Assembly: GCA_963833125.1 (NCBI GenBank)
Contig: CAWHWX010000004.1
Span: forward strand, 64,001 to 128,000
Length of the DNA: 64,000 nt
Direction of reading: 5' to 3'
From: Candidatus Bathyarchaeota archaeon
GTDB taxonomy: Archaea; Thermoproteota; Bathyarchaeia; 40CM-2-53-6
Below, piece by piece: positions 1 through 64,000 of this stretch (position 1 is the first letter of the stretch; every line of letters begins with the position of its first letter). Both the position numbers and the translations under genes were made by a program. The notes beneath the pieces were generated by a model. That model was given only the letters and a program-made list of their open reading frames with translations. It was not told where the DNA came from and searched no databases.

Positions 1-314
1 AATATGTCACGAAAGTCCCAGCGTCATCTTTCTATCCGAAACCTAGAGTTGACTCCGCCTTAGTTACAATCCGGCCAGTCTCACCTGCCATACCTGTAAT
101 GGACCAGAAAATGTTCGAAGTTTTAGTTCGGGATTTGTTCACTCAGCGACGCCGGAAATTACGGGGGGTCCTTTCCAGATACTTAACCGCCAAATACCCT
201 ACGATTAAGGAGAGAGTTCTCTCTCAAGTGGAGTTTACTGAGAAAAGAGTGTACCAGCTTACCTCAACCGAATTCATTACCTTATCCAACATAATCTCAG
301 ACGCAGTCAAGTGA
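1..314 (+). CDS. rsmA: 16S rRNA adenine dimethyltransferase KsgA/Dim1, C-terminal part (starts before window)
   Basis: Frame from nt 3 reads ...VPASSFYPKPRVDSALV...LFTQRRRKL, the KsgA F-x-P-x-P-x-VDS and F-x-QRRK motifs. Confidence 0.85.
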   Translation, partial: YVTKVPASSFYPKPRVDSALVTIRPVSPAIPVMDQKMFEVLVRDLFTQRRRKLRGVLSRYLTAKYPTIKERVLSQVEFTEKRVYQLTSTEFITLSNIISDAVK

Positions 315-333
315 TAATGTGGAGTTGCTTTCG

Positions 334-1042
334 ATGAAGGTGCGGAGTTGTTTTAGTGGAGCCGGAGAGTGCGGGGAATATTGGCGCGGTCGCGCGTTCG
401 ATGAAGAACTTCAATCTCTCCGACTTGTACATAGTGAACCCGAAGACACCCCTAACAGTTGAAGCAAGGGCGTTCGCTATGCACGGCTATGATGTGCTCA
501 CCCGAGCGAAAAAAGTCAAGACTTTGAAACAGGGGCTTAGAAACTTAGACCTCGTAGTCGGAACAAGCGCGATAGCCGCGACTAGCACATCAAACCTTGC
601 CCGAATCCCCGTAACACCTTTCGAACTTGCTCAACGCGTTGGAGCCTTCAAGGGCAACGTGGGTATCCTCTTTGGCAGGGAAAGTTCTGGATTGAGTAAC
701 GAGGAGGTTGAGGTTTGCGATTTCATCGTAACGATACCTGCGAGCCGCAAATACAATGTTCTAAACATTGCTTCAGCAGCATCAATCATATTCTACGAAC
801 TCTTCCGCACACGGACCACCCGACATGGGCCAATATTGGCGGGTAAGGCGGTGAAAGAGAGATTGCTATTGGAGTTTGACCGGTTGGTGAATCGAAGTGA
901 GGTGCAGCAACACAAGCAGCCCCTAGCCCAGCGGGCCTTCCGTAGCATTATCTCGCGTTCTTTCATGACTGGACGTGAAGCGTCGCTTCTTCTCGGCGTG
1001 TTCAGAAGGGCTTCAACAAAGTTGACGGGTTCTGTTCGGTGA
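334..1042 (+). CDS. trmJ: TrmJ/SpoU family tRNA 2'-O-methyltransferase (apparent +1 indel near nt 346)
   Basis: EPESAGNIGAVARSMKNF, FGRESSGLSNEE and YNVLNIA motifs; ATG at 334 gives MKVR-VVLVEP if one base is removed. Confidence 0.85.
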
Positions 1043-1160
1043 CTCACGCGTTTATAGGCTTGTTCGATCGTGGCAATTTTCCGAACCGATGTTCTCTAGA
1101 GTTAATGTCATACAGCAAAAATACGAAGAGTAATTTTCATTCATCATAACGAATCAAAAT

Positions 1161-1802
1161 GTGCTGGGTACGATGACTCTAGATATTCTTCTACAAGGTA
1201 TGATTGCTGGTTACGGAATTGCGATCCCTGTAGGTCCGATAGGTATCCTGATCATCGAGTTTGGGATTCGTCGAGGGTTCAGGGCGGCTTTCAGTGCGGG
1301 CTTGGGAGCTGCGTCAGCTGATTTAGTCTACGCTACGGTGGCGGTTCTTGCGGGTACGTTTCTGGTTGCGATTCTCGCACCCATTTCCTCCATAATTCAC
1401 TATGTTAGCGGTTCGGTGTTGATTGCGATTGGATTGTGGATGCTCTATCAAGGAACGAGATCGAATGGATCTAATCTACGAAGCAGTATCGATCCTTCGG
1501 TTAGTTGTCTAAGTACATATGGTATGTTCTTTGGTCTGACACTCCTCAACCCGTTAACCGTCACGTATTTCACATCGTTAATCTTGGGATTACGAGCCAG
1601 TGCTATATTCTCAACGATGGACGTGATGATTTTCGTAGGTGCAACGTTCCTCGCCTCACTTTCCTGGCAGACGCTTCTGGCTTCCATTAGCGGATTAAGT
1701 CACAAACGTCTTTCAACAAAAGCTCAAGCGGCAACATTCACTCTTGGTAATTGTGTGGTTATTGCCTTGGGCGTATTGATTCTTCTTGGATTCAGAGTTT
1801 GA
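1161..1802 (+). CDS. LysE family translocator
   Basis: PVGPIGIL, GLGAASAD and LTLLNP motifs; about 6 TM segments. Confidence 0.85.
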   Translation: MLGTMTLDILLQGMIAGYGIAIPVGPIGILIIEFGIRRGFRAAFSAGLGAASADLVYATVAVLAGTFLVAILAPISSIIHYVSGSVLIAIGLWMLYQGTRSNGSNLRSSIDPSVSCLSTYGMFFGLTLLNPLTVTYFTSLILGLRASAIFSTMDVMIFVGATFLASLSWQTLLASISGLSHKRLSTKAQAATFTLGNCVVIALGVLILLGFRV

Positions 1803-1926
1803 GAAGTAGAAACGCGCCCTAACCCAACAACCACAGGTACGTGTCGTTGCCGAACAGTGCCGGTTGACGTAAACTTAAGTAACAGCCAACGCAACTCTCG
1901 CTAAACTCTCTGAGAGGATTAGGGCC

Positions 1927-2442
1927 ATGAAGGGTAGAAATTACCGACAGATAAAAGGGCAACCGTACACGAGGTTGAAGTACATTCATGGAACTCCCCC
2001 CTCAAAGATCTCAAGGTTCATGAGTGGCGATCTCAAGGCTAAATTCGAATACAAATTCTCGCTTATCGCACAATCGCCGGTCCAGATAAGACACAATGCA
2101 CTTGAGGCTGCACGTGTCTCCGCGAACAAGGTGCTCTTCGATGCGTTGGGAGAGACGGGTTACAAGATTCATCTGAGAGTTTATCCACACGTCATCTTGC
2201 GGGAGAACCGCATGATCGCAACCGCAGGCGCTGATAGGCTGCAGGAGGGTATGCGCAGGTCGTTCGGGAAGCCAAGCGGCCGAGCCGCAAGAGTCACGAC
2301 AGGCCAATCGATATTGGACATCTACGTTAACAGCAACGCCCTCGAAACCGCAAAACAAGCACTCAAAGTGGCAACCACCAAACTCTCAGTCGCATGCGTA
2401 ATCACACAAGAAACACTCGCCGTCCCAGTCCCGGCAGCATAG
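1927..2442 (+). CDS. rpl10e: 50S ribosomal protein L10e (uL16)
   Basis: QIRHNALEAARV and LRENRMIATAGADRLQEGMRRSFGKP. Confidence 0.97.
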   Translation: MKGRNYRQIKGQPYTRLKYIHGTPPSKISRFMSGDLKAKFEYKFSLIAQSPVQIRHNALEAARVSANKVLFDALGETGYKIHLRVYPHVILRENRMIATAGADRLQEGMRRSFGKPSGRAARVTTGQSILDIYVNSNALETAKQALKVATTKLSVACVITQETLAVPVPAA

Positions 2443-2845
2443 AATCAAGACCGTAGCACGCCAGGAATCGCCCGGGTCAGAGTGCGAGAGTCTAACCGCT
2501 AATATCAGACAAACGGCAATCGTTCAATTTTGAATACATGACCACCAAGCCCCCACACACTTTCTAACGACGAACGACGACGGTTCAATTTCAGCTGCCC
2601 GCACTGCTTGTGCCGACGACGACCGTCCGTCTTTAGGGGAGATATCCCCTGACAACCCCTCCTCCCACGCGCGACCGCCAAAAGCGCGTACGCACTGAGA
2701 TCTTACGCGTCCACTCTCTTTTCGATGAGACGCCATGTTCCTGCGCGTCAGTGCGGCATGAAGGCATGCATATAGAATTTCACTCAACGCACGCACTTCC
2801 ACTACTACGCGCGCCAGGTAGCCTATGCGTAAGTGCGGGTCAACT

Positions 2846-3820
2846 TCATCTGCGCGCACCATTGATACGTGCGCGTCGGTCTCTGGGTAGTTTCGCCAGC
2901 TGCGATTGGATTAATGAATTCTCCAAGTGAAGGCCGTATGCGACCAGGAAACCGTACGCAATGGCTGTAGCCTCCAAGAGGCTTAGAAGTCCAAAAAGAG
3001 AATCATCTGCCAACAAACTCACATTGATCACGCCGACAATTACTAATCCAACGGTAATGATGACAAAGACGGTCCACCACACCGCCCAGTGCTTGGGTTT
3101 TGGCACAATCTTCTTGCTCCACCTACACCTACAGATTCCAGACCATATGACAAAGAGAGCTGAACCAGAAATCAAAGTGAGGCGATGTAAGGTAGAGGAA
3201 GCATCAGCGATAAGATAATCCGTGACCATCAAGTACACAATGTAACCAGCTACTAGGCTTATGACCCATTTCAGATTCGAAGGTTGGATTCGCGGCAAAA
3301 AGTCTCCCGCGAGCATCGTGACAAGAAAGGCCAAAAGGTAAGCGAGGAAGCATGAGACTACGAATCCGCTAATCCCTATGTTGTGTGTGCCACTGAACGC
3401 TAGAAAGATGCGTGTGCTATTTTCTGCAGGGTACCTGACAGCGTTCCAATAGGATGTCAAATTGTCACTGGGTGTTGGCGGCCTGGCTTGAGTTAGAAGA
3501 AAATTGGCGAGATTTGCATAAAAGGCGAATCTAAGAAAAGCGTAAATTGCAACCAAGAACAGCAGCGATAACACTGCTCCGTAAACATATAATGAGAGTT
3601 TCCTATTTCCGTTCTTCATACTATTTTGGAAACCGGTTGCAAACGCAAAGGCAGCTGCTAAGGTTGCGAATATTAGGGCCGCATGAGCGAGCGCCTCCTG
3701 AACAACATAATTTAAGAGGTCTGTCTGTAAATCGAAAGCGATGATTCCGTACGATAAAGAAAACATTGTATTCTGGGATTCTAGTCGTTCTTGGGAATTT
3801 AATTCTAACCTGCCTACCAA
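2846..3820 (-). CDS. hypothetical polytopic membrane protein
   Basis: 324 aa ORF with many hydrophobic segments, no recognised motif. Confidence 0.55.
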   Translation of the reverse strand: MVGRLELNSQERLESQNTMFSLSYGIIAFDLQTDLLNYVVQEALAHAALIFATLAAAFAFATGFQNSMKNGNRKLSLYVYGAVLSLLFLVAIYAFLRFAFYANLANFLLTQARPPTPSDNLTSYWNAVRYPAENSTRIFLAFSGTHNIGISGFVVSCFLAYLLAFLVTMLAGDFLPRIQPSNLKWVISLVAGYIVYLMVTDYLIADASSTLHRLTLISGSALFVIWSGICRCRWSKKIVPKPKHWAVWWTVFVIITVGLVIVGVINVSLLADDSLFGLLSLLEATAIAYGFLVAYGLHLENSLIQSQLAKLPRDRRARINGARR

Positions 3821-3990
3821 TCAAAGCTCTTGCAAACGAGTAAGCTATGTCTGTGCGGACCACTAGACCCGAGGACGAGACCAATTTGTGTCTAAACAGG
3901 CAGTTCTTAACCAATCAGAGAACTTGGCCGCCTAGTGATTCATAAATTCTGCAAATCGAATCGAGCACGTGGGGCTTTGATCTTTTTAAC

Positions 3991-4284
3991 CTAACTGAAC
4001 GCTTTAGCTGCCTCTGAAGGTGTCCAGGCCTTCAGCGTTGTAGTGCGGATGTTACCAAGGCTACCCACGCTCAGTGCAATCTTCATCAAAGCCTCATCGC
4101 TCGGCGCTTCGACTAGCGTGGCTCCATCATACTTGCCCAGAGTATACCAGAACTGAACTACTTTCCCGCCGTTCTTCTCCACGAGTTGCTTGAACGCTTC
4201 AACTCGTTTCGGTGAATCCCTGAAATTGCGTATGCCCTCCTCAGTCCAATTCCAGAGTACTAGATAGCTCGCCATGGTAACCAT
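3991..4284 (-). CDS. GYD domain-containing protein
   Basis: WTEEGIRN...YTLGKYD...SLGNIRTTTLKA, typical GYD family. Confidence 0.85.
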   Translation of the reverse strand: MVTMASYLVLWNWTEEGIRNFRDSPKRVEAFKQLVEKNGGKVVQFWYTLGKYDGATLVEAPSDEALMKIALSVGSLGNIRTTTLKAWTPSEAAKAFS

Positions 4285-4485
4285 TTTTTCTGGTCCTGAT
4301 ATAAGAGCTTGTCCGGTTGATTCAATTCCGCTTAGCTACTGTGATTTGGCATAGTTAGGCGTCGAACACGAAACGATTAGATTGGACTTAACTAATCAAC
4401 CTCAACTCTTTGCGTTGTGTGTCCGCGCCACGAAACCTACACAGGTAGAAAGAAGGGGGGCTGCGAGGTTACTCGAAGCGTTAAC

Positions 4486-4776
4486 CTACTTGGCTTTTTG
4501 AAGGCCTCTCTTAACGTCATCGAGGGTCATCGCAGGATGGAATTCAACTTTCGCGTTGACACCTTGGAAGAGCGGTTCAGCTAGAACAGGGATCATGTCG
4601 GCGCTTGCAACGTCCGCTACGAATAACACTGTTCTCTCTCCGCCTTCTTCGTAGAAATAAACGACTTCAGGCTTCACTTTAGCGAAGTAATTCTCTAAAA
4701 TCTTGAATCCGTTCGGATCCTGAATCATTCTATTTCCCGCTTCTGTCGGAATCTTTGCGCGAATCACGAATCTTAT
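4486..4776 (-). CDS. small conserved alpha/beta protein (GYD/DUF3303-like)
   Basis: RFVIRAKIPTEAGN...KPEVVYF...GERT...AEPLF...VEFHPAMTLDD; SD GAGGTGA 6 nt before ATA at 4776 (GTG at 4767 is the alternative start). Confidence 0.65.
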   Translation of the reverse strand: MRFVIRAKIPTEAGNRMIQDPNGFKILENYFAKVKPEVVYFYEEGGERTVLFVADVASADMIPVLAEPLFQGVNAKVEFHPAMTLDDVKRGLQKAK

Positions 4777-4889
4777 CGTCTTTCACCTCATGCAAAACCT
4801 CCGACCATTCCGCTAAATAGCCTTCCTACTCGCCTCCACACCTATTCGTTTGTAGCGCACCATCAACCCCAACACTAACTAGCTGCTTT

Positions 4890-5309
4890 TCATTTCTCAG
4901 TTTGCACGGGTTGTTTAAGGTCGAACTCATTGCCATCTGGGTCGAGAAATTCGCAGAGCCACTCTCCCCAATCCATTTCTTTTGGCGAATTCGTGAAACG
5001 TACGCCCTTCGCCCTCAACGTCACATATTCAACTAGGATATTGTCCGTGAGGAAAGTGATTCCGGTAGGGCCGGGTTCGACTCTATGCTCCTCCAATTCA
5101 CAAAGGTGAATCCTAGTCATCGGCCTTCCTAATCCAAGCTCGACCCAGTGACCCGGATTATCAAGTGATCCCTGTACGCTGGCATTCGAATTAGGTACAG
5201 CCGGTCCGATGTATGCGACAGGTAGACCTAGTACGTCTTTGAACCATTGCAGGGCCTTCCTTCGGTCAGACACAACCACTGCCACAGTGTCAATACCAAC
5301 AATTGTCAA
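4890..5309 (-). CDS. VOC (glyoxalase/bleomycin resistance) family protein
   Basis: IDTVAVVVSDRRKALQWFKDVLGL...FLDPDGNEF; likely TTG start at 5309. Confidence 0.85.
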   Translation of the reverse strand: MTIVGIDTVAVVVSDRRKALQWFKDVLGLPVAYIGPAVPNSNASVQGSLDNPGHWVELGLGRPMTRIHLCELEEHRVEPGPTGITFLTDNILVEYVTLRAKGVRFTNSPKEMDWGEWLCEFLDPDGNEFDLKQPVQTEK

Positions 5310-5424
5310 TGATGGCTTACCACTTGTCTTTACAGAATAGGTAATCTTGAGTGTATGTACTGCTGGTACACACACATTTACGAAAAGACTTGAACTGGTT
5401 CCTGTAGTAAGGAATCAGCTGATT

Positions 5425-5706
5425 CTACTGATTCTTCTTCGTCTGCTTCGCTTCAGGAGCGGTCGTCTCGTTCCTTGCTTCCTTGATCTTCATGGTAATG
5501 CTCTCTCTCGTCAATCCCGCCGACATGGCGCTCCTGACGATTCCCTTCCTCAACTCTTTACAAGCATCTCTTAGCGCCAGATAGCGCAGTGAGTTGTCTC
5601 CGTTACCATTCTTGATATCCTTGAAGAGGACATCACATTCGTTTTCCTGCTCAACCAACTGATGGATTCTGCTGTCGAATTCAACGTCCGTCGTCATGAA
5701 AATCAC
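5425..5706 (-). CDS. hypothetical protein
   Basis: 93 aa charged helical ORF with a TATA-like element upstream. Confidence 0.5.
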   Translation of the reverse strand: MIFMTTDVEFDSRIHQLVEQENECDVLFKDIKNGNGDNSLRYLALRDACKELRKGIVRSAMSAGLTRESITMKIKEARNETTAPEAKQTKKNQ

Positions 5707-5940
5707 AATCGCGTTGGGCTGCGGGTATAAATTACTTAGTCCAAAAGTAATAGAATAAACGAATGATTTTTTCTTTCAAGTTGCCGTAAACTTTACAGCG
5801 CATTGCTCCGAAATACAGTTTGTTCAAGCGTGTGGTCAGGTAAAGCGTAAAGCGCACATGTCGAAACCAACGCATACACGAAGAGAAGAGCTAGTGCTGC
5901 ACTCTGGTTATAGATGCAGGGGTGGTTCGGACCTTATGGG

Positions 5941-6357
5941 TTATTGGCTTGTTTCGAAGAGTCCCACTGGATTGCCTTCCGGGTCCAGCCCGACCGCAAA
6001 GGCTCCCATTTCGGGAATCGGTGTCTTCGGGACAATGATCTTACCGCCTAGGCTTTGGAGCTTCTTGCTAAAGTCATCCACGGACTCGACCATCACATAG
6101 TTCAATGGGCGCTGGTTCGGGTCCATTCTCTTCATCATGCCGCCATTCGTACCCGGCCTTTTCATTGCTTCTGCCTCGTTTTGGGCGGTTCCGGGTCGGG
6201 TTTCAATCATCCAGTAATCACCCATTTCTCCCATTGACATCTTATCCATCTTCCAGCCAAAGAGATTCTTGTAGAACTCCGATAGTTTCTCGGGGTTGTT
6301 TGCAGGAATTTCGAAATGAACTACGGTGTGATCCAAAACTTTCGCCAAACCTCTCAA
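5941..6357 (-). CDS. VOC family protein
   Basis: VVHFEIPA...FYKNLFGW...NGGMMKR...GLDPEGNPVGL. Confidence 0.9.
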   Translation of the reverse strand: MRGLAKVLDHTVVHFEIPANNPEKLSEFYKNLFGWKMDKMSMGEMGDYWMIETRPGTAQNEAEAMKRPGTNGGMMKRMDPNQRPLNYVMVESVDDFSKKLQSLGGKIIVPKTPIPEMGAFAVGLDPEGNPVGLFETSQ

Positions 6358-6400
6358 TTGAGGCTCGCCATATTAAGATTAACGGGACCTTTTGGAAAAA

Positions 6401-6430
6401 GTACCATAGAGTACCATTCCGTACCATTCA
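6401..6430. repeat. three GTACCAT direct repeats at exact 10-bp period
   Basis: GTACCATAGA GTACCATTCC GTACCATTCA, intergenic. Confidence 0.7.
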
Positions 6431-6520
6431 ACTCGTGAACGCGCGCACGAGAACCCTTCACGCATCAACCAGTGTGTGAAATATTGTGGTTTCCCACCCA
6501 CCATATTCGTTCACTAGGGA

Positions 6521-7072
6521 TCAGAATCTGGGGATTCTTGGATACATGTGTTTTAGAATTCCGCGTTTGAATGGGTGAACCTTGCTGGCTAGGAGCTCGG
6601 TTAGAAGGTAGTAGCTTGTTTCGAATTCGGCTGGGGAGTTGTTTCTGAATTTCAACAGGTGTACTTGTCCTACCGGGGTCTCCCAGACCTTATCCCAAGC
6701 CTCGGTAGCTCCCGCGATTCCACGCTCACGGTTTCGACTCGCTAACACGTTTTTCTCCACAACCATCACGACCAACAATTTTGTGACACCCGGAACCTTA
6801 GTGCTGAGGAGGATATGGCGTGTTGAATTTAGGGGAGCGGTGGAGTCGATTATCACACTCCGTCGGCGTCTAAGTATTGAGTCTCGTAGAGTTGTTATTG
6901 TGTTGTAAACAAATTCTTCGTCTCTGGGTGGTTGGCCGGCTCCGAAGTACATGCTCCTCAACTCGTCCACGTTGAGCCGCACAAATTCATGGTTTTCAGA
7001 AATAAGCCGCTGGGCTAATACCGTCTTCCCCGACCCCGGGTATCCACTGAGCACAAGATTCCAACGGGGCAT
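6521..7072 (-). CDS. P-loop kinase (AAA_33/polynucleotide-kinase-like)
   Basis: Walker A GYPGSGKT, RLNVDELR and VIIDST motifs. Confidence 0.8.
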   Translation of the reverse strand: MPRWNLVLSGYPGSGKTVLAQRLISENHEFVRLNVDELRSMYFGAGQPPRDEEFVYNTITTLRDSILRRRRSVIIDSTAPLNSTRHILLSTKVPGVTKLLVVMVVEKNVLASRNRERGIAGATEAWDKVWETPVGQVHLLKFRNNSPAEFETSYYLLTELLASKVHPFKRGILKHMYPRIPRF

Positions 7073-7266
7073 TGCTTCTCAGAGAAGTCTTTATTGTCCC
7101 GGAAAATAACTTATAGTAAGTGAGTGCGTCGGCAAAAAGTGGGTACGCGTGCCCATCATAGCCACGCGCACAATGGTCCTGCCTAGAATCTCACCAGGGC
7201 TGGAACTGTCGTCGCGGCCAGCGACCGTCTTAAGTATGGTCAAAACGAGTTGTACTCGACAGGCTG

Positions 7267-8232
7267 ATGAAACTAGACCAAGAAGTTTTGAATTGGCTGC
7301 TGGAACCTAATCAACCAGCCGTCCGATACTATACACTCCTAGACTTACTAGACTATTCGAAAGACAATCATGAAGTTCTAAAGACCTATTCCAATATTCC
7401 GAGACTTGGCTGGGCGCATCAAATCCTCAAGGTGCAGAAGCCTGGCGGGTTCTGGGAATCGAGGAAGGATCTCTACACGCCTAAGTACAGAGCGACAAAC
7501 TGGATGGCACTCATTCTCTCCGATCTAGGGTTAACAAATGAAAATAAGCAAGTAAGAAAGGCTGCCGATCTCTTCTTCAAGCAATGGCTTCCGATACCAT
7601 CAGCGACGAACATATTCAACGATGAAGTATGCATCGTTGGCAATACGGCTCGGATGTTAACTCGTTTTGGATATGAAGATGATCACCGGGTCAGAAAACT
7701 GTTTGACCGGCTAATTGAGGACCAAAAAGTAGACGGAGGATGGCACTGTTTTGAATCATCCAAAGGAACTCTGGACTGCTGGGAGGCCCTTGCCGCCTTC
7801 GCGGCTTTGCCTAGGAGAAAGTGGACGCGGCGAATCAAACGTTCCGTTGAGAAGGGAGCAGAATTCTACTTGGAACGGAAACTGTTCAAGCAGGGACATC
7901 GACGCTACTTGCCGTGGCTCAGATTCCACTACCCCGTCCACTATTATTACGACCTTCTCGTAGGGCTAGACGTCATAACCAGTCTTGGATACGGAGACGA
8001 CACACGCCTGAAAACGGCCCTACAAATCCTGCAAAGCAAACGCAGGCCTGACGGGACATGGGCTCTCGATGCCATACACCCTGATCTAGGCGCAGGGGCA
8101 GGTTATCGGTTCAGAAAACGACCCAAACGATTTGCGTTAGAGCGAGAAGGGCGACCGAGCAAATGGATCACCCTAACCGCTCTCAGCGTTCTGAAGAAAA
8201 CCGAGAGAATGCTAGATAGCGCAACTCTATGA
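7267..8232 (+). CDS. prenyltransferase/squalene-cyclase-repeat (alpha/alpha toroid) protein
   Basis: WLLEPNQPAVRY, QKPGGFW, QKVDGGWHC, YYYDLL and PSKWITL motifs. Confidence 0.7.
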   Translation: MKLDQEVLNWLLEPNQPAVRYYTLLDLLDYSKDNHEVLKTYSNIPRLGWAHQILKVQKPGGFWESRKDLYTPKYRATNWMALILSDLGLTNENKQVRKAADLFFKQWLPIPSATNIFNDEVCIVGNTARMLTRFGYEDDHRVRKLFDRLIEDQKVDGGWHCFESSKGTLDCWEALAAFAALPRRKWTRRIKRSVEKGAEFYLERKLFKQGHRRYLPWLRFHYPVHYYYDLLVGLDVITSLGYGDDTRLKTALQILQSKRRPDGTWALDAIHPDLGAGAGYRFRKRPKRFALEREGRPSKWITLTALSVLKKTERMLDSATL

Positions 8233-8640
8233 GATTTCGAACTCGTTCCCGTCAGGATCCCTTAAGATTGCGTACCTGCCCCAGCTTGTGGTAGTTAGTT
8301 CTTCCGCGAATTCTACTCCATTTTTCTTGAGCTCGAAATACGTCTTCTCGACATTGTCAGGATTGCTGGCCGGTACGAGCCGACCAGTTCTTTCGTCTTT
8401 GCGCGTGGTGCTCTCTCCGCACTGGAGCCAAATTCCGGTACGTCCTCCAGGCTGATCCTTCTCCCAATCATCGCATTTTCCGCAAAGGTGTAGAAGAGGG
8501 GCTTGAGAACCCTTAGGCTTCACAAAGACGGGATGCCCTTCAACCGCAACAATTTCGAAACCCAATTTGTCACGATACCATTCTGCTGACTTCTTTGCAT
8601 CGTGAGCGAGAATAGAAACGGAACCAACTCCAGTAATCAT
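8227..8640 (-). CDS. VOC family protein
   Basis: WYRDKLGF...WGRYAILRDPDGNEF. Confidence 0.88.
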   Translation of the reverse strand: MITGVGSVSILAHDAKKSAEWYRDKLGFEIVAVEGHPVFVKPKGSQAPLLHLCGKCDDWEKDQPGGRTGIWLQCGESTTRKDERTGRLVPASNPDNVEKTYFELKKNGVEFAEELTTTSWGRYAILRDPDGNEFEIS

Positions 8641-8673
8641 AATTGTCCCGTCATCTCGATCTCCGTAATAAGA

Positions 8674-9166
8674 TCAATTTCGAGGGTTGTTCCAGAACCA
8701 TTGCATCTTAGGCGGTTCAATGTTCTCCTGCCATAGAAGGGCGATAAGCTCGCCGAGGTGGTAGAGTTGTTCAGTAAATGATTGGAAGAGACACTCTTCG
8801 ATGGAAAGGTTGAACGTGACTCCTGAGGAGAGGACGAAGTCAACTCGTCTACTGAATTCTTGTTCGTTAGTGGTTTTCAGGAAGGCTGTGGGTTTTCCCT
8901 TCGACCTCGTCGAGATGCTGAAGGACCTGTGTCATGTCCGTATATTCTTCTGATTTCTTGCGCACGTATTCTCGCGACTTTCCATGGATCACCCAGTTGA
9001 CTATCCAATCCTCGTTATCGATCATATGGACAAGAATGTTCTTCATCGTGTAGAAGCTTGCTTCCCTGTTCTTGACGACAACATCAACGGGCAGTTCAGA
9101 GAGCTTCTCAGCGAAATTTCTTCTCACGCGGGCTGAATATGAATACAATTCAGTTATGGTGAACAA
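8674..9166 (-). CDS. DinB family protein (indel near 8893)
   Basis: N-part has KNILVHMIDNEDW; the shifted frame continues ...EECLFQSFTEQLYHLGELIALLWQENIEPP, stop at 8674. Confidence 0.8.
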
Positions 9167-9276
9167 ACGGAATCACACGGGACAAGCGCCTAATTCGCGC
9201 CGCAGCTAGAAAAGGGATAGTTTGATCGCAAGATTCGGAGTCAAACTACTTATTTCGTCACGCCCAATAACCGGCC

Positions 9277-10384
9277 ATGTCAAGTATCAATCCGAGCGAG
9301 GTCGAACTGCAACTGGAAGCTCCGAGACAAGAGAGGTTGCACACGGACTCACAGATGTGGGCAGCTGTCCTAGCCAGAGACAACCGCTGCGATGGTAGTT
9401 TCGTCTTCGCCGTGCGATCAACGGGGATCTACTGCAAACCGTCATGCCCAGCCAAACGCCCCAGAAGGGATAAGGTGGTATTCTTCTCTGCCCCGGCAGA
9501 AGCTGAGGAATCTGGGTTCCGCCCGTGTCGCCGATGCCATCCAAGGGATATCGGAACATTACGCGGGAATTGGGGCGGTTGATGGTGTGTGCAAGTACAT
9601 CGAAGCCAACCTCGACCACAAACTCACGCTCTCAGATCTCAGCGCCCACGCAGGGATCAGCCCGTATCACCTACAACGAACGTTCAAACAAGCTGTTGGA
9701 CTCTCTCCTCGCGAGTACATCCAAACCCGGCGGCTAGCGAAGATGAAACTGTTGTTGAAAAAAGGGCATACGGTAACGAAAGCACTCTACGGGGCCGGGT
9801 TCAGTTCGAGGAGTAGATTCTACGGTAGTTCTAATCAATTTGGAATGAGTGCCGGCGCGTTTCGCCGGGGAGGCGAAGGTTTGAGGGTCAGTTACTCAGT
9901 CGTGAACTGTCCATTGGGACGCCTGCTGGTTGCAGCAACGGAGAGGGGATTGTGCGCTGTATTCATGGGAGACAATGACACTATAGTCGAATCCGCACTG
10001 TCCAAAGAATATCCACGCGCAGACCTCTATCGCACTAACACTGGTCTTCAGAAATGGATCACTGCAATCATGAACTATTTCGACGGCCGGGAAGTTAACC
10101 TCAACCTACCTCTGGACATCGAAGCAAGCACCTTCCAACGCAGAGTCTGGAAGGAAATTCAATCGATTCCTTACGGTAGCACTAGCACCTACAGCCAGAT
10201 CGCATCTGAATTGGGCGAGCCCAATGCCGCCAGGGCAGTAGCGAAGGCCTGTGCAACGAACCCCGTGTCACTCATCATACCATGCCACAGAGTTGTTGGA
10301 AAGAATGGCGATTTGCGAGGTTACCGTTGGGGCGAAAAGAGAAAGAAAGAACTACTAACTCTTGAAAGCGCCAACCAATCTTAG
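9277..10384 (+). CDS. ada: bifunctional Ada: Zn-binding methylphosphotriester domain + AraC HTH + O6-methylguanine methyltransferase (indel near 9560-9580)
   Basis: TGIYCKPSC...GFRPCRRC in the first frame; SPYHLQRTFK HTH and IIPCHRV active site in the second. Confidence 0.9.
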
Positions 10385-10445
10385 TCTTCACGGCTCTTAG
10401 TTTGGTAACCGAAACGAATCTTGAATCGTAGGTGGCGACTCCACA

Positions 10446-11417
10446 GTGCATAGTGAGGTAAGTCCCAATAAATTTCCAAATGTCAACAAGGCTGTATTAG
10501 CCAGTTATGGACTCGTTGTCGCTCTGAGTCTGATATGGGGGCTCGCTTTTGTTGCCATCCGAAGGGCCGAATTCGAATTAAGCCCTCAAAATCTAACAGT
10601 GCTCAGGTGGCTCTTGGCGTCGGCTGGGTTCTTGGTGTTGGCTCCCATTTATGGGAGACCAAAGAAACCTCTTCAGAGGAAGCATGTCCCACGCTTGCTC
10701 CTCGTTTCTTTCGCGAGCGTCGTCGGTTATCATCTTTCACTAAACTACGCTGAAACGATCGTGTCCTCCGGCCTTGCCGGCCTCCTGATCTCCTTCGGTC
10801 CCATATTCATCGTCCTACTATCCTCCATCTTCCTGAAGGAAAAGATCGGAAAGAACTTGATATTGGCATTGGGGTTAGCGCTCGTTGGCGCAGCCATACT
10901 AACCATAAACACCGATCTCACATTCCAAACGATTACGGGGCCGTTTGCCGTCATACTAGCAGCATTCATGTACAGCGTTTACTCCGTTGGGTCAAAACCA
11001 TTGGTTCACGAATATGGACCCATTGCGGTCGCGATTTGGGCCGCGTTGATCGGTACCGTTTTCACTTTTCCATTAATCTCCTGGAATTTCTTTGTACAGA
11101 TCTCCACCCTATCTCTCGCTGGATGGTTTTCGGTCGCGTACCTAGCAATTATCAGCACGGTTATCGCAAACATGATACTCTACACTCTGATCGGTAGCCG
11201 CACAGTCTCTAGGCTTTCTGTGCAACTCTACTTGATTCCACTCGTAAGCTTGGTTGGAGGAATACTGTTGCTCGATGAGGCTTGGTCGATATTCACCATT
11301 ATTGGCGGATGCTTCTTGCTCGCTGGAACCGCCTCGCCACACACAAACATTAGCCTGCAAGTAATTGGAAGACGAATGACAATTATACTTCCCAGTTCCT
11401 GCTTACAGGCGGGTTGA
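10446..11417 (+). CDS. DMT/EamA family transporter
   Basis: IWGLAFVAIR, FLKEKI, two EamA repeats; 3' end may be extended by an indel. Confidence 0.88.
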   Translation: MHSEVSPNKFPNVNKAVLASYGLVVALSLIWGLAFVAIRRAEFELSPQNLTVLRWLLASAGFLVLAPIYGRPKKPLQRKHVPRLLLVSFASVVGYHLSLNYAETIVSSGLAGLLISFGPIFIVLLSSIFLKEKIGKNLILALGLALVGAAILTINTDLTFQTITGPFAVILAAFMYSVYSVGSKPLVHEYGPIAVAIWAALIGTVFTFPLISWNFFVQISTLSLAGWFSVAYLAIISTVIANMILYTLIGSRTVSRLSVQLYLIPLVSLVGGILLLDEAWSIFTIIGGCFLLAGTASPHTNISLQVIGRRMTIILPSSCLQAG

Positions 11418-11420
11418 GTT

Positions 11421-11825
11421 TTGAATCTGGAAGATCGGATTTTGATTCTAGTACCCACACTGTTCTTTTTCATTACGGTCGCTTGGGGTTATCTGTTCCA
11501 GAATGTCATTTATGATGAGATTCAAGAGGCTGACCGTGCGCACTTCCAGAAAATGAAGACGCTCCTAGGTCCGCATTTTCATCAAGTCACGTATTCAGAC
11601 GCAATCTTCCTCTTCATGGTCAACGGCATAGTTTGGATCCTTCAATTGTATCGGTCGGGACTCGGTGTCATAGTAATGGTTACGGGCGTTATCCTATCCG
11701 TAACCGGGCTTTTGGTTAGTTTCATGTGGCGATACGAGCGCGGGAGCAATATCTCAAACTGGATTATGTTAGCTACGTTGATTGTGGCCGCGCTAGAATT
11801 CATCATGTTCATCTTCATCCCGTAA
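11421..11825 (+). CDS. hypothetical membrane protein
   Basis: 134 aa, about 4 TM segments. Confidence 0.6.
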   Translation: MNLEDRILILVPTLFFFITVAWGYLFQNVIYDEIQEADRAHFQKMKTLLGPHFHQVTYSDAIFLFMVNGIVWILQLYRSGLGVIVMVTGVILSVTGLLVSFMWRYERGSNISNWIMLATLIVAALEFIMFIFIP

Positions 11826-12022
11826 ACACTAATGGTTGGAAACTGAAAGCAGGATCACTCGACACGGAAAAACCGCCTTCACACCTAGGAAGATCCAAAT
11901 ATCGATTTTCTGAAGCCCATTTTCAAATGTTAAACCTCGGAGGCTTACTAGAGAAGAAACTGGTAAAGTAACTCAGTTTAGTCGGAAAAACTTCTTTAGC
12001 GCTACCAGTCGAAAACTGGGCC

Positions 12023-12715
12023 ATGTCCAACGTGCAACGTTCAGCATTTTCGGATTTCGTTAGGTTGATGCATCTCCCGCTCCCACTCTGCGTCCTGGCG
12101 TTTGCTACGATTGGCGCTGCTCTCTCTGAAAGAGTCTACTTGGATCGGTTGCTCCTAACTTACCTCGGAATCCTACTAGCCCTCTGCCTGGGAGCGTACA
12201 GCCTGGATGAACTCCACGGAAGGCCGTTGCATACACAATTCGGGGACACAACGCTTCGCTGCTTGGCTATTATTGGAATATCAGGCGGGGCCATAGTGGC
12301 CATTTACCTAACCTGGACGATTAATCTTGGAATTGGATTTCTCGCAGCGGCCGCGGCCTTCTTCGTCTTAGCGTACAATCTAGAACTCTTCGGTGGGCGA
12401 TTTCACAATGTGGGCTGGTTCGGCGTGAGCTGGGGTGGCTTGACAACATTCTCCGGCTACTACATCCAGTCCCCGACTATCACATTCCAACCTCTATTAG
12501 CGTCGTTGACGGCGGCGCTTCTAGGCATCAGCATTGTTCTTCTAACGCATAGATTTCGACCACAACAATTGTCCAAGAAACTTGGCACTATCCCAAACTC
12601 GGATATCATCGAATTCTCACGTTATGCACGAAAGTCCGTATGGACAGTCGTGCAATTGGAGTGTTATGCGATAATCGCGTTAGCTATTGGGTTGATTATT
12701 CCAAAACTAATCTGA
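12023..12715 (+). CDS. membrane protein, distant UbiA prenyltransferase-like
   Basis: Multi-TM; AYSLDELHGRP and LAYNLELFGGRFH lie at positions resembling UbiA acidic/Tyr motifs. Confidence 0.5.
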   Translation: MSNVQRSAFSDFVRLMHLPLPLCVLAFATIGAALSERVYLDRLLLTYLGILLALCLGAYSLDELHGRPLHTQFGDTTLRCLAIIGISGGAIVAIYLTWTINLGIGFLAAAAAFFVLAYNLELFGGRFHNVGWFGVSWGGLTTFSGYYIQSPTITFQPLLASLTAALLGISIVLLTHRFRPQQLSKKLGTIPNSDIIEFSRYARKSVWTVVQLECYAIIALAIGLIIPKLI

Positions 12716-12721
12716 TGCGAG

Positions 12722-13453
12722 TTACTTTCGTGCCCCCACTAACGCCACGATCCCCAAACTCATTTTCTCCACCAATGTACTCCGAAAGCCTGCTTCCTCG
12801 AGAAGTTTGCATATCTCAGGCACCCGAGTCGAGACTAGGATCGTGTTTGCGAGGTAGATCAGCGTTCGGTTCCAGTAGATAGACACGATGCGGCCGAACG
12901 TTGGGAGGACGTGGAATATGTGAAAACGGTAAACCATCCACACGAAATTGTTGTCTGGGTGAACAAAATCAACCGAGAAGAACCATCCCAATCGCGTCAG
13001 GACCCGCAGGCTCTCTTTGAACACGGCTAGCTTGTTTGCAAAGTTACGCAACGCCAAGCCTATAGTAATGTAATTGAAGAAACCTTCACGGAACGGCAGT
13101 GATTCCCCCACTGCCCTAACGAACTCTATCGAACAGTTGCTCTGAGGCGTTGTGTTCTTTCGTCTGGCCACGCGAAGCATTGCGGGGCTTAGATCTAAGC
13201 CCACAATCAGGCTTCCTGTTCTTGCACGACGTCCAAGTTCGAATGTAACCAATCCCGTTCCACACGCGAGATCCAATACCATGATCTCGTTGCGAAAATC
13301 TATCTTAGATAACATCCTACCTCGCCAAACAGAGTCGAACGTGAAGGTCATTAAGTGAAGAAGCCGGTCATATTCAGTTTCGACATCGGTGAAGATGGTC
13401 TGAACGAACTTCACTTTTTCGACGAACTTGGTTGGGATTTCCATTAGGGACAT
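12722..13453 (-). CDS. UbiE/MenG family SAM-dependent methyltransferase
   Basis: YDRLLHLMTFTFDSVWR, VLDLACGTG and IGLALRNF. Confidence 0.85.
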   Translation of the reverse strand: MSLMEIPTKFVEKVKFVQTIFTDVETEYDRLLHLMTFTFDSVWRGRMLSKIDFRNEIMVLDLACGTGLVTFELGRRARTGSLIVGLDLSPAMLRVARRKNTTPQSNCSIEFVRAVGESLPFREGFFNYITIGLALRNFANKLAVFKESLRVLTRLGWFFSVDFVHPDNNFVWMVYRFHIFHVLPTFGRIVSIYWNRTLIYLANTILVSTRVPEICKLLEEAGFRSTLVEKMSLGIVALVGARK

Positions 13454-13523
13454 GACCTGAAAGTTGACTCCAGGCGAGGGAACGGTTAAGTTGGGCAATT
13501 AGTCAGCTAACATCTGTTTAACC

Positions 13524-14534
13524 ATGTATCAGATTGAGGAAGCTAAGGTCATCGAGGAGATAAGAAGGCGCGGCTCAAAACGCGTCCTCCTCCAAATGCC
13601 CGAGGGCCTAAAACCGATTGGGTTCAAGCTCGCGAGGCTTCTTGAGAAGAAAGGGGAAGTTGAGGTCTTTGTCTCGGGCGACCCATGCTATGGGGCTTGC
13701 GACCTCGCATTAACCCCGAAGGCACACATTGACGCCGATCTGCTTGTGCATATCGGCCACGCGGAGATACCGGGTGAGTTTCCTGAAGAGAGCGTCCTGT
13801 ACGTGGAGGCGCACGCCGACGAGCCTGTAGATGAACCGATGAAACAGGCCGTAAACATGTTAGGAAACGAGCATCGGATCGGCCTTGCATCAAACATTCA
13901 ACACATCCATCAACTTGGCAAGGCGAAGGAAATTCTGGAGAGTGGTGGAAAGGAAGTGGTAATTGGGAGAGCGTCAGGCTGGCTGCGATATCCCGGTCAG
14001 GTGCTGGGTTGTGATTATGGGAGCGTTCGGGCGATCGCGGAGAAGGTGGATGCTATCGTCGTGTTGAGCGGAGGAGACTTTCACGCCCTCGGGATACCGT
14101 TAGCAACGGGCAAACGGACAATCGTAGTCGATCCCTTTCAGCAAACGGCCAAGGACATGACCGAAGACTGCCGCAGGCTGCTCAGGAAGAGGTGGATCAA
14201 CATCGAGAGGTTCAAGGAGACGAAGAGAGTAGGTATCATTGTAGGAATGAAGAGCAGTCAAATGAATATCGCCCTAGCACGGCGTCTGAAGGAACTGCTG
14301 GAGGCGAACGGGCAGTCGACGATTCTCATATGCGCGGCAGAGGTGATTCCTGAAACCCTCGAGTCATTCACAGACCTTGAAGCATACGTGGAGATCTCGT
14401 GTCCACGAATCAGCACCGATGACCAAGAAAGGTATCGCAAACCAATGCTGAACCCTGAAGAGGTCATGATAGCGCTCGGCAAGAAAAGTTGGGAAGAGTA
14501 CACGAAGGGTATGACGTTGGAAGAATGGCACTAA
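13524..14534 (+). CDS. dph2: diphthamide biosynthesis enzyme Dph2
   Basis: LQMPEGLK, CYGACD, GQVLGCD and SCPRIS (Fe-S cysteines). Confidence 0.95.
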   Translation: MYQIEEAKVIEEIRRRGSKRVLLQMPEGLKPIGFKLARLLEKKGEVEVFVSGDPCYGACDLALTPKAHIDADLLVHIGHAEIPGEFPEESVLYVEAHADEPVDEPMKQAVNMLGNEHRIGLASNIQHIHQLGKAKEILESGGKEVVIGRASGWLRYPGQVLGCDYGSVRAIAEKVDAIVVLSGGDFHALGIPLATGKRTIVVDPFQQTAKDMTEDCRRLLRKRWINIERFKETKRVGIIVGMKSSQMNIALARRLKELLEANGQSTILICAAEVIPETLESFTDLEAYVEISCPRISTDDQERYRKPMLNPEEVMIALGKKSWEEYTKGMTLEEWH

Positions 14535-15169
14535 GGCAAGTTGCCTTGCCCACCAGACCGATCAAGATTCGCAAAAAGGATCTGGCGATTGCATTACAGG
14601 GAGTGAACCCTCACCCGAAACCCGAAGTTGCCCTCGAACAATACACAATCCCAGCCGATCTGGCCGCCGAAATTCTCTTCACGGCTTGCTACACTTACGA
14701 TAACATCCAAGAGAAAAATGTCCTCGATCTTGGAACCGGAACGGGTAGACTAGCGTTGGGCGCCTCGGTTCTCGGTGCAAGGGTCGTTGTTGGTGTTGAC
14801 TTAGACGCTTCAAGTATTCGTGTCGCATCACAAAGCGCGAACGTTCTTGGTGTAGAGGCGGGTTGGGTTGTCGGAGACATCGGGATCATTCGAGGTTCCT
14901 TTGACACGGTTCTCATGAACCCTCCTTTCGGCACCAAGCAACCTCACATGGACATTCAGTTCCTAGAATGCGCCCAGAATCTAGCGCCCGTCATCTACAG
15001 TATTCATAAGTCCACAACACGCAACTTTCTTGGACAATGGTTCCAAAACCACGCACTCAAAGAGGAACGAATCATGAGCACAAAGATGGAGATACCGCAT
15101 CAATTTTCCTTTCACAGAAAACCGAAACGGTTCGTTGAGGTAGATGTGTTCCGAATCCTCCGAACTTAA
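14525..15169 (+). CDS. METTL5 family RNA adenine methyltransferase
   Basis: LEQYTIP, DLGTGTG, MNPPFG and YSIHK. Confidence 0.92.
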   Translation: MALRQVALPTRPIKIRKKDLAIALQGVNPHPKPEVALEQYTIPADLAAEILFTACYTYDNIQEKNVLDLGTGTGRLALGASVLGARVVVGVDLDASSIRVASQSANVLGVEAGWVVGDIGIIRGSFDTVLMNPPFGTKQPHMDIQFLECAQNLAPVIYSIHKSTTRNFLGQWFQNHALKEERIMSTKMEIPHQFSFHRKPKRFVEVDVFRILRT

Positions 15170-15291
15170 CGGGAATTTGAACCGGTGCTTATATAGTAGG
15201 TTGCAGCTATCACTCGCGAATCTCCGCAATCATCGATCTTCAATCGGTATGCGATCATCAGAGGCGTGATTGCGTGGTAAGGTAATGAGGT

Positions 15292-15888
15292 TTGAGTAAG
15301 ACACCAAATGAAATGATTCAACCGGTACTACCGGGCGATAAGATAGGCGTCATAGAACAATTCTTGCCCGGTGCCGGGACATATGAAACTGAGGGCACAA
15401 TATTCGCAAACTACACGGGTAATGCACGGATCGACCTAAAGAACAAGAGAGTAACGGTTGTGCCTGCGACACGAACAGTACTACTTCCGAAGGAAGGAAC
15501 GACAGTCATTGCTTCCGTAATTCATACCCAAGAGAAGATGGCTACCGTAAGCATCTGGAAAATTGATGACAAGGCCATCCAGACCCCCTTCACAGCAATA
15601 CTTCACATTTCATCCTCCAGCCCACGTTATGAACAAAGCATGTCGGATGTTTGTAAGGCTGGAGACATCATTCGCGCTCGAGTAATCGACATGACTAACC
15701 GCATCCCACAACTAACAACAGCGGGACGAGGGTTAGGAGTAATCAAGGCGTTCTGTTCAAATTGCGGAAGCGTACTGGAGTTCACGAACCGGAAATTGCA
15801 ATGTCCCTCGTGTGGAAACATTGAAAGGAGAAGACTCGCGGAAGATCTAATGAAACCAGAGGTAGAGGTGGAGAGAAGTGGAAGTTAA
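15292..15888 (+). CDS. csl4: exosome RNA-binding protein Csl4
   Basis: VLPGDKIG...S1 domain...LGVIKAFCSNCG...CPSCG. Confidence 0.93.
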   Translation: MSKTPNEMIQPVLPGDKIGVIEQFLPGAGTYETEGTIFANYTGNARIDLKNKRVTVVPATRTVLLPKEGTTVIASVIHTQEKMATVSIWKIDDKAIQTPFTAILHISSSSPRYEQSMSDVCKAGDIIRARVIDMTNRIPQLTTAGRGLGVIKAFCSNCGSVLEFTNRKLQCPSCGNIERRRLAEDLMKPEVEVERSGS

Positions 15889-16162
15889 GGTTCTATCAAA
15901 GTCGAAAAACGAGCTTAGGCTCGAAATAGTCGGCGAGGACCACACGTTCTGCAATCTACTACAGAACGTTCTGCTCGGAGACAAAAACGTTGAACTGGCT
16001 GGCTACGATCAACCACATCCCCTCATTCGTTCGAGCATCATTTACGTTAGAACGAAACGCGAAGTGTCACCTGAGAAAACATTGTTAAACGCACTCGCAA
16101 ACGTACAGGAACTCAACAAGGAATTCAATGAGAAATTCGCCAAGGCCGTCGAGCCTAGCTGA
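15878..16162 (+). CDS. rpoL: DNA-directed RNA polymerase subunit L (Rpo11)
   Basis: GEDHTFCNLL and AGYDQPHPL. Confidence 0.95.
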   Translation: MEVKVLSKSKNELRLEIVGEDHTFCNLLQNVLLGDKNVELAGYDQPHPLIRSSIIYVRTKREVSPEKTLLNALANVQELNKEFNEKFAKAVEPS

Positions 16163-16530
16163 TGAGTACTGCAGAACCAATTCAACACGTCATGCGCGAT
16201 CGACAGCTGGCAAGCTTGGGAGACGCTTTCATTAACTTCGTATACTCCCTAGCCCTAACCCAGGCTAACGGCTACCCCAAAGGCGTGAAAGTCAGCGACA
16301 AGATCCTATCCGAAGCCTTCAAGCAAGCCGGCCTAAGACAATACCTAGGGACACGATTATCAAAGAAGGACCTCGCAAACGCTTCCGAATCGCTACTGAT
16401 GGAAGCTTACCGCAATCAACTCCTAACGATCGAAGAAAGCGTTCGGGTCCTAAGCCAAAACCCGGATGGGCCTCAAGCAGGATTAACCGACCTCCTGAAA
16501 CTAGCTGCGGAACGTCTTCCGCGGGCGTAG
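16162..16530 (+). CDS. archaeal ribonuclease III-family (mini-III-like) protein
   Basis: LASLGDAFINFVYSLA and LANASESL; conserved position after rpoL. Confidence 0.85.
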   Translation: MSTAEPIQHVMRDRQLASLGDAFINFVYSLALTQANGYPKGVKVSDKILSEAFKQAGLRQYLGTRLSKKDLANASESLLMEAYRNQLLTIEESVRVLSQNPDGPQAGLTDLLKLAAERLPRA

Positions 16531-16540
16531 CGGTTAGAGG

Positions 16541-17057
16541 TTGATTAAGAAAGAAGCTAGAATACTGGGCTTAAGCGCAGCCCGCAAAGGTCGCACAATC
16601 CTAGTCGTCGGTGTAGTCTTCAGGGGCTGCTTATGGCTAGACGGGGTAATCAGCTGTACCCTAGAAATGGACTCAGAAAAACCAGAACTCAACGTTATCT
16701 GGAGTTATCAAGGGTTCGAAACAATATTCACAGCTTCATGCAATAATCTTGAAAAAACCATTCGTTGCTGGCTGGAAAGTAAACCTAGCCGATTTAGCTC
16801 GCCGCGTGAAGCTTCCAGTAATCGCGACCACCAAACGACGCATGACGAGGGCGCGGGGGATCCAAGGCTATGATATCATCGTCAATAGACACCATGTTTC
16901 AGTTTGGGCGGTCGGGATCCATAGAGAGGATGCGGAACAATTGCTCAACGTAGCTTGTACTCCCACCAGCACCATACCGGAGGCGGTTAGGATTGCAGAT
17001 TTACTGGTTGAAGAAGCTTCGACGCGTAGGTTTTCTCGCCCAACGGCGAAAGGTTAA
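16541..17057 (+). CDS. DUF99 family (endonuclease V-like) protein (indel near 16680)
   Basis: IKKEARILG...VVGVVFRG..LDGV then ...LPVIA...IPEAVRIAD. Confidence 0.75.
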
Positions 17058-17107
17058 GATTACCAAAAACCATTCCGGCGCCCAAGACTCTTAAGCTCGT
17101 AGGGATT

Positions 17108-17494
17108 ATGGATATCTCCGGAGACTTTGAGGCTTTGTCAACACTCATATCTCCTGAAGAAGTTTTTCAGCTTCACCCAAAGATTAGGTGGGCGTCATTC
17201 TCGACCGAGTCCGGCAGAATCGCGTTCTCTCAAATGCGGCCGGGTCTTACAAGCTATACTCCCGAAAAGGACGATAGGGCGTTCATGGAGTTCGGGCCTC
17301 AGTTGATGACAGGTATCGCTGAACGACTCTCTCCAACCGGCGGCGCTGGAAAGGTTCAAAGCCTCATCGTAAACCTCGAGAAAGACTCCGTACTCCTAGC
17401 ACCGCTCAGAGGTGGGTATCTAGCTCTCTCAGCAGATAGAGCCGACGCGGCTGCCGTGTTCAAAGAAGTCGAACCTATGATTCGGCGACTATGA
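17108..17494 (+). CDS. roadblock/profilin-like small protein of unknown function
   Basis: PKIRWASF...GRI..SQMRPGL...GKVQSLIVNLEK...YLALSAD pattern seen in TACK roadblock-like proteins. Confidence 0.55.
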   Translation: MDISGDFEALSTLISPEEVFQLHPKIRWASFSTESGRIAFSQMRPGLTSYTPEKDDRAFMEFGPQLMTGIAERLSPTGGAGKVQSLIVNLEKDSVLLAPLRGGYLALSADRADAAAVFKEVEPMIRRL

Positions 17495-17705
17495 ATAACC
17501 CTCGCTGAACATTCCCTCTCCACATTACTCATTTTCATGATGCTCATGCGGTTTTCAGTAGTCTATATCGTGTGGAATCGAAAGAAGACGGCGCGGTAGC
17601 CCGTTGGGTGAAGTCAAACACGCGCTTTGTTGAGTCAAGACGAGCCGAAATCAAGCAACGCTTAAATGGAACTCGTATTGATTGGCTCGCTGGTCGTTAT
17701 CAAAA

Positions 17706-18028
17706 GTGCAGTTTTGCCCGAAGTGCGGCCTCCGCTTCTGCCCACCAAGAAACAGAAGACGGTTGTGCTTAGCTGTCCAAAATGCGGCTACGAAACCCAC
17801 CGTTCAGACCGCACCGTGCAGAAACTTGAGCAACAGAAGGAGAACGTAGTCGTGATCGGCAAGGAGGAACAGAAGATTCGAACCTTGCCTAAGACAAAGG
17901 TTGATTGTCCGAAGTGCGGGCATAAGGAAGCATTCTACTGGTTGGTTCAAACCCGTGGCGCTGACGAATCGTCAACGCAGTTTTTCCGGTGCACGAGCTG
18001 CGGAACAACCTGGCGAGAAAATTCCTAG
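17706..18028 (+). CDS. tfs: transcription factor S (indel near 17733)
   Basis: GTG start gives MQFCPKCG; C-terminal CPKCGH...QTRGADESSTQFFRCTSCG. Confidence 0.92.
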
Positions 18029-18113
18029 GACCTCCAGTTCCGGCTGCCACCGCTCAATTAAAATGCGTAGGCTTGGCTCACTAGGGCACATTCGAATACT
18101 CGGTGGTTAATGA

Positions 18114-18866
18114 TTGTTCAAGGCAACGATTAGTGATGCTAGACTTTGGAGGAATATGCTTGCCGCCATATCAACGCTGATCGAGGAGGCGGACGTTAAC
18201 GCTTCGCCCGAAGGCATCAAACTCCGCTCGATGGATCCATCCCATGTGGCCATGGTTGACTTTGAATGGAACAAATCCGCGTTCGAAGAGTACACTTGCC
18301 TTCAGCCCACAAAAATACGGCTTAACGTAACCGACATTGTCAAGAAACTTAGGGGCGCAGGACAAGAACCACTCGAAATGTCATACGACGAAACAACCCG
18401 CAAACTGAACATGGTCATCAAGGGTAAGTGGAAGACAACATTCACACTCCCAACCCTCGATCCAGGCGATGAGGAAGTCCCGACACCTAAGATTGCTTTC
18501 AACACGAAAATCAAGATGATTAGCTCAAGTTTCAAAGACATAATCGACCAGATTCAAACCGTCAGCGACAACGTTAGATTCGAGACAACTTCGGACAAAT
18601 TTATCGCCGAAGCGGTTACGGAACTGAGTGGAGCGAAGATCGAATTGGAGAAGGGTAGCGATGTTCTGTTGGAACTTGAGGCAAAGGAACCTTGCAAGGC
18701 AACATACAACCTCAACTACCTCGCGGAAATATCGAAAGCCGGATCATCGGCCGCGGAACTCGTGACGCTTGAGTTCTCAACGAATATGCCGGTAAAACTG
18801 GAGTATGAAATGCCACAGCAAGGCAAGCTGCTCTACTTCCTCGCACCAAGAATTGAAGCGGAGTAG
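18114..18866 (+). CDS. pcn: proliferating cell nuclear antigen
   Basis: SMDPSHVAMVD and LLYFLAPRIE. Confidence 0.97.
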   Translation: MFKATISDARLWRNMLAAISTLIEEADVNASPEGIKLRSMDPSHVAMVDFEWNKSAFEEYTCLQPTKIRLNVTDIVKKLRGAGQEPLEMSYDETTRKLNMVIKGKWKTTFTLPTLDPGDEEVPTPKIAFNTKIKMISSSFKDIIDQIQTVSDNVRFETTSDKFIAEAVTELSGAKIELEKGSDVLLELEAKEPCKATYNLNYLAEISKAGSSAAELVTLEFSTNMPVKLEYEMPQQGKLLYFLAPRIEAE

Positions 18867-18941
18867 ACGCCTTAACCCCCAAATGTACGAACTCTTGCAG
18901 TTGTATTTCATTGCGTAGAGGCGGTTAGCACGCAGACGCTT

Positions 18942-20015
18942 CTGACGAAGCTCGATCTTGCAAAGTTCCCATTCACGTCAGAGGCGTCGAGCTACATAAG
19001 GTCTCGAAGCATCGACCCTATAGAGTTGACTCGACCGGAACTGGTCCCAATCCTTGAGCGTGCGATGGAACGAATTAGACAGGGTGTGTTCACTGGGAAA
19101 ATATCGGCTGACTTGACACAGGAAGATGTCGACATCCTCGCGTACCCAACCGCGTTGATGTTGATTAGTTCGGTTGGGGACGATAGGACTCGACGGCGGT
19201 ATGCACTTGCCGAGGCTAAGCGAGCGTACGAGCTGCTCCGGTATGAAAATCCTGAAAAATTGCTTCAGATCGCCACTGGTTCCTTCAGTTGGGATGCGAA
19301 GCTGATTGAAAGGGATGTAGGAGAGACACATTTCGAGTTTGCGCTGCACTTTAGTTTCTACGTGCGGAATTCTGCTAGAATTCACGATTTGAGGTGGAAA
19401 CTAGTCAACCGAGTGCTGACGGGAGGGTACGTTCTCCTTCCCCGCGAGGACTTCGCCAGGCTTCTCGAAGAGGAGGTTCAGGGACGGGTTCTTGAGAAAA
19501 CAGCCGACAAAACCGTGGCACTGCCTGACGAGCTTGCGCGACGAGTCGAACCGCTCAGTTCCATGCTGAAGGCTAGGTCTCAATATCTGGCTACGGATGA
19601 AATGCCGCATGCGGTTATGGCTTCAGCGATGCCTCCTTGTATGAAGAACCTGCTCAGCCTTCTTCAGACTAGCAAGCACATATCGCACATGGGGCGTTTC
19701 GCTATGGCCGCCTTCCTACTCAACATAGGAACCAATGAGGACGATCTCCTCAAAATGTTCAAAGCGTTCAGCGATTTCGATGAACGCATCGCACGTTATC
19801 AGGTGGAACACATAGCAGGTAAACGTGGCTCCAGAAGACAGTACACGGCGCCTAACTGCGCCACAATGCGGACACACGGCCTATGCGTCAACCCAGACGA
19901 ATTGTGCGCGAGCATAACCCATCCTCTATCCTACTACCGAAGGAAGTCAAGATTCCTCATGCGTCGGGAACGAAACAAACCCAATCGCGAACAACCTCGA
20001 AGAACCAGGGATTAA
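18942..20015 (+). CDS. priL: DNA primase large subunit
   Basis: DLAKFPF N-terminus upstream of the tracked start; PPCM, H..RF, YQVEHIAG and YTAPNC..C..C Fe-S domain. Confidence 0.93.
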   Translation: MTKLDLAKFPFTSEASSYIRSRSIDPIELTRPELVPILERAMERIRQGVFTGKISADLTQEDVDILAYPTALMLISSVGDDRTRRRYALAEAKRAYELLRYENPEKLLQIATGSFSWDAKLIERDVGETHFEFALHFSFYVRNSARIHDLRWKLVNRVLTGGYVLLPREDFARLLEEEVQGRVLEKTADKTVALPDELARRVEPLSSMLKARSQYLATDEMPHAVMASAMPPCMKNLLSLLQTSKHISHMGRFAMAAFLLNIGTNEDDLLKMFKAFSDFDERIARYQVEHIAGKRGSRRQYTAPNCATMRTHGLCVNPDELCASITHPLSYYRRKSRFLMRRERNKPNREQPRRTRD

Positions 20016-20018
20016 TCA

Positions 20019-22388
20019 GTGAAAAAGGCCGGCGCGGTAATTGTCTCATTGGCCTTGCTAATTGTTCTCGGGGCAATGGTTCCTGCAACGCCCTCACACC
20101 AAGCGCCGGTAATCATACAAGGCTCAATCCCTTTTGCCGGGTCCTTCTCTGTTCTGGTAGAGAGCCAACACGACTTCAGCCCAACCGATATCCAACTTCT
20201 TGAAAGTTACGGTACGGTTACCACAGTAGCCGGACCGGTTGCAGCTATCCAAATCAGTTCATCAGCGTTAGCTGAGTTGGCCCGGCTCCCATTCATCATC
20301 CGTATTGAGAAATCCTATCCTCTCAGCGTTGAACTCGATAAGAGCGTACCCGACACTGGCGCTCCTCAAGTCTGGAATGAGGTCAAAGATCCATTCGGTA
20401 GAAACGTCACCGGAGCAGGGGTGATTGTTGGGTTCGTCGACACAGGAATTGATACAACGCATCCCGATTTCACTTTTCCAAATGGCACCACCAAGATTCT
20501 CTACGTATGGGACCAGACCACCGCAGGCCACCCACCTTCGGGTTTCAACTACGGGTACGAGTGCACATCGGTGGACATAGGAGCGAAAACATGTCCGGAG
20601 AAAGATACGTTTGGGCATGGGACGCATGTGGCCGGAATCGCAACGAGCACTGGTATGGCGACCGGCAATTATACTGGCGTTGCGCCAGGTGCGAGCATAA
20701 TTTTCGTGAAGAGCGGCTACGAGGTATGTAATGGAGATAGCTGGACTTTTAACACGAACCAGATTCTCGACGGCATAAACTACATGGTAAGAAAGGCAGC
20801 CTCGCTTCGAATGCGTTTGGTCGTCAGCCTCAGCCTAGGCGGTAACATTGGCGCCCACGACGGCACCGACCCTTTCGAGCGTGCCCTCGACGCTTTCGTC
20901 AAAGCGGGAACACCAATCGTTGTCGCTGCGGGCAACGCAGCCGAGGATCAAGACCACATTGACGGACAAATATCCCAAGGTCAAAACACCACATTCCAAC
21001 TTCAGTTTAAGCAAACAACAGTCGACGTAGCCATAGACATCTGGTATTCCCCGCAGGACCAAATCTCCGCGACACTACACGTCCCCGACGGAACATCCTA
21101 CCCGGTGCTAAGTGTGCCTGGAGGAATAGTCACCAGCTTCGGGGAACTCAACACAACCACAGCTTCCTTCCCTAACGGTAACGAACTCTACATCGAGGTT
21201 AACTCGACCAATCCCTTGCCACTAGACGGTTGGGGTGTCAGTTTGATCGCGGACCAAGTTCACTCTGAAGGATTCTGGAACGCGTGGACCGATTCCTCTA
21301 CATGCACTTTTCCGGGCTCAGTCTTCTTGCCGGGAGATGGATACATTGTTGATTCTCAGGATACGATCGGTATACCCGCCACGGCAAGGAACGTCGTAAC
21401 CGTTGGCTCATACGTCACAAAGACCTCGTGGGTGGGAATGGACGGAAACACATACGGCACAGATATTTCCCCGGGCGGCATCTCGTCTTTCAGCTCCCTT
21501 GGCCCAACTAGGGATGGCCGGACCAAACCTGATATTGTTGCTCCCGGCGAAGTCATTGTCTCGGCAAGGTCAAGTGCGGTACCCCAGACTCAGAGTGACC
21601 CCGACCGGTACCACAGGGTTCTGGCGGGCACTAGCATGGCGACCCCACACGTAGCCGGCACCATTGCTCTTATGCTTCAATACGCACCCAACCTTCAAGC
21701 AATCGAGGTTCCAGGAATCCTTCGGCAAACCGCACGCCTTGATGCGAACACTGGTCTGATTACGAATAGTTCTGCACTCTGGGGCTTTGGAAAACTAGAT
21801 GCTAGGACCGCAACAGGTTTCTTCCGTCAAACCTTGGTGATCATTGGAATTCCTTCGGTGCTCACGGTTTCTATCCGCGTGAACGGAAGTGAAATCATGC
21901 AGGTGCCGGGAGGAACATGGGCTGATCTTTACTATCTAAAGGGGTCTACTCTAAATGTCTCCTTCGACCATCAAATCCAAGCAACCGCCGACACTCGCTA
22001 TTCATATCAAAACGCAAAATCCACGGGCACACCGAACCCTGTGATCATAATCAATTACAATCCGCAATATCTGCTCACAGTCAACTCACCTTTTGGTCCA
22101 ACTAGTGGGAGCGGATGGTATGACGCAAACAGTAACGCGACTTTGACGGCATCCGAAATTGTGCCGGCCCCAGGTTTTTTGGGCTATCTAGGTTCCGCGT
22201 ACGTTCTGAGCTACTGGGCAACAAATGACGGCGCTACTCATTCAAACGTCATTTTGATGGATGGCCCGAAATCTGTAACTGCAGTCTATACTCCAACCGT
22301 TTCAGTACAAACATTCTCTGAGGTAATTGTCGTCTCGACGGTTGCTGTGCTTTCGGCGGTTGTATTTTCGAGAAGAAGGCTTAGCTGA
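20019..22388 (+). CDS. secreted, membrane-anchored S8 (subtilisin) serine protease
   Basis: Signal peptide; DTG, HGTHVAG, AAGN and GTSMATPHVAG; insert domain; C-terminal TM + RRR. Confidence 0.92.
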   Translation: MKKAGAVIVSLALLIVLGAMVPATPSHQAPVIIQGSIPFAGSFSVLVESQHDFSPTDIQLLESYGTVTTVAGPVAAIQISSSALAELARLPFIIRIEKSYPLSVELDKSVPDTGAPQVWNEVKDPFGRNVTGAGVIVGFVDTGIDTTHPDFTFPNGTTKILYVWDQTTAGHPPSGFNYGYECTSVDIGAKTCPEKDTFGHGTHVAGIATSTGMATGNYTGVAPGASIIFVKSGYEVCNGDSWTFNTNQILDGINYMVRKAASLRMRLVVSLSLGGNIGAHDGTDPFERALDAFVKAGTPIVVAAGNAAEDQDHIDGQISQGQNTTFQLQFKQTTVDVAIDIWYSPQDQISATLHVPDGTSYPVLSVPGGIVTSFGELNTTTASFPNGNELYIEVNSTNPLPLDGWGVSLIADQVHSEGFWNAWTDSSTCTFPGSVFLPGDGYIVDSQDTIGIPATARNVVTVGSYVTKTSWVGMDGNTYGTDISPGGISSFSSLGPTRDGRTKPDIVAPGEVIVSARSSAVPQTQSDPDRYHRVLAGTSMATPHVAGTIALMLQYAPNLQAIEVPGILRQTARLDANTGLITNSSALWGFGKLDARTATGFFRQTLVIIGIPSVLTVSIRVNGSEIMQVPGGTWADLYYLKGSTLNVSFDHQIQATADTRYSYQNAKSTGTPNPVIIINYNPQYLLTVNSPFGPTSGSGWYDANSNATLTASEIVPAPGFLGYLGSAYVLSYWATNDGATHSNVILMDGPKSVTAVYTPTVSVQTFSEVIVVSTVAVLSAVVFSRRRLS

Positions 22389-22396
22389 TCGTTCGG

Positions 22397-22711
22397 TTAC
22401 GTCTTCTTCAGTAGTACGTCGGTGCCTTCGATTTTTACTGTGAAGGAGGTTTCGTCCTTCATAGGTGGTGGGCTAACCACTTTTCCAGTGGTAACGTCAA
22501 ATTTGCCACCGTGCCAGGGGCAGATTACAGTGTTGCCTTCCAGTTCTCCTTCGTTGAGAGGCCCTCCCCTATGAGTGCACTTATCCGTAATCGCATAGAG
22601 CTTACCTCCAATGCTGGCAACAACCACTTCATCCACACCGACGGTTACCTTCTTGAGAGATCCGGCAGGAAAATCGGTAACCTGGCCTACCTTTACGAAG
22701 CCTTCACTCAT
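22397..22711 (-). CDS. Rieske [2Fe-2S] ferredoxin
   Basis: CTHRGGPL and CPWHGGKFD; likely ATG start at 22711. Confidence 0.9.
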   Translation of the reverse strand: MSEGFVKVGQVTDFPAGSLKKVTVGVDEVVVASIGGKLYAITDKCTHRGGPLNEGELEGNTVICPWHGGKFDVTTGKVVSPPPMKDETSFTVKIEGTDVLLKKT

Positions 22712-22838
22712 CTCAATCAACCACTCAAAGGAATCCGAGGTCCCGCTTATGAACTGAGCGCATGCTAAAGCTATATGCTCGTCTCTCCCACACGATATTC
22801 GCGAAGACCTAAGAATTTGACGAATCGATGGGAAGAAT

Positions 22839-24118
22839 TTGCAAGCTAAGACCCAAACGCAACAAACGCAGCGCTTCGAATTCCTTAAACTCAAATTCCA
22901 ACAATACTACAAGGAAAGTGCTGCCTCGCTTAGGCCCCCCCCGTCGATGGTAGAACGCGAATTCGGATTCCTACTCTTCCGCGAAACGCGTAATGGTGAG
23001 GCATAAGGCGTTCCATGATTTCAGTCTGTTCACGAACTCACTGTTGTCACTGACGCCCTCCGACGTTTACTACTCCACAGCCTACTATCAGCACCCCGAC
23101 CTTGAGATGGAAAGAAAAGGGTGGCTGGGCTCGGATGTGGTTTTCGATGTTGACGCAGACCACATCGACACACCATGCAAGGAGAAGCACGACATGTGGG
23201 TCTGCACTAGTTGCAAAGAAACAAGGAGAGGAAAGAAGCCGTTGAAATGCCCTAAATGCGGGAGTGAAAAACTTGAGGAAAAAGCATGGCTTTGCGATCG
23301 ATGCCTCATCGCGGCGAAGGAGGAAGTGCTAAAACTCCTGGAATTTCTCGCGGAAGACTTTGGAATCAAATCAAATGAGATGCATCTCTTCTTTTCCGGC
23401 CACAGGGGATACCACCTCCACATAATCTCGGACAGTTTGAAGACACTAGACGACGTCCAAAGGAGAGAGATAGTGGATTACGTTATGGCGCTGGGGCTAG
23501 ACCCCGCCGAACAAGGATTGTACCAAGACCTATTCGACAGTAAACACCCAATCATAGTCGGCCCAGACCTAACCGACCTAGGTTGGCGCGGAAGACTCAG
23601 CGCGCGGTGTATACCAGATTCTCACAGAGTGGGATCAGAACTCACTCGTTGAGCTAGGCTTCACTCGTGGCGCAGCTGCCCAGATCCTGAATGACCGTCA
23701 ACGAATTAGAAGTGAGTGGTCGAGGAAGATGCTGTGGAGCTCATTTCAAGACAAATGGAGAATCAACGAAAAAATCTGGAGAAACATCGTCGAAAAAGCG
23801 ATGAGCCTAGTCACGTTACCCGCGAAGATAGACACCGTCGTCACAACCGACGTGCACAGGCTGATCAGAATGCCGGGAACGCTGAATGGAAAGACCGGCT
23901 TGAAAGCCACAATGGTCAAGCTAGACCGCCTAGAGGAATTTGACCCATTCAACGAACCCGTCGTTTTCCAAGGAACACAGAAAGTCGAGATTACAGAAGC
24001 ACCCGAACTTCGACTGCGTGACCAAACCTTCGGCCCATATACCGATCAGAAAGTTGAATTGCCACTTGCGGCTGCCGTACTGTTCGTCGCAAAGGGTGTT
24101 GCATCTCCGGTGAACTAG
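22839..24118 (+). CDS. priS: DNA primase small subunit with Zn-ribbon insert (at least 2 indels, near 22985 and 23600-23650)
   Basis: EREFGF, YYSTAYY, FDVDADH, FSGHRGYH and DVHRLIRMPGTLNGKTGL. Confidence 0.92.
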
Positions 24119-24120
24119 GC

Positions 24121-24711
24121 TTGTATAACGAGCTGTACAAGGCATGGAAGTCCGAGAAAACCTCTGAAAAGACTCAACCCCTCGCACCCGACTTCTATCA
24201 AAGGATGCAAAATTACCTTAAGGGGTTAGAGGAAGATTCTGCCTCGTTGGAGGCACACACTCTCCAAGGCCGCCTAGTTCTGAAAGAAAAGGAGGTTGTA
24301 GCCAGGCTTCTAAATGAATTGAAGGAGACAAGGCTTCAGAAACTCGTCAGCATCACAAAACATCACGGCAACGTGGATGCATCGGGCTTAACGGAGGAAG
24401 AGAGGAGCCTAGTCAAAGGCATTGACGACTCCATGCAGGCCTTCGAGCAAGGAGGGAGCGAGCCCGTCAGCGCCGCAACCACGACAGCTGAAGAACGAAT
24501 TGAATTGTCAGTCGTAAGATTTCTGCAAGACATCCCCGAAATAGTTGGGACTGACCTAAAGATTTACGGACCCTACAAGAAGGAAGACGTAGGTTCTTTG
24601 CCTAACCAAAACGCACAGGCATTGGTTAAGCAAGGTGCCGCGAAAGAAATCGAAGTAAGAACTTTTCACAAAACCGCGAAAAAAGATGATGCGAACCGCC
24701 ATCAACAATAA
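24121..24711 (+). CDS. GINS complex subunit (Gins15/Gins51)
   Basis: RLQKL A-domain; VRFLQDIPEIVGTDLKIYGPYKKED B-domain; follows priS. Confidence 0.88.
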   Translation: MYNELYKAWKSEKTSEKTQPLAPDFYQRMQNYLKGLEEDSASLEAHTLQGRLVLKEKEVVARLLNELKETRLQKLVSITKHHGNVDASGLTEEERSLVKGIDDSMQAFEQGGSEPVSAATTTAEERIELSVVRFLQDIPEIVGTDLKIYGPYKKEDVGSLPNQNAQALVKQGAAKEIEVRTFHKTAKKDDANRHQQ

Positions 24712-24752
24712 ATAAAACACGCAAGGCTAGTAACGAATTCGAGCCGATCAGT

Positions 24753-25028
24753 ATGAGAGTACCTAAGGAAATGAGGACCTACTGTCCAAAATGCAAGTCG
24801 CATACTGATCATCAAGTGTCGATATACAAGAAGGGCAAGGACAGAGCGATGGCCGTCGGCAACAGGCGGCACGCACGTGACGAGCTAGGGTACGGTGGCC
24901 AAAAGTTTCCGAAACTTAAGAGGACTGCTAAGACGACAAAAAAACAGTTGATCAAACTTACCTGCCGAACATGTGACTCCGCCACCTTCAGATTAGGGAT
25001 TAGGCTTCGAAAACTAGAGATAACCTAA
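24753..25028 (+). CDS. rpl44e: 50S ribosomal protein L44e
   Basis: TYCPKCKSHT, GYGGQKFP and KTTKK. Confidence 0.96.
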   Translation: MRVPKEMRTYCPKCKSHTDHQVSIYKKGKDRAMAVGNRRHARDELGYGGQKFPKLKRTAKTTKKQLIKLTCRTCDSATFRLGIRLRKLEIT

Positions 25029-25141
25029 CCAGCATATGCTCTTCTTCAAGCGATTCTGCTCGGTTCGCCGTTCGTTGAGGCATAACACTTATGTTGCATG
25101 GTTCCTGTCTCACAATTTCTTCGCTAGGTTGGGAATGAGAA

Positions 25142-25336
25142 ATGGTCAAAGGAGAATTAATCCCGAAACCGCAGAGTAACTTCATCAGAGTCAAGTGCCC
25201 GAAGTGTGGGAATGAACAGGTTGTATTTGACAGGCCATCCCTTGCCCCGCACTGCTCAGTCTGCGACGAAGTCCTAGCTGACCCTACCGGCGGAAAGGCA
25301 ACGCTCAAGTCTGAAGTAGTTCAAGTCCTCGGTTAA
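25142..25336 (+). CDS. rps27e: 30S ribosomal protein S27e
   Basis: IPKPQSNFIRVKCPKCGNEQVVF...PTGGKA. Confidence 0.96.
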   Translation: MVKGELIPKPQSNFIRVKCPKCGNEQVVFDRPSLAPHCSVCDEVLADPTGGKATLKSEVVQVLG

Positions 25337-25350
25337 ATTGGCGAATAGTA

Positions 25351-26133
25351 ATGTCCAGCCCCGTTGAATACCCTGAAGTTGGCGACCTTGTCGTAGCCAG
25401 CGTCACACGTGTTGTGGATTACGGGGCATACGTCAAACTCGACGAGTACGACGGAGTCGAAGGATTAATTCACATTTCAGAAATCGCAAGCACATACGTA
25501 AAGAACATTAGAGTGCATGTGAGGGAAGGCCAAAAACTCGTCCTGAAAGTTTTACGGGTAAGCCCCCAACGCTTCCAAGTTGACCTTTCACTCCGCAGAG
25601 TCACCGGCCGCGAAAAATCCGAGAAGATGCTTGAATGGAAGAAGGTGAAGAAGGCCGATTCGATAATCAAAGGTGCGGTTGAACGACTGAAAGTTGGAGA
25701 CGAAGACGTATCAAAGATTAGAGACGTCATCTACGAGAAATTCGATAATCCCTTCGACGCTTTTGAGGAGGCCGCGGATGAAGGAGAAGAAACGTTCACC
25801 AAGCTCGGAATAGCTGAGGATTGGGCCAAGGCACTAACCGAGGTCGCTAGAAGCAAGATCAGGCTTGAGAAAGCTAAGGTTACAGGCACCGTAGAATTAA
25901 TCTGCGTAAAGACTGACGGCGTTGAAGCGATTCGACAGGCGTTGCATGGAGCGAAGAAGGTCAAGAAATCACGAGGGACCACAATCAAAGTGTACACGCT
26001 TGGGTCCCCGAAATACCGGTTTGAGGTTAGAAGCAAGGAAATAACGGATGCTCAGGCAACGCTGAACCTCGCCATGGAGGAAGCATTAAGCGGGATCAAG
26101 GGTCTTGGCGGCGAAGGACGCAAACTAGGTTGA
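25351..26133 (+). CDS. eif2a: translation initiation factor aIF-2 alpha
   Basis: YPEVGDLVV, GLIHISEI S1 domain and GSPKYR. Confidence 0.95.
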   Translation: MSSPVEYPEVGDLVVASVTRVVDYGAYVKLDEYDGVEGLIHISEIASTYVKNIRVHVREGQKLVLKVLRVSPQRFQVDLSLRRVTGREKSEKMLEWKKVKKADSIIKGAVERLKVGDEDVSKIRDVIYEKFDNPFDAFEEAADEGEETFTKLGIAEDWAKALTEVARSKIRLEKAKVTGTVELICVKTDGVEAIRQALHGAKKVKKSRGTTIKVYTLGSPKYRFEVRSKEITDAQATLNLAMEEALSGIKGLGGEGRKLG

Positions 26134-26282
26134 AGTGGCTCATAAGAAAATGTCCTAACTGCAAGACTTATACAATGAAGCCGAATTGCCCCAAATGCGG
26201 AACACAAACCGTTACCGCACACCCGTCTAAATTCTCCCCGCACGACAAGTACGCCAAACTACGTCAACCGGAGAACCCGTAA
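26130..26282 (+). CDS. nop10: H/ACA RNP protein Nop10 (not in ORF track)
   Basis: TTG overlapping the aIF2a stop; MKWLIRKCPNCKTYTMKPNCPKCGTQTVTAHPSKFSPHDKYAKLR. Confidence 0.93.
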   Translation: MKWLIRKCPNCKTYTMKPNCPKCGTQTVTAHPSKFSPHDKYAKLRQPENP

Positions 26283-26324
26283 GAACCCGACTATTTCGCT
26301 ACAGAAGCTTTTCGGGTTTCTTGC

Positions 26325-29093
26325 TTACGACCTGCGTATGGTGAGGTATGTAGTGACAGGGTTGTAATTTACACCAGCCTGCAAAGTAGCAACTAGCGTG
26401 AAAGTGCCTGGGACGTCAGCCTTCCAATTGAAACTCATTGTGGGTGAAGTCATGAGTAGCGTGTTGATCGGGGTGAATGTCTTGTTGTCGAAAGTGTAGG
26501 CAATTGTTACGTTTGTGCCTGTGACGAAGGGTGAAAGGGATACATTCACTGTGATGTTTTGGCCTACGTTGAATGTTGATGGTGAGGTTGAAAGGGTTAG
26601 GGTGGCGTTCGCCTTTGTGACGAGTAATGGTTCGGGAGTTGAAGTTACTTCACCGTATGTTGCGGCGCCAAGGTAATGGGCACGGATTAGGTAGGTGCCC
26701 ACGTCCGGGACAGCCGTGTAATTATACGCGCCGCTTGGTGCCGCGGTAGTAGTCCCAATTTGTTGCCACGACTGTCCGCTATCTACCGACGACTCTAGGA
26801 CGACTTGCACGGGTTGAGAGGAGATTGCGTTTCCTTTGGTATCGGTTATGTTTCCGGACATGACCACCGGAGTGCCGTACGTAATCGGTGTTTTGACTGG
26901 GCGCATCGTGATGAAGTCGGATTTGATCAAGTTCACTTTGAATAGGTATACGAACTTGTTTGAGGACGAAAATACTTGAGTTAGGTATGGGGACGGTGTC
27001 GTTTGGGTGCTTGATGTGGTTATAGTCATCATGTAACCCAGCATCGAATTCGTGTTGAGCTGTGCGCTGGTCGTGATCGAGTCGTTAGCTATGACCTTGT
27101 TCGTTGCGGGATCTTTGATTATTCGTGCGTAATCGCTTGCTCCGGTTTGAGGGTTAGTGGTTGTTTCATCGAATGAGATTTGGTATTTGTTCCACATGGT
27201 ATTGTTGCCGATGCGCGCCATCCAATACCATTTCCGTCCTCACCGAATCCTTGCCAGCCACCAGAGCTGCTACTCGAGGGAGTGATGAATATTGCCACGT
27301 ATGAGACATTGTAGCGTTGAAGGTTGGGGATTGCCATAGATATATTGTCGAGGAATGTTTGGGCGATTACTGCTATCTGCGTCGAGTTTTGAGTCCCATT
27401 GTCTGCAATTGTACTACGCTGACCAAGGGCAGTTATCCAGTAGCCGTAGTCCCACCATGCGAAGACGACGGAGCCTGGGGGCGTGTTGAGTCGCATCCAC
27501 GATAATGCTTGCAGCCAATCTTGGTATTGCAGTTCATTACCTCCTGAAGGCGCGGTTGGGATGCTGGAAGTGACAATCGTCGCGGGTTGATATGCTCCAC
27601 GTACTGCGGTCCAGAATGTTGGAATAATCGCGATCAGCAGTATCAGGAAGATCGCGACTCCAAACTCTCTGCCGATTCGGGATATTACGCGAGTTTTGCG
27701 TTTTGGATAAATCACAGCTTCTCGCACGATGTCAACGGCTGGCTTCCCTAACTCAACCGTACCAATCGCTCCCAGAAGACAGAAGACCGGGGCAAGTAAC
27801 AATGTGAGTCGTACGAAAGAGGCGGCGAAGTAGACCGCAGTGACCGCCCAGATGATGGTGAATATGTCTTCGTTTCTACCCCTCTGGATTACGAACACTA
27901 TTCCGAATAGAATTAGGAAAGTTATGGCTCCGAATTCATAGAAGAAGCTCCCCCACGTTGCAGGTTGGTGTTCTGCGACACTCGCGATTATCGGCACATT
28001 GCCGCGGACGAATGGGTTGATGACTGCGTAGAATTTGCCGTACGGTATCAGAGCGATGTTGAAGTAAGAAAGAACTGCGACTAGCGCCGCAGTTCCCAGT
28101 ACTACGGCCGCTAACGTGTAAATCCGCGTCTTGGTATTCTGAATATATGAGGATGCTTCTCGAGCTACCAGTACTAGTTCTCCGGCGAGAACCGCCAACC
28201 ATGTAAGGTCGGTAAGTGAACCGAATCCGAGCTTCGGGACAAGAAATGGAGTGAGGAGAAGGAAGATGCCCATGGATAGGGAATAGCTGAGGAACAGTTT
28301 CTTCGAGTAGCGTCCAATCAAGACGAGGACAACGACGTAGAGAGGGATCAAGTCAAGCGGGAAGAGGGAGCCTGCCCATTCTGCGGCGAGATAGAAAAGT
28401 GAGAAGCCGGCGATTGATGAGTATACGATGGTCTTGCGTGTTGTGGAACTGGAAACTGTTGCTCGACGGAATGAGAGGAAGATTACAAGCATTAGAAGGA
28501 TTCCAAGGGGCTCGTGACGTAGGAAACCAAGTTGGGTTCGACCGATGCTGCTAGGGTTCAGCGCCAAGAACAGAGCGGTTAACATTCCGGCGCCCTTTCC
28601 CCAAAAGTCCTTTCCAAGGAAATATGCGATCAACACTGTGATGGTTCCTGCAATAATGGGGAAGACCATGGCTACGTCAAACACGGCAACTCCTACACCC
28701 AAGAAGTGTAGCAACATTACTATGGCCGCAACAACGAACGCCTCCCCGTACAGATTCCAAGTCGGCATGTCGGCACCAAACGGGTACCAGCTCATGCTGT
28801 CATGCCATTGGAACCAAGCGAGAAAACCGTGGTCGACTGTGAATTGCGCCATTCGCCATTGAAGATATGGGTCAAACTCGTTGAGGTAGTATCCCCAGCG
28901 AATCGGCATTATTCGAACAGCTAGGGCGATTATCACAATCAACCCCAGAGCTATGTATTCAAGAACCGTCCCACGTGAAACCCCAGAGCGCGGCTTTGCG
29001 GATGCCGTCAACTCGTTCCGCGAGGACTTCGCGGTTTACGTATTTGCCGATGGCGCTCCGAGCTTTTCTCAGGGCTCGGCCAGTAGCTGACAT
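26325..29093 (-). CDS. aglB: oligosaccharyltransferase AglB/STT3 with C-terminal Ig-like domains (indels near 27230 and probably near 29000)
   Basis: EFDPY, SVAEHQP, WWDYGYWI and DNGTQNSTQI; rejoined frame reads GEDG-KWYWMARIG; likely ATG at 29093. Confidence 0.92.
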
Positions 29094-29311
29094 TTATGCA
29101 CCCGCAGATTTTTGAGGGTAGACTTTGAGCGCGTTATAAAAGGTTGATGAACGGCGAAGTACCTACTCTTTGATATCATCTATGCCCGAGTGATTGCTCG
29201 CTCCAAACATGCCTGGCTTGTGATGTGCACGAGTTTGATTTTCGACTCATTGCTGTCCGAAAGCCTTGTCAGGTTGAATGGCTGAGATAAGTCTGGTTTG
29301 GTAATTACACT

Positions 29312-29626
29312 ATGCCGGATGCCTACGTGTCTTGTCCATCTTGTGGAAAGCCGAACGTTAGCGATGGGAGGTATTGCATTAATTGCGGTTCGATTCTAAA
29401 TTCAGTATATTGTTCCCAATGCGGCACACCCAACCCGGATGGGTTGGAACAGTGTCTGGAGTGCGGAGCGCATATGCCGAGTTTGATGGGTTTTCGTTGG
29501 AATCCAATCGTTACTGTTCTTACCCCGACGTCTGCGATGATTGAGAGAACAAGCACGGTCCCTTACGTGAGCACTGATGATGAAAGTCCTCTCAAGTGGC
29601 TTCGATCAAAGTTGGAACGTGACTAG
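29312..29626 (+). CDS. double zinc ribbon protein
   Basis: Four CxxCG motifs. Confidence 0.8.
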   Translation: MPDAYVSCPSCGKPNVSDGRYCINCGSILNSVYCSQCGTPNPDGLEQCLECGAHMPSLMGFRWNPIVTVLTPTSAMIERTSTVPYVSTDDESPLKWLRSKLERD

Positions 29627-29637
29627 AGCCGTCATCG

Positions 29638-30765
29638 CTACTGGGTCCTGCGCGAGTAACCAAACTTGCTCGTATCGTAGAATGGGGTTTTCACCAATTT
29701 GGCTCCTTCAAGCCTGTCCCTGACTTTGACTTGGATCAAATTACCCTGGCTGGCGTATTGAGGGGTTACGTAACCCATTGCTATCCCCTTGTCGAGTAGC
29801 GGGGAGAGAGTGCCGCTGGTTACTTGGCCTATGTCTTCTCCCTTGAGTTGGATGCTGAACCCGTGCGCACGGTATCACTCGATTATCTGTTACAACCCCA
29901 ACCCGCAATTTGCGAGGGCCATTCTCTTTGACCTCTTGCAAACTGCTTCTTCCAATGAAGTCCTTGCTGAGTTTAACGACAAAGCCTAATCTCGCTTCAA
30001 AGGGGTTTGTTTTATCGTCCATGTCCGTGCCATACAAACAAAGCCCCGCCTCAAGTCGCAATAGATCTCGTGCACCCAAACCGCAAGGTTCGAGGCCAAT
30101 GGGTCTGCCCTTCTCCAGTATCCTATCCCAAACCGTCTGTGCGTTCACCAAATTTCCATTAGACGAATCCCAAACAAACACTTCGAAGCCGTCTTCACCC
30201 GTGTAACCAGTTCTTGAAACCAGGACTTTAGATCCCGCAATCGTCGCCCAATCGCACCGAAACGTGGCAAATTGCTAAGTGGTGCGTTGGCTAGTTTGGC
30301 GACCAAGGCAACCGCCTTCGGGCCTTGCACAGCGAACATTGCGACAGCGTCAGAAACGTCCTCAACCTCTACTTCAAACCCCTTCCCAGTCGATGTGAAC
30401 CATTCGTAGTCGCTTGCGCGGTTGGCGGCATTGTATACGATCAGGTATTGATCTGGTTGTAGGTTGAAGACCAGAACGTCATCTTTGATTCCGCCACTTG
30501 GGTTACAGAGGAGCGAGTATTGACCGGCACCATTTGTGAGGGAGGAGACATCGTTTGTTGTAATGTGGTCTAAGAACCGTCGTGAGTCCCGCCCTCGAAC
30601 CAAGGCTCTACCCATGTGACTGACATCAAAGATCCCCACGGCATTCCTAACCGCGAGTGATTCCGGAATAATTCCCTTGAACCAAAGAGGGAGATTGAAC
30701 CCAGCGAACTCAGTTAAGTGCCCATTCCTATCATGAAAAGCCTGAATTTGTACGCTTTTTGGCAA
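29638..30765 (-). CDS. gcvT: glycine cleavage system T protein (2 indels, near 30250 and 29870)
   Basis: GIFDVSHMG, AVQGPKA, GLGARDLLRLEAGLCLYG; C-terminal VKTPFYD in a third frame, stop at 29638. Confidence 0.92.
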
Positions 30766-30812
30766 CCCGCTTCACTGAGGTAGTCTTACAGTAAGAAATT
30801 GAATATAGCGGC

Positions 30813-30989
30813 CTATTTCGCTACATCTTCGTTTGGAGCTATCTTGACCTTCTCGGTTTCGAAGTCGAGTTTTCTCTTACATTGAGGGCATATACCGTTG
30901 TGTCTCTGTATGATTTCTGTGGGAGTTTCGAGTTCCAACCCATGATAAAGGATTGAACCGCACTCCTGACAGAAAATCTTCTGGGGCAT
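30813..30989 (-). CDS. small zinc-ribbon protein
   Basis: MPQKIFCQECG...CPQCKRKL. Confidence 0.75.
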   Translation of the reverse strand: MPQKIFCQECGSILYHGLELETPTEIIQRHNGICPQCKRKLDFETEKVKIAPNEDVAK

Positions 30990-31062
30990 TACTCGACCAC
31001 GCTTAAGAGCTCCCCACAAGCAAGGCAACATATTTTAGCCTCTTGGTCGTTCCCACTGCGCA

Positions 31063-31530
31063 GTGAATTCCGCCATGCTCGAAGGTCTCCGCATAAGATT
31101 TCGTAAAGTGCCATGGAAAATGCAACGGCTCTTCGGTAACCTAGGCTACTCGCTCCGGTTTTTCAGGGGGCCGACCTCGCGGAGAATAAAACCTTCGACA
31201 ACCGTTTTGGCGTTGGCAGTAGTGCTCTTCGTTGGATTCGTTTTGGCCGGTGGAATCTATGATATCCTCGAGCATCCAATATCACTGCTCCCCACATCAT
31301 ACGGATATTCGGTGGTAATCCAGGGAACTCTAGGTCAACAGACCTTGAATGAGAGCCTAATTGCTGCGTTCCTATACTTCATGGGTGTAGCCGGACTCTA
31401 CATGCTGCTTCGTAGTACGAGGTACGCATACAGACCGCGCAACGCATACCTGCTTCTAATACTTGGAACACTCACCGTTCTCGTAGTCGTATTCTACACC
31501 ACGACACTGATCAACACGAAGATCGGTTGA
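31063..31530 (+). CDS. OST3/OST6/OSTC(DC2)-like membrane protein
   Basis: LAGGIYDILEHP...QQTLNESLIAAFLYFMGVAGL aligns by eye with OSTC ITGGIIYDVIVEPP...[20 protein letters not shown]; 3 TM. Confidence 0.7.
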   Translation: MNSAMLEGLRIRFRKVPWKMQRLFGNLGYSLRFFRGPTSRRIKPSTTVLALAVVLFVGFVLAGGIYDILEHPISLLPTSYGYSVVIQGTLGQQTLNESLIAAFLYFMGVAGLYMLLRSTRYAYRPRNAYLLLILGTLTVLVVVFYTTTLINTKIG

Positions 31531-31536
31531 CTAGGT

Positions 31537-32046
31537 TTACCAGTAGTGCTCCTTCAACCCCAGAAGATAGGCACCAACATTCGTTAGCAAGTGGATAGGC
31601 GGAGTAACAACAAGCAAGATCACGGCTACGACAAGGCTGATGGGCGAAAACAGCGAAACAAGAAGCATCGACCCAACAACAAAGTCCAGTTGGTCCACTA
31701 CCGGCAACGCATCTCCAGGGGCCATATGCAATCTTCTCTTGAGAAAGGCCCCTGCCATATCTCCTAGCAACGCTCCTAGTGACGCCGGAAGCGCGATGAT
31801 CATCAGATTCATGGAAAATATGTAAGAGCAGATTAGACCGACTAAAGTACCCGCCACAATTCCACTAATGAACCCGCGAAATGTCTTGTGATCTCCAAGA
31901 ATTCTTTGTCCATCAGGCAACCTCTTGCCCAAATCGATTGGGCGTCCGCCGCCGAAGATAACTGGGGCACCGTTCGTACAGTAAGTGGGCAGGATAATGT
32001 AGAGAGCTGAAAACCAGTCTTGCGGCTGCGGCCACAACTCTTTCAC
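31537..32046 (-). CDS. carS: CDP-archaeol synthase
   Basis: PTYCTNGAPV, GDHKTFRG, GDMAGAFLKRR and DQLDF. Confidence 0.93.
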   Translation of the reverse strand: MKELWPQPQDWFSALYIILPTYCTNGAPVIFGGGRPIDLGKRLPDGQRILGDHKTFRGFISGIVAGTLVGLICSYIFSMNLMIIALPASLGALLGDMAGAFLKRRLHMAPGDALPVVDQLDFVVGSMLLVSLFSPISLVVAVILLVVTPPIHLLTNVGAYLLGLKEHYW

Positions 32047-32088
32047 CAGAAGGAATGACGCAAACGTCGTGGTGTGTAGAAATAAAAA

Positions 32089-32793
32089 CTAGGCTCCTGC
32101 ATCGGCTAACCCGCTCTCTTGCAATTTCACCAAACACGTACTTCTGTGGGTATCAGAACCATCGATTCTCTCTAGAACAAATTCTCTGACGCTTGGTTTT
32201 GGGGTGTTTCTGGCTCGGAGGATGGTTCGCGGAAAATGAAAGAGGGTTCGGCGTGCGACAGGTTCGATATCAGCCACCGGTGGTGTGAGGCGAGAGTGAA
32301 CTTGGCTGGTGATTAGGCATGCAATGTTGTGGGATGAAGCAAGTTCACTCAGGTAAGCTAATTGTCCCCCCAGGGCTCGGTTTAAGCTGAAGATGCTTTC
32401 AGCGTCCGAGAATGCGGCGCGGTACAGTGAGCTAACAGAATCAACTATCACCATTCCCAATGATGGGGTGACGTAATTCTCGAGTGATTCTACCAATGCT
32501 CTCTGTTCTGAGAAGGTCTCAGGAAAGAAGAGTGAGATCAGTTCGCTGATGTCCTTGGTTTGATCGCCTGCAATTTGTCTAAACCTCTGTTGAGTGAACG
32601 ATCGATCTGAATCAATGTAAATAGCTTTCAGACTCATCTTTGCAGATGAAGCAGCAGCTTGGATTACAGTCGTAGTTTTTCCTGTGGCGGCTTCACCATA
32701 AATCAACGTCACCTCTCCCCTAGTGAAGCCTCCATGAATCATTCTGTCGAGGCTTGCACAACCTACAGGAATCTTCTCCCCAGCTACGGGCAA
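32089..32793 (-). CDS. radB: RadB-like recombination ATPase
   Basis: LDRMIHGG, GEAATGKT, IVDSVSSLYR and ITSQV; short RecA core only. Confidence 0.8.
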   Translation of the reverse strand: MPVAGEKIPVGCASLDRMIHGGFTRGEVTLIYGEAATGKTTTVIQAAASSAKMSLKAIYIDSDRSFTQQRFRQIAGDQTKDISELISLFFPETFSEQRALVESLENYVTPSLGMVIVDSVSSLYRAAFSDAESIFSLNRALGGQLAYLSELASSHNIACLITSQVHSRLTPPVADIEPVARRTLFHFPRTILRARNTPKPSVREFVLERIDGSDTHRSTCLVKLQESGLADAGA

Positions 32794-32889
32794 CTATCAA
32801 ACTACCCTTACATACCCGACGCAGATTCTTCCGGCCTTGTTGCCGTCTCTAACCTGGGGCCGGAATAAGTTTCCCTATTCCGCGCGGGC

Positions 32890-33255
32890 CTATTCTTGGC
32901 TGGACATTAATTCCTTTACGATAGCCCGAGGTCTGGCGGCGTCGAGCAATCTGGTGAATTGCTTGATCCACAACGGGTATAGGTAGAGTTTTCCGTAAAA
33001 AAATTCTTCAAAAACCAAGTTATCGAGGAGACTGATCGCCCTGCGAACTCTCGAATAGCCGTACACCGTTGAAAGGCGGTCGACATTATCAAGCGAGGGA
33101 AGACTCAGAAATTCAGATGCGACGGTAGAGTACACGTCCCTCTGCTCTTGCCCTTCCTGCAGCTTCCTTTGCTGTAGCTTTCTTAGGGCCAGTCGCTTAA
33201 ACACCCGCGACTGTTTCAACCGTTCGTCGAGAGCGGAATTTGCGGTTAGGTCCAT
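32890..33255 (-). CDS. hypothetical protein
   Basis: 121 aa ORF, co-oriented, TATA-like element upstream. Confidence 0.55.
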   Translation of the reverse strand: MDLTANSALDERLKQSRVFKRLALRKLQQRKLQEGQEQRDVYSTVASEFLSLPSLDNVDRLSTVYGYSRVRRAISLLDNLVFEEFFYGKLYLYPLWIKQFTRLLDAARPRAIVKELMSSQE

Positions 33256-33344
33256 GCGGGGTTCAGTCCAGCTATTGCTTTCGAACCCATTTTTAAATTA
33301 ATGCATGATCGATGGAAGAACGTCGTCGCATTCAAGTGGAGTCT

Positions 33345-33758
33345 TCACTTCTTCTTGGTAACTTCCTTGAGGAAAGCTGCGTAACTTTCGGCAGTTAGGA
33401 GCGCTTTCATATCCTCCTGCAAGTGTGAAGGCTTAACTATGACAAGCCAGCCCGCCCCATACGGATCCTGATTCACTAACTCAGGCGACTGCACCAATTT
33501 CTCGTTACGCTCCGCGATATCACCCGCTACGGGAGAGTAAAGCTCTGAAACCGCCTTAACTGACTCCACTGTGCCAAATGACGCACTTCGCGACAAACTC
33601 TTACCCAACTGTGGCAGGTCGACGTAAACGACCTCGTGAAGCGACTTTTGAGCATAGTCTGTTACGCCAACCCGGCATAAACCGTTCTCTACCACCATCC
33701 ACTCATGTTCCTTGGTATAGTGACGTCCGTCGGGAACGTCATAATCGTCAACCTTCAT
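33345..33758 (-). CDS. gcvH: glycine cleavage system H protein
   Basis: YTKEHEW, GVTDYAQ, VESVKAVSE lipoyl-Lys and NQDPYGAGW. Confidence 0.96.
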   Translation of the reverse strand: MKVDDYDVPDGRHYTKEHEWMVVENGLCRVGVTDYAQKSLHEVVYVDLPQLGKSLSRSASFGTVESVKAVSELYSPVAGDIAERNEKLVQSPELVNQDPYGAGWLVIVKPSHLQEDMKALLTAESYAAFLKEVTKKK

Positions 33759-33866
33759 CAGAGAACCAGCCCGGCAAGCGAATGAGAAGATCCGATACTG
33801 TATTTAGCAATATTCACTGGATTCTAGACCCGTAAACATTACACCAAGTTCGCACAATGATCCCTA

Positions 33867-34946
33867 ATGCTCCGTGAATTATTTCCCAAAAAGACCTTAC
33901 TTGTACGTGGACCAGCAAGCATCGTCCTTCTCGATGGACAAACCTCAATTTTGGGAGCAACCATTCAACCGCATCAACGAATAACCATCATGAACGAAAA
34001 ACAGATACCGATTGAAGCAACGCAACGTGCAAATTTAGAAATAGTTCTTGGAAAATCAGGTGGGATATTTGAGATTCAAGGCAGCACGATTCCGCCTTCA
34101 TGGGCCGTCGCAGCCCAATCGCTGAGAGAAATGAGCCAAGCAAAGGTCGCAGTGATAGGACCGACCGACGTGGGAAAGAGCACTCTGTGTGTCTATTTGG
34201 TTAACAGGCTGTTGGGACAGAAACTGTCCATCATTGATGCGGACGTAGGGCAGACGGACATGGGCCCACCAACTACGATAGCTAGAGCAGAGCCCAAGAA
34301 TTCGATCACATCCCTAACGGAATTAGATCCCGCCGCCCGAATTTTCATCGGGAACACAAGCCCGGGCCAGGTTAAAGGGAAACTGATTGAGGGCATTCAA
34401 AGACTATCTGCTGGGGCGCAAGACTCACTCACGATCATAAACACCGACGGCTGGATCGCGGATCCCGAAGCGATCCAGTATAAAATCGACCTCATCGATC
34501 AAACCAAACTCGACTTGGTGATTGGCCTAGGTTTAGGAAATGAACTTCAACCCATCCTGGTTGGAAGTGGGGCACAATCATTGACCGTCGAGCCGGCTAA
34601 GGAAGTGTTAGCACGTTCCAGGAGCGACAGACGGAAGATACGGATCGATGGCTACCGTAGATCCCTAGATGGGGGAAATGTGAGAACTTTCACTCTACAA
34701 GAGGTGCGATTTTCCATTCCCGAGAGCCTCTCTTTCCTGAACAAATCAAAACCCAGTGAATTTAGGAACATTATCGTTGGCCTTCTCGATGAAAACCAAT
34801 ACCTAGTACAGATCGGTGTCCTACTCACCTTCGAACTTGGGGAAGTAAGAGTCTACTGCAAACCCGCGGAGGGAATCCGTACGATAGAGCTCGGCTATCT
34901 GAGACTGGCGACCAACGGTAACGAACTCGGATTCGTGGACTGGTAG
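33867..34946 (+). CDS. Clp1/Grc3 family polynucleotide 5'-kinase
   Basis: GPTDVGKST, DADVGQ.D.GPPT and INTDGW. Confidence 0.9.
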   Translation: MLRELFPKKTLLVRGPASIVLLDGQTSILGATIQPHQRITIMNEKQIPIEATQRANLEIVLGKSGGIFEIQGSTIPPSWAVAAQSLREMSQAKVAVIGPTDVGKSTLCVYLVNRLLGQKLSIIDADVGQTDMGPPTTIARAEPKNSITSLTELDPAARIFIGNTSPGQVKGKLIEGIQRLSAGAQDSLTIINTDGWIADPEAIQYKIDLIDQTKLDLVIGLGLGNELQPILVGSGAQSLTVEPAKEVLARSRSDRRKIRIDGYRRSLDGGNVRTFTLQEVRFSIPESLSFLNKSKPSEFRNIIVGLLDENQYLVQIGVLLTFELGEVRVYCKPAEGIRTIELGYLRLATNGNELGFVDW

Positions 34947-34953
34947 ATCGTCC

Positions 34954-34966
34954 GATAACGGTTATC
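34954..34966. promoter_or_regulatory. perfect inverted repeat GATAAC-G-GTTATC abutting a TATA-like TTTAAT
   Basis: Intergenic, just upstream of the chorismate mutase-aminotransferase gene. Confidence 0.4.
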
Positions 34967-34991
34967 TTTAATCGAGCGTAGAATAGTTGCA

Positions 34992-36422
34992 GTGAACTCG
35001 TTTACGTTGGCGTCTGTGTTGAACACGCTCGAAGATTACCGGATGAAGATACGTGAAACTGACAAGCAAATCCTGTCCCTGATCAAGGAGCGCTTAGCGA
35101 TTGGGGGTCAGGTTGCCGACATCAAGCATGGTAAAGGTCTACCGACAATAGACCCCGATGCCGAAAAGGCCACGATGGAGAGCCTTGCACAATTTGGGGC
35201 AGAACTCGGCCTAGATCGATCCTTCGCAAGGCGCCTGGGTGAACTACTCATCGAGGAAACAGTTCGAGTGGAGGATCGGGTTCAACCGCAAGGTTCGAAA
35301 GACCAGTTGGCGAAAGAAATTTTCGAACTCACCCAGAAGCTCACATCCCAAGGCACCAAGGTCACAAGGTTCGAAATCGGGGAACCAAACTTCTCCGCCC
35401 CGCCCCAAGTAATACGCGGGTTGAGCTCGACATTCAAGAAGAAGCACATTATCGGATACGGACCGGCCGCAGGGTTACCTCAATTAAGAGAAGCACTTGC
35501 AGCCGAACTGAACCAGCGGCATGAAGCTAAGATTGACCCTGATCAAATCTTAATTACTCCTGGCGGCCGGTTCGGGATCTTCGCCGCGATCACCAGTTTC
35601 ATCTCATCCTTGGAACGCGTGGTGATTCCTCAACCAATCTGGCCTGCCTACGAAGAGTGCGTGAATTTCGTTAAGGGCCGGGTGATCCCGCTGAACTCAA
35701 GTTTTGAAAACCATTGGGACATGGACCTCTCGGGGCTTGAGTCAGAACTAAAGAAGGGCGCTAAAATGCTGATTCTCAATAGCCCATGCAACCCCACTGG
35801 AAGCGTCGTCGGCAAGGAGAAGTTCGAACAAATCGTAAATCTGGCTGCGAAATACAATACTATGATACTATCAGACGAGGTTTACGATCGATTTGTTCGC
35901 ACGCGGGCACCGAGCCTGCTAGACAGCGGCTATGACAATTTTGTTTACATTAACAGTTTCTCTAAACAATTTGGAATGACGGGCTGGAGAATAGCATACC
36001 TAGTTACAACAAAATCAAATGCCACGCGAATTCGACGAATACTGCAGACGGCCATAACTTGCGTGCCCGAATTCATTCAAAACGCCGCCCTCGTCGCGAT
36101 CAAACATGCGAAGGGCGAGGCTCAACGCAATGTAAAGGCGATCATGAAGAAAGTAGATCTCACTTGCCGAGAGCTTGACAAAATCGACGTTTCATTCCAC
36201 AGGCCAGAAGGAGCTTTCTACGTTTTCCCCAAAGCCAACAAACCAAACTTCGACTCAATCAAATTTGCGAAAAACCTCCTAGAGAATTATCACGTAAGCA
36301 TTACTCCTGGATCATCTTTCGGAGACTACCCGGAATTCTTCCGGCTTGCCGTATCATTACCAAGACAACAAATTCCAGGCGCGATCAAGTCTATTGGTAA
36401 GGCGATTGACACATGGCAGTAG
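34992..36422 (+). CDS. chorismate mutase (AroQ) fused to class I/II PLP aminotransferase
   Basis: N-term R.KIRETDKQILSLIKER...IK...IDP.AE; C-term NPTG, SDEVY and SFSKQFGMTGWRI. Confidence 0.88.
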   Translation: MNSFTLASVLNTLEDYRMKIRETDKQILSLIKERLAIGGQVADIKHGKGLPTIDPDAEKATMESLAQFGAELGLDRSFARRLGELLIEETVRVEDRVQPQGSKDQLAKEIFELTQKLTSQGTKVTRFEIGEPNFSAPPQVIRGLSSTFKKKHIIGYGPAAGLPQLREALAAELNQRHEAKIDPDQILITPGGRFGIFAAITSFISSLERVVIPQPIWPAYEECVNFVKGRVIPLNSSFENHWDMDLSGLESELKKGAKMLILNSPCNPTGSVVGKEKFEQIVNLAAKYNTMILSDEVYDRFVRTRAPSLLDSGYDNFVYINSFSKQFGMTGWRIAYLVTTKSNATRIRRILQTAITCVPEFIQNAALVAIKHAKGEAQRNVKAIMKKVDLTCRELDKIDVSFHRPEGAFYVFPKANKPNFDSIKFAKNLLENYHVSITPGSSFGDYPEFFRLAVSLPRQQIPGAIKSIGKAIDTWQ

Positions 36423-37300
36423 CAACTATCGTTGGCGGCACGGGGCGTATGGGGACTTGGTTCGCGGATTTTCTCTCAGCAAATGGATACGAGATCATAA
36501 TATGTGACACAAAGAAACGCCTCACCCGAAGATCGGCCAAACGCAAAGGATTCAGATTCATGACGAACGAAATCACCGCTTCCCAACTCTCTCGGCTAGT
36601 CGTTCTAGCCACGCCTACACACACGACCGTATCAATCCTCAAACTTATCGCACCGCATATATCCCGACGGACTCTTATCGTAGAAATCTCCTCGGTAAAG
36701 GAACCTATCAAGAGAACAATTACAAGCCTAGCAAAGCGCGGCTTTCAGATTCTAAGCATTCATCCCATGTTTGGCCCCGGACCGGCCAAAAACTTAGCGG
36801 GTAAAGCAATTATCATCGCACTTCAGCCGCGTGGAAGTAAATCTGCAAAGAATTTCTTGTCACTCTTTAGGAGAAGAGGAGTCGCCATGATTCCAAGCGA
36901 CCTGGGGAACCACGACCGAATTGTTGCTGCAACATTGGCCTTGCCACATTTCATGAACTTTGCATTCATCAATACTCTGAAGGATACCGGTCTGAGCCCT
37001 AACCAAGCTCGAGCCTTTGCGGGCACAACATTCAAACTCCAGCTCCTTGTAGCGGAAGAACTCTACCACGAAACACTCGAGAACGAAGTCTCAATTCTTG
37101 CCGACAACAAGTACTCAGCACAACTCTTCAAGCAATTCGCGAAACATACTAACACTATTCGAAACACAATTCACAACAGACCGCGGAGAAATTTGACCCG
37201 TAGCTTAGAGCAGGGGGCAGCCTATGTTCGGAAGGACGCCCTGTTCGGTAGGGCATACGATCGGTTTACGGCTGCTGTTGAAGCATCGAACGCCCCTTGA
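36413..37300 (+). CDS. tyrA: prephenate/arogenate dehydrogenase
   Basis: GGTGRMG, ISSVK, HPMFGP and HD..VA....LPH. Confidence 0.9.
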   Translation: MAVATIVGGTGRMGTWFADFLSANGYEIIICDTKKRLTRRSAKRKGFRFMTNEITASQLSRLVVLATPTHTTVSILKLIAPHISRRTLIVEISSVKEPIKRTITSLAKRGFQILSIHPMFGPGPAKNLAGKAIIIALQPRGSKSAKNFLSLFRRRGVAMIPSDLGNHDRIVAATLALPHFMNFAFINTLKDTGLSPNQARAFAGTTFKLQLLVAEELYHETLENEVSILADNKYSAQLFKQFAKHTNTIRNTIHNRPRRNLTRSLEQGAAYVRKDALFGRAYDRFTAAVEASNAP

Positions 37301-37304
37301 GTCC

Positions 37305-38415
37305 TTAGAGATTCTTCTTACCTAGGGTTCGCGGGATCACGCCAGATCGAAGGCAATGATCCGCCAAAACAATCGCGACTGAAGCCTCTACGACCGGTAC
37401 GGCCTTCGGAACTATGCACGGGTCGTGGCGACCAGTAACTTGAATCGTCGTGTCCTGCATATCCTTCAAGTTTACAGTCTTCTGTTCCTTCGGAATCGAC
37501 GAAGGTGGTTTAAACCCAACACGTACAACGATAGGCATTCCATTTGACAACCCCCCAAGAATTCCACCAGCATTGTTTGTCAAGGTAACCACCTTACCGT
37601 CCTTGACCGCGTAGGAATCGTTATTCACTGACCCCGTTACTGCGGAGGCCTGAAACCCTAATCCCACTTCAAAGCCCTTGACCGCTGGAATACTGAACGC
37701 GATCTTAGCAAGGTCCGCATCTAAGCTATCGAAGAAGGGTTCGCCAATTCCAGGCGGCACTCCGTCCGCTATGCATTCGACAACACCGCCCAGGCTATCG
37801 CCTTCATTTCGAGCCTTCAAAATTGCCTCCTGCATCTTCTGGGCAACATCTGGATCAGCGCAACGAACTGAGTTCGTGTACGCATCACGTTTTATTACGT
37901 CATGCTGCAGTTGTTTGTCCATTCTTATTGAATCGACCTGCACCGTGTGTGCAAAAACCTGCACGCCAATCGCAGTTCAGGAGTTTTTTCGCGATCGCCC
38001 CCGCCATGACTATTGGGGCCGTTAGTCTTCCGCTGGCACGTCCTCCACCCCGTAGGTCGTTGAACCCGCCGTATTTGATTCTCGCGGGATAATCCGCGTG
38101 GCCTGGCCTTGCGACGTTGGCTAGTTTGTCGTAATCTTGCGACCTAACATCCTTGTTTAGCGAAAGCACCGCTACCGGAGCACCCGTTGTATACCCATCG
38201 AATAACCCGGATAGAATCTGCACCTCATCTCGCTCGCGGCGTGCGGATGTAATGCTCGGGTCGGGCGGCATTCTCCTCGCGAGTTCCTCGTTCACCTCTT
38301 CAGCGCTAAGCTTGAGTCCTGCCGGACAACCATCAATGACAGCAGCCACCCCTGGGCCATGGCTCTCTCCGAATACTGTCACGCGGAATTGCTTGCCAAA
38401 CGAACTATCACTCAA
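37305..38415 (-). CDS. aroC: chorismate synthase (indel near 37965)
   Basis: FGESHG, RPGHADY, GGGRASGR and GRHDPC. Confidence 0.95.
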
Positions 38416-39677
38416 TCACATTGACCCCCAAAGCTCGGATGTCGTTGAAGTATGTTGGGTAGGATTTATTCACACACTCTGCATTTCTGATCATGACCGG
38501 GCCGCTTGCGTTAAGGGCTGCTATGGAAAGTGCCATAGCGATTCGATGGTCGCCGTGGGAATCAACAGTTCCTTCGTGAAGAGAAGCCGGCCCTAAGATA
38601 ACTAACCCGTTGCCGCTCTCGCCAATCTCTGCCCCAAGTAATCTCATCTCGGACATGATCACGTATAGTCTGTCAGACTCTTTATAGCGCAACCTCCCGG
38701 CTCCGGTAATTCTTGTTTCTCCTTCGGCATGACAACCCAGTACTGCTATAACCGGCCCTAGATCGGGACAGTTAGTGATGTCCGTGTCCACTGCCTTAAG
38801 CGCTTGGCCTTCCACACGCAACGCAGCCGACGTGAAACGAGTCGTAACGCCCATGCGACCTAACACTTCCAAGAAAGCTGAATCCGGATCAGAGCGGTCG
38901 TGCGGGAGTCCTAGAATCGTAATTTTCGACCGAGTCACGGCTGCAGCAGCCATGAGGAATGCTGCGGATGAATAGTCGCCGGGAATCGTGTGTTCCGACG
39001 GCTTGTAGGTTTGACCCGGCGTGACTTCATAGCGTGACATATCATCGTTGATGTCTACACTGACGCCGTGACGTTTCATCGTCTCAACTGTCATTGATAC
39101 GTAGCCGCGCGATTCTAAGGGTGAAATGAGTTTCATTGTTAGCCCGGCTTCCATTAGCGGGCCGGCGAGAAGCAGGCCGGAAATGAATTGAGAACTCACA
39201 TTACCCGGCAACTCAACATTGCCTCCTTTAGCTGGTCCCGCCTTAACTTGAACTCGCGTTTCCCTCGAGGCTGATTTCTATGCCCAGCTGCCTCATGCTT
39301 TCAATTAGGGCTTGAATGGGTCTCCGCATTAGCGTTTCGCTGCCTTTCAACCAAACTTCCTTTCCCGCGAGCGACGCGATGGGGATTGTAAACCTGAGAG
39401 TCACTCCTGACTCTCCGCATTCAATCGTTCGTTGCGGTGCAATGGGTCGCCCTGTACTCAAAACGCGCCAGCTCTCTTGTCCTCTCTCGAATTTTGCTCC
39501 TAGAGATGCAACGGCAGCAGCTGTCGCCTCCGTATCGTCGCAGTAGAGAGGGTTGTGTATTATTGTCGAGCCGTTTGAAAGCAGCCCTCCGAAGAGTGCA
39601 CGGTGTGTTAGCGCCTTGGAGGGAGGTGCCTTTACCTCTCCCGAAAGCACGTGGGTCGGAGCAATTGTGATATTCAA
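38408..39677 (-). CDS. aroA: EPSP synthase (indel near 39250)
   Basis: PPSKALTHR, CGESG, SSQFISGLL, KESDR and DHRIAM. Confidence 0.95.
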
Positions 39678-39679
39678 AC

Positions 39680-40561
39680 TTAGAGCCTCGTGGATTTTGC
39701 TTTCTGGAAATTGAGTGAAGTTTCAATGATCCGACCACCCAGTCTGCGCCAAACGGCGCGAACGTTCTCTTTGTCGGATTCTCGAACAATTGCAACAACT
39801 GCGGGTCCTTTTCCTGTCAAACCGGCTGCTACTGCGCCAGCGTTCAATGCGGTCATGGTGGATGTCGTGTTAAACCCAAATGCGGTTGAGTACGCCAGTC
39901 CGTTAAGTGTTAACGAGTTCCAGTAGTCACCTCGTAATGCTTCTCTGAAGGCGACTCGAATTATTGGTTTGATTTCTCTCAGTGGTGCAGGGTCGACATC
40001 ATGTGTGTATAACTTCTGCTTTGGGACGTGAACGAGAACTCGGAGTCTAGTCCCTGGCTTAAACCGCTTGAGAATTCTCCGCTTCAAATTGTCAGTTATC
40101 ACGACCCCCCCAAAATAGCATGCGCAAGCATCGTCAAAGGCTCCCGTGAGGGTGACCCCTGCACTCAGGCTTGCCTCAACCCCAAGTTTGACTACTTCGA
40201 TGTCCTCTGTTTTTCTTCCCAATGCCTTTACGCATGCAAGGGCAATAGCATTACTCGCAGCACTGCTGCTCTTGAGACCCGCAGCAATTGGTATGTTCGA
40301 TTGCGTTTCGACAATGGCTCCCAATCGTTTGCTGTAGCCAAACCGACGAAATACTCGCTTCACTGTTGCTTCAGCTAACCCGCCTTTCTCTTTGGGGTCG
40401 CTGAGGTTCCTTTCTGTGATTAACCCCGCTCGACTTGTTAGCGTCACCTTGGCTCGGGTCCACAGTTTTATGCCGACCGCTGCGCCCTTACCAGTTGCCA
40501 TGGCGTTCACTATGGTTACAGCTCCGTAACTCACTGCCTCAGCTCCTCGAGCCATGGTCAT
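39680..40561 (-). CDS. aroK: archaeal (GHMP-type) shikimate kinase
   Basis: GAVTIVNAMATGKG, GLKSSSAAS and TGAFDDA. Confidence 0.93.
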   Translation of the reverse strand: MTMARGAEAVSYGAVTIVNAMATGKGAAVGIKLWTRAKVTLTSRAGLITERNLSDPKEKGGLAEATVKRVFRRFGYSKRLGAIVETQSNIPIAAGLKSSSAASNAIALACVKALGRKTEDIEVVKLGVEASLSAGVTLTGAFDDACACYFGGVVITDNLKRRILKRFKPGTRLRVLVHVPKQKLYTHDVDPAPLREIKPIIRVAFREALRGDYWNSLTLNGLAYSTAFGFNTTSTMTALNAGAVAAGLTGKGPAVVAIVRESDKENVRAVWRRLGGRIIETSLNFQKAKSTRL

Positions 40562-41424
40562 TCGCCATTGACTCGAGCAATTGACCGGCGCATCTCGGAG
40601 ACCGGGGGTTTCTTTCCGGTCCAGATCGTGAATGAGCATGCGCCTTGACCCACTAGCATATCTAATCCGTCAATCGTCCGAGCCCCCGCTAAAATCGCAT
40701 TTCGAAGCAGCATGGTTCTCACGGGTCTGTAAACGATGTCGAAAACACATTGATCCGACCGCAGCCATTTCTTGGAGATGGGAACGTTCACATTCCCACT
40801 CATACCCATCGAGGATGCGTTCAAGATTATGTCCGCACTCTCTACATGTGTCCGCAACGATTGGCTCGAAAGAGACACACACTTGGTTTCGACACCGAAT
40901 TCCTTGCGCAAGAGTTTCGCTAACCTTTGAGCCCTTGAAATCCTACGATTCACAAAAGTGATCCGACATCGTTGTCCGGAAAGTGTGTGGGCAATAGCCC
41001 GTGCGGCACCGCCAGCGCCGAAGAGTAGAATTGATTTACCGCGAGTTGAGACCTTCGCTTCATTCAGGGCATATAACGCTCCAGCTCCGTCTGTGTTAAA
41101 TCCAGTCAAGGTGCCCGCATCAGCCTTCACAGTGTTTATCGATCGAATCTCAGCTGCCTTAGTTTCAACTTGGTCGATGTACCGAAGCATCGCAGCCTTG
41201 TGTGGAGTCGTGACATTGAACCCCCTTACCCCAAGGGATTTCAAACCTTGAATGGCGAACCTTAGCCCAGAACTCTCGACGCGAAACGGGACGTAGATCG
41301 CGTTCAGGCCCGTCGCTCGAAAGGCAGTGTTTTGGATTGTGGGGCTCATCGAGTGGTCAATTGGATCGCCGATGAGAGCGTACACCATACTGCTCCCTGA
41401 GACGTTTTGCTTATTGGATTCCAA
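40558..41424 (-). CDS. aroE: shikimate dehydrogenase
   Basis: GDPIDHSMSP, GFNVTTPHK, NTDG and GAGGAARA. Confidence 0.95.
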   Translation of the reverse strand: MESNKQNVSGSSMVYALIGDPIDHSMSPTIQNTAFRATGLNAIYVPFRVESSGLRFAIQGLKSLGVRGFNVTTPHKAAMLRYIDQVETKAAEIRSINTVKADAGTLTGFNTDGAGALYALNEAKVSTRGKSILLFGAGGAARAIAHTLSGQRCRITFVNRRISRAQRLAKLLRKEFGVETKCVSLSSQSLRTHVESADIILNASSMGMSGNVNVPISKKWLRSDQCVFDIVYRPVRTMLLRNAILAGARTIDGLDMLVGQGACSFTIWTGKKPPVSEMRRSIARVNGE

Positions 41425-42073
41425 GGGTTTGCCAAACCATCCTAAGTGCGTCTATGCTCAATTGGCCATCGGCAGTTTTCGATTCCTCCGAGACTGATGC
41501 AAAAGTGAATTCCGCACCATACCAAGGCGATAGAATTCGCGATGGAATACCTTGTAACCCCATCGCGAACGAGACCAATCTCGTATTGGCTGATTCATCT
41601 TCCACGAAACCAAGAATTGTCAAGTTATCGCTCGGTTTGAGCGCAGTGGTTACAACTTTACAAACGTCACCTCCAACTTTCTTCTCCGCTTGCAAAACCT
41701 TCCTCAATTCTTCGGAAGAAGGCGTGCGAGAAAAATCGTGAAATGATACGATTACTTCACTCCCTCTGGACTTAACTTCTTTGACTATGGGATGGGATGA
41801 GGCTGCTGAAAGTTCGATGTCAACCAAATCGAAACCTGCAGCCGCAGCATGTGATAGAAGTTCTAATCTAGGGTTCGAGCCTCGACTCGATCTGTCTGTA
41901 GCGATAACAGGGCAGAACTTTGTTTTCGCGATCTCTTCGAGGATTTTAGGTTCACGTATTCTGTCGAGTCGAAATTCAACGAGGTCGGGTTTCTTGGATG
42001 AGATTTGCTCGATGAGTTTAGCAACATTCGCTTTGTCATCTACCATGACGGACAGGCATACTTTGCACTTCAG
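41411..42073 (-). CDS. aroD: type I 3-dehydroquinate dehydratase
   Basis: VEFRLD, VSFHDF, CKVV, FAMG..G..SR and ADGQ; KVCLSV N-terminus follows a CTG overlapping the aroB' stop. Confidence 0.92.
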   Translation of the reverse strand: MKCKVCLSVMVDDKANVAKLIEQISSKKPDLVEFRLDRIREPKILEEIAKTKFCPVIATDRSSRGSNPRLELLSHAAAAGFDLVDIELSAASSHPIVKEVKSRGSEVIVSFHDFSRTPSSEELRKVLQAEKKVGGDVCKVVTTALKPSDNLTILGFVEDESANTRLVSFAMGLQGIPSRILSPWYGAEFTFASVSEESKTADGQLSIDALRMVWQTLGIQ

Positions 42074-43125
42074 CGCTCGATCACCATTTCGTCCGCTACC
42101 AAGGTGCCGAAATGACGGCCGCCTTCCTCGATCCTCAGCAGAACCTCATCGCCTGTCTTTAGCTCGGAGACGGGGGTCGAAGCAGCGTTCGATACTAGCC
42201 GAACTGTCTCCGCATTCTGAAGTATTATTGAGAAATTGTGATTGTTGGCTTCGGTTACAACGAGCACCATAGGCCTCCGTTCTATTTTCACGCGTCCAAC
42301 ATGCCCTGTTCTTGTCGCTCCAGCGCGGCTTACGATTAGTATTTCTTCTCCCGCCTTGAGTTCGGCAAGGTAACGAGTCTTCAATCCAGGCGCGAGGACG
42401 TAAGAGGAGACAGGTCCAGCATTTACGCGAAAAGGCCTAGGTTCAACATGTGGGTTTCTATGAACCTCCGCTTCGACCAAGAATAAGCCTGATGATTGTG
42501 ACCCAACGAGCATACCTTCCCCTGGTTCCAGCAGCTCGCATGTATCGATACAGACTCTAGCCCCGGGACCAATTTGCCTGACGTCAACGACCTTTCCCTC
42601 AATCAGGGGAACATTATTGCCTGGGATGTCAAATTGGTTCACCCCGTCGAGGTCAGTTGGCGAAGCGGCTGTAAGGACGACGCCATCCACCCCTAGTTCC
42701 AGTGTCTGTAAAGCGACTTGAGCTTCGCTCTTGTTCGCTACGTCGGCGAGTAAGCTGACCTTGTTCCTAGTCCTCGCGATGAGGTTCTCAAGCGGGATAA
42801 TTTTCCAGTTCGGACACTTCACGAGCACATACCGTACCCCAGATTCTGCTAGCTCTAGAACTCTCTCTTCGTCTGAATGATCCTTTACGACTATCTCCAT
42901 AGCAGCATTCTTAGGAACTGCGTCGCCAGTCCCAGTCCGCGTTGATAGAATTCTGATATCAGATCGTTCGTCTGTCGATGCCGTTTTCAGTTTCAGGCCA
43001 CTTGCGAGTGGTAGGTCTTCTGGAGAAAGCACGGCTACGTTGAAATTCGCTTCGGCTATTTTGAGCAGTTCCTTCTTCTTAGCCTGGGTTATCTTGGGGT
43101 CTAGTCGAAGCCAGAGTTCTTTCAC
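42070..43125 (-). CDS. aroB': 3-dehydroquinate synthase II (AroB')
   Basis: WKIIPLENLIA, RVCIDTC, RPFRVNAG and LQNAETVRL. Confidence 0.95.
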   Translation of the reverse strand: MKELWLRLDPKITQAKKKELLKIAEANFNVAVLSPEDLPLASGLKLKTASTDERSDIRILSTRTGTGDAVPKNAAMEIVVKDHSDEERVLELAESGVRYVLVKCPNWKIIPLENLIARTRNKVSLLADVANKSEAQVALQTLELGVDGVVLTAASPTDLDGVNQFDIPGNNVPLIEGKVVDVRQIGPGARVCIDTCELLEPGEGMLVGSQSSGLFLVEAEVHRNPHVEPRPFRVNAGPVSSYVLAPGLKTRYLAELKAGEEILIVSRAGATRTGHVGRVKIERRPMVLVVTEANNHNFSIILQNAETVRLVSNAASTPVSELKTGDEVLLRIEEGGRHFGTLVADEMVIER

Positions 43126-43913
43126 TAAGACCCCTCGAGCAGTCTTGAAGCGTCCTTTGCGTTCGCATGCTCGTGAACAATCGCTGCTAGGGCTCTGCTC
43201 ATTGCTTCAGGGTTATCATGTTGGAAGACGTTCCTGCCAAATGAGAGCCCGGCTGCGCCGGCTTTCATCGAACTCTCACCTAGCTCAAGAATATCCATGT
43301 CAGTCTTCATTCTTGGCCCGCCAGCTACGACAACTGGGACTGGGCAACTTTGCACCACTCGTCGGAAACTGTTAGTGTCGCCTGTGTAAACGGTTTTGAC
43401 TACGTCTGCTCCAAGTTCTGCCCCGATTCTCGCCGCATGTGACACAACTTCGTACTCATTCTCGTTCTTTATGTTGGGGCCGCGTGGGTACATCATGGCG
43501 AGCAAGGGCATTCCGAAGGAATCGCACTGTTCTGAGAGGCCGCCGAGAAACTGAAGCATCTTGTCTTCATCTTCCGAACCTATGTTGATGTGCGCTGAAA
43601 CTGCGTCGGCCCCGAGTCTAACTGCTTCTTCGAGAGTGCACACGCCCACTTTCAAGTTGGGCTTGCCACCGAGTTTAGTGGAGGCGGAGACGTGAACTAT
43701 CAATCCTGAGCCTTGTGTGTCCACATGTTTCGCTATGCCCTTGTGCACCAAGACAGCGTCGGCTCCGCCGCTCACTACACGTTTTACGGTTTCTTGCATG
43801 TTTTCCAATCCTCTCACAGGGCCTAGCGTGACGCCATGGTCCATGGCAATTATGAAGCTCTTAGAATCAGCTCTCATAATTCTTCGTAACCTTCTGGTCT
43901 TGCCGGATTCCAT
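43125..43913 (-). CDS. aroA': 2-amino-3,7-dideoxy-D-threo-hept-6-ulosonate synthase (AroA')
   Basis: [22 protein letters not shown] and ELGADVVKT; adjacent to aroB'. Confidence 0.9.
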
Positions 43914-43926
43914 TATTCGATCACTT

Positions 43927-44958
43927 TCAGAGGTATCCTTGTGATTTCATCGACTCAGCTATTAGGAGAGCGCAACCTGCCGCTCCTCGGATTGTATTGT
44001 TCCCGAGGGCTACATACTTGATGCCCGAGAAGACAGGGTCACTGCGAACCCTCCCGACTACCACTGACATGCCATGCCCTTCATTTCTATCGAAACGTGG
44101 CTGGGGCCGATATTCATCGGACCTTACAACTACGGGTCGTTCTGGGGCTGTTGGGAGCTTCAATTTCTGCGGTTCCGCGGTGAACACTTTCATGCAGTGC
44201 TCCACTTGTTCAGGCGTCGCCGGTTTCTCTGTTTGAACGAAGACGGCTTCGGTATGTCCGTCAAGTACTGCCACACGATGGCAACTCGCGGACACAATGA
44301 ACTCAGCCGAACGTCCCGCTTGACCTAGAATCTTGGTTGTTTCTCGCTGAACTTTCTCTTCCTCTCCGTTAATGAATGGGATTACGTTGTCGATTATGTC
44401 CAACGAAGCTACCCCTGGGTATCCTGCCCCGGAGGTCGCCTGCATGGAGGACATCACTACATTTCTCAGCCCAAACGCGTCATAGATGGGTTTGAGGGAT
44501 AGGGTTAGTACTGCCGTCGTGCAGTTGGGGTTTGTTACGATCGATCCGTCCCATTTTCGTTTTCGTCTCTGTTCGTCGATTAGTGAGAGGTGAGTGAAGT
44601 TAGTTTCTGGATTCATCAGTGGAACATCTGGGTCCATTCTGTGGGAGGAGGCGTTGCTAACTACTGCGAAACCTTGCCTTGCGAAGTCTTCCTCGATTCC
44701 TTGCGCCTGTTCAGCTGGCAGGGCGGAAAAAACAATATCCGCGTCGACGGATCTGGGTTCCGAAGGTTGTACGGTAAGTTCCGCAATCTCTTTCTTCAGT
44801 GGTGTCTCCATTCTCCAGTTTACCGCTTCTCCGTATTCGACCCCCGAACTTCGTTCCGACCCAGTTAACGCGACGATTTCGAACCACTCGTGATCGTTCA
44901 ACAATTGTACGAAACGTTGCCCTACCAAACCAGTTGCCCCGAGTATTGCAGCTTTCAA
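43927..44958 (-). CDS. asd: aspartate-semialdehyde dehydrogenase
   Basis: GATGLVGQRF, NPNCTT, SGAGY and NTIRGAAG. Confidence 0.96.
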   Translation of the reverse strand: MKAAILGATGLVGQRFVQLLNDHEWFEIVALTGSERSSGVEYGEAVNWRMETPLKKEIAELTVQPSEPRSVDADIVFSALPAEQAQGIEEDFARQGFAVVSNASSHRMDPDVPLMNPETNFTHLSLIDEQRRKRKWDGSIVTNPNCTTAVLTLSLKPIYDAFGLRNVVMSSMQATSGAGYPGVASLDIIDNVIPFINGEEEKVQRETTKILGQAGRSAEFIVSASCHRVAVLDGHTEAVFVQTEKPATPEQVEHCMKVFTAEPQKLKLPTAPERPVVVRSDEYRPQPRFDRNEGHGMSVVVGRVRSDPVFSGIKYVALGNNTIRGAAGCALLIAESMKSQGYL

Positions 44959-46197
44959 GATAATTCCCCTTTGGCAATCTGCTTCATCAAGCGCAAGGCC
45001 AACTCCTTGTCATCCCACGCGACAAATACGAGAATACTGGAAGCAAGGGTAAGCATTCCGTAGATGTTGATTCGATTCTCAAGCAAATGGGACGAGATTC
45101 TACCAATTATACCGGGGGTATCTTCTAGGCCTACGCCTTTCACTTTGAGAAATGCTAAGTGGGGCTGAACAGCCATTGCCATCGTTTCTCCATGTCTCAT
45201 GATCACGTTGTGTACGGCGGCTAGAACAGAGTTCGATCCGGTCTCTGGGACGTAGAAGATTAGCGAGTTGAAGTTTTCGGAGAGGCCGTCTAGGGATGAG
45301 TGTTTATGTATTTCCCTGATTACGTCGCTGAGTATCTCTGGGTTTTCGGAAATTCCCTTACCGGCGATGGTTACAGCCATAACTTGGCGATTTTCTTCAA
45401 AGGTGACGTCAATCTCTGTCGAGATACCGCCAGTGATAATCGTTCCGTCCGCTTCAAGATCACTCTTCTCACGGTTTATGACTCTAACCGGAATATCTGG
45501 GTCCTTGTATCTGAGAGCCTTTCTGTGGATGAACTTCGTTCCAGAATCCGCCAATCCAATGAGAGTTCTAACATCAATCTTTTCCAGCCTTCGAGCGTCC
45601 GGGATGAGTTTCGGGTCTGCGGATAGGATTCCGTCTGCGTCGGTTACTAGAACTACTTCATCTGCACCAATCGCCTTCGCCATTATGAAAGCGGTCGTGT
45701 CGCTTCCCCCTCGGCCAATTGTGCTAACTTTGCCTGCTGTGGAGCGCCCCACGAACCCAGCGATCACTGGGACTGTACGCCAATCAAGGAGAGGGAGCAC
45801 ATGCTCGCGAACCCTCTGCAAACATAGTTCAAGAATCGGGTTCGCATCAGAGAAGTTATCGTCAGTTATGATGGGCCAATTAGGTTCCCCAGGATCGAAG
45901 TATTTTGCTTCAATGCCCAGAGCCTTTAGAGCATTTGCGAAGACCCTGACGCTTGTTCTCTCGCCCATCGCTAGAATGTCGTCTGAGTCAGTCTTGTCCA
46001 GGCTCAATACTGAATCTTGGCTGATCAAGTTTAGGAGCTGATCAGTCATCTTTCCCATGGCGGATACAACCACGACTAGCCGCGGTGCCCTTCGCGCTTT
46101 CTTTCGCGATCAAGCCGGCGGCCTTGCTCACTCGGTCTTTGTCTCGAAGGCTAGAGCCCCCAAACTTGACCACTAGGGTCTTCGAACTATGCTTCAA
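44955..46197 (-). CDS. ask: aspartate kinase (indel near 46080)
   Basis: VVKFGGSS, VVSAMG, GRGGSDTTA, SADPK and C-terminal ACT domains; likely TTG at 46197. Confidence 0.92.
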
Positions 46198-46252
46198 AGC
46201 GACAACTGCGCTAGGGTTGGTTTCGGGTTTCAGCGTCGCGCTAGAGGAAAAA

Positions 46253-46330
46253 CTAGTTCGGGGAGAGTCTAGTGTGGGGAAGCCAGTAGTGATCACCGTA
46301 AATGTGACCACCGAAGTTACAACCTCTCAA
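46253..46330 (-). promoter_or_regulatory. putative leader peptide (uORF) MRGCNFGGHIYGDHYWLPHTRLSPN in the ask-aro operon leader
   Basis: TTG..TAG, 25 aa with F, Y, Y, W; 9-bp hairpin 46288-46312; T-tract right after the stop. Confidence 0.4.
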
Positions 46331-46429
46331 TTATCTCATGCCTCGCCCGTTGTTAGTTTTGCGAAGGGTGCCTCAGTCTCTTAAAAGAATAGCTCAACAA
46401 ATCAGCATAACCCTACGTCGAGAAGACAT

Positions 46430-47122
46430 TTACACGCCCATGTACAGTCGTTCCGCTAGAAAACTAGGCAGACCACTGCTAAGGATTCGATCTGCTACCA
46501 GATCCACATTGTACTCAACTCTCCGAACCTCCAACTCAACATCTCCTTTAGAAATAGTGAGCAACGCGAAACTTGCTCGATGGTCGCCATCTCTAGGTTG
46601 GCCGACGCTCCCAGGGTTTGCCAGAACGTCATCCTCGAACCTGTAAAGCATGGGCATGTGTGTATGTCCAAGCAGCACAATATTTGCGGAGGCAGCCTTT
46701 ACCAAACTATGCCCTACAGTAGCAGGCACGCCAGGGAAGACGTACTCATTCAAAGGATCACGGGGGCTGCCGTGATAGAGCGCGAATGTGCGCCCCTCAC
46801 GCTGTATTCTTGCGGATGGCTTTAGTGTGGCAAGGTAGCTGCGACTTAGCTCGTTAACATTCCGTCTTGTCCATTCGACCGCTATCGCGGCGTTAGCCGA
46901 GAACCCTTGCACGTCACCGTTAACAACGGCGTAATCGTGGTTGCCGAGGAGGACAACTGACGGATGAAGTTCTTCGAGTCTTGCAATTACTTCGTTTGGC
47001 TGAGGCCCATAGCCAACAACATCTCCGAGGCAGAATAGCTCATCGTGCTTTGGCAGTTTAGCGATTACTGCTTCAAGAGCAGGTAAGTTGGAATGTATGT
47101 CAGAGATGACTGCGATTATCAT
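46430..47122 (-). CDS. metallophosphoesterase
   Basis: SDIHSN, GDVVGYG, GNHD, GHTH and NPGSVGQPRD. Confidence 0.92.
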   Translation of the reverse strand: MIIAVISDIHSNLPALEAVIAKLPKHDELFCLGDVVGYGPQPNEVIARLEELHPSVVLLGNHDYAVVNGDVQGFSANAAIAVEWTRRNVNELSRSYLATLKPSARIQREGRTFALYHGSPRDPLNEYVFPGVPATVGHSLVKAASANIVLLGHTHMPMLYRFEDDVLANPGSVGQPRDGDHRASFALLTISKGDVELEVRRVEYNVDLVADRILSSGLPSFLAERLYMGV

Positions 47123-47174
47123 TAAGGGGTCTATGATGTGGGCTGTCTTCCTTGAGAAAGACTTGATGGTAAAA

Positions 47175-47777
47175 TTAGAAATCCTGGCTCATTTGCTGAA
47201 CGTATGAAAGGTCTTCCCCACAGTAGGGGCATGACTTAAATTTTGTATCAACTCTCTTCCCACATTCTGGGCACTCTACCTTGAGTGGATATCGACAGAA
47301 TGGACATAATGCGAAATCGTCCGCAACCTTGTGTCCACATTCCTTACACGTCTGTTCCCCACTCGCCTCTTCCTCCCGTTTCGACTGCAACGGGCTCTGA
47401 ATGATCACAGGAGGCGGTTGCATGACGCCTGATGGGGAACCCTTGACTATATTCTCCCTTAGAACTCTGTGAAGCTGGTAAGCGTCTGCTCTCGTGAGAC
47501 TCCCGATCCTTATGTTTTGAACGCCAGATCGCATGAGAATTTCGACGCTCGCTCTAACCACCCCACGGTCAAGTCTAATGTTGACCATGTTCGTGTATGG
47601 GTAATCTACGAAGCTCTTCTTGAGCCCTAAGCCCCCGGATTTGCGGATAATGATTCGCTGGTCGCTTACCACTACTGTCTCGCTGCCCTTGACAACCCAA
47701 ATGACTTTCTCATCGTAATTGATGAGATGCCTCATGTCATCTGGTACGGGGAGCGACGCCAAACCATGCGACCTCAA
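47175..47777 (-). CDS. bacterial-type PH domain + double zinc ribbon protein
   Basis: VVVSDQRIII...DYPY.NM PH-like N-terminus; four CxxC at the C-terminus. Confidence 0.75.
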   Translation of the reverse strand: MRSHGLASLPVPDDMRHLINYDEKVIWVVKGSETVVVSDQRIIIRKSGGLGLKKSFVDYPYTNMVNIRLDRGVVRASVEILMRSGVQNIRIGSLTRADAYQLHRVLRENIVKGSPSGVMQPPPVIIQSPLQSKREEEASGEQTCKECGHKVADDFALCPFCRYPLKVECPECGKRVDTKFKSCPYCGEDLSYVQQMSQDF

Positions 47778-47942
47778 GGCAACGCTAAGGTTCTGATTAG
47801 CTTTGATGATAAGATGTATTGCGTTGCAGCATCAAAAAAGCCCATGGGGCCTCTAGGGAAAAGGAGCCAGACATAGCAATTTCAGGTGTTTTTCGTCGCT
47901 CTAGTTAAGTAGCTTGTACTTGGAAATATATGATGATGTTCA

Positions 47943-48326
47943 ATGGAAATGACCGAAACAACACTGAAAGTCGGAACTAGAACTTTCAGAGTAAATTACA
48001 GTCAACTGGAGAATGCTATAGTTGCTTTCCTATTCGAGGATCGTATTCGTCTCGGAACGGTTGCGATCGCTATGCCTGGTCTGCGTGAAGTTGCTGTCGG
48101 GCGGTCTTCCGTATTGGTTGGCGGCAAGTATCTGATGACGAGTAGAGCCTTAGCGGAGAAACTTGCTGGAAAGAGCGGCCGGATCGCATTAGTTTCCTTA
48201 TCCACTGAACTCGATGAAGCTGAGGCTCTAAGAATTTACACTAAGTTGCTCGATCAGGTTCAATTGGCTCAGCCTTCCGACGAGAAGATTGGTCCGCTCA
48301 ATTCTTCAATACGACAACACGTTTGA
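47943..48326 (+). CDS. proteasome assembly chaperone 4 (PAC4/PSMG4)-like protein
   Basis: RLGTVAIAMP...SSVLVG...SRALAEKLAGKSGRIALVS resembles PSMG4 LRNLAVAM...STSLLG...STGLAQRLARKTNKQVFVS. Confidence 0.6.
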   Translation: MEMTETTLKVGTRTFRVNYSQLENAIVAFLFEDRIRLGTVAIAMPGLREVAVGRSSVLVGGKYLMTSRALAEKLAGKSGRIALVSLSTELDEAEALRIYTKLLDQVQLAQPSDEKIGPLNSSIRQHV

Positions 48327-49581
48327 GAGAGGCGATTCACCGAGGACCTGTGCTGCGGCGTCGCTGACTTGCTCTCTATATTGATCATTTGTGTATACCC
48401 GTATTATGTTCATGAAAACTTGAAGATCATCCACGACTCTGGATAATTTCGCTATCTTCTCTGGGGTCTTCTCGCCAGAGCGGTTCCGCGAGAACATTGG
48501 TATGTCGATTGGGCCAATGTCCATGGCGTAGTGATAGGGCACGGATGGGAGTGAAGGTACGTCGATCCCGACGCTGGTTCTTGGAACTTTGGCTTTTGAG
48601 GCGATTTCTTCCTCAAGTTTGAGACGCACATTTTCGTTTGTAAACACGCTTGAAACGAGCTCATCTTTGGCGTAGAAGGTTCTCTCATATGCGCATTTCA
48701 GGAGCCTCCTCGAAGAGATATCCTTTACGATTTCGCGAGAGAGTTTGTTCTGGCTGAGTTTCGACCAAACCGTATAGTCATCCCATTCCAAGTATTCATC
48801 TGGAGTCTTCGCTTGCAAAATCGCCAGATCGTCTTTAGCTGCTTCCAATGCTTTGACGAGCATCATTTGGACGGCTCTACAAGCCCTATGAAAGTAAATC
48901 GTTTTGAAGGATTCAAGACGTGCAATGATTAGGCTTTCGAGAGTTGGAAGGGCAGTTATGTCAACTGCCAAGTTGCCATCGAGGACATCCATAGTGTAAA
49001 TGAGGCGGAAAACGTCAACCGACCCATAGCCGGCACCAGTATGATAAGAGTCGCGCACGACGAAATCCATCTTATCGACATCAAACGAGCTACTGATTAT
49101 CTGTCCGAGAAATGGCTTCTCAGTCTTTGATGGCTTCCCAACTGCCAGTCCGCTCAGCTCTTTCGTCAATACCTTGATCGTTAATCACATCACCAAGGGT
49201 TGAGTTTGCGATAATCCATCTCGACATGTCCTCGTGGTTTCGACCCATGTACTTCAACAGTAGTGGCTCGAAAAGATGAGAGAAAGGCGCGTGTCCGACG
49301 TCATGAAGCAGTGCGGCTAATCGTACCTTTTGTCTCTCCTCAATCGTCAGATGTACTGGCAGATTCTCGGACACAACGCCTGCGAGATACATAGTGCCCA
49401 AAACATGTTCGAACCTAGTGTGGTTTGCCGCGGGGTAGACGAACTCGGCTCCTGCAAGCTGTCGAATCCTTCGTAAACGTTGGACCGCTAGGGTGTCTAT
49501 GACATTCCGTTCGATTTCTGTAAGCCGTATGTATCCGTATAGGGGATCCTTGATGAACCCCCAAAAGGCCTGTTCATTCAA
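48306..49581 (-). CDS. HD-domain phosphohydrolase, SAMHD1/dGTPase-like (indel near 49170)
   Basis: IKDPLYG, QRLRRIRQL, HTRFEH, LHDVGHAPFSH, DVDKMDFVVRD and YFH. Confidence 0.9.
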
Positions 49582-49609
49582 GCTGAACTCACGATTGATC
49601 CTTGAATTT

Positions 49610-49630
49610 TAGCTGACACATAGCTGACAC
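49610..49630. repeat. tandem direct repeat TAGCTGACAC x2 (11-bp period)
   Basis: TAGCTGACAC A TAGCTGACAC in a divergent intergenic region. Confidence 0.6.
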
Positions 49631-49710
49631 GCCTATACAAGCTGCGTGCAACTGCCCCAAATCGACAAACGCTAATAGGACGGTGGAATTTCGAGGTTCA
49701 GGGAATTGAA

Positions 49711-50652
49711 TTGAAGTTCGGTTTTCAGCACCCCAATTTTACCTACGACGGCCAAGGCCCCGCTGTCGTGGACTCTTTGAAAAGACTCGTGACAACGGGA
49801 GAGAGTTTAGGATTTGATTCGTTTTGGGTGATGGATCACTTTCATCAAATCCCCTACGTAGGGGAACCACCAGAACCTATGCTTGAAGGATGGACTACTC
49901 AAGCCGTAGTTGCTGGCTTTACTTCTAAGATCAAACTCGGAACACTGGTAACAGGGAACGTGTACCGGCACCCATCTGTTCTAGCCAAAATCGGCGCAAC
50001 ACTGGACGTACTAAGTAAAGGTAGGCTCTTCATGGGCATCGGCGCCGGCTGGAACGAAGATGAAGCTACAGCCTACGGAATACCGTTCCCTGGCCTAAGG
50101 GAACGCATGCGTCGGCTTGAAGAAGCTGTACAAGTCATTCGAGCAATGTGGACCGAAGATCGGGCAAACTTTGAAGGAAAATTCTACCAAATCAAGAACG
50201 CCTACTGCAACCCGAAACCAATCCAAAAGCCCCACCCACCAATAATGATCGGCGGAAGTGGTGAACGACAAACATTGAGGATTGTAGCCAAGTATGCTGA
50301 CGCCTGCAATATCTTCGGTTCAACCGAGACAGTGAAAATGAAACTGAAGGTCCTACGAGACCATTGTAATGCCGCTGGGCGAGATTACGACTCCGTTTTG
50401 AAGACAAAGCTAGGCCGCGTAATGATTGACAAGGATAAGGCCGCTCTCCAGGCGAGAGTCGCGAAGGCGATGAATAATGTGCCCGAAGAAAGGGTTAGAG
50501 AAATGCTGACCCTAGGGACTCCCGAGGAAGTTAAACGTCAAGTGGAGAGCTTCAGGGACGCGGGTATCGAATATCTCATTGTGAACCTCGAGCCGCAGCG
50601 TGAACTCGAAGCGCTAGAACTCTTTGGGAGAGAAGTAGTTCAGAAGCTCTGA
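49711..50652 (+). CDS. LLM class F420-dependent oxidoreductase
   Basis: WVMDHFHQ, YRHPSVLAK, GIGAGW and PKPIQKPHPPIMIGG. Confidence 0.92.
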   Translation: MKFGFQHPNFTYDGQGPAVVDSLKRLVTTGESLGFDSFWVMDHFHQIPYVGEPPEPMLEGWTTQAVVAGFTSKIKLGTLVTGNVYRHPSVLAKIGATLDVLSKGRLFMGIGAGWNEDEATAYGIPFPGLRERMRRLEEAVQVIRAMWTEDRANFEGKFYQIKNAYCNPKPIQKPHPPIMIGGSGERQTLRIVAKYADACNIFGSTETVKMKLKVLRDHCNAAGRDYDSVLKTKLGRVMIDKDKAALQARVAKAMNNVPEERVREMLTLGTPEEVKRQVESFRDAGIEYLIVNLEPQRELEALELFGREVVQKL

Positions 50653-50669
50653 TCGTTCACATCTCAAAG

Positions 50670-51305
50670 CTACCGTAGGAATCGATAGACGATATCCCAA
50701 ACTAATCCTCGCACGGTTTCAGAATCAGAGTGCCCGTCAACGATCTTCCACCGATACTTCCGTGCTAATCGCAGATAGGCTCTTCTCACGCTCCTAAGGT
50801 AGGTAAGATTGCCCTCGTGAAGATCGCGTTTCCGCATCTTACGTTTGAAAGATGTTCGCGGTGATACATTCAACACGACCACTACATCAGGTTTCGGCAA
50901 ACCTTCCTCGAGTGAACTGAGCCAAGCCCTGGAGAGGCCGTGCGCGACCCCGTACGCCAAGTTTGAAGGGCTGTACCGGTTTACGATAACAACCCCACCA
51001 CGCCCGACTCTATTAGCCAGCTTATGCGCCAATTCCCATTTGTTCGCCGCGTAGAGCAGATGAACTGAATGCAAGTCGAGCTGAATTTTCCCCGCCAGGT
51101 AAGCCTTCAACTGCCTGCCTAACGGAGTTGTGTAATCGGGAAAACTCCACACGGATACAGGTAGACCAAGATTTCGAACTCTCTTGGCGAGTAGACTTGC
51201 CTGTGTTCTCTTCCCCGCTTGGTCGATTCCCTCAATTGCGATTAGCAAGCCGCGTTTCTTACGCAAAGGTCTCTGACGCTCATTCATTGTTTCATGCATT
51301 TCCAA
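50670..51305 (-). CDS. tmk: thymidylate kinase
   Basis: IEGIDQAGKRTQ, LLYAANKWE, NRYSPSNLAYG and GLPKPD. Confidence 0.92.
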   Translation of the reverse strand: MEMHETMNERQRPLRKKRGLLIAIEGIDQAGKRTQASLLAKRVRNLGLPVSVWSFPDYTTPLGRQLKAYLAGKIQLDLHSVHLLYAANKWELAHKLANRVGRGGVVIVNRYSPSNLAYGVAHGLSRAWLSSLEEGLPKPDVVVVLNVSPRTSFKRKMRKRDLHEGNLTYLRSVRRAYLRLARKYRWKIVDGHSDSETVRGLVWDIVYRFLR

Positions 51306-51444
51306 ATAAAGGTAAACGACCCAAACAACTCACGCACTGGACGAGGCTCTAAGTGCAAACGCTGAACTCATTGCCAAATGATTCGACAGATGTCATCACA
51401 ATGATTGATAAGTGACTTTCCATTTTCACTCCTTCGACAAGACA

Positions 51445-52728
51445 ATGCGCACTTCAAGCAAGATAACGAAAGTGATCGGAAGAGAGATTCTGGATTCTCG
51501 TGGAAACCCTACCGTCGAAGCAATCACTTCATCCCGCGGCGTAACTGCCACCGCGGCTGTGCCATCCGGGGCATCAACCGGTACACATGAAGCCCTGGAA
51601 CTACGGGATCGAAACTCTAAACGATACAACGGATTAGGGGTGTTAACGGCGGTCAAGAACATAGATGAAACAATTGGACCAAAGGTGAAGGGACTCGACC
51701 CACGCCAGCAGTCAAAGATAGACGCACTCATGATCAAACTTGACGGTACACCTAACAAATCCCACCTGGGAGCGAACGCGATACTGGCAGTATCCCTAGC
51801 CGTGGCGAAACTATCAGCTCAACTAGAAGAGGTTCCCCTCTTTAGTTATCTAAGTAAAGGCAGAGGGCGAACCCTCCCAGTTCCCGTAATGAACGTCATA
51901 AATGGAGGAAAACACGCCGGCACCGGCTTGAAGATGCAAGAGTTCATGGTCGTTCCCACCGGAGCGAAGAGCTTCAGTGAATCACTCAGAATTGGAACCG
52001 AAATCTACCATGCACTAAAGAAAGTGATTCTCGTAAGACATGGAAAGTCAGCAGTCAACGTAGGGGACGAAGGAGGCTTCGCCCCTCCACTCAACAAAAC
52101 CCGTGAAGCGCTAGAGCTCATTCTCCAAGCGATCTCTGAAGCAGGGTACGCAGCAGGCAAAGATGCGTTCGTGGGAGTCGATGCAGCTTCCTCCGAATTC
52201 TACGAGAACGGAGCATACCAACTCGACGGCGAAACCAAATCACCCGAAGAGCTAATGCAATTTTATCTTCAATTGACTCAAGAATTCCCCATCCTGTACC
52301 TCGAAGACCCGTTCGAGCAAGAAGACTTTGAACACACCACGCAACTGACTCAGAGGATAGGGAACAGAGTAGAAATTGTGGGGGATGATATCTTCGTAAC
52401 AAATGTCTCTAGACTAAAGAGAGGAATAAGTGTTGGAGCTGCTAATGCGCTCCTCATGAAAGTGAACCAAATAGGAACTCTTACGGAGGCAATCGACGCT
52501 GCAAAACTCGCATTGAAAAGCCATTACCACGTGGTAACCAGTCACAGATCCGGGGAGACTGAGGACGCTACTATAGCTGACCTAGCCGTAGCGTTGAACT
52601 GCGGACAGATCAAGACAGGAGCGTCATGCAGAGGCGAACGCACCGCCAAGTACAATCGGCTGCTCCGAATAGAGCAAGAACTGGGAACCAGTGGACGTTT
52701 TCCTGGGATTGCAGCATTTAGGTTTTAG
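51445..52728 (+). CDS. eno: enolase
   Basis: DSRGNPTVE, PSGASTG, GDEGGFAP, SHRSGETED and KYNRLLRIE. Confidence 0.97.
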   Translation: MRTSSKITKVIGREILDSRGNPTVEAITSSRGVTATAAVPSGASTGTHEALELRDRNSKRYNGLGVLTAVKNIDETIGPKVKGLDPRQQSKIDALMIKLDGTPNKSHLGANAILAVSLAVAKLSAQLEEVPLFSYLSKGRGRTLPVPVMNVINGGKHAGTGLKMQEFMVVPTGAKSFSESLRIGTEIYHALKKVILVRHGKSAVNVGDEGGFAPPLNKTREALELILQAISEAGYAAGKDAFVGVDAASSEFYENGAYQLDGETKSPEELMQFYLQLTQEFPILYLEDPFEQEDFEHTTQLTQRIGNRVEIVGDDIFVTNVSRLKRGISVGAANALLMKVNQIGTLTEAIDAAKLALKSHYHVVTSHRSGETEDATIADLAVALNCGQIKTGASCRGERTAKYNRLLRIEQELGTSGRFPGIAAFRF

Positions 52729-52962
52729 CGCGAAATTAATGAGCTTCTGAATTCTTTTCAACATCACGCCCGAGTATTAGTTTTCCGAGCATGGCCGGAC
52801 GCTTCTCTGGGAAGACGGCGGTTGATCAAGACGACACGCTGTCCGCTGTGCATTTTGATAGTTTTTTCTGACTTGGGCGGAGAACGGGGCTTACATATTT
52901 GTTAGTGTTAACTGCGCTCCTAGCCCGTAAGAGCTTAATATGAAATCCAATGTGAAAGGCGC

Positions 52963-53916
52963 ATGGCCAATACGAGGATTTTCTTCACTTCGGACGTCCA
53001 TGGATCAGACGTTTGTTTTATGAAGTTCTTGAATGCAGCCAAATTCTACCAGGCAAACGTCCTCATATTGGGCGGCGACATTACTGGAAAAATGATTGTT
53101 CCGTTAGTGGAACAAGGAGATGGGAGTGCGGTTGCCGATTTTCTTGGAATACGTGAAGTCGTGAAGACCCCTGAAGAGCGGCAGGCTTTGGAGAAGAGGA
53201 TCAGGAACAGTGGTTACTATCCCTATTCGACGAGTTCTGGTGAATTCGAAAAGCTTCAAGCCGACAAGAGCCTAGTCGACGTGCTCTTTTCGAAAGTGAT
53301 GGCGGATGGGGTTAAGAGATGGGTCGATATCGCCGACCAACGCCTCAAGGGAACGGACGTCAAATGCTACATTAGCCCTGGAAATGATGATCGCTTCGAC
53401 ATCGACGACGTGCTCCGAGCCTCAACTGGAATAATCTACCCTGAAGACGAAGTTGTCTCGATCGATGACCACCACGAAATGATCACGAGCGGATGGGCGA
53501 GCACAACTCCTTGGAAAAGTCCTCGAGAGGTATCGGATGAGGAGTTGGTCAAGAAATTCCAACCAATGATAGATAAGGTTCAAAATATGGAAAGTTCAAT
53601 TTTCAATTTACATAATCCTCCATACGAGACTCCAATAGACCTGGCCCCGGAGCTCGATCCCAACCTGAAACCTGTGATAAAGGGCGGCGCGATGAGCATG
53701 ATTCACGTCGGGAGCAAGACCGTGAGACAACTGATAGAACAGTATAAACCGATGCTAGGCATCCACGGCCATATTCACGAATCTCGCGGCTTCGTAAAAA
53801 TCGGACGGACACTGTGTATTAACCCCGGAAGCGAGTATGGAGAAGGAATCCTTCGAGGCGCAATCATAAACCTCGACCAGAAAGGAGTCAAGAACTACAT
53901 GCTCACACAAGGCTAA
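52963..53916 (+). CDS. Icc-related metallophosphoesterase
   Basis: SDVHGS, GGDITGK, PGNDD, HGHIHE and NPGSEY. Confidence 0.9.
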   Translation: MANTRIFFTSDVHGSDVCFMKFLNAAKFYQANVLILGGDITGKMIVPLVEQGDGSAVADFLGIREVVKTPEERQALEKRIRNSGYYPYSTSSGEFEKLQADKSLVDVLFSKVMADGVKRWVDIADQRLKGTDVKCYISPGNDDRFDIDDVLRASTGIIYPEDEVVSIDDHHEMITSGWASTTPWKSPREVSDEELVKKFQPMIDKVQNMESSIFNLHNPPYETPIDLAPELDPNLKPVIKGGAMSMIHVGSKTVRQLIEQYKPMLGIHGHIHESRGFVKIGRTLCINPGSEYGEGILRGAIINLDQKGVKNYMLTQG

Positions 53917-53997
53917 CTCAATTACACTGAGAAGAACCACGCCAATATCCACGAGCTTATTGTATTCGAGTAACTGGTTTACCCACAGGTTGCTTGA

Positions 53998-54516
53998 TTG
54001 GACGCGTATGACGCTGTTGTAACAAAACTCGATGTGGCCGAGTTCTCTTCGAAGAATGTGCCGCCCGATATCAAACTCAAAGTTTTGGAAGCCGCACGGC
54101 TCTCAGGAAGCGGCATGAATGTGCAACACTGGAGATTCATACTCGTTCAGGGCGAGGATCGCCTCAAAACCCTCGCTAATGACAGCACGACCGGAAAGTG
54201 GGTCGAAGGCGCTAACTTCTCAGTTATCGTTGTGACTAACCCGAAATATGGGTTTCATATGCTCGATGCAGGCCGAGCTTTGACGAGTATGCAGATAGCT
54301 GCGTGGAATTTCGGTGTAGCCTCCAGAATCTTCACAGGCATCAATCGAGAGGCGCTCGAAAAGGACTTCAGTATCCCAAAGGAGTTGAACCCTGGCGTTG
54401 TCGTAGGCTTCGGTTATCCAGCAAGGAAGATAGCTGGAAGGAAGAAACGGAGCCCACTCAGCGAAGTAGCTTTCCTTGACCGATTCGGCAAACCTTTGAC
54501 CAAAGAACAATTGTAG
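53998..54516 (+). CDS. nitroreductase family protein
   Basis: LEAARLSGSGMNVQHWRF, DAG and GFGYP. Confidence 0.9.
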   Translation: MDAYDAVVTKLDVAEFSSKNVPPDIKLKVLEAARLSGSGMNVQHWRFILVQGEDRLKTLANDSTTGKWVEGANFSVIVVTNPKYGFHMLDAGRALTSMQIAAWNFGVASRIFTGINREALEKDFSIPKELNPGVVVGFGYPARKIAGRKKRSPLSEVAFLDRFGKPLTKEQL

Positions 54517-54524
54517 AGATTATC

Positions 54525-54986
54525 ATGCCATTAACGAAGATCGAGCTGACTACTCTTCTAAGCGAACCCAGAATGGCCCACCTAGCCACATCGTCTTCAA
54601 AGGGAAAGCCTCGGGTGAGCCCAATCTGGTTTGTATACGATCAAGGCTGCTTCTACTTCACTTCACGACTAGGCCGAATAAAGAGCAGCCACATTCAACA
54701 AAACCCCAACATCGCGCTGAGCATCGCGACTGACGACCGCCCGTATCGAGCGGTGTGCGCGTTCGGAAAAGCTCAGCTGGTTCAAAAGGATCGGGAGAAG
54801 TGGTTGGAGCGAATCTCATTCCGGTACGGCGAGAAGGAAGGAAGAAGCTGGTTGAACGAGGTGGTGAAACAGGAGGGGAGAGTTGTTTTCAAGCTTAAGC
54901 CCGATCGAATTCTCTCTTGGCATTATGGACGTGATGATTCTGAGCGACAGGAAAAGGGTGAATCAATGGCTACCTCAACATCCTAG
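54525..54986 (+). CDS. pyridoxamine 5'-phosphate oxidase-like (PPOX/F420-type) flavoprotein
   Basis: AHLAT...GKPRVSPIWF...K..HIQQNPNIAL. Confidence 0.85.
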   Translation: MPLTKIELTTLLSEPRMAHLATSSSKGKPRVSPIWFVYDQGCFYFTSRLGRIKSSHIQQNPNIALSIATDDRPYRAVCAFGKAQLVQKDREKWLERISFRYGEKEGRSWLNEVVKQEGRVVFKLKPDRILSWHYGRDDSERQEKGESMATSTS

Positions 54987-56697
54987 CAAGTTTACGTCGC
55001 TCTTGGATTTTGAATTTCTGTTTTCTCATTTCGGTCAGTTTCTTTCGTGTATTTTTGAAGTAGCTTTCGTAGCTCTTGATTTTGCTTTCGAAGAAGTTGG
55101 ATGCCTCGCTGCAATTCGCTTCTTGAATTAGGGCGTTCTTTGCAAGAAATGGAATCAAGAGATCGTACGCCTTTTCCCTAAGAGCCGGTTCAGGCCGACC
55201 ACGCTTTGCGCTCTTATCAACTAACCTAGAAAGTGCCTCTTTCAACATCTCTAGGGTTTGAGTATCGTCGATTGAGACGTTGGGTTTCGTGGTCCCTCTT
55301 TTGAACCTGAAAATGAAATCGCCGACGAATGCTCCGATCTGCATTGCGTGAAAAGTGGTCATGTATGGTCTGATTGGAGGTTGATACTGTACGTCTTTGG
55401 GATCGAGAGTGAATCCGGCACTAGCAGCAGCGGTAATGAAGCTGCTTACGACCCGGAAGTCCTTACTGTTGAATGTTGAGACAAAGTTACCGTCGGGCTT
55501 TAGCACCCGATAGCATTCATCGAATACGCCTCTAAGAAGTCTTTCATAATCTTCAAGAGATTTCCCTTGCCATCTATTGATTATGGCTTCATCTTTCTTT
55601 TCGATTAACTTGCCAGCATCATTCATCCAAATGTACCAGAAGTCCGCTAGTTCGGCATAGTTGACGTTTCCTCCGTAAGGCGGGTCTGTAATCAACGCGT
55701 CTACCGAGTTGTCCGGGATCGGGAGATCGGCGCTGTTTTGGGTTAAGACGAGGCACGTTGCGTCTCGGTCCACGAGTTCGTGGAAATCGTGTGCGAGCCT
55801 CGCGAAGTTTCCAATGTGATCCATGCTGTAGTTTTTCCCTTTCTGAACTGCGACAAATCGACGGCTGAAAATGTTCCATACATTTAGTTCGAGACTCTTG
55901 GGGTAGATCCAGTATGCGTGCATCGCCCACCCCTCAACGATTGCGCCTCTGAGATGTGACTGGCGGCTGGCCCACTTTAGGGAACCACTGAACGTAAATG
56001 AGAGAAGATCCCTCGCGGTGGATCTAGAGAACTTTGAAATTTCTTTGCGAAGGATTGAGAGAGCCAGAAGGTTTCTTTTGGAAAAGAGCTGATTGAAGGT
56101 GACGAGCTTGTGTGCCAGAAGATAATCTGTTTTAACTCCTCTAGGAATGCGAGTTAACGGAAAGGATAAATCACGTTCTTTCACGGAGCGCTTGAAGCGT
56201 CGCTCAATCCCGGTTACGAGACTGTAGTCGCTTTTGGTGGGGGCTTTTTCAGATGGGCCGCAGGTTGGGCAGTCGTATTTGATGCGTATGATGTGCTTGG
56301 TTCTTTCATCCCACTCGAGCCAATCCGCGACCGTGACTGATCGGCATTTGTTACAGCGTGTCTGATAGAGTGAGGTAAGTTCGTTTCCAACTCGATCGGT
56401 TAGTTGTGTGAACAAGGAGCGGAACTCGGAGAGATCAGCGGGGACGCATTCCATTGACGTTACGTATGCAGCAACCGGGTTAACGTCGACACCGACGGCC
56501 TTCCTGCGCAGCTTCAGGGCTTCTACGACTGTAACTCCTCCTCCGCAAAAAGGGTCGAGCACGATGTCCCCCTGAGAAGAGTATTGGGACACAAGATCTG
56601 AGAAGACATTCCAGGGTCGTCTAGCAAAATACTTGTGCATCCTGTAGACCGCAGTGTGGGGCTTAGCTTCCAATGATTTCGAGTACACCGATGTCAA
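54970..56697 (-). CDS. N6-adenine/N4-cytosine DNA methyltransferase with Zn-ribbon insert
   Basis: MHKYFARRP, LDPFCGGG (SAM-binding), CNKC/CPTC and ITDPPY (catalytic). Confidence 0.88.
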   Translation of the reverse strand: MTSVYSKSLEAKPHTAVYRMHKYFARRPWNVFSDLVSQYSSQGDIVLDPFCGGGVTVVEALKLRRKAVGVDVNPVAAYVTSMECVPADLSEFRSLFTQLTDRVGNELTSLYQTRCNKCRSVTVADWLEWDERTKHIIRIKYDCPTCGPSEKAPTKSDYSLVTGIERRFKRSVKERDLSFPLTRIPRGVKTDYLLAHKLVTFNQLFSKRNLLALSILRKEISKFSRSTARDLLSFTFSGSLKWASRQSHLRGAIVEGWAMHAYWIYPKSLELNVWNIFSRRFVAVQKGKNYSMDHIGNFARLAHDFHELVDRDATCLVLTQNSADLPIPDNSVDALITDPPYGGNVNYAELADFWYIWMNDAGKLIEKKDEAIINRWQGKSLEDYERLLRGVFDECYRVLKPDGNFVSTFNSKDFRVVSSFITAAASAGFTLDPKDVQYQPPIRPYMTTFHAMQIGAFVGDFIFRFKRGTTKPNVSIDDTQTLEMLKEALSRLVDKSAKRGRPEPALREKAYDLLIPFLAKNALIQEANCSEASNFFESKIKSYESYFKNTRKKLTEMRKQKFKIQERRKLARMLR

Positions 56698-56764
56698 TGG
56701 TGGTCAAGCCTTGCGAATCTTTTCCTTAATATCGACCTGAGACGTAAGCACGAGATCTTGATCA

Positions 56765-57268
56765 TTGATGATTAAGAAAGCTATGTTTAGAGAGGGTCAC
56801 GTGCCGAAAGGTGGGACTTGCATTTCCACCTTCCTGGTACTCTCAGGGGAGGATGGTATTCTTTTGGGAAAGATGACGAGACCGGAAGTATGGGTTGAGA
56901 TGTTCTTCGTTGGCGAGAACTTTGCTCCTCAATACGCTTCCTCTGGGAAATGGCTTCTTCCTGCCTCTCACCTGAAGTACGGCGAGAAACCCGACGACGC
57001 CGCGGAACGAGTCCTGACCGAACAGCTAGGGCTCAACGACGTGAAATTGTCATTCAGTCGGGTTCAATCGCACCTATCACAAGACCCCAGTGATCCAGAA
57101 ACTGCACACTGGGACATCTGCTTCGTTTACGAGGGAAGAGTGAAAGGAGAGGTGAAACGGCCTGAGTGGTTTTCTGAACTAAAATTTGTCAAAGCCAATG
57201 AGATTAGGGCGGACGATTTCACCCGTGGGCATGGGGATGTGCTTAAGGAACTCGGACTGATTCACTAG
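56765..57268 (+). CDS. NUDIX-fold protein
   Basis: WLLPASHLKYGEKPDDAAERVLTEQLG, degenerate Nudix box. Confidence 0.75.
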   Translation: MMIKKAMFREGHVPKGGTCISTFLVLSGEDGILLGKMTRPEVWVEMFFVGENFAPQYASSGKWLLPASHLKYGEKPDDAAERVLTEQLGLNDVKLSFSRVQSHLSQDPSDPETAHWDICFVYEGRVKGEVKRPEWFSELKFVKANEIRADDFTRGHGDVLKELGLIH

Positions 57269-57402
57269 CATTCCGCCTTCTCACAAGCATCCATCAAATG
57301 CTTAGCCTTGACGAAGTTCAGATATGCCCAGTCGCTAAATTCGACCTCGGTACTACAATGTCTGTCAAATGGCGATTATTGTAAGGGAGGTGTTGAGAGG
57401 AT

Positions 57403-57528
57403 ATGTGTGATGGTGGTCGTAGGTTTCTAACGAAGGAAGAGAAAGTTGAATGGCTTCAAGAATACAAGAGCAACTTAGAGAATGAACTCAAGGGCGTTAC
57501 CGAGAGAATCGAAGAGCTAAAGCATTGA
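57403..57528 (+). CDS. small coiled-coil protein (DUF5320-like), not in ORF track
   Basis: SD GGAGGTG upstream; MCDGGRRFLTKEEKVEWLQEYKSNLENELKGVTERIEELKH. Confidence 0.75.
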   Translation: MCDGGRRFLTKEEKVEWLQEYKSNLENELKGVTERIEELKH

Positions 57529-57539
57529 TTCTATTGTAG

Positions 57540-57560
57540 ATTTTCTCCCTTCTTTTTTTT
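57540..57560 (+). terminator. oligo-T/pyrimidine archaeal terminator
   Basis: TTTTTCTCCCTTCTTTTTTTT about 12 nt after the stop. Confidence 0.55.
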
Positions 57561-57621
57561 ATTCTAACTTCATATTAGGGGAATGTAATGCTGATTTAGT
57601 GAAGTTGACGAGGTTCGGTTC

Positions 57622-57993
57622 TTGATCTCCCTTCGACAGACGATTAATTTACTGATCTACCTGACCGTTGCATTAGGCATCGTCCTACTCCCACAACTTT
57701 TCCAGTTGGTTCCGACTTGGCTGTTTCTCTCAGTTCTCGTAGGATGGCTCGCATACCTTGCCGTAGCGGTCTTGGTTGCTGTTGGGCGCAGGATAGCATA
57801 TCCGATAGCTTTTGTGCTTTCGATCCTCACGCTCGGAGTTTCATTGCCGCAGCCAGAACATTACTCATATGTCGAAGCAGGACTTTCCCTTGCTTCCAGC
57901 ACGTTCATCGTTGGTTCGGCTCTGCAAGTGGCACTCCTAGTTCTCATCCCAATCTATCTTTACCGTGCACGGACAAGCGTGAAGCATACCTAG
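57622..57993 (+). CDS. hypothetical membrane protein
   Basis: 123 aa, 4 TM segments. Confidence 0.65.
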   Translation: MISLRQTINLLIYLTVALGIVLLPQLFQLVPTWLFLSVLVGWLAYLAVAVLVAVGRRIAYPIAFVLSILTLGVSLPQPEHYSYVEAGLSLASSTFIVGSALQVALLVLIPIYLYRARTSVKHT

Positions 57994-58699
57994 GTTCTCG
58001 CGGTTAGGTCGACAAACTGGAAGCCATCTCGCATTACCCGTTCGCCTACCTGAACTGGGATGGGTTTCTTGAAGATCGGGCCATCATACACAAACGTGTG
58101 AAATTCCCCGTTCTCACCACACGGATCTACGTTTTCAGGCAAATCTCTAACCAGCGAGGAGTTGAATTCGCGTCCGGCAAACCGGGCATCAAGCTTCCTT
58201 GGGTCAACGCAGCAAATAATGGCGCGAAAACGGATCCCCAACATCTCTCTAGCCAAATTCGCAGTATCTTTTCCCCAAACTGGGAAAATAGGTGTCAAAT
58301 CAATCTGAGCAATTTTTTCCTCGCGATACTTGCGGATATCTTCTAGAAACAAATCCCCGAAGATCACATGTGTGACTCCCTTTCCCTTCCAAAACGAGAG
58401 CACTTCACGCATCTTCTCCTCATACACGACGTTGGGGCAGGGATACGGAATCAACACCTTCTGCAATTGAATGCCCAACGACCCCGCCTGCAACTCAAGA
58501 AGCTCCTCCCTAACCCCATGCATTGACACACGGTGGAACATGCGTCACTAACCGTAGTGAGCAAGCAGACGACTTCAAGCTGCTTGGCCACTAAGGTCCT
58601 GTAGAGCGCCAGAGCACTATCTTTGCCAGAAGACCACGAAAGAATAGCTTTCGGTCGGTTAACGGAGGTCGTACCGTTCGCCGCATGATGATTTTCCAT
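57990..58699 (-). CDS. Dph6-related PP-loop ATP pyrophosphatase (indel near 58540)
   Basis: SWSSGKDS, RVSMHGVR, FGDLFLED and DPCGENGEFHTFV. Confidence 0.88.
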
Positions 58700-58780
58700 G
58701 AGTCAAAAAGCCTTGGTATGGTAAAATGTGGCAAACATTTTTAATCCATCGGGATAGTCGGTGTAGTTGAGGTTTCGAAG

Positions 58781-58978
58781 CTGCAGTCATTTCGGTTTGG
58801 ATATTGCGTCGTATGTGGAACGACTAGCCCAATGGGCCAAAGATTCTGTTCCCGGTGCGGAACCCCGCTCCCTCAACCCGTCCCAGGACCGACGGGAATA
58901 TGCCCCTTCTGCTCTCTCAGAAATTCACCCGCTGTACGATTCTGCGGAAGATGCGGATCACCTCTTTCTGGAATCTAA
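58781..58978 (+). CDS. double zinc ribbon protein with apparent CTG start (not in ORF track)
   Basis: (M)QSFRFGYCVVCGTTSPMGQRFCSRCGTPLPQPVPGPTGICPFCSLRNSPAVRFCGRCGSPLSGI; SD GAGGT 7 nt upstream. Confidence 0.8.
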   Translation: MQSFRFGYCVVCGTTSPMGQRFCSRCGTPLPQPVPGPTGICPFCSLRNSPAVRFCGRCGSPLSGI

Positions 58979-58996
58979 CCTGGACTTGGTCTATAC

Positions 58997-60376
58997 TTAG
59001 ATCGTGACCTTTGTTCCAGGGTTCATTATGTTGTTTGGGTCGAAGAACCGCTTTAGACTCTTCATCAATTCGATCTCTCCTTTGTTCAGAAATTGCTCGA
59101 CCTTCTTTGTTCTAGTTTTGCCTATCCCGTGTTCGCCCGTTATTACTCCTCCGAGAGCCATCGTGGCTTTGTAGATCCTGTCACTCAATTCGTCTATTTT
59201 CTGTAATTGTTCGCCCTGTTTTCGCATTATGTGAACGTGTAGATTCCCGTCGCCCGCGTGACCGTAGACCGGTAAGGGAACGCCGGTCTCCTTTGAGATG
59301 TCCTCGACGGTTTGTACGATCTGATCAATCTTAGAGATTGGCACTACAATGTCTAAGATATCTAGAACGTCAGGTTTGAGTACGGTGTAGAGATTGCTTC
59401 TGATCGATAGAATGTTTTCTTGATCCGCTGCTGATTCAGCTGCGAAGATTTCAAAAGCCGTATTCTCCTTGCATATCTCGGATATCCTCAAGCTCTTGGA
59501 GAGCACTTCATCCCTTGTATCCTCGCCGACGATAATCAGTAAGTAGTAATCGCCCGTCGTAACCGGCCAAGTTCTCCCAATGTGCTTGGCCGTTCGTTCC
59601 ATTAGATCTCTTTCAACATACTCAATCGCTAAAGGTGCTACACCTTGTCTGAGAATAAGTGGGACTGTGCCGATGGCTGCGTGGCGGTCGGCGAAGGGGA
59701 CAACCAACGTAATTGAGGCACCCTCTTTTCCGTAGAGCTGAATCGTCGCATTTGTAACGATTCCAAGAGTACCTTCACTTCCAATAATGAGTTGCATTAG
59801 GTCGTAGCTAACGTTGTCTTTGTGCACCTTTCCCCCCAGATGTAGTAGTTCGCCTGACGGGAGAATTACCTCTAAGGCTCTAACGTGGTTGCGCATAACC
59901 CCATGTCTGACTGCTCTGGACCCGCCCGCGTTTGTGGCCACAAGCCCCCCGACCTGAGCGTTTTCGTCCCCCGGGTGTGGGGGGAAGGAAAGACCCTCTC
60001 TACTCGACGCTTCATTTAACTTGCCAAGCGTGACTCCGGCGCCAACATCGGCCATCATATTTTCTCTGTCAATCTCGATATGGTTCAATCGTTCGAGGGA
60101 CAAGACTATGCCATTTCTTGTGGGCACCGCCCCGCCTACTAGGCCCGTACCTCCTCCGCGCGGGAATACTGGAATTCTATTTTGATTAGCGAGTTTAACT
60201 ACGGCTGCTACCTCGTTTGCGTTCTTGGGTTTCACGACGACAACGTCGCTCGCAGGCTTAGGTTCAACATCAGCGGGAGTCTCGTCTGAGAGATAGTTGA
60301 GCATACTTTCTCTCCTGGAAACCGTCTGATCACTTCCAACGATAGATTCAAGCTCCTTCAGCAAAACCGGATCCAT
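58997..60376 (-). CDS. FAD-linked oxidoreductase, GlcD/D-lactate dehydrogenase family
   Basis: PRGGGTGLVGG, GSEGTLG, GHAGDGNLH and GEHGIG. Confidence 0.92.
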   Translation of the reverse strand: MDPVLLKELESIVGSDQTVSRRESMLNYLSDETPADVEPKPASDVVVVKPKNANEVAAVVKLANQNRIPVFPRGGGTGLVGGAVPTRNGIVLSLERLNHIEIDRENMMADVGAGVTLGKLNEASSREGLSFPPHPGDENAQVGGLVATNAGGSRAVRHGVMRNHVRALEVILPSGELLHLGGKVHKDNVSYDLMQLIIGSEGTLGIVTNATIQLYGKEGASITLVVPFADRHAAIGTVPLILRQGVAPLAIEYVERDLMERTAKHIGRTWPVTTGDYYLLIIVGEDTRDEVLSKSLRISEICKENTAFEIFAAESAADQENILSIRSNLYTVLKPDVLDILDIVVPISKIDQIVQTVEDISKETGVPLPVYGHAGDGNLHVHIMRKQGEQLQKIDELSDRIYKATMALGGVITGEHGIGKTRTKKVEQFLNKGEIELMKSLKRFFDPNNIMNPGTKVTI

Positions 60377-60519
60377 CGGCGATCAAGCGTAGCCAGACTC
60401 GGGACAGAGATAACTTTGCGTATAGGTGGTTAAGCGTGGGTACCATAGGTGGGTCGCGGGTCAACATACTATTTAGCGACCATTTCGACGGTGGCGTTCT
60501 ATGGAGAGAATCGAAGAAA

Positions 60520-61473
60520 TTGGCTGAAGACGCCAGTAGGGAACCCCCCTCTATAGGGAGAGGTGGACTCCAGAACGTTGTATGCGATCATTTGACTAAG
60601 ATCTACGGAAAGAGTGATGCTAAAGCGCTCGACGCCTTGAGCTTCTCCTTGAGTTCCCGCGGGATATTCGTGCTTATCGGCAGGAACGGGTCTGGCAAAA
60701 CGACCCTCGTACGAATCCTGGCGACTGAACTTGAACCAACCTCTGGAAACGCTACGATAAATGGAATTGACGTCGTAAGGGACGCACGGAAACTCAGAGA
60801 GAAAATAGCGATCGTACCCCAAGAAGCCAGGCCAATACCATGGATGACGCCTCTACAAACGGTTCGGGCCTACCTTCTCTGGAGAGGGTTCGGTTATTCC
60901 GAAGCAAAACGAAGAGCTCTTTTAGCGCTGGAGAAGCTTGGTCTATCCAAGTCCTGCAATGACCTGAACCGAAAACTATCCGGCGGCATGAGGAGAAAGG
61001 TGATGGTTGCTACCGTTCTTTCCTCGGAAGCCGACGTAATCTTCTTGGACGAGCCAACTACAGGCCTCGACCCAATTTCGAGAAGAGAGTTCTGGGCGAC
61101 TCTCAGAGAGATCGGAAGAGAACGCTTCACGTTCCTCACCACTCACTACCTTGAGGAGGCTGAAGAGCTTGGTGATAGAATTGGAATCTTAGATCAAGGT
61201 AGACTAGTCCGTATGGGAACAATGAAGGAGCTACGGAATAGTGTTCCCTACAACTACAGCCTGAAGATCCTATCTCCGACGGCAGGGTTTCCGTCACCGC
61301 AAAGCGGTGAGACAATTACCGGACAGGACGGCAGTGTCATGATCCTCACAACGGAGGAGGAAGCCTACAGGGTTTCAAGAGACCTTGTCAAGCAAGGCCT
61401 CAAGTTTGCTGTTAATCCAATTTCCCTTGATGACATATTCTTCTATCTTGCAAGGCGAAAAGCAGATGAATGA
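60520..61473 (+). CDS. ABC transporter ATP-binding protein (DrrA-like)
   Basis: GRNGSGKTT, LSGGMRR, LDEPT and THYLEEAE; start uncertain (60436-60520). Confidence 0.92.
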   Translation: MAEDASREPPSIGRGGLQNVVCDHLTKIYGKSDAKALDALSFSLSSRGIFVLIGRNGSGKTTLVRILATELEPTSGNATINGIDVVRDARKLREKIAIVPQEARPIPWMTPLQTVRAYLLWRGFGYSEAKRRALLALEKLGLSKSCNDLNRKLSGGMRRKVMVATVLSSEADVIFLDEPTTGLDPISRREFWATLREIGRERFTFLTTHYLEEAEELGDRIGILDQGRLVRMGTMKELRNSVPYNYSLKILSPTAGFPSPQSGETITGQDGSVMILTTEEEAYRVSRDLVKQGLKFAVNPISLDDIFFYLARRKADE

Positions 61474-62242
61474 TTCAGTCAGAAGCAGCCAATCACTCCA
61501 GAAGAGGAGCATTTCCAGCCAAATTCTCGCCAGTATTCTAGTTAATTCGATTTATGAAATGCAGAACTTTCCGGTCGTTCTCATCAACACGGTTCTTTCC
61601 CCTCTCTCGTTTCTACTAGTGATCGTTTTCGTAAGTCACGGGTCGTTGCTTGGCGAGGCGATTCAGGGGGGGTTCATAATGAGCATGTTTTCTGCCGGTA
61701 TCGGACTTCAGGGAGACCTCTCCCACTTGAAGAATGATTTCAAACTTCAAGATATGGTTGTTAGCTCGCCGACCAGTTGGCAGGTTTACATGTTCGGGAT
61801 GGCGATCTCGGAACTAGTCTATTCTCTCCCGGCCCTCGTAGTTCTCGGAGTGCTTGCGTATTACTTCATGAGTTTGAGTGTTTTCGGCCTTTTGGCATTT
61901 GTTGGGGTGCTCATTCTTATGTTCCTAACTTCTATCGCAATCGGTTTCACTCTTTCAACATTCTCCACCGATATCGTGCAAAGCTTCGCCTTCTCGAGGC
62001 TAATTTCAACGCTCTTCTCGACGATTCCGCCGGTCTATTATCCGATTACGTACATTCCACTTCCTTACAGATACATAGCATATCTTTCTCCGACAACTTA
62101 TGCTGCGGAGCTTGCGCAGAATGCTGGTGGGTATCTTCCTCTATCGTTTACGTCAATCGTCTTAGCCTGGGCAATTTTGATTATCGTTACTGTATGTCTG
62201 TTTGTTCTTGCAGGAACCAAGGCTAGATGGAGAGAGATCTGA
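61466..62242 (+). CDS. ABC-2 type permease
   Basis: 6 TM; PPVYYP..IP...LSPTTYA; overlaps the ATPase stop. Confidence 0.88.
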   Translation: MNDSVRSSQSLQKRSISSQILASILVNSIYEMQNFPVVLINTVLSPLSFLLVIVFVSHGSLLGEAIQGGFIMSMFSAGIGLQGDLSHLKNDFKLQDMVVSSPTSWQVYMFGMAISELVYSLPALVVLGVLAYYFMSLSVFGLLAFVGVLILMFLTSIAIGFTLSTFSTDIVQSFAFSRLISTLFSTIPPVYYPITYIPLPYRYIAYLSPTTYAAELAQNAGGYLPLSFTSIVLAWAILIIVTVCLFVLAGTKARWREI

Positions 62243-62316
62243 TTAAGGCTTGGGGCAGATCGGTGAAAGGGCGTTTTCGCGTATGTGATGTTCTTGAGAG
62301 ATTCGAACTCATTTGG

Positions 62317-63871
62317 TTATTCGGGTGGAAGTTCTTTGAAGACTAGGCTCAGATCCAGTCCTTTCTTTCCGTAGTACCATTTCCCTATCGGGTAGAGTAG
62401 TGCGCCAAGGATCCAGAAGAAGAGCATGATTGCCCATGACACTGGGTTGACTCCGTAGAATGGGAGGGCGAGCAGCTGGTAGGTTACGTATAGGAAGAAT
62501 GGTGCGACCAGTAAACCGGAGACTATGAGGGCGGGACCGGTACCTCCCAATTCCTTCTTCTTCCTCCATCCATAGATAATGGCCGTTATCCCGATGAAGG
62601 CGAAGAACACGCTGCCAAGTGCGGTGGTTGTGTAAAGTGATGTCCAGTTCGTTAAGTCGGCTATGAATACCATTGGAACTGCGACTATGAAGCTCAACAG
62701 CAGAGCCGCTGTTGGGGAATGAAACCGATCGCTGACGTGGGCGAGTTGGACCGGAATTAGCCGATCGAAACTCATTCCGAGGATATAGCGGGAGATCGAA
62801 AGAATGGTTTGTTGAAGCGAAGCTAGGTACCAGACGGCAAATGTTAGGTTCATCACCCACATCAAGGCGACATTATCGCGAATCGCAATCGTTGCGATAG
62901 TCAGCATGTTCGGGACTACGCCCATGCCATATAGCGCCCCGGGCCAGGAAATTGGTGCTTGCATTGCGAAGTTGAAACCCAAACCCCAATTGAACAATGC
63001 CACGAACCCGGCTAACAATACCCCACTGAAGACACCGGGGAGAATTGTGCCTATCCACGCTGACTTTTTTAAATTCTTGATTTCTCCCGGAGAACGCTGC
63101 AGCGTTGTTAACCCAAGGCAATGTGAAGAAGAGCCAAGGAAGGAGAAGTAGCACGCCAGAGAGCGACGCACCGGGGCCCGTGTACTGAGATGATATCTGG
63201 TTATATGAACTGCCGTTTTGTGTTAGGAAGTTTGAGACAGCACTCTGTATTCCCGTTGGGCCGAGGCCTAGAAAGACGCCCGCCATAATCAGCGTCCCTA
63301 TGAGAGGTATTATCGTTAGGATTGCAAGCAGGTGGAATCCCGATCGAGGTGATACTATGTCAACGGCTGTCACCGCAGCGATCAGGAACAATCCTAAGGC
63401 GATCAGCGCCGTTGGCGTTGTCATCATGGCTGAGAAGGAGGTTAAGCCAGTGTTTCCAGTTACGGCCGCAATTGTCGATAGGCTCGGCGCAAGTGAAAGT
63501 GTAACAAACCAGTTTGCTGACACGGCTAAGAAGGGTAGGCCAGTGAAGACGAAGCCGAGGACGAGTGCACCGCCCAATATGGGTCCAATGGTCCTGCTCA
63601 TCCACACGTAATCCCCTCCCGTTCTCCCTACTGAACGAACGATATGGTAGAAGATGAAGGCCTCGAAGATGACGAAGAACATTAACAACAGCGTGGCATC
63701 GACCGCGTTCCCACCGGGGTTCCCATCCGGAAAGAAGGAGTTCGCAATGTTAATTAGCAGCAGACCCGTGCCGAACCCTATTTCGCCAAGCATGGCAAAG
63801 AATAGTGTCCACGGGCTTACGCTCTTGACAAGACCCGTAGCTTCCCTAACGAAGACCTTTGGCTTCGACAT
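62317..63871 (-). CDS. APC family amino acid permease (indel near 63090)
   Basis: FVREATGLVK, RTGGDYVWMSR, GEIKN, SRY...FDRLIP and FKELPPE. Confidence 0.88.
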
Positions 63872-64000
63872 GATCTAAGATGTCTGGGTCGATGCGGATT
63901 TAACATTTTTCAAGTATTACATACAATCGGAACTATCACCATTTAACCCGGCATTTTTTCAAGAATGGAAAGGCTTGAGCTAGTTCCAATCCGACTCGCA

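Follow-up and report, generated by a model that had tools for sequence, protein, structure and literature searches.

Does the DNA ahead of an archaeal aspartokinase gene (ask) encode a leader through which the ribosome senses the aromatic amino acids made by the downstream operon? Ribosome-mediated leader-peptide control of archaeal amino-acid operons is a long-standing question, and archaea couple transcription and translation. The locus lies on the minus strand of the window, i.e. the whole 64,000-nucleotide stretch of DNA that was analysed (Candidatus Bathyarchaeota archaeon, contig CAWHWX010000004.1). A sequence-only reading had proposed that a short upstream ORF (uORF) with aromatic codons, a hairpin, a U-run and a second stem form an attenuator there, and all the features that it listed were found at their coordinates. 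The elements discussed below are the following, all on the minus strand:

46380..46388, minus strand: TATA-like promoter box TCTTTTAAG, invariant in 18/18 same-genus loci
46341..46348, minus strand: purine-rich, Shine-Dalgarno (SD)-like stretch GGGCGAGG, preceding the ancestral leader start
46331..46339, minus strand: ATG-AGA-TAA, the conserved leader start, cut by a stop at codon 3
46253..46330, minus strand: leader ORF (uORF1), TTG start, 25 codons, TAG stop at 46255-46253
46288..46312, minus strand: two 15-nt-spaced copies of GGTG(G/A)TCAC, which can pair as a 9-bp hairpin
46298..46303, minus strand: candidate +1 slip site ATT-TAC, NUU then a Tyr codon (putative function)
46248..46252, minus strand: T5 run directly after the leader stop, reading Ser-Phe-Ser in the ask frame
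46199..46239, minus strand: second stem, GCGAC (46239-46235) with GUCGC (46203-46199), also found in L002
46195..46197, minus strand: TTG assigned as the ask start by the sequence-only reading, with no SD-like sequence before it
46042..46311, minus strand: first part of the ask frame, which is +1 to the leader and has no stop from GTG 46311 onwards
46082..46087, minus strand: one-base insertion breaking ask, near 46085 by alignment with L002 and L003
44955..46073, minus strand: remainder of ask, with AA_kinase and ACT domains (Pfam)
37305..44958, minus strand: downstream operon, asd to aroC (Pfam)

The TATA-like box stands at a fixed distance from the kinase motif (-213) in most same-genus loci, and the transcript is predicted to start about 25–30 nt downstream of it, near 46357. 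The 16S rRNA 3' end reads ..GGATCACCTCCT; in the genus alignment a GAGG(G) stretch is kept 5–8 nt ahead of a conserved NTG, and its equivalent in family f2, AGGTGAAG, lies 5–6 nt ahead of an ATG. The leader start column is ATG, GTG or TTG in 16 of the 18 genus loci. In relatives, the ATG equivalent to 46339 is the SD-served start of the uORF (in L002 the same start codons read ATG AGG CAA and continue into the leader), whereas in the window this ATG, which lies in the uORF frame just upstream of the TTG, is cut by the TAA and only the TTG remains. From this TTG, which is not an ATG, uORF1 translates as (M)RGCNFGGHIYGDHYWLPHTRLSPN. Its aromatic codons are a Phe TTC (46315-46313), a Tyr TAC (46300-46298) and a Tyr-Trp pair TAC TGG (46287-46282). 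Read in the +1 frame, ATT-TAC becomes UUU-ACG of the ask frame. Each copy of GGTG(G/A)TCAC is complementary to the GAUCACC at the 16S rRNA 3' end and contains an ask-frame GTG (46311 and 46296, respectively). A repeat search with a seed of 6 gave no repeats, the two copies differing in every 6-mer window, and a genome-wide search with the pattern of one repeat unit matched at 26 sites, the ask leader among them.

Taken alone, the uORF of the window is within chance for aromatic content: when the upstream 240 nt were dinucleotide-shuffled, 108 of 500 shuffles matched its 4 Phe/Tyr/Trp in 12 codons, as did 4315 of the 82098 small ORFs of the genome. Likewise, the 106-nt leader folded no better than shuffles (z = 0.07). 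A genome-wide single-ORF screen for amino-acid runs returned 86 noisy candidates, and a Trp leader was looked for ahead of trpE on the same contig and none was seen. Rfam 15 gave no relevant match in positions 44000-48000 of the window (E up to 1) and none in the loci of nine relatives (E up to 0.1). RNA libraries yielded only read-length contigs of relatives (151–252 nt; best run, 0.23 of sampled words): two contigs span the conserved core and none covers the frame break of ask. The significance of the uORF would come from its conservation in relatives only.

Such conservation was found. As the sequence-only reading had implied, each of the 18 same-genus genomes with an ask gene has, ahead of it, a conserved short ORF that retains Phe and Tyr (and Trp) codons. 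Among 46 distinct close relatives (here and throughout, relatives are not independent observations), the Phe TTC is kept in 44, the first Tyr codon in 46 and the Trp codon in 39. The leader starts with ATG in 20, TTG in 18 and GTG in 8; its stop position is shared by 26, among which all three stop codons occur, and the indels in its 5' part stay in frame (-3, -3 and +15). The motif G-[GDE]-x-[ILV]-[FY], defined after seeing the f1–f3 loci, occurs in the upstream ORF of 46/46 of these loci versus 119/65790 small genome ORFs. Around the first Tyr codon, the pattern NTT-TAY is present in 46/46, although the same letters would also be required if both frames code, and TTTA is invariant in 42/42 aligned sequences. 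The codon preceding Tyr is ATT (29), CTT (9) or GTT (8) and never another Ile, Val or Leu codon; the genome shares of ATT, GTT and CTT among the codons of their own amino acid are only 0.32, 0.29 and 0.18. Similarly, the site carries TTT and never TTC, though TTC accounts for 0.70 of Phe codons. This codon choice suggests a constraint at the nucleotide level.

Comparison across the class Bathyarchaeia provided two contrasting architectures of aromatic leader ORFs ahead of one defined operon. We compared 142 distinct upstream regions (9 of 80 metagenome loci were left out because of a short upstream or incomplete match, as were L057 and L159, for lack of an anchor or of sufficient length; G061 is truncated by its contig end). 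In 55 of them the leader ORF is compact, meaning that 12 codons include 6 or more Phe/Tyr/Trp; 82 of the remaining 87 are of the window type, in which the ORF is short, is served by an SD and has NTT ahead of its Phe/Tyr codons. The threshold of at least 6 in 12 is reached in 13/14 loci of the order outside f1–f3 (families f5–f10), in 15/19 loci of other orders and in 22/24 further metagenome loci, but in 1/46 loci of f1–f3. The leader score was unmatched by any flanking window in 21/21 loci with compact leaders, and the aromatic score of the leaders of L021, L024, L027 and L028 was reached by 0/500 shuffles. No published description of aromatic leaders ahead of Bathyarchaeia ask was found.

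The compact sister leaders share with the window the gene, the operon and a short Phe/Tyr-containing ORF, and the spacing between TATA box and ask is similar too (about 205–215 nt in most families). They differ in having 6–11 Phe/Tyr/Trp in the last 12 codons, directly before the stop, in having a conserved stem-loop beginning at the leader stop (in family f8, a 14-bp stem together with U5) and in having a separate SD and start for ask. The window type has none of these features and instead has a fused +1 frame. By contrast, the +1 frame of compact-leader regions hits an early stop in 45/55. Since compact leaders mostly close the +1 frame, at least two mechanisms would coexist in one class.

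Orthologous ask heads the same aromatic operon across Bathyarchaeia. In the window, ask is followed by asd, ADH synthase (DeoC family), dehydroquinate (DHQ) synthase II, aroD, aroE, a GHMP-type shikimate kinase, aroA (split) and aroC (split). In relatives (G031, G036, G198 and G108), the order is ask, (asd,) ADH synthase, DHQ synthase II, aroD, aroE and shikimate kinase; aroA, aroC and CM/PDT are also present in G031 and G036, where the fetched locus extended that far. The ask frame of relatives is unbroken, with 450–463 codons, and the alignment at the frame break reads GGCACCGCGG in the window versus GGCA-CACGG in L002 and L003. Note that the window copy, with its leader stop at codon 3 and its broken ask, reflects either an assembly error or decay.

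The assignment of TTG 46197 as the ask start did not hold up. Because the ask frame is open from 46311, this TTG is probably not the start. Indeed, an in-frame equivalent is found in about half of the close relatives, and 6/45 have no ATG, GTG or TTG at all between the uORF core and the kinase domain, their only starts lying inside the core; moreover, 45/46 keep an ask frame that runs in phase, without a stop, from the uORF core. This matters for annotation too: gene callers assign three different starts to this aspartokinase. The sequence-only reading had also set an ask start at GTG 46311 against the existence of the leader. This proved half true, but it does not remove the uORF, since the two frames overlap and both are conserved.

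The ORF 46042..46311 consists of a 43-residue extension and the first part of the kinase domain, up to the frame break, the AA_kinase profile (Pfam) beginning at residue 44. The extension is poorly conserved (pN/pS 0.63–0.68 in the ask frame), its residues 1–42 are predicted to be disordered (pLDDT 24–32), and it counts 43 residues versus about 10 ahead of the kinase domain in compact-leader relatives, which suggests that its translation matters, not its peptide.

The link between leader and ask was assessed in the non-compact regions, where frames were counted per NTT-T(A/T)Y site. An in-ORF site of this kind is present in 83 of the 87 regions. From the site, the +1 frame runs into ask as one fused frame in 75 regions and stops at the ask start codon in another 7; for the +2 frame, the corresponding figures are 0 and 4, with 71 early stops. 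The distance from core to kinase motif takes 9 values among 44 distinct close relatives, all of them in phase, with L017 as the sole exception. In L019, L029, L022, L055 and L163–L166, the second frame lies outside Ask and still runs from the leader to the ask start. L165 has a 57-codon +1 ORF devoid of ATG, GTG and TTG that stops at a TAG overlapping the ask TTG, and the first start in the +1 frame of L166 comes only 3 codons ahead of its TGA, which overlaps the ask ATG; in L163 and L164, the connecting frame ends in TAATG and ATGA, respectively, at ask-frame ATGs. The +1 frame of the window has candidate start codons of its own (GTG 46311, GTG 46296 and TTG 46197), and that of L165, of L166 and, on the transcript, of L164 appears to be without independent initiation. 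Stop-codon readthrough was set aside: the leader of L165 is in the ask frame with one TAG between, and L166 has two stops.

The conserved ORF of the genus, together with the Phe/Tyr-rich leaders of sister families and other orders, makes a translation-coupled sensor of aromatic supply, as first proposed from the window, the most economical reading. The stretch appears to be a translated 5' control region of an ask-led aromatic-amino-acid operon in a Bathyarchaeia archaeon, and it points to ribosome-based amino-acid sensing, which is hardly documented in archaea. What the comparison shows is conservation of the leader ORF with its start, SD and aromatic codons, a +1 frame that stays open and in phase with ask across families and orders, and an invariant NTT-TAY; from this pattern we infer leader translation, stalling and a frameshift rather than internal initiation into the ask frame. 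The leader is probably a real sensor of aromatic supply, and the balance tips slightly towards a coupling to ask via the +1 frame in translation; entry into that frame by frameshift is a tentative proposal. Our overall best reading, to which we give a probability of about 0.4, is an aromatic-tRNA sensor acting in translation, with a +1 slip at a hungry Tyr/Phe codon.

According to this reading, the promoter (TATA 46388-46380) would give rise to a transcript whose first frame is the short SD-served leader ORF (46330-46253), the aspartokinase frame being the +1 frame of the leader, open from within it at 46311. When charged tRNA-Tyr/Phe is plentiful, the leader would be read through and the ribosome would stop at 46253. 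When a Tyr (or Phe) codon is slow, the peptidyl-tRNA on NUU (AUU-UAC, 46303-46298) would slip one base onto UUU and the ribosome would continue in the ask frame, so that aspartokinase is made; the rest of the operon would follow via overlapping stop/start codons and an mRNA kept covered. A broader version is somewhat more doubtful: in Bathyarchaeia, hungry aromatic codons would drive a programmed +1 frameshift, with the leader ORF as the only initiation site. Poor charging of tRNA-Tyr/Phe would make ribosomes shift at NUU-UAY or NUU-UUC and enter a connecting frame, which either continues into aspartokinase as one fused frame or stops at the aspartokinase start codon.

Parts of this scheme have known counterparts. 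The bacterial release factor 2 (RF2) gene is controlled by an autoregulatory +1 frameshift with a strained, short SD register. As in RF2 and antizyme, the main product of the window locus is encoded in the frame +1 to a short zero-frame ORF, a P-site codon of the NUU type precedes a presumably slow A-site codon beginning with U, an SD-like element is found a few bases upstream and, as proposed here, the yield would be set by the level of a decoding factor. Unlike in RF2 and antizyme, the slow codon would be a sense codon for the pathway product, not a stop; unlike in RF2, the SD-like element is apparently in an initiation-like register, and the shift is a prediction from the sequence. An RF2-like strain exerted by the SD-like repeat was set aside, its register to the NUU codon looking initiation-like by our own reckoning. 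A role of slow A-site codons in frameshifting is described in a review that covers the Ty1 CUU_AGG_C site (PMC5009743).

The pheL leader relies on a short translated ORF, end-product codons and ribosome speed as the signal, as outlined in PMC3082878. The window leader resembles the pheL-pheA, trpL and thrL attenuators in standing ahead of a biosynthetic operon and carrying codons for its end products. It differs from this class in several respects: there is no terminator/antiterminator pair, the regulatory codons are dispersed instead of forming a run (only Tyr and Trp are adjacent), the leader overlaps the frame of the structural gene, the host is an archaeon, and the likely output would be translation, not termination.

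Could the same sensor operate with the ask frame entered by internal initiation at GTG 46311, GTG 46296 or TTG 46197? Leader translation or stalling would then tune access to the start, either by occlusion or by melting the repeat hairpin, as in the translational attenuation of ermC, where the leader ORF ermCL is accompanied by a hairpin that holds the downstream start region (PMC10219788). The window does have a leader ORF with a hairpin holding the start region of the downstream frame: GGUGGUCAC (46312-46304) pairs with GUGAUCACU (46296-46288) over 9 pairs, 2 of them G-U, and this hairpin was recovered as the centroid fold. Its pairing is kept in 95.2% of cells but with 0 compensatory changes and not above shuffles. 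Unlike the ermC hairpin, it lies inside the leader itself and shows no covariation. The candidate starts themselves speak for internal initiation: the ask frame of the genus has an invariant GTG at both repeats, CGGTG is invariant in 42/42 sequences, the second repeat has ATG in 19/46 (TAT codon), and the first repeat, with its complementarity to the 16S 3' end, is placed 6–9 nt ahead of the ATG/GTG of the second. Gene callers also put starts at the GTG/ATG there, giving products of 444–455 aa. However, as judged from ribosome footprint sizes, a ribosome stalled at the conserved Phe/Tyr codons would cover these starts instead of freeing them, giving the wrong regulatory sign. In addition, the connecting frames of L165 and L166 lack a canonical start (until the last 3 codons in L166), and the genome-wide GGTGA peak has its first G at -11, with GTG 46296 5 nt beyond. 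Taking these points together, we consider internal initiation unlikely.

A different possibility is that there is no amino-acid sensor: the conserved core would just encode the N terminus of a longer aspartokinase that begins at GTG 46311, and the short out-of-frame ORF would either arise incidentally from this coding sequence or act as a constitutive, damping uORF. The coding signature of core, tail and linker is indeed better in the ask frame (pN/pS in core and tail, 0.78 and 0.63, versus 1.60 and 1.01 in the leader frame), the openness and phase of this frame are conserved in 45/46, and the aromatic content of the window uORF is within chance. The aromatic codons could also be by-products of Phe-Ser/Phe-Thr codons of the ask frame, TTT-TCN and TTT-ACN automatically yielding Phe and Tyr in the leader frame. 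Yet such an origin leaves several features of the leader without explanation: its start varies among ATG, GTG and TTG only, its SD is placed for that start and not for the GTG 4 nt further (f2, g2), its stop keeps one position whichever of the three stop codons is used, the indels in its 5' part are in frame, and TTT is never replaced by TTC, though the change is silent in the ask frame. The eight loci in which the second frame is not Ask and nevertheless reaches the ask start, the predicted disorder of the extension and the positional homologues in sister lineages, which are unmistakable Phe/Tyr leaders, also argue against it. The absence of a sensor is therefore an improbable account of the locus.

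The mechanism put forward in the sequence-only reading, ribosome-mediated transcription attenuation with termination at the U-run after the leader stop, fared less well and is very unlikely. In its favour, oligo-U is a termination signal for archaeal polymerases, the leader stop of the window and of 5 close relatives is immediately followed by U5, and a stem starts at the leader stop in the compact families, with the 14-bp stem and U5 of f8 among them. But T5 or longer is present after the stop in 6/46 close relatives only, being missing in 40/46, and the run sits within the ask frame that is kept open. To our knowledge, archaea have no hairpin terminators of the bacterial kind; in the window, no hairpin adjoins the U5 run, the 9-bp hairpin ending 36 nt upstream, and a terminator scan of the minus strand of the leader found no terminator-like site. 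Alternative folds are not conserved either: the genus consensus fold consists of one hairpin only, from which the second stem, ending one base before TTG 46197, is absent. In the absence of an antiterminator, uncoupling by a stalled ribosome would raise, not lower, termination. With the U-run in 6/46, no covariation and no terminator-like site, the attenuator anatomy as a whole is unsupported.

Finally, it is most improbable that the two near-palindromic GTGATCAC repeats serve as a DNA operator, to which a transcription factor would bind beyond the start site: although GTGATCAC is a perfect palindrome present in two copies 15 bp apart with very high nucleotide conservation, genus g2 retains one copy only, f2, f3, f14 and f27 retain the codon pattern but not the palindrome, archaeal repressors do not usually act from a site some 45–70 nt past the start of transcription, where these repeats are predicted to lie, and frame conservation is left unexplained.

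With the aromatic-tRNA sensor and its +1 slip as the preferred reading, the window architecture links a sensor to the first enzyme of the pathway by an out-of-frame overlap, an arrangement unpredicted by leader-peptide models. If the frameshift reading is true, it would fill a gap named in the review cited above, which, in its statement on starvation-specific products of hungry-codon frameshifting, says that 'no examples are known' (PMC5009743). The Bathyarchaeia leader would then be the first utilised hungry-codon frameshift and would define a new class of amino-acid sensor beside attenuators, T-boxes and riboswitches, in which an amino-acid shortage would be converted directly into translation of the pathway's first enzyme.

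The sequence-only reading had proposed a trpL/pheL-like attenuator ahead of ask, the aspartokinase gene that opens the aromatic operon, and every feature that it named was found in its place on the minus strand.

Features of the leader region, read from the sequence (window positions)
46388-46380, minus strand: TATA-like box TCTTTTAAG
46339-46331, minus strand: ATG-AGA-TAA in the leader frame, immediately 5' of the leader TTG and after a purine-rich stretch
46330-46253, minus strand: leader ORF of 25 codons, from its start codon TTG (46330) to TAG (46253)
46315-46313, minus strand: leader Phe codon
46312-46304 and 46296-46288, minus strand: arms of a 9-pair hairpin
46300-46298, minus strand: first Tyr codon of the leader
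46287-46282, minus strand: Tyr-Trp codons of the leader
46252-46248, minus strand: T5 run
46239-46199, minus strand: stem GCGAC/GUCGC
46197, minus strand: TTG, taken as the ask start in the sequence-only reading

Pfam bears out the operon: ask, asd, ADH synthase (DeoC family), dehydroquinate synthase II, aroD and aroE are followed by a GHMP-type shikimate kinase, aroA and aroC. A metallophosphoesterase gene lies upstream on the same strand, and a chorismate mutase fused to a class I/II aminotransferase, then prephenate dehydrogenase, converge with the operon end (34992-37300, plus strand), with no leader ORF evident before the fusion. Upstream of trpE, outside the window (contig C4 of the same genome, 146326-150087), there is no Trp leader like that before ask; what the region holds is a TATA-like box and an ORF of 7 codons, none of them for Trp.

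Splits over two frames affect three of the nine operon genes: ask, aroA and aroC (46082-46087, 39211-39243 and 37900-37964). In ask the break comes from one inserted base, near 46085, that is absent from the two relatives aligned (loci L002 and L003). A second aspartokinase gene, on another contig, is also broken, as is one of the four long class-I tRNA synthetase genes of the genome (contigs C36, 8581-9562, and C19, 78318-79914). Either the assembly contains indel errors or this uncultured archaeon carries pseudogenes or many decaying genes; the window's own copy is damaged or mis-assembled, and because of the gene breaks its single-base details are to be read with caution. On its own, the window's uORF is unremarkable: 4 aromatic residues per 12 codons turn up in 108 of 500 dinucleotide-shuffled upstream regions and in 4315 of the 82098 small ORFs genome-wide, and the fold of the leader RNA is no better than the folds of its shuffles (z = 0.07).

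Close homologues carry the source name 'Candidatus Bathyarchaeia archaeon', and orthologous ask genes were present in 17 of the 22 other genomes of the genus. At all 18 genus loci (the window included) the TATA box is invariant and the leader ORF occurs in the frame originally assigned to it, with the core x-F-G-G-H-(I/V/L)-Y-G-(D/G)-H-Y-W. Its start column holds ATG, GTG or TTG at 16 of 18 loci, with GAGG(G) ahead; indels in its 5' part are in frame (-3, -3, +15), and the single -1 length change is accompanied by a new ATG. A metagenome scan gave 46 distinct upstream regions, chosen by the core pattern so that presence of the core there is no finding, and in these the Phe codon is retained in 44, the first Tyr codon in 46 and the Trp codon in 39. 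In 26 of the 46 the leader stop, be it TAG, TAA or TGA, keeps a constant distance of 79 nt to the kinase motif downstream; the sequence around it (46253-46255 in the window) varies, and none of the explanations so far requires such a fixed placement.

About 20 nt 3' of the TATA box, most genus members share GATGC(G/A)C (alignment columns 83-88), a possible promoter-proximal element or alternative start; the window has CCTTCGC instead (~46360-46366). In one clade (loci L005, L013-L016 and relatives) a further ORF with many Trp codons (..EWLHFRWSHLWWSLL..), begun close to the promoter, crosses the core in the third frame, and all three frames are open there (window 46282-46320); in the window this third frame is shut by TGA.

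Leaders of the window's type were found in the Bathyarchaeia families f1, f2 and f3; families f14 and f27, from other orders, have them too. They hold few aromatic codons, each within a five-codon unit G-(G/D)-x-(I/V/L)-(F/Y), and the reading frame offset from theirs by one base in the 3' direction is already open inside the leader. This +1 frame is fused to ask at 17 of 18 loci of the genus, 14 of 14 of another genus (g2) and 10 of 12 of f2; where it is not (loci L019, L029, L022 and L055), its stop lies 2 nt before the ask start codon or overlaps it. In the window, the open aspartokinase frame reaches upstream to GTG 46311. The spacer from core to kinase motif has nine lengths, all in phase, among 44 distinct close relatives; the only out-of-phase spacer, at L017, is one base different from that of its near-twin L018.

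For a wider count, 142 distinct upstream regions were divided into 55 with compact leaders (upstream ORFs with at least 6 F/Y/W in 12 codons) and 87 without, the leader motif and both classes having been defined after viewing the same sequences; the comparison leaves aside nine loci from metagenomes and three from genomes. An NTT-T(A/T)Y site within a started ORF was present in 83 of the 87. Read in +1 from such a site, 75 regions run straight on into ask and 7 terminate at its start; read in +2, none is fused, 4 terminate at the ask start and 71 meet an early stop. The regions, from five families in at least three orders, are interrelated, so that these counts overstate independence. The two f27 genomes and one f14 genome, which share the ask-led aromatic operon, lack a usable start codon in the connecting frame: at L165 this frame runs for 57 codons without ATG, GTG or TTG and its final TAG spans the ask TTG, at L166 the first start codon comes only three codons ahead of a TGA spanning the ask ATG, and at L164 there is none at or after the leader start.

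Substitution patterns indicate that both frames are under selection. Of the two, the ask frame has the lower pN/pS in core, tail and spacer (0.78, 0.63, 0.68, against 1.60, 1.01, 0.97 for the leader frame); despite its higher values, the leader frame possesses a start, an SD and a stop position of its own. The change TTT to TTC, silent in the ask frame, was never seen although TTC makes up 0.70 of Phe codons, and NTT invariably precedes the Tyr codon although other Ile/Val/Leu codons are commoner. The 43-residue ask-frame extension is weakly conserved and outside the kinase domain; its residues 1-42 are predicted to be unstructured (pLDDT 24-32; whole-model mean 75.6).

This anatomy fits a +1 slip of peptidyl-tRNA, from NUU to UUU, that would occur while the next Tyr or Phe codon awaits its tRNA: a single start is served by an SD, the aromatic codons always stand behind NTT, the +1 frame is kept open to ask or its start codon, some lineages have no start codon in that frame, and the sequence of the extension seems not to matter. 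Passages of PMC5009743 state that slow A-site codons favour +1 shifts. We nevertheless hold the slip tentatively, at a probability of about 0.4. Internal initiation at GTG or ATG codons of the ask frame may occur in the window's genus, but a ribosome stalled at the conserved Phe/Tyr codons would cover those codons; it would therefore amount to repression on starvation, which is senseless for a biosynthetic operon. Transcription termination at the U-run after the leader stop, taken by the sequence-only reading as part of the attenuator, is disfavoured in that T5 follows the stop in only 6 of 46 close relatives and termination without an antiterminator would have the wrong sign; a scan of the leader (minus strand) found no terminator-like site.

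The proposed 9-bp hairpin survives as pairing (kept in 95.2% of cells) but not as covariation: no pair is changed on both sides, all changes being one-sided and wobble-compatible, and 142 of 500 shuffles do equally well. That pairing is a consequence of a near-palindrome being present twice; the near-palindrome is also complementary to GAUCACC at the 16S 3' end. Both core repeats (GGTGGTC and GGTGATC; 46288-46312) complement that sequence in the 16S rRNA of the window's genome (contig C12, near 54269), where SD use is weak genome-wide, with a GGTGA peak whose first G is at -11. Beyond this hairpin the leader contains no further conserved structure, and Rfam gave no family match.

Of 105 genomes of the order, 61 have an ask orthologue; at class level it occurs in 75 of the 201 genomes sampled. 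In families f5, f6, f8, f9 and f10 the upstream ORF is compact, with a terminal Phe/Tyr run abutting the stop (C-terminal ends ..FFDFFYYYFYFE, ..AYRYYYYRFF and ..CFYYYFFKN). At least 6 F/Y/W per 12 codons were found at 13 of 14 loci of these families versus 1 of 46 in f1-f3; loci from other orders reach this level in 15 of 19 cases, and additional metagenome loci in 22 of 24. At all of 21 compact-leader loci the leader score exceeded that of every flanking window, and in four loci 0 of 500 shuffles attained it. A conserved stem-loop begins at the stop codon, trailed in f8 by U5; an SD and the ask start come next. The same operon lies downstream; unlike that of the window, it ends with chorismate mutase/prephenate dehydratase. 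Many compact leaders (L104-L144 and L148-L160; ~170-100 nt upstream of ask) have a Thr/Ser-rich stretch just before the Phe/Tyr run (such as STTSTTNS or ATTTTT), often with Met too; with aspartokinase as the opening enzyme, the leader might sense aspartate-family supply as well. In the window, the same bases are Thr-rich in the ask frame (VVTFTVITTG).

Full-text literature outside subscription journals yielded no paper on leader-peptide control of an archaeal amino-acid operon. On related subjects, PMC3082878 treats pheL and its incidental +1 frameshifting, and PMC5009743 treats hungry codons and archaeal frameshifting; the latter says of starvation-specific trans-frame products that 'no examples are known'. 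The introduction of PMC10219788 states that uORFs regulate genes in archaea too, with no example in its passages. Since compact Phe/Tyr leaders occur class-wide, the idea of an aromatic leader peptide ahead of the ask operon is, on comparative grounds, well founded for the class.
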